From a virus (lineage: Duplodnaviria > Heunggongvirae > Uroviricota > Caudoviricetes), in the IMG/VR virus record IMGVR_UViG_3300037882_000610, positions 1 through 17,575 of that record: a stretch of DNA of 17,575 bases. One strand, 5' to 3'. This document shows positions 1-17,575 of this stretch, one piece after another (positions within the stretch are counted from its first letter, which is position 1; each line of letters opens with the position of its first letter). The position numbers and the translations under genes were made by a program. The notes under the pieces are model-generated. The model saw only the letters and a program-made list of their open reading frames with translations, ran no database searches and was not told the origin of the DNA.

Positions 1-160
1 CGGGATGAGATATAATAGGGTCAGCCCCGGGGATATTTTGGCGCTTTGCCCGCCAGAATCACCCCGTCCTAGCATCGGTTAAGCAACGGATTCGCAACTG
101 CATATATTCCAGCCCGAGAGTTCTCAAAACTAAGAATATAGGCATACCCTAAAAAATTTT

Positions 161-754
161 TTATTTGAAAATTAGCTCCCATTTTGATAGAGCCTCAAAA
201 GCTCTAGGGTCGAGATTCCTCTTATATCGCCTTGCCAAGGACATAGTTACCCCTTCTCGTAGTCCTTTGTAGTATGCTCTTGCTTCAGCTTCGCTGTGGA
301 AGCCACGCTTGGTCACACTCCAGTCGTTACCTTTGTAGTAGCAGCCCCAGGATGTTTGCAAAGTGTTAGGAGGCAGAGCTATAGACAGGCCAGCTACAGG
401 AAGGATGGCCGTGTTGACTTCTCGTGGCAAGAAGCAGCAAGTGTCAGGTCCGTATATCTTGTTTCCTGGGACTAGCAAGTCCTTATCCAAGGCCCAATCC
501 GGCTCTCCCCACCCCTTCTGGGCAACTACCCAGTCGCAAAATTTTTGAGGGTCTTCCCAGTCAGGGTGCAACGTGACTCCAGCGTAAGTTGGATGACTAG
601 CTTGGAAAGCACCCTCAGGCTTTGTCCGTTGGGTGATGTTGTTGTGCAATCTCCCCAAGCGCGTCTGAATGAATCCTTCTGGGCCTTTTGTTCTTAGAAC
701 CCATTTCCCGTCTACTTGGAAGTCTGTGTTCTTATTCTCGTGTGTAACTTTCAT
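161..754 (-). CDS. Putative HNH-like homing endonuclease (phage 'W..FQ.F..W...LDKD.L..GNK.Y.P.TCCF.P.E.N' family)
   Basis: Motif WEDPQKFCDW...WALDKDLLVPGNKIYGPDTCCFLPREVN; AGGAGA RBS upstream. Confidence 0.75.
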   Translation of the reverse strand: MKVTHENKNTDFQVDGKWVLRTKGPEGFIQTRLGRLHNNITQRTKPEGAFQASHPTYAGVTLHPDWEDPQKFCDWVVAQKGWGEPDWALDKDLLVPGNKIYGPDTCCFLPREVNTAILPVAGLSIALPPNTLQTSWGCYYKGNDWSVTKRGFHSEAEARAYYKGLREGVTMSLARRYKRNLDPRAFEALSKWELIFK

Positions 755-771
755 GTCTCTCCTAAAACAAT

Positions 772-798
772 GCCCGGCATCCTTTACAGGAGCCGGGC
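772..798. terminator. Terminator-like hairpin between the 131-aa gene and the HNH-like gene
   Basis: GCCCGGC/GCCGGGC stem with inner TCCT/AGGA; T-rich tails on both strands. Confidence 0.55.
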
Positions 799-808
799 TT
801 TCTTACGT

Positions 809-1204
809 CTACTTCTCGGGTATCCACGGGGGAGGTCTGAACCTCATCTTCCTGTTCACCTCGTCCGAGGTAAGCCCTTCTGCGGAGAGCTTAATGACTT
901 CCCTTAGCTCTTCCATCCCAGGTTCATAGTCCAGCACATCTACCATTCTGTCGCTGAAGAGCCAGCAGCTACCTCGCTGCATCTCCCTACGGATGCGAGG
1001 CCTAGGAGCGAACTTCCAGCTCATGTAAGAGCCGTCAGCCTTATACACGTCCCAGTGTAACATGGAGGGATATTCCATCTTGAAGTTCCATCCGTCGTGG
1101 TACTCTATTCCCTGTATGTTCACAGAGAAGTGCCTGACTTGCAGGTTGAGTATGTTGGGGTAGGTATCCTCCAGCTCTCGCTTCATCATGTCGAAGTGGC
1201 TCAA
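809..1204 (-). CDS. Hypothetical protein
   Basis: 131-aa ORF, ATGA-type overlap with the upstream gene. Confidence 0.75.
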   Translation of the reverse strand: MSHFDMMKRELEDTYPNILNLQVRHFSVNIQGIEYHDGWNFKMEYPSMLHWDVYKADGSYMSWKFAPRPRIRREMQRGSCWLFSDRMVDVLDYEPGMEELREVIKLSAEGLTSDEVNRKMRFRPPPWIPEK

Positions 1205-1563
1205 AACTGTCTCCCAAACATATTGCTGTAGTTCCCGCTAGGAGTGTTCCATGTGCACCACTCAGGCACAGGCCATGTTTCCTCGTCCGGAAATGTGGCG
1301 CTGATGGGTATGTAGTGGGTCACATGCCTAGCCAGAGGCCAGCCTTTGCGATATTCCCTGGGCCTGTCACTGTAACCCCATTCAATCCATCCTTCGGAGT
1401 CTTTGCCCAGGCACATAGCTGTAGCCATGCTGAACCTAGTCAATTTGAACAACTTGTGGCGTGCTTTGCCTTCTCCCATGTCCTGAGCCCAGCCGTCGCA
1501 TAGCACAATAGCCCATTGCCCTTCTTTCGGAGGGTGGGCTATAACATCGAGCCATTCGCTCAT
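1201..1563 (-). CDS. DUF551-like phage protein
   Basis: N-terminus MSEWLDVIAHPPKEGQWAIVL and a VTHY-P motif typical of DUF551-like proteins. Confidence 0.55.
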   Translation of the reverse strand: MSEWLDVIAHPPKEGQWAIVLCDGWAQDMGEGKARHKLFKLTRFSMATAMCLGKDSEGWIEWGYSDRPREYRKGWPLARHVTHYIPISATFPDEETWPVPEWCTWNTPSGNYSNMFGRQF

Positions 1564-1778
1564 AGAATCCTCACGTCTGCTTCAGTCTCCAGCCAGACAC
1601 GTGCTCCACAGCTCAGGGGCTTGTCTGGGCTGTAGACCAGTCGGCTAGGTCCGTCGATGACAACTTCGTGGGCGTGTTGGGTGCCTTTGTAGGTCATGAC
1701 GGACAGCACAGGGTTGTTCTCGTTATTCACCCTGTTAGCCTTGATGATGTGCTGGTTTACGTGGATGCGTGTCTTCAT
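1560..1778 (-). CDS. Conserved phage hypothetical protein
   Basis: IHVNQH.IK.N...PVL...Y.P.KPLSCGARVW.ET motif, recognised as a widespread small phage family. Confidence 0.75.
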   Translation of the reverse strand: MKTRIHVNQHIIKANRVNNENNPVLSVMTYKGTQHAHEVVIDGPSRLVYSPDKPLSCGARVWLETEADVRIL

Positions 1779-2119
1779 GAGAAATTTGCATAACTACAGG
1801 GAGCACTCAGCCAAGCCTTGATACGCTCAAGGATTGTCGGGTTCTTCGCCACGATGATTGCATCCCGGAAGTCTTCCAAGGCCTGGATACGTGCAGCAGA
1901 GTAGTCCTTGTTTGATTCCCACCAGATAGGCTTCATTCCCATCACGCACGTTGAGCGATGGTAGGTCACGATATAGGAATCTCGGACATACTTGTCAAGA
2001 TCAGCCGCAGCTGCCCAGATAGCGTTGCAGCTATAGGTGTACTCCCCACTGGCAATGTAGCCAGTAGCTGTGTCGATGACATTCGGGTCGAGAGCCCTGA
2101 GTTGTTCACGGAGTGTCAT
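1775..2119 (-). CDS. Hypothetical protein, paralog family copy 4
   Basis: VIDTA..YI..Y.YSCNAI ... WW ... RIQALEDF. Confidence 0.75.
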   Translation of the reverse strand: MTLREQLRALDPNVIDTATGYIASGEYTYSCNAIWAAAADLDKYVRDSYIVTYHRSTCVMGMKPIWWESNKDYSAARIQALEDFRDAIIVAKNPTILERIKAWLSAPCSYANFS

Positions 2120-2466
2120 TGTGCGCCTTGCTCCACAAGCCAGTTACGGAAGACGCCCAGGAACTCAACGCGTTCAGGGATGTAGCGATTCGCAGCATAG
2201 TCGGTGCTCCACCAGAAAGGCATGCTATCGCCTTCACGTCGGACGACCGAAGAAGTTGGAAGCTTGATGAAGTAGTCCTTGGCAAATGCACAGTACAAGT
2301 CGCTGTGTTTGTATTGCTCACGAATGCAACTGAACTCGTCACCATCGAAGGCTTCCTTAACAGCCTGTTCAATGGCAAAGCAGGAGTAGGCATGTGACAA
2401 CTCTGCATTGCTCACGATTTCAATGGCCCGGTCTACAAGCGACAGCTTGAAGTCTTCTGCATTCAT
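2116..2466 (-). CDS. Hypothetical protein, paralog family copy 3
   Basis: LVDRAIEIV..AYSCFAI ... MPFWW ... RVEFL. Confidence 0.75.
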   Translation of the reverse strand: MNAEDFKLSLVDRAIEIVSNAELSHAYSCFAIEQAVKEAFDGDEFSCIREQYKHSDLYCAFAKDYFIKLPTSSVVRREGDSMPFWWSTDYAANRYIPERVEFLGVFRNWLVEQGAQ

Positions 2467-2765
2467 TTGGTGTTCTCCTTGATGATGTGGGCCTTCAGCT
2501 TCTCCAAGGCTTTGATACGGGAAGCTTTGCAGGGACGGGCGCTATTCCACCAAGATGGCATTCCCATTTCGTAGTTCGTAAGCGCAGTAGAGTGCACTTG
2601 CCGGTGCAGCGCAACGTACTGCTGCCCAGGCCCACCACCCTTCTTGTGAATGGCCTTGGAAGCTTTGCGCAAGGCGTTGCAAGTGTAGTGCTGAGACCCG
2701 TCTCGAATCAAGGCGATAGCACGGTCCACGATGCGGGGGTTGAGTTTCTTCAGTTCGTAGAGCAC
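2463..2765 (-). CDS. Hypothetical protein, paralog family copy 2
   Basis: IVDRAIALI..HYTCNAL ... MPSWWNS ... RIKALEKL; GTG start. Confidence 0.75.
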   Translation of the reverse strand: MLYELKKLNPRIVDRAIALIRDGSQHYTCNALRKASKAIHKKGGGPGQQYVALHRQVHSTALTNYEMGMPSWWNSARPCKASRIKALEKLKAHIIKENTK

Positions 2766-2977
2766 AGGTGAAGCCCTTTCTCTTGAACATTGTTTTTGTT
2801 AACGTACCACGAGTCGTCTGGGTTCTCGTGCCAGTCCCTAACCGAAACGACTTTGAGAGAGTAGCCACACTCCCTTAGGATGATTACATCACTGTTGTCG
2901 GGCAGGTATGCTTCCATACCATCGCACCAAGGGTCCAGCTTCTGGCCGGGCAGGATTGTTCCGAGACGAGTTGTCAT
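2750..2977 (-). CDS. Hypothetical protein (75 aa, start moved to MTTRLG)
   Basis: ATG at 2977 overlaps the upstream stop (ATGA). Confidence 0.65.
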   Translation of the reverse strand: MTTRLGTILPGQKLDPWCDGMEAYLPDNSDVIILRECGYSLKVVSVRDWHENPDDSWYVNKNNVQEKGLHLCSTN

Positions 2978-3288
2978 TGCTGTGCCTTTCCGGCAGCAAT
3001 ACAAGCTGCCTTGAACTTCTTGAGAGCTGCTGTGCGAGCAGTTTTATGGCGACCATTAGAGTTCCACCAACTTGGCAGCTTACCCTTAGCCCCTGTCATC
3101 ACCAGTCTGTACTGGGCACGATAGGTTTCCCCGCTCTTTGAGCTATCGTCTGAGCCGAAATAATGCCCTCCAAATTTCTGGCAAGCCCTGGACAATGCAG
3201 TACAGGTGTACCGTTCGCTTTTCGACTCTATGAGGTGGATGGCCTCATCAATGATGTCGAGATTAGGCTTAGACTTCATTTTGCTCAC
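2974..3288 (-). CDS. Hypothetical protein, paralog family copy 1 (start GTG 3288 or ATG 3279)
   Basis: IIDEAIHLI..RYTCTAL ... LPSWWNS ... RTAALKKF; GAGGA 5 nt before the GTG. Confidence 0.7.
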   Translation of the reverse strand: MSKMKSKPNLDIIDEAIHLIESKSERYTCTALSRACQKFGGHYFGSDDSSKSGETYRAQYRLVMTGAKGKLPSWWNSNGRHKTARTAALKKFKAACIAAGKAQQ

Positions 3289-3601
3289 TTGTTTCCTCTG
3301 GTTTTCCCAGCTTGCCAGTCTCCCGTCTGATGACGGACATACGCACAAGCTGCTTCATTGTTACGGGAATAGCCCCCGCTGCTATAGCTGCACTCCGCAT
3401 AGACATGGCGATGTCGAAGTGCTCTTTCCATGTGCCCGGGTATTGAATCCATTTCACAGCGACGCCAACCTTGCGCATCATTGCTTCAAGCTCTTCCCTG
3501 GAGTCAGCCACACAATGGGACATTTTGTATGTGCGATTGCCTCGCTTGTACTCTCCCATGGGGTAGAGGTACATGTCATCGACGTATACTGTCACTTCCA
3601 T
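3269..3601 (-). CDS. DUF4031-family protein
   Basis: VTVYVDDM...MSHCVADS.EEL..M..K.GV..KW.Q...HFDI...R..AI.AGA pattern. Confidence 0.75.
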   Translation of the reverse strand: MEVTVYVDDMYLYPMGEYKRGNRTYKMSHCVADSREELEAMMRKVGVAVKWIQYPGTWKEHFDIAMSMRSAAIAAGAIPVTMKQLVRMSVIRRETGKLGKPEETSEQNEV

Positions 3602-3717
3602 TCAACCTTGCGAAGGCCCTTGACGACGAACCACAGGATCATCACAGGGGCGAAGAACAGCCAGCCGACGAGGATGCTTCCGCCGCCGAGGTTGTGAGCT
3701 TTAGTCTTGTGTCGCAT
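3592..3717 (-). CDS. Small membrane protein, 41 aa (below the ORF-track cutoff)
   Basis: MRHKTKAHNLGGGSILVGWLFFAPVMILWFVVKGLRKVEWK; AAGGAG RBS; fills the gap between neighbours. Confidence 0.65.
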   Translation of the reverse strand: MRHKTKAHNLGGGSILVGWLFFAPVMILWFVVKGLRKVEWK

Positions 3718-4012
3718 TGCAGGGCTCCTTGTTAACGTGCAAGAAGTATAGCTCTGTTTTGTCCGTGTGTACAGCTACGAGCTGGCCCATCCGCGTAACG
3801 TACTCGATGTCGTACTTTGTGTCGCATTCCAGCAACGGAATGCTCTCGCCTTCGTCGTCCCAGACGCACCACTGCGTGTAGATGTGGCCTCTGCTACCAC
3901 CTCCCCCGTGAGCGAGTCCGTCAGGGTCTGTGATTGTGTAGCCGACGTGCAGACCCTTGATAGGGCCTCGAATCAGCGTGTCATACATCGCAGGAGTGAT
4001 GGAGACCTTCAT
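3701..4012 (-). CDS. Hypothetical protein
   Basis: 103-aa ORF in an operon with overlapping stop/start. Confidence 0.7.
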   Translation of the reverse strand: MKVSITPAMYDTLIRGPIKGLHVGYTITDPDGLAHGGGGSRGHIYTQWCVWDDEGESIPLLECDTKYDIEYVTRMGQLVAVHTDKTELYFLHVNKEPCNATQD

Positions 4013-4413
4013 TTTGCAGGGCTCCAGTCTTCCAAGACGGTCATCACATGGTCCGTGACCTTGCCGTCTGTCACTGTGTACTCCACTTTGCTGATGATCC
4101 CCGTGTAATTCCCATCCCTGTGGGCTTGTGCTTCTCGCAAGCTGTGGTGGACAGTGAGGCTATCTCCCTTGTCGCTTGCGTGAGCGACGAAATACCGCGT
4201 CACTGTGCGAACTTCGGGCACGTTCTCCACTTCAGGGCTGTCGCTGTTGTAGGTGTAGCCTGACTCGTCTAAGAACATCACGGTTTCTGCCATGAGAGGG
4301 CTAGGCGGCGTTACTTTGACGATTCGAGGCCAGGAACTGCCCCGGAGTGAGCCAACAACCGTTGCTGAACCCCCTCGGCGGGTGAGCTTGAGCGGCTTCG
4401 TCCAGTCAATCAT
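4009..4413 (-). CDS. Hypothetical protein
   Basis: 134-aa ORF starting MIDWTKPL, AAGGAG RBS, overlap coupling. Confidence 0.75.
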   Translation of the reverse strand: MIDWTKPLKLTRRGGSATVVGSLRGSSWPRIVKVTPPSPLMAETVMFLDESGYTYNSDSPEVENVPEVRTVTRYFVAHASDKGDSLTVHHSLREAQAHRDGNYTGIISKVEYTVTDGKVTDHVMTVLEDWSPAK

Positions 4414-4631
4414 GTCGGCTCCTTCTCAGAGTTGAGAAAATCGTTGCGCATTTCGGTCTCGAAAGCATGCTTCAAGTTGAGATACATCTCCTCGCTCACG
4501 GGATTGGACTGGATGCCCGACAGCTCGCGAATGCGCAGGTAGTTGGCATAGTCGAAGTCGCGTGACCATGCGTCGCACTCTATGGTGCTCCAGATGCTGG
4601 GCGGGAATCGGTAGCTAGCAGAAAGGCTCAT
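4410..4631 (-). CDS. Hypothetical protein
   Basis: 73-aa ORF, overlap coupling. Confidence 0.7.
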   Translation of the reverse strand: MSLSASYRFPPSIWSTIECDAWSRDFDYANYLRIRELSGIQSNPVSEEMYLNLKHAFETEMRNDFLNSEKEPT

Positions 4632-5317
4632 AGCGTCCAGTCTCCTTTCTCTTCCATGTGGGGCTTGTGATGGTCATAGGAGACAATCTGGCGAGTGTCC
4701 ATGATGGCCTTGATCTTCTCGAAAGACATCGGACCTTCGAACCCATCAGCATCGACGCCGACATCCAAGACCTTTCCAGGCATCATCCCAGGCCACAGCA
4801 AGCTCCCGTGGCAACGCAGAGCGATGCGGAGGATGTCCCCATGCCCGATGCTGTAGCCCTTCTGCTGATACTTGGATACACGCAGGAGCGAGACGAACGG
4901 AAAGCGTGTGCCCTCGTGGAAAGACAGGTGACGTTGGGCGACGTGCTTCAGGAACTTGTCATGGAAGACAAAATCCTTGGCGTCAATGTCGTATGCGCCC
5001 ATGCAGCACGTGAAGTCGAAGGCATCGAACACAGCCGCAGCCGTGTCAAAGTATTCGAAGTACACAAGCTGAATCACCATATCATCCTGTGCGAACGTCA
5101 CTGACCGATCAGTTGCACTGACAGCCCACCATCCATTTTCGTAGGCTTGCTCGATTGCTTCGTAGAAAGCTTGCTCAGACTTGAAGTAGTAGTCCACATC
5201 GTTGATCGGTACATTGGAGAAGGCACTCGTAAGTGCCCCTCCCGCAATGAACGAACCCCGGGGTGTGAACCCTCCACCAGCCCCGCGAATCTTTCCGAGT
5301 TCGCGGGCGTGCTTCAC
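4628..5317 (-). CDS. Nucleotidyltransferase (PolyA-pol/CCA-head-like) with an apparent metallophosphoesterase C-terminal fragment; start GTG 5317
   Basis: FIAGGALTS...INDVDYYF, VQLV, FDAFDFTCCMGAYD motifs; C-terminus HGSL...KVLDVGVDA...DHH; GTGA overlap with the upstream 49-aa ORF. Confidence 0.7.
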   Translation of the reverse strand: MKHARELGKIRGAGGGFTPRGSFIAGGALTSAFSNVPINDVDYYFKSEQAFYEAIEQAYENGWWAVSATDRSVTFAQDDMVIQLVYFEYFDTAAAVFDAFDFTCCMGAYDIDAKDFVFHDKFLKHVAQRHLSFHEGTRFPFVSLLRVSKYQQKGYSIGHGDILRIALRCHGSLLWPGMMPGKVLDVGVDADGFEGPMSFEKIKAIMDTRQIVSYDHHKPHMEEKGDWTL

Positions 5318-5463
5318 TTCACTACCAGAGTGTCGATGTACTGAACCAGACCCAGGGAAGCTGCCTTCCCGGCTTCCTTGTCTCCCGACATCAGAGCCAA
5401 CGTGAGTTGGATGGAGAAGAGAGTGATTTGCACCTTGAGTGCTTGGGCTTGTGCTTCGGTCAT
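5314..5463 (-). CDS. Small hypothetical protein, 49 aa (below the ORF-track cutoff)
   Basis: MTEAQAQALKVQITLFSIQLTLALMSGDKEAGKAASLGLVQYIDTLVVK; ATGA and GTGA overlaps at both ends. Confidence 0.7.
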   Translation of the reverse strand: MTEAQAQALKVQITLFSIQLTLALMSGDKEAGKAASLGLVQYIDTLVVK

Positions 5464-6764
5464 TCGAACAGGAACCAGCGCTTTCCGCCTTCCAGAGCCA
5501 TGCCCGGGAAGTCCTTGATGTCCTGTACATAGCGACGGGGGCGAGTCTGACCTGCAACTCGGGCCTGCTCTCGCGTGTCGTACACACCAAAGACCTTCTT
5601 GCCATTGACATAGCTCAGGTCGATCACCTTCTTCGCAACCGGAATCGGCGAAGGCGTCGGCTTGTTCGTCGGAGCCACAGGCAGGCCTTGCAGCACAGCA
5701 GGAGCGGCAGCCACGTTGGCCTGACCAGCGTACTTGTCGAAGTCGGCTTGCGTCATCGGACGGCCTTGCTCAGCCCAGTAGAGCACCAGCGAGCCTTCAA
5801 CCAGCTTGCGGTTCCAGCTTTCGCTCTGGATGTAGATTTCGTACTGACCGTGGTCGCCCGGGTGCAGACGTGCGTTGTTCACCGTGTCCAGGCCGATCAT
5901 CTTGCGGGCATCGTTGCCAGCGTAGACCTTGCCCGTGCTCTTCTCACGAATGAGAATCAGCTTGGTCGGCGAAACACGCGATTCCGTCTTCGTGAGCTGG
6001 TAGAACGCAGCACCGAGCAGGTATTCCATTCGCTTGGTCAGGATGAAGTCACGGATCAGGATGCCCATCTGGCCCTGGCCGACTTGGTAGACGCTCACCT
6101 TGGGCGAGATGTCCACCAGCTTCGACGTGTCAACAGCCGCAGCTTGTGCGTAGAACGTGTTTGACGACTTGGCACCAGCAGAGCGGGCCGTGTAGAACTG
6201 CGTCACAGCCGCTTGGGTCTGCACAGTCGAGACCTTCATGCCTTCGGTCGTGGTGTCCCACTCTTGGATGTTCTCCGAAGGAACGCCCAGGTCATCCACT
6301 TGGCGACGTGCACCACGCGGGACACGGAACACGAACGTCCAGCGTCCAGTGCGTGCCAGCTCAGCGATCTTGGCCTTGACTTGCGGCTTGTAGGTGGAAG
6401 CGTCGTCGTAGTTGGCTTCACCGTCCGTCGTCGTGAAGATGACGAAGGAGACTTCTTCCTTGTTCAGGTCAGGAGCCGTCTCGTGGAGCTTGATGAGGTC
6501 GAGCAGGCCTTGGTACAGCGGAGTGCCACCAGAAGCGTTCCATCGGGCGATGGGCTTCAGCACGTGCGGATTGCTGAACGTGACTTCGCGAGTGGAGCCC
6601 CGTCCACCGATGTCCACGACAGAGACGATGGTGTCCTGCATTTCCGTGGTTGCAGCCTTGACGATAGCGCCAGAGATGGCGTTGTAGTCGGCAGCAGCAG
6701 CGATGGCGAGTTGCCCGCCCATCGAGCCCGAGTGGTCGTTGACAAATCCGATATAGTTCTTCAT
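5460..6764 (-). CDS. von Willebrand factor A domain protein
   Basis: MIDAS DHSGSM, GGTPLY and FTTDGE motifs; additional C-terminal domains. Confidence 0.85.
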   Translation of the reverse strand: MKNYIGFVNDHSGSMGGQLAIAAAADYNAISGAIVKAATTEMQDTIVSVVDIGGRGSTREVTFSNPHVLKPIARWNASGGTPLYQGLLDLIKLHETAPDLNKEEVSFVIFTTTDGEANYDDASTYKPQVKAKIAELARTGRWTFVFRVPRGARRQVDDLGVPSENIQEWDTTTEGMKVSTVQTQAAVTQFYTARSAGAKSSNTFYAQAAAVDTSKLVDISPKVSVYQVGQGQMGILIRDFILTKRMEYLLGAAFYQLTKTESRVSPTKLILIREKSTGKVYAGNDARKMIGLDTVNNARLHPGDHGQYEIYIQSESWNRKLVEGSLVLYWAEQGRPMTQADFDKYAGQANVAAAPAVLQGLPVAPTNKPTPSPIPVAKKVIDLSYVNGKKVFGVYDTREQARVAGQTRPRRYVQDIKDFPGMALEGGKRWFLFE

Positions 6765-6776
6765 GTTTCTCCTTGC

Positions 6777-7226
6777 TTACTGAACCCAAAGATATTTTTC
6801 GATGCCATCACCGAGGGTCCGGTCAATGATGGTCGAGATGATTTCCCAGTCGCCGCCACCGAGGCCGGCTCCCAAGAGAGGAAAGTTGACAGGGACGCCA
6901 TAGCTGACAGCGTAGGCTCTAACACCTTGGAAGGCTGTAGCTACTGCGTCGTAACTGACATAGCGAACGCGAGGCTCCCGCCCATAGAACTCCTGAGTCA
7001 TCGCATTGATGACATGCACGCCGGCATCCACATCTGCTACAAACTGAGTCTCTCCAAGAAACAAACCCCCTGATGCCCACTCCTGCTTGTAGTGTTCATA
7101 GACCTGGGGCCACTTGGTCTTCACAGCTAAGGCAACGCCAGAGCCCATTACACCTCGGCAATTGCAGCCGTGCACAATGATGCCCTTGGCATCAAGTAGG
7201 CTACCTTGCCTCTTGATGATCGTCAT
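6777..7226 (-). CDS. Macrodomain (Appr-1-p processing / ADP-ribose-binding) protein
   Basis: IVHGCNC.GVMGSGVA.A.K.KWP, VINAMTQ and FPLLGAGLGGGDW motifs. Confidence 0.9.
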   Translation of the reverse strand: MTIIKRQGSLLDAKGIIVHGCNCRGVMGSGVALAVKTKWPQVYEHYKQEWASGGLFLGETQFVADVDAGVHVINAMTQEFYGREPRVRYVSYDAVATAFQGVRAYAVSYGVPVNFPLLGAGLGGGDWEIISTIIDRTLGDGIEKYLWVQ

Positions 7227-7804
7227 TCCTTACGTCCTTTCAAAGATTCACTTATCTTGCGCCGATGATCCTCAGATTTTGGAACGCCTCTTGTGGATGC
7301 ACCGTCGTAACGACCCTCTGCTCTGAGCTGCCTGATTCTCGCAGCATGCTTGAGTTTGCGCTCTGGAGTCCAAGCCTTCGTAGAGTTTTCACTCTTCTTT
7401 TGACGATGCTCAGGCGTCTGAGCCGCAAGCTGTCCAGCCCTCACTCTGGCTGATTTCACAGGGTCTGCCCACATAGCTTTTGAGGAAGCAGCCACTGCTG
7501 CTCTCTGCTCTTCAGAAAAGATAAAGCCCGGCGCGAGTCCACCTACAACTTGTTCTTCCATCAGATTCGCCCAAGCGGGCGACTCAACTATCTGGTGTAC
7601 TTTGGAAAACAGACTTGCGTACTCTGAACAAAACTTCTCATCTTCAGATGATAACACAACAAACGTGTCAACATCTTTGCCGTGAACTTTTAAGTGGCGC
7701 AGCCAATACTTCCCTGACCCAGAATACTTGAGAGGGTCTTTGGTTGTCTTACCGAAGTACATCAAGCCCGTTTTTCGATGAGTCTTGACATACAGGTGAA
7801 TCAA
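7223..7804 (-). CDS. Seg-like (GIY-YIG variant) homing endonuclease with NUMOD3 repeats
   Basis: LYVKTH..TGLMYFGKT...Y.GSG..W..HLK.HG; C-terminal PKSEDHRRKISESLKGR. Confidence 0.8.
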   Translation of the reverse strand: MIHLYVKTHRKTGLMYFGKTTKDPLKYSGSGKYWLRHLKVHGKDVDTFVVLSSEDEKFCSEYASLFSKVHQIVESPAWANLMEEQVVGGLAPGFIFSEEQRAAVAASSKAMWADPVKSARVRAGQLAAQTPEHRQKKSENSTKAWTPERKLKHAARIRQLRAEGRYDGASTRGVPKSEDHRRKISESLKGRKE

Positions 7805-9018
7805 CCTTTTTGCTCCAAATAACTGTTAGAGATACATTTGACGGAGAAAGGCGTCGTGTTGCTCTTGTAGACCTGACCCTCACGCTTCACGCCAGGGTTC
7901 ATGCCAGGGCCTTCAGCGGCTGCCAGCATCTTGTCCATGATGGAACGGCCATCAGCCGGCTCACCTTCTTGCCATAGCTTGAAGTTGAGGCTTGCTGTCG
8001 GCACATAGTCCAGGCCCGCAGCAGCGGTGTAGGCACGTGCCATGTACGGAAGAGCGTACTGCTGATCGTCGATCTTGTACACGTCATAGACGTACCACTC
8101 AGGCTTCTCCACCTTCTCGTAGTTGCCCTGGATGGTCGGTGCAATCAGCTCACCTTGGAATGCCAGAGAGCCTTCGTTGAGGCACAGCGCCTCGATCTTG
8201 GCAATCACGTCATGGTCGCGGACGTACTGAGCGAAGTGCGTGTTGCCATCGAGGTCGAGTTCGATGTTGCGGCTGCACACACCGAAGATAGCCAGAGGCG
8301 TGATGGCAGGCTTGCCAAAGGCACGGCCAAACCAATACTTCGCGGCTTGCCACAGCGTCAGCTTCTTCAGGTAGGCGGCTTCGTACTGCGCTGCACGCTT
8401 CTTAAACGCTTCAGCGAAGTGCGGACTGTCGTGACGCAGAGCATACACGGTCATGGAAGAGCCGTCAAGCTTTGTCGAGACTTCGAACGACTCGCCGCTT
8501 GCTGCTGCACGCTCGATTTGAGGCACAGCGTTTTGCACACGCTCTTGGTCAGTCTTCTGGATGAAGAACGGCCACTGGCTTGTGCGGCTTCGCTGATCGG
8601 CAGGGCCACCATTGGCAGCACGTTCCTCGGGCGGCTCGTATTTCTCAACATTGAGAAGTTCCGACACGTCATCGCCTTCGGTGAGCACACGCAGGCCCAG
8701 TACGGACTTGGACAGCTCAGGGAACGCACTGATGGGCAGGATCAGGCCTTGGCTCAGTTGCTTGCGAAGGCGGATCGTCTTCAGACGGATACGCATGACG
8801 CCATCACGTTCCTTGGCATCCTTTGCCAGGAATTCGAACGCGGGGTGTGCACCCGGCAGGAACGAGTCGATTTCGAAGTAGACGCCCAGGTCTCCAACGC
8901 TGAATTCGCCCTTCTTGACGACAACGTTCCAGCCCCCGATTTGGGCCACTTCGATTTTGTCCGCGCCCGGGATGGGCAGCAGAGAGGCGATTGCCTGGAT
9001 GCTTGCGAGTTTACGCAC
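7801..9018 (-). CDS. RNA ligase, Rnl2 / DRB0094 family
   Basis: N-terminal RKLASI...IPGADKIEVA...GW.VVVKKGEF..GD..VYFEIDS; motif I KLDGSS; GEL; YVYDV; EG.VYK; K.ISN.YL. Confidence 0.9.
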   Translation of the reverse strand: MRKLASIQAIASLLPIPGADKIEVAQIGGWNVVVKKGEFSVGDLGVYFEIDSFLPGAHPAFEFLAKDAKERDGVMRIRLKTIRLRKQLSQGLILPISAFPELSKSVLGLRVLTEGDDVSELLNVEKYEPPEERAANGGPADQRSRTSQWPFFIQKTDQERVQNAVPQIERAAASGESFEVSTKLDGSSMTVYALRHDSPHFAEAFKKRAAQYEAAYLKKLTLWQAAKYWFGRAFGKPAITPLAIFGVCSRNIELDLDGNTHFAQYVRDHDVIAKIEALCLNEGSLAFQGELIAPTIQGNYEKVEKPEWYVYDVYKIDDQQYALPYMARAYTAAAGLDYVPTASLNFKLWQEGEPADGRSIMDKMLAAAEGPGMNPGVKREGQVYKSNTTPFSVKCISNSYLEQKG

Positions 9019-9205
9019 GTTTCTTCTCCTTCTTGGTCAGTTGTAGCACAGGGATGCCGATCGACGTTACGTCAGCTTCGATTTCGAATACATCACCCTG
9101 TGCTGTCTTGATGGTGACGACGTTGCAAGCGCGATTGTTCACGCTCACGATGTGTGCGTCCTTGAGCTTCTGGAAGCCAGGAGCCCCTTTTATTTGACGT
9201 GGCAT
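9011..9205 (-). CDS. Hypothetical protein
   Basis: 64 aa, AGGAGG RBS. Confidence 0.7.
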   Translation of the reverse strand: MPRQIKGAPGFQKLKDAHIVSVNNRACNVVTIKTAQGDVFEIEADVTSIGIPVLQLTKKEKKRA

Positions 9206-9213
9206 TGTTCCTC

Positions 9214-9387
9214 CTAAGCCCAGTCGGGCGGGTAGTCGTATGGATCATCGTTGGCCGACATAGGCGCAAAGACGCCGCAGCCATCAACGAGAAAAGCCAC
9301 GTAGTCTAGCACACCCGCGAACGGAATGTCTAGGGCTCTCAGGTGCAAAGAGCGTAGTCTGTGGATGGAGGGTTCGTCGTCATTCAT
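9214..9387 (-). CDS. Small hypothetical protein, 57 aa (below the ORF-track cutoff)
   Basis: MNDDEPSIHRLRSLHLRALDIPFAGVLDYVAFLVDGCGVFAPMSANDDPYDYPPDWA; ATGA overlap. Confidence 0.6.
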   Translation of the reverse strand: MNDDEPSIHRLRSLHLRALDIPFAGVLDYVAFLVDGCGVFAPMSANDDPYDYPPDWA

Positions 9388-9599
9388 CCGACACGCACCA
9401 CGTCAACCACATCTGGCAGCAACCGCGCCTGTCCTGCACGCTGACCCACGAGGAACTTGTAGAACACGCTCCTGCCGACAACCAGCCGCTTCCCAGAGGC
9501 GAGGTCTTCTACGAAGTCATTGGCGTGAATGATGTCGTCCTCACGGAGCGATTGCCACGAGGGCAGAGCACAACCTTCAGGTTGGAACTTTTCGAACAT
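9384..9599 (-). CDS. Hypothetical protein
   Basis: 71 aa, AAGGAG RBS. Confidence 0.7.
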   Translation of the reverse strand: MFEKFQPEGCALPSWQSLREDDIIHANDFVEDLASGKRLVVGRSVFYKFLVGQRAGQARLLPDVVDVVRVG

Positions 9600-9774
9600 C
9601 TTTCTTCTCCTTCGGAAATTGAATTACAGCATCGGGCCAGAGCACTTTGATTGCCGTGTAAACCTGCTCGAACTTCTCAGGGCTTGGAAAGCTGTAAGTG
9701 TACTCCAGAATCTTCTCATTGTTGAGAAAAATCTCAACCGTCTGGGGCGGGTTCGTGTTTGGCCCCATGCTCAC
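9577..9774 (-). CDS. Hypothetical protein
   Basis: 65 aa, overlap coupling. Confidence 0.65.
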   Translation of the reverse strand: MSMGPNTNPPQTVEIFLNNEKILEYTYSFPSPEKFEQVYTAIKVLWPDAVIQFPKEKKDVRKVPT

Positions 9775-10196
9775 TCCGCAGGGACGTACTTGAAGACGTA
9801 GTAGCTGAGACGAACGAGGCCAGTCTCCTTGTCAGCGAAGCCGATGCTGCCCTGGCTGCCAAGATAGGTGCTCAACGTCCAACCTTCTTCGGCACAGTTG
9901 GCAAGCAACCACTGGGCGTACTCATTCCGGGCCGAAGGGTAGCCTAGGTTGGGAGCATGGGCTGTGCGGTTCTCTCGCACGCACTTCATGCCAACGTACT
10001 CCAGGCCACGGACAGTAGCCTTCAGATCGACGCTCCCACGAGATGCAATCAGCGCTCCGAATTGCTCCAAGCCCATGCGGATTTCCATGAACTGTATGCC
10101 GGATGTCTTGTCTTCGAATTCAATGCGGACAGACTCGCTGTCACGGCCTCCCATTGCATGCCCGATATGCACGCTGATGTCCAACTCCTTGCCCAT
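9771..10196 (-). CDS. Hypothetical protein (start moved to MGKELD)
   Basis: GGAGGT RBS directly before ATG 10196. Confidence 0.75.
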   Translation of the reverse strand: MGKELDISVHIGHAMGGRDSESVRIEFEDKTSGIQFMEIRMGLEQFGALIASRGSVDLKATVRGLEYVGMKCVRENRTAHAPNLGYPSARNEYAQWLLANCAEEGWTLSTYLGSQGSIGFADKETGLVRLSYYVFKYVPAE

Positions 10197-10251
10197 GTCA
10201 CCTCCAAATTCAAGATGCCGGCAGAACGCCAGCGATGACGAACTGTACCAC

Positions 10252-10281
10252 AAAAGAAAAAGCCCACCCTCCCGGGTGGGC
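10252..10281 (-). terminator. Rho-independent terminator downstream of the ClpP-like gene
   Basis: GCCCACCC-GGGA-GGGTGGGC stem followed by TTTTTCTTTT on the minus strand. Confidence 0.85.
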
Positions 10282-10286
10282 CAGCT

Positions 10287-10886
10287 TCACTCACTCATGA
10301 GCAAAGTGTAGCGATTTTGCAACCGCGTGCGAAATTCTTCAGCACCAAACCAATAGTCCTTGCCGTTGAGCATGGCTTCGATTTCGTCGTCGGACAGGAA
10401 GCCTCTGTAGGCAGAGCGCATCAGTCCGTCCATGTGACCCTTGGTGTATGCCGCAGCACTCACCCAGTCACTGTACTTGCTTCCAAAGCCTACGGCTCCA
10501 TTGTGCACCAGTGCGTTGAACCCGTCGCTGAATGCTACCTGCTCGGGATGAGCACGCATCAGGATCAGTGTACCAGCGCTGTGCACACCTCCAGAGGCGA
10601 TGTAGACCACGCGGGCCTCTGTGGCTTCCAGAGCTTGCAAGAACGTGTCAGTCGCGTCGATGTCGCCTCCCGGCGTGCTGATGTTGACGAGGAAGGTATC
10701 GTCTTCTCCTGCGACTTGCAGTGCCTCAATGGCGGGGATGAACTGCTCTGCGTCCTTGATGACTCCGAAGATGAAGAGGTTGTAGACCGTCTCTTCTTCC
10801 GTCACCATGCGAGACACGTGGAACGGCTCAGTGTCTTTCTCGAATTCATCGGCGTCGCTACTACGCGGTCGTACTCGTTTGAACAT
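10287..10886 (-). CDS. ClpP-like serine protease
   Basis: ISTPGGD, HSAGTLI (catalytic Ser), VHN (His) and DYWF motifs. Confidence 0.8.
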   Translation of the reverse strand: MFKRVRPRSSDADEFEKDTEPFHVSRMVTEEETVYNLFIFGVIKDAEQFIPAIEALQVAGEDDTFLVNISTPGGDIDATDTFLQALEATEARVVYIASGGVHSAGTLILMRAHPEQVAFSDGFNALVHNGAVGFGSKYSDWVSAAAYTKGHMDGLMRSAYRGFLSDDEIEAMLNGKDYWFGAEEFRTRLQNRYTLLMSE

Positions 10887-10895
10887 AGCGGCTCC

Positions 10896-11660
10896 TTAGG
10901 TGTTGTGAAAATACATCTTGACAAAGGCCCGGGTCATGCCACTACGCAGCACGTCTTCGGGCAGGAATCGGACAGCACCAATGCCGTCGTCCAGGGCGTC
11001 CATGTCTTCATGGTTCATGTACTCGGGGTGCCCTTGCAAGGTCTTGTCAATCAACTTGAGTGTTGTTTCCAAGCCACTGTCACCCTTCAAGTCGTGCTGC
11101 TTTGTGTCGCCAGTGAAGATGATTTGGCAGTTGTCGCCCAGGCGGGTCAACATCATTTCCATTTCTTCTGCTGTGAAGTTCTGCACCTCTTCGGCGATGA
11201 CAAGGCAGTTCTCGAACGACATGCCACGCAAGTATTCAACGGGCTTCAGTTCGATGTCCTTGGCCTTCAGGGCATGATCCAGAGGGCCAGGGCCTAGGAA
11301 CTTGCTCAAGTGGGCAATCGTCTGTGCGAAGTAGGGTGCCAGCTTCTCTTCAATCTCTCCTGGCAGCAGACCGATGGACTTGCCGACAGAGACAGCGGGT
11401 CGCACAAGGTAGACCTTGCGGATGGCCTTGGAGCTGAACTGTGTGGCTGCACGGTAGGCTGCAAGCAGGGACTTGCCGGTGCCAGCACTGCCAGTGAGGA
11501 AGACAACAGGGCGACCCTCTTGCAGGTAGCCTAGCGCTTCACGCTGACGGGAATTCTTGGGTTCAAGCCGAGGTACAGGCTTGGGAATGATGCGAGGCGT
11601 AGGGATTTCCATCGCTTGCATCTGACGTTCACGCCGCGTCAGGCGTTTCGTATGCTTCAT
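10896..11660 (-). CDS. phoH: PhoH-family ATPase
   Basis: GSAGTGKS, RPAV, LPG...EKL.PY, YLRGMSF, EE.QN, RLG and GD.KQ.DL motifs. Confidence 0.93.
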   Translation of the reverse strand: MKHTKRLTRRERQMQAMEIPTPRIIPKPVPRLEPKNSRQREALGYLQEGRPVVFLTGSAGTGKSLLAAYRAATQFSSKAIRKVYLVRPAVSVGKSIGLLPGEIEEKLAPYFAQTIAHLSKFLGPGPLDHALKAKDIELKPVEYLRGMSFENCLVIAEEVQNFTAEEMEMMLTRLGDNCQIIFTGDTKQHDLKGDSGLETTLKLIDKTLQGHPEYMNHEDMDALDDGIGAVRFLPEDVLRSGMTRAFVKMYFHNT

Positions 11661-11677
11661 GTACCTCCTAAAACTTC

Positions 11678-11902
11678 TCAGTAGCCCTTGGGCTCTACTT
11701 CGCCGCGCAGTAGCACAGGCACATGCTGAAGTTCAGCCTGACGCTTGCGTCCCCATTGTGCGAAGATAAAGTGCTGAAGACTGGCACCCTCACTAGGCAC
11801 TTCGCCAGTGGAGAAAGCACCCACCAAGCCCTTGTAGTAGTCGAGCTGGGTCTGGGTCTCGCGCAGTTGCTGCTTCAGCGCAGCGAAGCTGGTCTTGCTC
11901 AC
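11678..11902 (-). CDS. Hypothetical protein
   Basis: 74 aa, GTGA overlap. Confidence 0.7.
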   Translation of the reverse strand: MSKTSFAALKQQLRETQTQLDYYKGLVGAFSTGEVPSEGASLQHFIFAQWGRKRQAELQHVPVLLRGEVEPKGY

Positions 11903-12201
11903 ACTGGAGCGTCTTCTTTGGCAGGGGTCTCTTCTGCCGGGGCTTCTGCAGGCTTCTCTGCCTTCAGCTTCTTTGCTGAGCGGGCATTCGCTAGAATGTC
12001 TGCACGCGTAGGCGTCTTGTCGATCAAACTCTCATCTTTGAGAAGATGGACTTCGTAGAGGTAGCCGTACACGTCGCCAGGGAAGCTTGGATCAACCTCC
12101 CAGCCGTCCTTCAGTGCTTCAGCGAATTGTCCGAGGAAAACACTCAGGTTTGCGTCGATGACGATTTTTTGTGCCAGAATAGGCTTCGTTTCTTCTGTCA
12201 A
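11899..12201 (-). CDS. Hypothetical protein with a low-complexity acidic/Ala/Pro tail
   Basis: 100 aa, AAGGA RBS, TTG start. Confidence 0.7.
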   Translation of the reverse strand: MTEETKPILAQKIVIDANLSVFLGQFAEALKDGWEVDPSFPGDVYGYLYEVHLLKDESLIDKTPTRADILANARSAKKLKAEKPAEAPAEETPAKEDAPV

Positions 12202-12203
12202 GT

Positions 12204-12350
12204 TCAGTCCTTTGGTGGGAAGTTGTCGGTCAGGTCTGGAGTCACCAGCTCTTCATCCTGAGTCTCTAGGTCAAGTCGTCGAATGACTTCGGCGAGGTCT
12301 GGAACGGCTTCGTCAGGCCACTCTACAGCCTCGTCAGAATTTCGGGGCAT
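12204..12350 (-). CDS. Small acidic hypothetical protein (48 aa, start moved to MPRNSD)
   Basis: GGAGG RBS a few nt before ATG 12350. Confidence 0.6.
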   Translation of the reverse strand: MPRNSDEAVEWPDEAVPDLAEVIRRLDLETQDEELVTPDLTDNFPPKD

Positions 12351-12405
12351 GTTGCCTCCCTTTATAGATGTACAATATATAAATACTGTATATGATATGT
12401 CTATG

Positions 12406-12480
12406 CTTGACTGACTCGCTTCGCTCATCAGTCAAGAACACTAAAGAAATACACTAAGTAGAACACTATAGTGTACACTA
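12406..12480. repeat. Hairpin with a CTCGCTTCGCTC loop plus four ACACTA direct repeats
   Basis: CTTGACTGA/TCAGTCAAG stem 12406-12436; ACACTA at 12438, 12451, 12463, 12475. Confidence 0.75.
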
Positions 12481-12504
12481 TAGACTACTCTATATATTAT
12501 CAAT

Positions 12505-12534
12505 AGTGTAGCACGAGACTCCCCTCCTTGTCAA
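12505..12534 (-). promoter_or_regulatory. Sigma70-like promoter for the leftward block
   Basis: TTGACA-18 nt-TACACT with an extended -10 TG on the minus strand. Confidence 0.7.
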
Positions 12535-12638
12535 GAGGGCTGGGCAGCCCGAGTCTCAATTCGGAGAATTTGGCTTCCTTGGGAGGTGCAAAGACGAGCG
12601 AAGCGAGGAGGCTAGGGCAGGCCTGCCCTGTAAGGTAG

Positions 12639-12666
12639 TTGACAGGAAAAATATTTGTGCTACAAT
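12639..12666 (+). promoter_or_regulatory. Sigma70-like promoter for the rightward block
   Basis: TTGACA-16 nt-TACAAT with TGTGC extended -10. Confidence 0.75.
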
Positions 12667-12691
12667 GCCGTCTTTGAGGACTGGAGACTGA

Positions 12692-13024
12692 GTGAGCGAA
12701 TCAAACGGTGCCCCTCAGGTAGTAGAAGTCCAAAGCTTCCTGTCAACGGGCATCGACCTGAAGCGTTTGCTTCGGGATGTAGCTAAGCAATCCCGTCCAG
12801 CAGTAGAGGCCTTGGTAGAACTCCTGAAGAGCCAAGACGAAAAAATTAAGCTGGCAGCTGCAAAAGCTCTGCTAGAATTGAACATCAACGTCGCGACGGC
12901 CATCAACGATGACGCCCTTAAGCGATTGATTGCAGAGACGAAGATCGGCAACGGGCCGAAGCGTCTCATGGATGTAGACTCGGATGGTCCGTTGGTAAAT
13001 TTCCACGAGATTCGAGAAGTGTGA
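12692..13024 (+). CDS. Hypothetical alpha-helical protein (HEAT-like segment)
   Basis: AVEALVELLKSQDEKIKLAAAKALLE; GTG start after GGAG. Confidence 0.7.
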   Translation: MSESNGAPQVVEVQSFLSTGIDLKRLLRDVAKQSRPAVEALVELLKSQDEKIKLAAAKALLELNINVATAINDDALKRLIAETKIGNGPKRLMDVDSDGPLVNFHEIREV

Positions 13025-13410
13025 TGAGCTGGGCTACAATAGGCAGTAAGCGCCAGGGCCTTGTAGGGATAGGAGCAGCAATTGCTTTCTTTACTTCCCA
13101 GGGTCATTTGGTGAACATGCCCTTGAATGACTCCCAAGACTATGATATGATCGTGGATGACGGAGCAAACCTGAAGAAAGTTCAGGTCAAGACGACTAGA
13201 TGCAAGCAACCGAACGGAAATTTTGCAGTTTCCTTGAAAAGTTCGGGAGGGACAAAGGGCACAGTCTATGGACGAGTAGGAGAGGGCAACGCTGATCTTC
13301 TTTTTGTTCATACAGAGGCTGGTGACAACTACGTTTTGCCTGTAGAATACGTCAGAAATCATAGAGGACAGCTTGTACTAGGATCATTGGTGTCCCAGTT
13401 CAAGGTCTAA
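13021..13410 (+). CDS. PD-(D/E)XK endonuclease (PDDEXK_5 / group I intron-associated type)
   Basis: G.IG.AIA.F...G..V..PL.D...YD.IVD......KVQVKTT motif. Confidence 0.8.
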   Translation: MMSWATIGSKRQGLVGIGAAIAFFTSQGHLVNMPLNDSQDYDMIVDDGANLKKVQVKTTRCKQPNGNFAVSLKSSGGTKGTVYGRVGEGNADLLFVHTEAGDNYVLPVEYVRNHRGQLVLGSLVSQFKV

Positions 13411-13415
13411 AATTT

Positions 13416-13508
13416 GGGCGTCTTGGGGATATGGTGTGTGCCCCAACCGGCTGTAACCCGGTTCCCACGTGGTAAACATTCTTGGTTCGAATCCAAGGGC
13501 GCCCACCA
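13416..13508 (+). tRNA. tRNA-Tyr(GTA)
   Basis: GGGCGTC/GGCGCCC acceptor, ACCGG-CTGTAAC-CCGGT, long variable arm, TTCGAAT T-loop, ACCA. Confidence 0.9.
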
Positions 13509-13525
13509 AATTTGAAGGAGAGAAG

Positions 13526-13717
13526 ATGTTTGGACTTGGAAGTTTGCTTGGCGATGTAGCCAAGGCTGCTGTTGCTGTCGTTACGGTGCCTGTCGCTCTG
13601 GTGACTGACACGGCAGAGGTCGTTGGCCTGAAGAACGACAGTGGCAAGAGCCACACGGGCAATGCGCTAGGCGCTGTGGTGCAAAATCTCGAAAACGCAA
13701 TCGACCCTCGCAAATGA
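13526..13717 (+). CDS. Small hypothetical protein (63 aa, MFGLGSLLGDVAKAAVAVVTVPV...)
   Basis: AAGGAG RBS at 13515-13520. Confidence 0.75.
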   Translation: MFGLGSLLGDVAKAAVAVVTVPVALVTDTAEVVGLKNDSGKSHTGNALGAVVQNLENAIDPRK

Positions 13718-13812
13718 AGAATTTCTGTGCTACACTAGCGATTCTTGTTTCAGCTGTTGTTTATGTTGTGGCTGAGAGCATCGAAGGTGCGATTGAAACC
13801 TTATTCGATTAA
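13714..13812 (+). CDS. Small hydrophobic protein, 32 aa
   Basis: MKNFCATLAILVSAVVYVVAESIEGAIETLFD; ATGA overlap. Confidence 0.5.
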   Translation: MKNFCATLAILVSAVVYVVAESIEGAIETLFD

Positions 13813-13815
13813 GTC

Positions 13816-13843
13816 TTGACAAAGAAATAAAACGTGCTATAAT
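13816..13843 (+). promoter_or_regulatory. Sigma70-like promoter of the tRNA cluster
   Basis: TTGACA-16 nt-TATAAT with GTGC extension, about 10 nt before tRNA-Thr. Confidence 0.85.
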
Positions 13844-13852
13844 GCGCGTCTT

Positions 13853-13926
13853 GCCCCTGTAGCATGAAGGTCGTGCAGCTGCCTTGTAAGCATCAGGCCC
13901 GTGTTCGATTCACGGTGGGGGCACCA
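13853..13926 (+). tRNA. tRNA-Thr(TGT)
   Basis: GCCCCTG/TGGGGGC acceptor, CTTGTAA loop, CCGTG-TTCGATT-CACGG, ACCA. Confidence 0.9.
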
Positions 13927-13930
13927 AACG

Positions 13931-14003
13931 ATTCGTCTAGGCATGGTAGTCTGCGCAAACTGCCAACATTGGTGATGCAGGTTCAATTCCTGCCGGGCGA
14001 GCC
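13931..14003 (+). pseudogene. Degenerate tRNA-Gly(GCC)-like element
   Basis: Intact T-arm GCAGG-TTCAATT-CCTGC and CTGCCAA loop, but broken anticodon stem, GU-rich acceptor and no CCA. Confidence 0.55.
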
Positions 14004-14005
14004 TT

Positions 14006-14083
14006 GCGCAAGTGGAGGGAATTGGTATACCCTGCTGACTCAAAATCAGTTGTCTGTCAGTTCGAGTCTGACCTTGCGCACCA
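14006..14083 (+). tRNA. tRNA-Leu(CAA) with a short variable loop
   Basis: GCGCAAG/CTTGCGC acceptor, CTGA-CTCAAAA-TCAG, GTCAG-TTCGAGT-CTGAC, ACCA. Confidence 0.85.
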
Positions 14084-14197
14084 TGTGTTTTTAGACCCGC
14101 CAGGAGAAGAGCCTGCCAGCTCACACTCCACGAATGGCAGTTCGTGTTATTCTTGCCCAGAAAGCTTACAAAGGATAGATGGCGGGTCTAAGAGCAT
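14084..14197 (+). ncRNA. Unknown ncRNA element A (17-bp closing stem)
   Basis: 14086-14102 pairs with 14180-14196 (17 bp, 2 GU); internal alternative helices. Confidence 0.6.
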
Positions 14198-14200
14198 ATT

Positions 14201-14278
14201 CCGTCGTTAGCTCAATGGACTCAGAGCAACCCCGTTCTAAGGGGCCGGTTAGGGGTTCGAGTCCCTTACGACGGACCA
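14201..14278 (+). tRNA. tRNA-Arg(TCT)
   Basis: CCGTCGT/ACGACGG acceptor, GCTC/GAGC D-stem, GTTCTAA loop, TTCGAGT, ACCA. Confidence 0.88.
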
Positions 14279-14290
14279 AGAGTTCTTTGG

Positions 14291-14366
14291 TGTGGCTTTC
14301 AGCTAGTGGTCAAGCTCCGGGATTGTGATTCCCGTAACATGGGTTCAAATCCCATAGGCCACCCCA
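14291..14366 (+). tRNA. tRNA-His(GTG), genomic T at position -1
   Basis: GTGGCTT/AGGCCAC acceptor, CGGGA-TTGTGAT-TCCCG, ATGGG-TTCAAAT-CCCAT, C73-CCA. Confidence 0.88.
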
Positions 14367-14405
14367 AAGAATTTTCTTATCAGCAATGAGAAAGTGTAGT
14401 ACAAT

Positions 14406-14479
14406 GCTTCCAAGCACAAGGTGTGTCGCAGGCCTTCCAAGCCTCGCAGAGTAGGGTTCGATTCCCTCTGGACGCTCCA
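14406..14479 (+). tRNA. Atypical or degenerate tRNA-Gly(TCC)
   Basis: AGGC-CTTCCAA-GCCT, AGGG-TTCGATT-CCCT, U73-CCA; mismatches in the acceptor and T stems, aberrant D region. Confidence 0.6.
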
Positions 14480-14485
14480 GTCAAT

Positions 14486-14522
14486 GCCGGACGACTCTCG
14501 CCTAGTCCGCGAGCCGGCTCCA
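14486..14522 (+). ncRNA. 37-nt tRNA minihelix-like element ending in TCCA
   Basis: GCCGG/CCGGC stem, CTCGC-CTAGTCC-GCGAG hairpin, T-CCA end. Confidence 0.4.
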
Positions 14523-14547
14523 AAATTGTCGTGCAGACCTGAAAAGC

Positions 14548-14558
14548 TGTGCTACAAT
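14548..14558 (+). promoter_or_regulatory. Extended -10 promoter upstream of the hairpin array
   Basis: TGTGCTACAAT, identical to the -10 region at 12656-12666; no clear -35. Confidence 0.55.
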
Positions 14559-14577
14559 ACAGTCTACGACAGAATTT

Positions 14578-14641
14578 AGAGTGCTTCAAGCAAACTCCTA
14601 CTATTGCAAGCCATTATTCTTTTGCGAGAAAAGAGCACTCT
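14578..14641 (+). ncRNA. Array unit U1
   Basis: AGAGTGCT/AGCACTCT stem, AAGCAA motif, inner TTCT/AGAA hairpin. Confidence 0.75.
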
Positions 14642-14650
14642 GTTGAACTT

Positions 14651-14716
14651 GGGATGTTTTCAGCAAACACAACATTTTGAAAACTTTTGGTAGCCTTCAA
14701 AAGCAAACATCATCCC
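14651..14716 (+). ncRNA. Array unit U2
   Basis: GGGATG/CATCCC stem, CAGCAA, inner CTTTTG/CAAAAG hairpin. Confidence 0.75.
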
Positions 14717-14724
14717 GTTGACCT

Positions 14725-14831
14725 CTCAGAACTTAGACCTGCAAGAAAACTTGCAACCGCCCGACTGCTAGGGCTCGCGCTGGATACTGGTGCATTGCAA
14801 GCATAAGCAGCTTGCAGGTCTAAGTCTTGAG
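14725..14831 (+). ncRNA. Unknown ncRNA element B inserted in the array (perfect 15-bp stem)
   Basis: ACTTAGACCTGCAAG 14731-14745 / CTTGCAGGTCTAAGT 14811-14825; inner multibranch. Confidence 0.65.
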
Positions 14832-14846
14832 TGACTTACAAAATTT

Positions 14847-14908
14847 AGGATCGTTACAGCAACCAATATACACTTCACTTGTAATGAAACCTGTAAAAAG
14901 GCGATCCT
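14847..14908 (+). ncRNA. Array unit U3 with a Thr(UGU)-type anticodon stem-loop
   Basis: AGGATCG/CGATCCT, CAGCAA, TTCA-CTTGTAA-TGAA. Confidence 0.78.
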
Positions 14909-14917
14909 GCTGAATCT

Positions 14918-15008
14918 AGACTGAGTGCAGCAACACTCTTAAATGGAAAAACTTTTCACTACAAATGAAAACTAGACGGTTCAAATCCGTCAAAAAGAAC
15001 CTCAGTCT
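14918..15008 (+). ncRNA. Array unit U4 with an anticodon arm and a perfect T-arm
   Basis: AGACTGA/TCAGTCT, CAGCAA, TTTTCA-CTACAAA-TGAAAA, GACGG-TTCAAAT-CCGTC. Confidence 0.8.
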
Positions 15009-15017
15009 GTTGAATTT

Positions 15018-15167
15018 AGATTCGTTTCTGCAACCACATACGATAACGCCTTTTAAGCGAGTGGCATGGGTTCGAGTCCCATCTGCCGGGGTATAGTTAA
15101 CTACTCCCTAGCGGTAGCTTAGCTGGTAGAGCACTTAGGTCGAAAGACCAATCAAACCAACGAATCT
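15018..15167 (+). ncRNA. Array unit U5: YrlA-like permuted tRNA mimic with a Lys(UUU) loop
   Basis: AGATTCGTT/AACGAATCT, CTGCAA, CGC-CTTTTAA-GCG, T-arm, acceptor-like stem, D-arm, GGTCGAAAG. Confidence 0.82.
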
Positions 15168-15176
15168 GTTGAATTT

Positions 15177-15317
15177 AGGCTCCATGCTGCAAACAAACGC
15201 ATTGGAAAAGCCGCCATACGTAGGTTCGATCCCTACCCCTCCGACTAAGAGCATGTTGTGTTTTTAGACGGAGGGTAGCCAAGAGGTAAGGCAGCGGCAC
15301 GCAAAAGAGCGGAGCCT
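15177..15317 (+). ncRNA. Array unit U6: circularly permuted tRNA mimic (YrlA-like)
   Basis: AGGCTCC/GGAGCCT, CTGCAA; order T-arm, CCCTCCG/CGGAGGG acceptor, D-arm; GCCGC/GCGGC stem. Confidence 0.85.
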
Positions 15318-15327
15318 GTTGAAAATT

Positions 15328-15397
15328 AGGTTGATTTCTGCATACACAAAAATCTTCTGAACTAGGAGCGGTATCCGAGAGGGGCCGCACTCAACCT
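15328..15397 (+). ncRNA. Array unit U7
   Basis: AGGTTGA/TCAACCT, CTGCAT, TCTT-CTGAACT-AGGA, GNRA-capped hairpin. Confidence 0.72.
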
Positions 15398-15422
15398 GTT
15401 AACTAACATCAAGGAGAAACTG

Positions 15423-16838
15423 ATGTCCACGTTCGCACAAGCCGTCGCCCGTCACAACAATGTGACCCATACCGAAAACGGTATGCCGGCTCTCAAATCT
15501 TCACTCAACGCTTGCGTTGACCTGTTCTTCTCTGCTGGCGCAAGCCGTGGCAAGGACATCACTGTTCCGTTCTTCACGGCTCTGGCCGAAGATCGCGACA
15601 CTGCTCTGCGTCTGCTGCTCTGGCTGCGTGACGTTCGCGGTGGTGCGGGTGAGCGTCAACTGTTCCGAGACCTTCTCGTGCAGTTGGAAGCCAAGGACGA
15701 GGCAGCTCTGCTGGACATCTTCCACCTGATTCCTGAGATGGGTCGCTGGGATGACCTGTTCGTCTTTAAGACGAAGGTCTGGCAAGATGCCGCATTCCAG
15801 TTCGTGGGCGAAGCTCTGATGGACGGCAACGGTCTGGCTGCCAAGTGGACTCCTCGCAAGGGTGATGTCGCTGTGGCCTTCCGCAAGTTCCTGGGCTGGT
15901 CTCCGAAGTTCTACCGCAAGTCGCTTGTTGAGCTGTCCAACACTGTTGAGCAGAAGATGTGCGCTGGTCAGTGGGACGCAATCGAATTCGGCAAGCTGCC
16001 GTCGCTGGCTTCGGCCCGCTACCAGAAGGCTTTCCTGAAGCGTGCTCCTGAAGCCTACACTGCCTACAAGGCGGCCCTTGTGAAGGGTGAGGCGAAGATC
16101 AACGCTGCGGGTGTATATCCGTATGACATTCTGAAGAGCACTCGCTTCGGCGATGAAACTGTGGCGGAAGCCCAGTGGAAGGCTCTCCCGAACTGGTTGA
16201 CCGAAGGCACGGGAATCCTCCCGATGATTGACGTGTCGGGCTCTATGGGTGTTCCTGCGGGTGGCTCTGGCGTTCTGTCTTGCATGGACGTGGCAATCTC
16301 CCTGGGCGTGTACATTGCTGACAAGCAGCAAGGTCCGTTCCACGGTGCATGGCTTTCGTTCAGCTCGCGTCCGACGCTGGGTTTCCTGAATGATGCTTGG
16401 TCATTGAAGCAGAAGTTCAATGCGACGCAGCAAGGAGCTGGTTACACGACCAACATCCAAGGTGCGTTCAGTGAAGTTATGACGGTTGCAAAGCGCAACA
16501 GTGTTGCACCGACAGACATGCCGAAGTACATTGTCGTGTTGAGCGATATGCAGTTCGATGACGGACAAGTTGATGGCAACAGCACTGGCGCTTTCGCAAT
16601 GGCAAAGTCCATGTACGAAGCTGCTGGCTACGAGCTGCCTACGCTGGTCTTCTGGAACCTGAATGATCGTGGGAACAACACTCCGGTGGAGTTCAACGAG
16701 ATGGGCGTCGCGATGGTCTCTGGCTTCAGCCCGAGCATCATGCAAAGCGTTCTGGGTGCCAAGCATGTCAGCCCTGTGGACATCATGAACGAGACCTTGC
16801 AGAAGGATCGTTACGATTACACGCAACGTTCTCAGTAA
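15423..16838 (+). CDS. DUF2828 / TROVE-like vWA protein (Ro60/Rsr-like)
   Basis: N-terminal TENG...S.LNAC.DLFF..GASRG, WLRDVRGG.GER, GRWDD, AKW.PR; C-terminal MIDAS DVSGSM, TTNIQ, LSDMQFD, VFWNL, SGFSP; AAGGAG RBS. Confidence 0.85.
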   Translation: MSTFAQAVARHNNVTHTENGMPALKSSLNACVDLFFSAGASRGKDITVPFFTALAEDRDTALRLLLWLRDVRGGAGERQLFRDLLVQLEAKDEAALLDIFHLIPEMGRWDDLFVFKTKVWQDAAFQFVGEALMDGNGLAAKWTPRKGDVAVAFRKFLGWSPKFYRKSLVELSNTVEQKMCAGQWDAIEFGKLPSLASARYQKAFLKRAPEAYTAYKAALVKGEAKINAAGVYPYDILKSTRFGDETVAEAQWKALPNWLTEGTGILPMIDVSGSMGVPAGGSGVLSCMDVAISLGVYIADKQQGPFHGAWLSFSSRPTLGFLNDAWSLKQKFNATQQGAGYTTNIQGAFSEVMTVAKRNSVAPTDMPKYIVVLSDMQFDDGQVDGNSTGAFAMAKSMYEAAGYELPTLVFWNLNDRGNNTPVEFNEMGVAMVSGFSPSIMQSVLGAKHVSPVDIMNETLQKDRYDYTQRSQ

Positions 16839-16870
16839 TGAGATTGCCGAATGGCTGAGGTTAGGCGAGT

Positions 16871-16942
16871 GACGGAAGTCCAGCGCTGCTGATCCTAGTA
16901 GGCATGAAAGCCCGATGACGGTAGGGCTCTAGAAATTCCGTC
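16871..16942 (+). ncRNA. Structured element downstream of the DUF2828 gene
   Basis: GACGGAA/TTCCGTC closing stem; AGCCC/GGGCT hairpin. Confidence 0.45.
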
Positions 16943-16943
16943 T

Positions 16944-17081
16944 GCATTGACCAGGGCCTGTAAGTATAGAGGTCTGGAAGTTTCACCGGGAACTGGGCGG
17001 CACATAGCGCTCTCTGTGTCTGAAGGTTGAACGTGGTAGCCCGTCGAACGGCAAAACCCGGGTACGGGCTCTGGTCAATGT
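16944..17081 (+). ncRNA. Unknown ncRNA element C (18-19 bp closing stem)
   Basis: 16945-16962 pairs with 17063-17080 (18 bp, 2 GU); inner hairpins. Confidence 0.65.
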
Positions 17082-17094
17082 GAGGGAGGTTGGG

Positions 17095-17226
17095 ATGAAA
17101 GATAACAGTTTGAAGTACAGGCGACTAGGATACAGTTCCAAGAACGACTGGAACCGTTGGCAACGTCGCTTCCGAAGAGATATGAAGAAACTGGGGTGTG
17201 CCGAACAGGGTTCAAACGGGACTTGA
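17095..17226 (+). CDS. Small basic protein, 43 aa, overlapping tRNA-Ser(TGA)
   Basis: MKDNSLKYRRLGYSSKNDWNRWQRRFRRDMKKLGCAEQGSNGT; GAGGGAGG RBS. Confidence 0.5.
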   Translation: MKDNSLKYRRLGYSSKNDWNRWQRRFRRDMKKLGCAEQGSNGT

Positions 17227-17278
17227 AATCCCGGGCGTTGCGAGAGCGGCGATGGTTCGATTCCTTCACGCCCCGCCA
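17193..17278 (+). tRNA. tRNA-Ser(TGA), atypical D-arm
   Basis: GGGGTGT/ACGCCCC, CGGGA-CTTGAAA-TCCCG, long variable arm, TTCGATT, G73-CCA. Confidence 0.75.
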
Positions 17279-17422
17279 TTGTTCTTTTATCAGCATACTG
17301 ACGTGGAGGCCTCTGCGGTCTTGCGAGCGTGTCTTAGGAGGCGGGTTCGATTCCCGTAAGGTTAAACTCCGAAATGCTAGTTGACATTGCAGCTTGTTTG
17401 CGGTATCCTGATAAAAGAATAA
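17279..17422 (+). ncRNA. Unknown element D: long closing stem enclosing an orphan T-arm
   Basis: TTGTTCTTTTATCAG/CTGATAAAAGAATAA (15 bp, extendable to about 21); GCGGG-TTCGATT-CCCGT. Confidence 0.55.
17381..17409 (+). promoter_or_regulatory. Sigma70-like promoter before tRNA-Ser(GCT)
   Basis: TTGACA-17 nt-TATCCT. Confidence 0.55.
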
Positions 17423-17512
17423 GGAAGCATGGCAGAGCGGCTTAATGCTCTGGGTTGCTAACTCAGCGAGTCGGCAACGGCTCCGTAGGTTCGAATCCTA
17501 CTGCTTCCGCCA
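17423..17512 (+). tRNA. tRNA-Ser(GCT)
   Basis: GGAAGCA/TGCTTCC, CTGGG-TTGCTAA-CTCAG, long variable arm, TTCGAAT, G73-CCA. Confidence 0.92.
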
Positions 17513-17520
17513 AATAACAC

Positions 17521-17553
17521 GTATAGCCGATAAACTCAAGATATCGGTTATAC
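17521..17553. other. 12-bp hairpin after tRNA-Ser(GCT)
   Basis: GTATAGCCGATA / TATCGGTTATAC; no U-tract, so a processing signal or weak terminator. Confidence 0.5.
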
Positions 17554-17575
17554 AAGATTTCAGTTCCGAGTAAAT

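What the first reader, a model, noticed from the sequence alone, without database searches (positions are those of the whole stretch)
14874..15367. Array units display anticodon stem-loops: possible decoys for anticodon nucleases
Seen: four units contain 7-nt loops starting C32-U33 on short stems. U3 has TTCA-CTTGTAA-TGAA (UGU, the same loop as this phage's tRNA-Thr). U4 has TTTTCA-CTACAAA-TGAAAA (ACA), followed at tRNA spacing by a perfect T-arm. U5 has CGC-CTTTTAA-GCG (UUU, Lys). U7 has TCTT-CTGAACT-AGGA (GAA, Phe-like, C37). None has a CCA end, so none can be aminoacylated as a normal tRNA. Known: PrrC and PARIS AriB cleave tRNA-Lys(UUU), and other defence toxins cleave other anticodon loops. 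Inference: these are decoy substrates or inhibitors, stabilised by the Ro60-like protein, or sensors of tRNA cleavage.
Basis: partly seen in the sequence, partly recalled or inferred. Interest (0 to 1): 0.72.

Follow-up and report, generated by a model that had tools for sequence, protein, structure and literature searches.

The report
Anticodon-arm mimics on phage Ro60 RNAs
Small RNAs encoded just upstream of a phage gene for a Ro60-like ring protein carry hairpins built like tRNA anticodon arms; related phages carry sets of them with different anticodons, so they are selected tRNA mimics, possibly baits for host enzymes that cut tRNA anticodon loops, though that role is untested.

Summary
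All four stem-loops are at the stated places. Three have comparative support. U3 (14874-14888) belongs to a class of about 60-nt RNAs in many phages with a 5-bp stem that covaries (4 of 5 pairs compensatory) and a 7-nt loop with positions 32, 33, 37 and 38 fixed. U4 (14953-14971, plus T-arm) is a tRNA body whose acceptor stem is replaced by the array's shared handle. U5 (15047-15059) is the shortened anticodon arm of a complete, circularly permuted tRNA. U7 (15353-15367) is weak: pyrimidine at 37, no homologue, variable in near relatives.

The units share a handle: a closing stem, then a CAGCAA-type motif. A DNA search for one version of this handle alone returned loci of which 40 of 59 also hold a Ro60-like gene. 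The window's 471-aa protein models as Ro60 (TROVE plus vWA).

Across phages the loops show Lys, Arg, Thr, Ser, Cys, Tyr and Phe anticodons, and none repeats within a genome.

So the mimicry is real and selected. The decoy role is plausible (an RNA ligase lies nearby; Lys UUU is the commonest loop) but untested. Rivals are a tether for tRNA enzymes and inherited tRNA parts.

This scan has noted the same handle family in 120 or more other genomes. I found it neither in Rfam nor in the papers searched.

The parts
14573..14723 (+). Units U1 and U2: handle RNAs without an anticodon arm. Each has a closing stem, a CAGCAA-type motif and short cargo.
   Evidence: Repeat family D1/D2; folds; homologues in L001 and L045
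14724..14845 (+). Unit U2b: a long hairpin unit whose linker is fully paired (21-nt arms)
   Evidence: Inverted repeat I1; fold of -50.8 kcal/mol
14842..14914 (+). Unit U3: handle stem 14846-14853 pairs with 14902-14909; the cargo is an anticodon arm only
14874..14888 (+). U3 anticodon-arm mimic with a Thr(UGU)-type 7-nt loop
   Evidence: Homologues in L001 and L045 and seven IMG/VR contigs. Stem covaries in 4 of 5 pairs; loop invariant except positions 34/35
14913..15014 (+). Unit U4: a tRNA body without an acceptor stem (decayed D region, anticodon arm, variable loop, T-arm), closed by handle stem 14917-14925 / 15001-15009
   Evidence: L001 unit at 2888 and L104, L143, L158 and L162 show the same design with intact D arms
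14953..14971 (+). U4 anticodon-arm mimic, anticodon ACA. The L001 homologue has GCA; both are Cys-type.
   Evidence: Three of the five stem pairs change on both sides between the window and L001
14976..14992 (+). U4 T-arm (5-bp stem, 7-nt T-loop)
15013..15173 (+). Unit U5: complete circularly permuted tRNA-like RNA. Order: handle, short anticodon arm, variable loop, T-arm 15066-15082, acceptor closed by a hairpin, D-arm 15117-15132, handle.
   Evidence: Weak Rfam YrlA hit at 15062-15132 (21 bits); fold; homologues L001:2788-2882 (YrlA, 37.6 bits), L045, L188, L115, L153, L211
15047..15059 (+). U5 short anticodon arm: 3-bp stem with a Lys(UUU)-type 7-nt loop
   Evidence: Same position and covarying 3-bp stem in L188 (same loop), L045 and Citrobacter phage Ci1 (Glu-type loop), and L001 (5-nt loop). 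4- or 5-bp versions occur in L115, L153, L211, L101 and L159
15172..15324 (+). Unit U6: permuted tRNA-like (YrlA-type) RNA without an anticodon loop. It is missing in close soil-metagenome relatives.
   Evidence: joint 15165->15316
15323..15403 (+). Unit U7: last handle unit, running into the ribosome-binding site of the Ro60-like gene
15353..15367 (+). U7 hairpin: 4-bp stem and 7-nt loop with C at 37. A doubtful anticodon-arm mimic.
   Evidence: No homologous unit found. Relatives differ at 15359, 15360 and 15367. Its stem resembles that of the Phe/Tyr/Arg arms of L211, L153 and L115
15423..16838 (+). Ro60-like protein (DUF2828 + DUF7788; TROVE-like HEAT ring plus a vWA domain with an intact DxSxS motif)
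   Evidence: Pfam; PHROG 850; AlphaFold model with pLDDT 84; Foldseek hits to Ro60 structures at E 6e-10 to 1e-6 over the full length; invariant D270, S272, S274
7801..9018 (-). RNA ligase (N-terminal OB domain plus the RNA_ligase domain): genomic context pointing to RNA repair

Best explanation
Shown or strongly supported. The stem-loops are genuine, selected copies of the tRNA anticodon arm. They are carried as cargo on small RNAs that share one handle: a closing stem of the 5' and 3' ends, two to four bases, then a CAGCAA-type motif, an A-rich 3' side and a UGUU tail. These RNAs are the likely Y-RNA-like partners of the phage's Ro60-like ring protein. In this window they are made as one array from a promoter upstream of U1, on the same transcript as the protein gene. 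Inferred: the array is cut in the single-stranded linker between units. Each unit offers a different tRNA part. U3 offers an anticodon arm alone, U4 a tRNA body without an acceptor stem, and U5 a whole permuted tRNA. Inferred mechanism: the handle holds the RNA on the Ro60-like ring, and the exposed arm acts as bait for a factor that reads anticodon arms. The leading candidate is a host anticodon nuclease switched on by infection. The bait would soak it up or block it, one RNA per targeted tRNA species, while the phage's own tRNAs and RNA ligase keep translation going. I put about 0.85 on 'selected anticodon-arm mimics on Ro60-partner RNAs'. I put about 0.35-0.4 on 'bait for anticodon nucleases'; the confidence given is for this second, full statement.
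For: Structure: the arm stem covaries (4 of 5 pairs; 0 of 500 shuffles reach the score) while loop positions 32, 33, 36, 37 and 38 are invariant in ten U3-type units. Of 65 small handle units from 219 loci, 31 carry such an arm. Among the 72 units with the GGAUCG-type stem, 23 such hairpins (a few are T-loops) were seen against 7.4 +/- 2.7 in shuffles. Own constraint: the frame C32 U33 NNN A37 A38 holds in 29 of 31 units against 212 of 339 phage tRNAs (P = 2.6e-4). C32 holds in 9 of 9 units of classes whose real tRNAs mostly have U32 (16 of 57 have C32; P = 5.5e-5). Anticodon sets: Lys UUU (11), Arg UCU (7), Thr UGU (7), Ser UGA (5), Cys (4), Tyr, Phe and others, with no repeat within any of 12 genomes holding two or more (P about 0.01 under random draws). 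Near-identical units differ only at position 35, giving Lys or Arg. Link to the protein: a handle-only DNA pattern search found units in 59 loci, 40 of them with a Ro60-like gene in the fetched stretch. The protein models as Ro60. Nuclease pressure: an RNA ligase and a Macro-domain gene lie in the window. The genome carries 21 tRNAs, including all four anticodon types on display. Its tRNA-Lys(UUU) loop ends in C38 and several other tRNA loops are off-consensus, while U5 has the consensus Lys loop. AriB of PARIS recognises the anticodon stem-loop of tRNA-Lys, and a phage tRNA variant escapes it (PMC11464382). A Ro60-like protein of phage Bas63 counters a defence system (PMC11482910).
Against: No nuclease, cleavage, binding or expression was tested, and no RNA-seq holder was found. 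The fixed loop frame with C32, even where real tRNAs have U32, shows the arms are not faithful copies of particular tRNAs. The stems are AU-rich and vary freely, whereas AriB is sensitive to a stem base pair. PrrC-type enzymes depend on base modifications that a bare hairpin may not receive. Ser, Cys and Thr arms have no well-known phage-defence nuclease, as far as I know. The one published phenotype for a phage Ro60-like protein concerns a system not known to cut tRNA. The genomes compared are related, so the P values are too optimistic. The known phage answer to these nucleases is replacement or repair of tRNAs, not decoys.
Confidence: 0.38

Rival explanations
1. Tether, not decoy. As in the Ro60 / Y RNA / PNPase machine, the tRNA parts are handles that bring a tRNA-binding enzyme to the Ro60-like ring. 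Candidates are the phage RNA ligase, a nucleotidyltransferase, RNase P/Z, a modification enzyme or PNPase. The complex would then inspect, repair or degrade damaged tRNAs.
For: Y RNAs tether Ro60 to effectors, and bacterial YrlA mimics tRNA and is handled by tRNA enzymes (PMC4201824). Thermus phage Ro60 and its Y-like RNAs assemble with host PNPase (PMC12135203). An RNA ligase and a nucleotidyltransferase-like gene lie in the window. The cargo ranges from a bare arm to whole tRNA bodies, which fits a generic tRNA likeness.
Against: A generic tether does not explain why each genome carries several arms with different anticodons and none twice. It also does not explain why only positions 34-36 vary while the rest of the loop is fixed.
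Confidence: 0.25
2. Inherited furniture. The units arose from tRNA genes in tRNA clusters, and the arms persist as stable U-turn hairpins that protect the RNA from nucleases. The anticodon triplet has no role.
For: Units sit inside tRNA clusters, often a few bases after a tRNA 3' end. Chen et al. proposed protection by the stable tRNA fold. U7 and the 5-nt loop of the L001 U5-type unit show that arms can decay.
Against: The loop frame is kept more strictly than in real tRNAs. The stems show compensatory change. No stop-codon-reading triplet occurs among about 43 loops, and anticodons do not repeat within genomes.
Confidence: 0.15
3. RNA-RNA reader. The loops pair with complementary triplets or loops. 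One form is pairing with a codon left empty in the ribosomal A site when its tRNA has been destroyed, which would make the RNP a sensor of tRNA loss. Another is kissing between units.
For: Anticodon stem-loops alone bind the 30S A site in a codon-dependent way (established knowledge). A human Y RNA binds ribosomes (PMC13501136, title seen). The U3 and U4 loops are complementary over 5 nt in the window, and over 5 nt with one G-U in L001.
Against: Loop-loop complementarity is absent in other arrays (L045, L122, L211). There is no evidence of ribosome association. An arm without an acceptor end would compete with the phage's own decoding.
Confidence: 0.1
4. Chance hairpins in an AU-rich, repeat-rich spacer.
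For: Enrichment within the window alone is modest (P 0.005-0.02). U7 has no support from relatives.
Against: Covariation and recurrence across dozens of contigs for the U3, U4 and U5 types.
Confidence: 0.03

Closest known systems
Ro60 (Rsr) with Y RNAs of the YrlA type (Salmonella, Mycobacterium, mycobacteriophages; Rfam RF02553; Chen et al. 2014, PMC4201824)
   Same: A ring protein of the Ro60 fold is encoded next to small RNAs whose 5' and 3' ends pair. The cargo mimics tRNA (T-arm, D-arm, acceptor closed by a loop, permuted order). U5 and U6 and their homologues align to the whole YrlA model.
   Different: The protein is DUF2828/DUF7788, with no match to Ro60 chains in a sequence search of solved structures. 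The handle motif is different. Rfam scores are far below the gathering score (18-38 bits against 69). Units come in arrays of up to eight. YrlA has no anticodon loop, whereas here canonical 7-nt anticodon loops are displayed, alone or on tRNA bodies.
Deinococcus radiodurans Yrn1
   Same: Chen et al. model it with a possible 'anticodon arm' with a 5-bp stem between T-like and D-like arms.
   Different: That loop has 6 nt and no variable arm, and no set of different anticodons exists.
Phage answers to anticodon nucleases: T5 tRNA-Lys against PARIS AriB (PMC11464382); phage tRNAs with altered anticodon loops (eLife 2023, cited there); T4 Pnkp/Rnl1 repair against PrrC (established knowledge)
   Same: The same battlefield: anticodon arms of Lys and other tRNAs. 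This phage also has a large tRNA set with off-consensus loops and an RNA ligase.
   Different: Those are working tRNAs or repair enzymes. The units here cannot be charged (no acceptor end), so they could act only by binding or by being cut.
Thermus phage phiLo Ro60 with Yrl1/Yrl2 (PMC12135203; PDB 9KOP, 9L5Y)
   Same: A phage Ro60 with phage-encoded partner RNAs just upstream of the gene. It is the best structural match to the window's protein.
   Different: Yrl1/2 are described as stem-bulge-stem RNAs with a CGAA motif, with no tRNA parts reported. Sequence identity in the structural alignment is about 16%.
Dictyostelid Class I RNAs (Rfam RF01414; PMC7919456)
   Same: About 60 nt, a short stem joining the two ends, a conserved motif next to the 5' half of the stem, and a variable remainder. 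Small units of relatives hit the Rfam model at 29 bits.
   Different: The hits are below the gathering score (41.5) and none falls in the window. Class I RNAs are eukaryotic, and no anticodon-arm cargo is described for them.

Membership tests
Ro60 / Y RNA ribonucleoprotein | Ro60-fold protein (TROVE HEAT ring plus a vWA domain with a MIDAS motif) encoded beside the RNA | tested here: met
   The AlphaFold model (pLDDT 84) matches Ro60 structures over the full length, E 6e-10 to 1e-6. DxSxS is invariant. Pfam gives DUF2828/DUF7788, not TROVE.
Ro60 / Y RNA ribonucleoprotein | RNA whose 5' and 3' ends form the protein-binding stem, with a conserved motif | tested here: inconclusive
   A terminal stem and a conserved adjacent motif are present in every unit and covary between units. 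The motif is not the known Y RNA bulged helix.
Ro60 / Y RNA ribonucleoprotein | Physical binding of the RNA by the protein | not testable with these tools
   Only genomic linkage is available: 40 of 59 loci found by the handle alone carry the gene nearby.
YrlA (Rfam RF02553) | Score at or above the family's gathering score (69 bits) | tested here: not met
   Window: 21.2 and 18.3 bits. L001: 37.6 bits and L045: 34 bits, both over the full model.
YrlA (Rfam RF02553) | Permuted tRNA-like domain (T-arm, closed acceptor, D-arm) | tested here: met
   U5 and U6. Not met for U3, U4 or U7.
Transfer RNA | Cloverleaf with a paired acceptor stem and a free 3' end for charging | tested here: not met
   ARAGORN finds none in 14367-17192. 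The Rfam tRNA model gives 24 bits over positions 10-63 only, for U4. No CCA end.
Transfer RNA | Anticodon arm: 5-bp stem and 7-nt loop with U33 and a purine at 37 | tested here: met
   Met for U3 (4 bp here, 5 bp in relatives), U4 and U5 (3 bp). Not met at position 37 for U7.
Decoy or inhibitor of anticodon nucleases (a functional class, not a sequence family) | Bound or cut by an anticodon nuclease, and protects phage or tRNA | not testable with these tools
   Only circumstantial: the anticodon sets, the RNA ligase and off-consensus loops in the phage's own tRNAs.

The most novel reading that the evidence does not exclude
The Ro60-like ring and its set of anticodon-arm RNAs form a codon-reading sensor. 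When a host nuclease destroys one tRNA species, the matching arm pairs with the empty codon in the ribosomal A site. This brings the ring, and with it repair or decay enzymes, to the stalled ribosome. The phage would then detect which tRNA is under attack and respond.
Probability: 0.07. Interest if true: 0.9.

Novelty: new variant of a known kind. Interest (0 to 1): 0.68.

Why it matters
Ro60 and Y RNAs have been known for forty years, but what the tRNA-like part of bacterial Y RNAs is for remains open. Here the tRNA likeness extends to the anticodon arm. It comes as sets of different anticodons on one interchangeable handle, in many unrelated phages, beside a Ro60-like protein family (DUF2828) for which the papers I searched name no RNA partner. 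That turns a vague 'tRNA mimic' into a precise, testable idea: each RNA stands in for one tRNA species. If the arms are baits for anticodon nucleases, this would be an RNA-based anti-defence strategy distinct from the two known ones, resistant replacement tRNAs and enzymatic repair. It could also explain why a Ro60-like gene protects phage Bas63 from a defence system. If they are not baits, the anticodon sets still need an explanation.

Tried and rejected
1. DNA similarity of the array to 50,697 phage records found only the unrelated tRNA-like element at 14403-14479.
2. A sequence search of the protein against solved structures found nothing; the fold search was needed.
3. The nhmmer profile of the linker found only the window, L001 and L045 clearly. 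Weak hits pointed to arrays downstream of the gene in other phages.
4. Sequencing runs: no RNA holder was listed, and all shares were small. Laid contigs gave no evidence on expression or RNA ends.
5. A kissing-loop idea (U3 against U4) holds in the window and in L001 but not in other arrays, so I dropped it as a general rule.
6. Pairing of the UGUUG tail with CAGCA: it would be a pseudoknot, and it is imperfect in U5-U7, so it is not claimed.
7. A blastn search for a Lys-type unit in isolated phages, meant to allow comparison with known host tRNAs, gave only 9 partial hits in Vibrio and Aeromonas phages. The host comparison was not done.
8. RtcB and T4 Rnl1-type ligase searches of the genome were negative. 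The Rnl1 control rang nowhere, so that negative carries no weight.

Full report
WHAT IS THERE. The stretch 14560-15420 lies between a tRNA cluster (Tyr, Thr, Leu, Arg and His genes, 13416-14366) and a 471-codon gene at 15423-16838. It is an array of eight head-to-tail units. Each unit has the same plan. A 5' leader ends in UAG. Then comes a stem strand of 5-9 nt that differs from unit to unit, two to four bases, a CAGCAA-type motif, a variable cargo, the complementary stem strand, and a tail beginning CUGUUGAA that runs straight into the next unit's leader. Minimum-energy folds close every unit with this stem. A -10 box (TACAAT) lies at the same distance upstream of the first unit in the window, L001 and L045. 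No terminator-like site separates the array from the gene. Array and gene are therefore probably one transcript. The linker contains a G-A-A-U-U-U string resembling the RNase E preference; I offer cleavage there only as an inference.

THE PROTEIN. Pfam sees DUF2828 and DUF7788, and PHROGs calls it 'RNA-binding protein'. A sequence search of solved structures finds nothing. An AlphaFold model built on 26 homologues (pLDDT 84, pTM 0.81) matches Ro60 structures over its whole length: Thermus phage phiLo Ro60 (E 6e-10), Xenopus Ro, human Ro60 and Deinococcus Rsr. The vWA metal-site motif is invariant. 'Ro60-like' is therefore justified.

THE OBSERVATION.
- The U3 loop equals the loop of the phage's tRNA-Thr.
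- U4 is followed at tRNA spacing by a perfect T-arm.
- No unit has a chargeable end.
- Within the window alone the excess of such hairpins over shuffles is modest (P 0.005-0.02), so the case rests on relatives.

RELATIVES. Two contigs encode a protein 65-66% identical and carry homologous arrays upstream of it: L001 with four units and L045 with five.
- Their U3-type units have the same arm with different stem pairs. One has the Thr-type loop, the other a Ser(GCU)-type loop.
- The L001 U4-type unit has a Cys(GCA) loop where the window has ACA, again with compensatory stem changes, and the same T-arm.
- The U5-type units keep a 3-bp hairpin at the same place, just before the variable loop and T-arm, with a Glu-type 7-nt loop in L045 and a 5-nt loop in L001.
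- The very string of the L045 hairpin recurs in Citrobacter phage Ci1. There the handle sits inside a CCA-ended, non-permuted tRNA-like RNA in place of the anticodon arm.

I then searched IMG/VR with a 14-base pattern taken only from the handle of U3. Of the 120 loci held from that scan, 59 contain a complete unit, meaning the matching 3' strand and tail, and 40 of those 59 also encode a Ro60-like protein within the fetched stretch. This is an independent link between handle and protein.

THE ANTICODON ARMS ARE SELECTED. Ten U3-type units from ten contigs align with 82% mean identity.
- On that alignment the arm's 5-bp stem is 98% paired, and 4 of 5 pairs carry changes on both sides. No shuffle of 500 reaches the covariation score, and sliding the partner destroys the pairing.
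- The 7-nt loop is invariant except at positions 34 and 35.
- A general unit finder run on all loci gave 65 small units (70 nt or less). Of these, 31 have a strict anticodon-type hairpin, and several more are near misses.
- The loop frame C32 U33 NNN A37 A38 holds in 29 of 31. The phages' own 339 distinct tRNAs with U or A at position 36 keep it in only 212 (Fisher P = 2.6e-4).
- In the Thr, Cys and Ser(GCU) classes, real tRNAs mostly have U32, yet the units have C32 in 9 of 9 (P = 5.5e-5).
- The arms are therefore not passive copies of neighbouring tRNA genes. They obey their own stricter rule, while the anticodon triplet varies.

SETS OF ANTICODONS. The triplets on display are Lys UUU (11), Arg UCU (7), Thr UGU (7), Ser UGA (5), Cys (4), Tyr (2), Phe (2) and single cases of five others. 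None would read a stop codon. In the 12 genomes with two or more arms, none is repeated (P about 0.01 if drawn at random from the pool). The genomes are related, so this P value is optimistic. Near-identical units differ by the single base that turns Lys into Arg.

A GRADED SERIES OF tRNA PARTS. Larger cargoes show the same arms in context.
- In L143, L158, L104 and L162 the D-arm, anticodon arm, variable loop and T-arm are all present, and the handle stem replaces the acceptor stem. Window U4 is this design with a decayed D-arm.
- In L115, L153, L211, L101, L159 and L188 the cargo is a complete tRNA, circularly permuted. The handle enters between the D-arm and the anticodon arm, and the acceptor is closed by a loop. 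Window U5 is this design with a 3-bp arm.
- U6 is the classical YrlA form without an anticodon loop.
- U7 stands apart. Its stem resembles the arms of L211, L153 and L115, but it has C37 and U38 and no T-arm follows. Metagenome contigs 95-97% identical to the window differ at two loop positions, and one of them breaks a stem pair. I treat it as a decayed or unrelated hairpin.

WHAT IT MIGHT DO.
- The commonest arms are Lys UUU and Arg UCU. Lys UUU is the classic target of PrrC (established knowledge) and of PARIS AriB, which recognises the anticodon stem-loop (PMC11464382).
- The window encodes an RNA ligase with an N-terminal OB domain, a Macro-domain protein and a PhoH-like ATPase.
- The 81.6-kb genome has 21 tRNA genes, including Thr UGU, Cys GCA, Lys UUU and Phe GAA.
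- Several of its tRNAs have unusual loops: Lys UUU ends in C38, Arg UCU starts with G32, Phe has G37 and Tyr has C38. U5 shows the consensus Lys loop. That is the pattern expected if the real tRNAs evade a nuclease while a mimic attracts it.
- A Ro60-like protein of phage Bas63 was found to counter a defence system, and its authors guessed that some neighbouring 'tRNA genes' might be Y RNAs (PMC11482910).

Against the decoy idea:
- Nothing functional was tested.
- The arms follow a house style rather than copying given tRNAs.
- Their stems drift freely.
- Bare hairpins may lack the modifications that some nucleases need.
- The Bas63 target is not known to cut tRNA.

The main rival is the classical Y RNA role, a tether that brings a tRNA-handling enzyme to the ring. 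This explains the tRNA bodies well but not the non-redundant anticodon sets. Pure inheritance from tRNA ancestors explains the location in tRNA clusters but not the conservation pattern.

NOVELTY. Rfam has no family for the handle. Hits to YrlA are 18-38 bits against a threshold of 69, and small units of relatives touch the dictyostelid Class I model at 29 bits against 41.5. Five full-text searches, including one for DUF2828 alone, found no description of these RNAs. Notes of this scan, which I opened only after my own analysis, report the same handle family beside Ro60-like genes in 120 or more other genomes, several with anticodon-loop mimics. Within this project the family is therefore a repeated find, not new to this window. 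The specific points added here are the covariation test of the arm, the stricter-than-tRNA loop frame, the non-redundant sets, the assignment of U4 and U5 to two tRNA-body designs, and the contrast with the phage's own tRNA loops.

VERDICT. The mimicry is supported. The decoy function is plausible but unproven. This is a new variant of the Ro60 / Y RNA theme and leads to a sharp, testable hypothesis.

Noticed in passing
window 14403-14479 (+), promoter-like site 14377-14405: A 77-nt tRNA-like element has a Gly(UCC)-type anticodon arm and a T-arm, and ends in CUCCA, but has no matching 5' acceptor strand. It is 80-97% identical in 525 phage records of Klebsiella, Salmonella, Escherichia, Vibrio and Aeromonas phages, mostly unannotated there. 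ARAGORN does not call it, and the Rfam tRNA model gives 20 bits. It is also the part of the stretch most held by metagenome runs.
   Followed up: partly
L004:4522-4763, L002:4490-4740, L003, L046, L048, L050, L051; also L184, L207: The same handle (GGAUCG-type stem) carries a conserved cargo of about 180-240 nt just downstream of the Ro60-like gene in another phage group. Further cargo classes of about 110 nt and 150-170 nt recur in many contigs. There is no Rfam match, and the function is unknown.
   Followed up: no
window 15165-15316 (unit U6): Soil-metagenome contigs closely related to the window join U5 directly to U7 (a 150-nt skip at the linker motif). Whole units are therefore gained or lost by recombination between linkers.
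   Followed up: partly
G000 tRNA genes at 18994-19070, 14201-14278, 20637-20712, 13416-13508: The phage's own tRNAs have off-consensus anticodon loops: Lys UUU with C38, Arg UCU with G32, Phe with G37 and Tyr with C38. This is the kind of change proposed elsewhere to evade anticodon nucleases.
   Followed up: partly
window 7801-9018 (-), 6777-7226 (-), 4628-5611 (-), 10896-11660 (-): An RNA ligase with an N-terminal OB domain, a Macro-domain protein, a nucleotidyltransferase-like protein and a PhoH-like ATPase lie within 11 kb of the array. This may be an RNA-repair neighbourhood.
   Followed up: partly
L044 (Citrobacter phage Ci1) 4891-5005 and 5012-5125: Two CCA-ended or near-CCA tRNA-like RNAs downstream of the Ro60-like gene carry the handle motif in place of the anticodon arm. 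This is the non-permuted counterpart of the window's U5/U6. One is annotated as a pseudo-tRNA.
   Followed up: partly
window 14878-14884 and 14959-14965: The U3 and U4 loops are complementary over five bases. The L001 pair is too, with one G-U. Other arrays do not show this.
   Followed up: yes
L004:4455-4516, L046:2894-2954: Small handle units of relatives hit Rfam's Dictyostelium Class I RNA model at 29 bits (threshold 41.5). Class I RNAs have the same plan: a terminal stem plus a conserved motif next to its 5' half.
   Followed up: partly
L016:4700-4960 (FelixO1-like contigs L016-L042): In FelixO1-like phages, the group of Bas63, small handle units without anticodon arms are interspersed among tRNA genes just downstream of the Ro60-like gene.
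   Followed up: no

What the first reader, a model, noticed from the sequence alone, without database searches (positions are those of the whole stretch)
15177..15317. Complete circularly permuted tRNA inside unit U6
Seen, in order: GCCGC (anticodon-stem 3' strand, 15210-14), CATAC (variable), GTAGG-TTCGATC-CCTAC (T-arm), CCCTCCG (acceptor 3' strand) plus A, a hairpin linker, CGGAGGG (perfect acceptor 5' strand), TA, GCC-AAGAGGTAA-GGC (D-arm), A, GCGGC (anticodon-stem 5' strand). The tRNA is opened at the anticodon loop and grafted onto the array frame, with the acceptor end closed. This matches the T-acceptor-D order known for YrlA Y RNAs. Alternatively, it could be a permuted tRNA gene matured by circularisation and cutting, as in some algal and archaeal permuted tRNAs.
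Basis: partly seen in the sequence, partly recalled or inferred. Interest (0 to 1): 0.75.

Follow-up and report, generated by a model that had tools for sequence, protein, structure and literature searches.

The report
Permuted tRNA mimic on phage Y-RNA
Unit U6 is a small non-coding phage RNA that carries a complete but circularly rearranged tRNA look-alike on a conserved "handle", just upstream of a gene for a Ro60-shaped ring protein. It is most likely that protein's partner RNA (a Y-RNA-type tRNA mimic), not a real tRNA gene.

Summary
The order is anticodon-stem 3' strand, variable region, T arm, 7-bp acceptor closed by a hairpin, D arm, anticodon-stem 5' strand, all on a 6-bp outer stem.

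ARAGORN calls the re-circularised sequence a tRNA; it called 0 of 300 shuffles and did not call the genomic order.

An ortholog in a related virus (L045:2353-2472) keeps all 26 pairs, 10 of them through changes on both sides. A covariance model built from the two finds full-length relatives in dozens of phage loci that carry the same protein gene.

That gene (15423-16838) matches Pfam DUF2828+DUF7788, but its model has the Ro60 fold. Top structural hits are Thermus phage phiLo Ro60 and Xenopus Ro.

U6 therefore works like YrlA. It fails Rfam's YrlA threshold (18 vs 69 bits) and lacks the GNCGAA motif; its handle carries CWGCAA instead.

The rival reading, a permuted tRNA gene matured by circularisation, is not supported: no BHB motif, and C33 in the would-be anticodon loop.

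The 24-nt linker is specific to U6. Its ends match those of the intervening segment of a two-piece tmRNA precursor, and also the flanks of a nearby RNA element, so the acceptor end may be opened by processing.

This scan has already noted the handle/DUF2828 class on many other genomes.

The parts
14550..14558 (+). Promoter-like extended -10 (TGCTACAAT) ahead of the array. This is an inferred transcription start region for U1-U7 and the Ro60-like gene.
   Evidence: Read. The relatives L002 and L045 have TTGACA-N16/17-TACAAT at the same place before their arrays. The consensus scan did not list the window's site because its -35 is weak. No terminator-like site lies between the array and the ORF.
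14578..15397 (+). Array of seven head-to-tail handle units (U1-U7). U6 is the sixth.
   Evidence: The repeat family of the frame has 6 copies. Each unit folds with its own closing stem. Arrays of the same kind lie upstream of the homologous gene in L002 and L045.
15178..15183 (+). Handle stem, 5' strand (GGCUCC). It pairs with 15311-15316.
   Evidence: Helix 1 is 99% paired in 17 sequences, and 5 of its 6 pairs covary.
15187..15194 (+). Handle motif CUGCAAAC (family consensus CWGCAA), 2-3 nt after the stem. It is the presumed contact for the Ro60-like protein.
   Evidence: It is conserved in every unit of the window and in relatives, including Felixounavirus-type units. Binding is inferred, not shown.
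15199..15209 (+). Internal-loop motif GCAUUGGAAAA, 5' of the tRNA-like body.
   Evidence: The ortholog L045e carries GCAAUGGAAA at the same position.
15210..15214 (+). Anticodon-stem equivalent, 3'-type strand (GCCGC). It pairs with 15294-15298.
   Evidence: There are 5 of 5 pairs in U6 and in L045e, 2 with double changes. The helix is weaker across the wider family (78.6% paired).
15215..15219 (+). Variable-region equivalent (CAUAC). C15219 is C48, the partner of G15.
   Evidence: Read.
15220..15236 (+). T arm (GUAGG-UUCGAUC-CCUAC).
   Evidence: Helix 3 is 100% paired.
15237..15244 (+). Acceptor 3' strand (CCCUCCG) plus discriminator-like A. No CCA is encoded (the sequence reads ACUA).
   Evidence: Read, the five tRNA genes next to U6 (Thr, Leu, Arg, His, Ser-GCU) end in an encoded CCA.
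15245..15268 (+). Linker hairpin (CUAAGAGCA / UGUUUUUAG with a small loop). It is specific to U6.
   Evidence: Fold. The ortholog has a 4-nt loop instead. The same two strings flank element A and occur nowhere else in the 81.6-kb genome. They are identical to the ends of the intervening segment of a two-piece ssrA.
15269..15275 (+). Acceptor 5' strand (CGGAGGG), giving a 7-bp stem with C1-G72.
   Evidence: Helix 4 is 96.6% paired, and 6 of its 7 pairs covary.
15276..15293 (+). U8-A9, the D arm (GCC-AAGAGGUAA-GGC) and A26.
   Evidence: Helix 5 is 100% paired.
15294..15298 (+). Anticodon-stem equivalent, 5'-type strand (GCGGC).
15299..15304 (+). Internal-loop motif ACGCAA, 3' of the tRNA-like body.
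   Evidence: It is identical in L045e. Together with the A before 15210 it gives the loop ACGCAAA in the re-circularised form.
15311..15316 (+). Handle stem, 3' strand (GGAGCC).
15317..15327 (+). Conserved A/U-rich spacer (UGUUGAAAAUU) between U6 and U7. It may be a site where the units are separated; this is inferred.
   Evidence: Repeat family D2.
15423..16838 (+). Gene for the Ro60-like ring protein (471 aa; Pfam DUF2828 + DUF7788). It is the presumed partner of the array RNAs.
   Evidence: Pfam. AlphaFold model with pLDDT 82 and pTM 0.81. Foldseek top hits are phiLo Ro60 9kop/9l5y, Xenopus Ro 1yvr and D. radiodurans Rsr 2nvo, with E from 5e-10 to 1e-7. D270, S272 and S274 are invariant, in a DxSxS pattern like a MIDAS site.
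14084..14199 (+). Element A, a structured RNA between tRNA-Leu and tRNA-Arg. Its basal helix uses the same two strings as the U6 linker.
   Evidence: Fold at -51.3 kcal/mol, z = -6.45. Exact repeats.
7801..9018 (-). RNA ligase gene (context: RNA-repair enzymes in the same phage).
   Evidence: Pfam PHA02142 OB-fold plus RNA_ligase.

Best explanation
U6 is one module of a seven-unit non-coding RNA array in a phage of about 82 kb. Each unit is closed by a 'handle': a 6-bp stem followed by CWGCAA. The array lies immediately upstream of, and on the same strand as, a gene for a Ro60-fold protein of the DUF2828/DUF7788 family.

I propose that the handle is the binding site of that ring protein, as the stem of a Y RNA is for Ro60. 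U6 then displays an L-shaped tRNA mimic built from T arm, 7-bp acceptor arm, D arm and a 5-bp anticodon-stem equivalent. The place of the anticodon loop is taken by the handle.

By analogy with Rsr-YrlA and phiLo Ro60-Yrl particles, the tRNA-like body would tether or gate the ring protein towards tRNA-recognising enzymes or an exoribonuclease during infection.

Shown here: the structure, its conservation by compensatory change, the Ro60 fold of the neighbouring gene product, and the co-occurrence of such units with that gene in many phages.

Inferred: transcription, protein binding, and the downstream function.

A sub-hypothesis, at about one in three, is that the U6-specific linker is a processing helix borrowed from two-piece tmRNA precursors. 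The acceptor end would then be opened (RNase P on the 5' side, trimming and CCA addition on the 3' side), giving a two-piece RNA as described for M. smegmatis YrlA.
For: - Structure: the MFE fold gives exactly the permuted cloverleaf on the outer stem, z = -3.5. ARAGORN calls the re-joined halves a tRNA, and of 300 shuffles.
- Conservation: L045e, from a virus whose Ro60-like protein is 65% identical, keeps 26 of 26 pairs with 10 double-sided changes, against 1-2 in slid controls.
- Model search: model R1 finds full-length matches on the gene strand in dozens of the 97 loci that carry the homologous gene. One lies inside the tRNA cluster of a Felixounavirus, between tRNA genes and overlapping none.
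- Family alignment: 17 sequences are 96.5% paired, 21 of 26 pairs covary, and slid controls reach at most 48%.
- Partner gene: Ro60 fold with a ribosome-binding site, 107 nt downstream.
- The YrlA model aligns U6 in the T/acceptor/D register.
- Precedents: YrlA next to Ro60 in bacteria and phages, and RNase P cleavage plus CCA addition of M. smegmatis YrlA with its 7-bp acceptor (PMC4201824). The phage phiLo Ro60 binds two upstream Y-like RNAs and host PNPase (PMC12135203).
- Linker: its ends are identical to those of the intervening segment of a two-piece ssrA. The same strings flank element A.
Against: - There are no expression or binding data of any kind.
- U6 scores far below the YrlA gathering threshold and has no GNCGAA motif.
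- The protein matches Pfam DUF2828+DUF7788; the scan returned no other family, and it has no sequence-level hit to solved Ro60 structures. Y-RNA-type binding is therefore an extrapolation from fold and synteny.
- In Felixounavirus-type phages the unit lies about 1 kb downstream of the gene, inside the tRNA cluster, so adjacency is looser there.
- The anticodon-stem equivalent is poorly conserved outside U6 and L045e (78.6% paired).
- My simple handle pattern has a high background: 340 on the gene strand, 147 on the opposite strand and about 100 in shuffles.
- Local beta_tmRNA hits of similar score (model positions 86-150) turn up in many bacterial genomes. The model-level hit alone is therefore weak; only the string identity of the linker ends is specific.
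Confidence: 0.72

Rival explanations
1. U6 is a true circularly permuted tRNA gene. The precursor would be cut at its ends and ligated into a circle, perhaps by the phage RNA ligase. It would then be opened at the acceptor linker by RNase P and a 3' nuclease and given CCA, yielding a working tRNA. The loop ACGCAAA would read as Cys, anticodon GCA.
For: - All four arms and the tertiary-contact nucleotides are present.
- With its own flanks as the loop, ARAGORN calls tRNA-Cys(gca) for U6 and for the ortholog L045e.
- ACGCAA is identical in both.
- The acceptor stem has 7 bp, and the linker resembles a natural leader/trailer helix.
- The phage encodes an RNA ligase.
Against: - No bulge-helix-bulge motif can be drawn at the ends. 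There is a 6-bp stem, a 2-nt bulge on one strand only, and 21 unpaired nucleotides on the 5' side. BHB is the defining processing signal of known permuted tRNA genes (PMC3978253).
- From established knowledge, bacteria lack the splicing endonuclease.
- The loop would have C33 instead of the near-universal U33.
- The same closing stem and motif close units with no tRNA-like body at all (U1-U3, U7), so the frame is not a tRNA-specific junction.
- Wider family members lack the anticodon stem.
- ARAGORN already calls a tRNA-Cys(gca) among the phage's 21 tRNAs.
- CCA is not encoded here, unlike in the five tRNA genes next to U6 (read).
Confidence: 0.03
2. U6 acts on its own as a tRNA decoy and needs no Ro60-like protein. 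It would soak up a host tRNA-targeting defence nuclease, a tRNA-modifying enzyme or another tRNA-binding factor. The handle would serve only for stability or for processing of the array.
For: - The tRNA mimicry is complete.
- The phage invests heavily in tRNA biology, with 21 tRNAs and an RNA ligase.
- In Felixounavirus-type phages the unit sits inside the tRNA cluster rather than beside the gene.
Against: - The handle is conserved across very different bodies and travels with the Ro60-like gene on the same strand.
- The anticodon loop, the usual target of anticodon nucleases, is exactly what U6 lacks.
- Known tRNA-like Y RNAs are bound by Ro60 (PMC4201824).
Confidence: 0.12
3. U6 is a cis-acting part of the long 5' leader of the Ro60-like mRNA, for example an autoregulatory or stabilising structure, and is not a separate RNA.
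For: - No terminator-like site lies between the array and the ORF.
- Stripped-down handle-like hairpins lie directly in front of the start codon in other homolog loci, such as L008 and L016.
Against: - U7, not U6, is the unit next to the start codon.
- In many phages the homologous unit lies downstream of the gene.
- A full tRNA mimic is not needed for autoregulation.
Confidence: 0.06
4. U6 is a decaying remnant of duplicated tRNA genes with no function, or the stretch encodes the 71-aa minus-strand ORF at 15175-15390.
For: - A mechanical ORF exists there.
- Permutation by duplication and truncation is a plausible origin.
Against: - Ten double compensatory changes with no broken pair against the ortholog, and family-wide covariation, show selection on the RNA structure.
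- The minus-strand ORF is not conserved in L045.
Confidence: 0.02

Closest known systems
YrlA Y RNAs of bacteria and mycobacteriophages (Rfam RF02553; Chen et al. 2014, PMC4201824)
   Same: It is a non-coding RNA on the same strand as, and close to, a Ro60-type gene. A terminal stem carries a tRNA-like domain in the order T arm, closed acceptor-like stem-loop, D arm. The T- and D-loop nucleotides are conserved. Like M. smegmatis YrlA, which is cut by RNase P and receives CCA, it has a 7-bp acceptor.
   Different: It scores 18.3 bits against a gathering score of 69. It has no GNCGAAN0-1G motif; the handle has CWGCAA instead. Its partner protein matches Pfam DUF2828/DUF7788; the scan returned no TROVE match. 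It has a clean 5-bp anticodon-stem equivalent. It is one of seven units in a tandem array that share one handle but carry different bodies. Its linker is a 24-nt hairpin.
Thermus phage phiLo Ro60 with Yrl1/Yrl2 (PMC12135203; PDB 9KOP, 9L5Y)
   Same: A phage-encoded protein with the Ro60 fold (the best structural match of the window's protein) has several Y-like RNAs encoded directly upstream.
   Different: The phiLo RNAs were defined by a CGAA motif and a stem-bulge-stem structure, and are not described as tRNA-like. There are two RNAs, not seven. Binding and PNPase recruitment were measured there; nothing has been measured here.
Two-piece (permuted) tmRNA genes of the betaproteobacterial type (Rfam RF01850)
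   Same: The gene order is T arm, acceptor 3' strand, intervening segment, acceptor 5' strand. The two ends of the U6 linker (CUAAGAGCAU and GUGUUUUUAGA) are identical to the ends of the intervening segment in a genuine two-piece ssrA (L103), and they fit the Rfam consensus.
   Different: The match is local only (22-25 bits against 84). U6 has no tag reading frame, no pseudoknots and no G3:U70 pair. It has a normal D arm, and it sits on a handle.
Circularly permuted tRNA genes of red and green algae and Thermofilum (PMC3978253)
   Same: The 3' half lies upstream of the 5' half, the acceptor strands are joined by an intervening sequence, and the break lies in the anticodon-loop region.
   Different: U6 has no BHB motif and no canonical anticodon loop, and it comes from a bacterial virus. 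The ends are closed by a handle shared with units that are not tRNA-like.

Membership tests
YrlA (Rfam RF02553) | Score at or above the curated gathering score (69 bits) | tested here: not met
   U6 scores 18.3 bits (model positions 23-85) and U5 scores 21.2 bits.
YrlA (Rfam RF02553) | tRNA-like domain in the order T arm, stem-loop in the acceptor position, D arm, with conserved T and D loops | tested here: met
   MFE fold, alignment to the YrlA model and covariation.
YrlA (Rfam RF02553) | GNCGAAN0-1G motif near the 5' end (proposed Ro60 contact) | tested here: not met
   There is no CGAA anywhere in 15178-15316. The conserved 5' motif is CUGCAAAC.
YrlA (Rfam RF02553) | Encoded within 4 kb of, and on the same strand as, a Ro60 ortholog | tested here: met
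   U6 ends 107 nt upstream of the start of the ORF at 15423-16838 (+). The protein has the Ro60 fold, but Pfam matches only DUF2828/DUF7788.
YrlA (Rfam RF02553) | Bound by Ro60/Rsr in vivo, with tRNA-type modifications (pseudouridine 55, dihydrouridine) | not testable with these tools
   This needs immunoprecipitation and modification mapping.
Circularly permuted tRNA genes | 3' half encoded upstream of the 5' half, with acceptor strands that pair across an intervening sequence | tested here: met
Circularly permuted tRNA genes | Bulge-helix-bulge motif formed by leader and trailer at the junction | tested here: not met
   The ends form a 6-bp stem, a 2-nt bulge on one strand and a large asymmetric loop. 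The definition is taken from PMC3978253.
Circularly permuted tRNA genes | Joining the ends restores a canonical 7-nt anticodon loop (U33, purine 37) | tested here: inconclusive
   The loop ACGCAAA has 7 nt and A37, and ARAGORN accepts it as Cys(gca), but position 33 is C.
Circularly permuted tRNA genes | Circular RNA intermediate and a mature aminoacylated tRNA | not testable with these tools
   This needs circular RT-PCR and acid gels.
Two-piece tmRNA (RF01850 / RF04321) | Full-length match over the gathering score, with tag reading frame and pseudoknots | tested here: not met
   The hit is local (model positions 86-150), 22.5-25.2 bits against 84. ARAGORN finds no tmRNA.
Two-piece tmRNA (RF01850 / RF04321) | G3:U70 alanine identity pair in the acceptor stem | tested here: not met
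   The third pair of the U6 acceptor is G-C.
Handle RNAs next to DUF2828 Ro60-like genes (a class noted by this scan; I found no published family) | A closing stem of about 6 bp that covaries, followed after 2-3 nt by CWGCAA, on the strand of a DUF2828 gene | tested here: met
   The pattern is enriched on the gene strand.

The most novel reading that the evidence does not exclude
U6 is made as a closed RNA. It is then opened at its acceptor end by the host's own tmRNA/tRNA maturation enzymes, because its linker copies the leader-trailer helix of two-piece tmRNA precursors. The product would be a two-piece, CCA-ended tRNA mimic that looks like a tRNA broken in the anticodon loop, held together by the handle on the Ro60-like ring. 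Such a particle could serve as bait or as a scaffold that brings the ring protein, and perhaps the phage RNA ligase, to cleaved tRNAs during the contest with host anticodon nucleases.
Probability: 0.2. Interest if true: 0.8.

Novelty: new variant of a known kind. Interest (0 to 1): 0.58.

Why it matters
Ro60 and its Y RNAs are known from animals, some bacteria and a few phages. What the tRNA-like domain of bacterial Y RNAs is for remains open.

Here the same design recurs in a different branch of the Ro60 fold (DUF2828/DUF7788). tblastn finds that branch in 710 phage records, including Felix O1-like, Listeria, Staphylococcus, Campylobacter, Vibrio and mycobacterial phages. The RNA handle differs from that of YrlA, and up to seven interchangeable bodies sit in one array.

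U6 is the most tRNA-like of these bodies. A linker borrowed from tmRNA precursors makes a concrete prediction about processing. That prediction can be tested with standard RNA work in culturable relatives such as Felix O1-type phages.

I found no paper or Rfam family that describes these RNAs.

Tried and rejected
- **Rfam at gathering thresholds** found only ordinary tRNAs in the window.
- **Megablast against GenBank phages** found no relative of the array. It found only a short tRNA-like segment at 14403-14480.
- **A degenerate DNA pattern for U6-type units in IMG/VR** gave one chance hit inside a coding region.
- **phmmer of the protein against PDB sequences** found nothing useful. The Ro60 relation appears only at the level of fold.
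- **U6 as a recent copy of one of the phage's 21 tRNAs:** local alignments are weak, so no.
- **RF01850 in 121 genomes of the class of the MAG that holds the matching ssrA:** only that MAG has a true two-piece gene. Many genomes give local 20-26-bit hits to the same model region. That devalues the model-level hit and did not identify a host.
- **My simple regular expression for the handle** is too permissive for use genome-wide. Only the strand asymmetry near the gene is informative.
- **Two matches of model R1 in L002** (2121-2238 and 1754-1822) are tandem ordinary tRNAs, the artefact Chen et al. warned about. I left them out of the family alignment.
- **The minus-strand 71-aa ORF** was rejected.
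- **Supplementary tables of Chen et al. 2014** are not held, so I could not check which 22 phages they listed.

Full report
**Where the window comes from.** The window is the first 17.6 kb of an 81.6-kb IMG/VR virus record that is about 96% complete. It carries small phage genes, an RNA ligase, PhoH and a ClpP-like protease. It also holds the start of a large tRNA region; ARAGORN finds 21 tRNAs in the genome. Read, the five tRNA genes next to U6 (Thr, Leu, Arg, His, Ser-GCU) end in an encoded CCA. GenBank phages hold no close relative of the stretch around the finding.

**Check of the observation.**
- The minimum-free-energy fold of 15166-15335 gives a 6-bp outer stem (15178-83 with 15311-16).
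- It gives a 5-bp stem GCCGC/GCGGC (15210-14 with 15294-98) and a T arm (15220-36).
- It gives a perfect 7-bp acceptor (15237-43 with 15269-75) capped by a hairpin linker (15245-68), and a 3-bp D arm (15278-92).
- The fold energy is -58.4 kcal/mol against -45.1 +/- 3.8 for shuffles (z = -3.5).
- Read against the standard tRNA numbering, U8, A14, G15:C48, G18 G19, A21, G53:C61, U54, U55, C56 and A58 are all in place.

ARAGORN calls no tRNA in the genomic order. It calls one as soon as the two halves are joined through a 7-nt loop, whatever the loop. It called none of 300 shuffles. No ordinary tRNA overlaps the stretch, and the acceptor strands pair with each other. This is therefore not the tandem-tRNA artefact that Chen et al. 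warned about (PMC4201824).

**Surroundings.** U6 is the sixth of seven head-to-tail units at 14578-15397. The units share a frame: a closing stem that differs in sequence from unit to unit, then CWGCAA after two or three nucleotides, and an A/U-rich spacer CUGUUGAAUUUAG. A promoter-like TGCTACAAT lies just before the array. The relatives have TTGACA-N16/17-TACAAT at the same place. No terminator-like site separates the array from the next gene.

That gene (15423-16838, +) has a ribosome-binding site and encodes 471 residues matching Pfam DUF2828 and DUF7788. No solved structure matches it by sequence. An AlphaFold model built on 16 homologs (pLDDT 82, pTM 0.81) matches, in this order: the Ro60 of Thermus phage phiLo, Xenopus Ro60, D. 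radiodurans Rsr and human Ro60. E-values run from 5e-10 to 1e-6 and TM is about 0.6 over the whole length. The residues D270, S272 and S274, in a DxSxS pattern like the MIDAS site of the vWA domain, are invariant. The gene product is thus a Ro60-fold protein from a sequence family that Pfam keeps apart from TROVE. tblastn finds homologs in 710 phage records, including Felixounavirus, Listeria, Staphylococcus, Campylobacter and Vibrio phages. It also finds mycobacteriophages in which the gene is annotated 'Ro-like RNA binding protein'.

**Conservation of the permuted pairing.** Two metagenomic relatives, whose Ro60-like proteins are 65-66% identical, have arrays of the same kind in the same place (L002, L045).

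The last unit of L045 (2353-2472) is the ortholog of U6. It has the same handle and the same internal-loop motifs: GCAWUGGAAA on the 5' side and ACGCAA on the 3' side. It also has the same C1-G72 pair and A73. On the named structure all 26 pairs are kept in both sequences. Ten pairs have changes on both sides and three on one side. Sliding the 3' partners by one to three columns leaves 38-56% of cells paired and at most 2 such pairs.

A covariance model of the two sequences (R1) finds full-length matches, all on the gene strand, in dozens of the 97 loci carrying the homologous gene. In Felixounavirus-type phages the unit lies about 1 kb downstream of the gene, inside the tRNA cluster. In Salmonella phage SP2 it lies between tRNA-Tyr and tRNA-Lys and overlaps no tRNA.

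I removed two tandem-tRNA artefacts. The resulting 17-sequence alignment is 96.5% paired, 21 of 26 pairs covary, and slid controls reach at most 48%. That alignment was fitted to the model and so leans towards it; the two-sequence MAFFT alignment does not. The anticodon-stem equivalent is well formed only in U6 and L045e (78.6% paired family-wide). The pairing is conserved.

**What it is.** The architecture is that of YrlA. The Rfam YrlA model aligns U6 in the register (outer stem, T arm, acceptor stem-loop, D arm, outer stem), but with only 18.3 bits against a gathering score of 69. The GNCGAAN0-1G motif that Chen et al. propose as the Ro60 contact is absent. The conserved motif here is CWGCAA.

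I therefore file U6 as working like YrlA but not as a member of that Rfam family. It belongs to a parallel family: the handle RNAs that travel with DUF2828 Ro60-like genes.

A crude pattern for the handle is enriched on the gene strand near these genes, with 340 hits against 147 on the other strand and about 100 in shuffles. The pattern has too much background for other use.

Earlier notes of this scan describe the same handle-plus-DUF2828 pairing on many other genomes, and one follow-up dealt with the neighbouring unit U5. I reached the pairing independently through. I found no paper on it: 'DUF2828' returns five unrelated papers, and 'Ro-like' with 'phage' and 'Y RNA' returns none.

**How it most likely works.** I propose three steps.
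- The array and the gene are transcribed together.
- The units are separated at the A/U-rich spacers.
- The ring protein binds the handle, and the tRNA-shaped body of U6 presents a D/T elbow and an acceptor arm to tRNA-recognising factors.

This follows what is known for related particles. YrlA carries tRNA modifications and is a substrate of tRNA enzymes. Y RNA tethers Rsr to PNPase (PMC4201824). The phiLo Ro60 binds two upstream Y-like RNAs and assembles with host PNPase (PMC12135203). Here the structure, its conservation, the Ro60 fold of the neighbouring protein and the synteny are shown. Transcription, binding and function are inferred.

**The linker.** The ortholog closes its acceptor with four nucleotides, and other family members use four to eight. 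U6 instead has a 24-nt hairpin.

Its two halves, CTAAGAGCAT and TGTGTTTTTAGAC, each occur exactly twice in the 81.6-kb genome. The other copies form, in swapped order, the base of a 116-nt structured element between tRNA-Leu and tRNA-Arg (14084-14199; z = -6.45). In both places the U-rich strand runs into the 5' strand of a G+C-rich stem, and the 3' strand of that stem runs into the AG-rich strand. The helix thus acts as a leader-trailer extension of an acceptor-like stem.

The same two strings form the ends of the intervening segment of a genuine two-piece ssrA in a proteobacterial MAG (L103; RF01850 at 272.8 bits). They also fit the RF01850 consensus, which is why U6 gives a local hit to that model. 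Sixteen of the 21 identical positions were imposed by my search pattern. Local hits of similar score to that part of the model occur in many genomes. The evidence therefore rests on the match to the independent Rfam consensus and on the exact strings, not on the E-value.

M. smegmatis YrlA, the one YrlA with a 7-bp acceptor, is cut by RNase P and receives CCA in vivo. From this I give about one chance in three that the acceptor end of U6 is opened in the same way. U6 encodes ACUA after the acceptor, not ACCA.

**Rivals.**
- *True permuted tRNA gene.* Joining the ends with the RNA's own flanks gives the loop ACGCAAA, which ARAGORN reads as Cys(gca) in both U6 and L045e. But position 33 is C, and no bulge-helix-bulge motif can be formed (definition in PMC3978253). 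The same frame closes units with no tRNA-like body, and the wider family lacks the anticodon stem. I give this rival 3%.
- *Free-standing decoy (12%) or cis-acting leader element (6%).* Neither can be excluded without experiments.
- *Decay product or minus-strand ORF.* Both are excluded by the covariation and by the lack of ORF conservation.

**Verdict.** U6 is a new variant of a known kind: a Y-RNA-type tRNA mimic with a different handle, paired with a divergent Ro60-fold protein, and set in a multi-unit array. The tmRNA-like linker is the one feature specific to U6 that makes a new, testable prediction.

No claim in this report rests on the unpublished genome G040 listed.

Noticed in passing
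window 14084-14199 (+): Element A is a 116-nt RNA between tRNA-Leu and tRNA-Arg. It has a 20-bp basal helix and three inner hairpins (z = -6.45) and matches no Rfam family. Its flanks are the only other copies of the two U6 linker strings in the genome.
   Followed up: partly
window 14725-14830 (+): A second multi-hairpin element of about 100 nt sits inside the array region, between U2 and U3. It is closed by ACUUAGACC/GGUCUAAGU, the same UUAGAC/GUCUAAG theme as element A and the U6 linker. L045 has a tRNA-like element flanked by UCUUAGG...CCUAAGAG (about L045:1545-1625).
   Followed up: no
window 14403-14480 (+): An odd tRNA-Gly(UCC)-like element scores only 20 bits with the tRNA model and is not called by ARAGORN. 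It is 88-97% identical to segments in Klebsiella, Escherichia, Salmonella and Aeromonas phages, although nothing else in the 4.3-kb query matches them.
   Followed up: no
window 14918-15008 (U4); L002:2889-2969: These units carry a tRNA-like body in normal order, without an acceptor stem: a D-loop-like UGGAAA, an anticodon-type hairpin and a T arm. The anticodon-type loop is CUACAAA in U4 and CUGCAAA in L002. The handle stem takes the place of the acceptor stem.
   Followed up: partly
window 15187-15193, 15299-15305 and the loops of U4-type units: GCAA-containing heptamers recur. The handle motif of U6 (CUGCAAA) reads like a canonical U33 anticodon loop with anticodon GCA (Cys), like the hairpin loop CUGCAAA of L002's last unit. 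The 3' internal loop ACGCAA(A) is a near copy. Most handles elsewhere have CAGCAA, so this may be coincidence.
   Followed up: no
window 15020-15165 (U5): U5 also has a lengthened acceptor arm (a 24-nt insertion in the YrlA model alignment) compared with its orthologs L002:2767-2877 and L045:2232-2341, which have short loops. Both permuted units of this phage have therefore grown their acceptor arms.
   Followed up: no
L008, L016, L017, L034 (about 100 nt before the start of the Ro60-like gene): Short hairpins or leaders containing GCAAAC or CAAACAAC-type motifs lie directly in front of the start codon of homologous genes. This hints that the protein may also bind its own mRNA leader.
   Followed up: no
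window 13933-14002 (+): A T-arm-containing stretch between tRNA-Thr and tRNA-Leu is not called as a tRNA by ARAGORN or Rfam. It may be another tRNA-like element.
   Followed up: no
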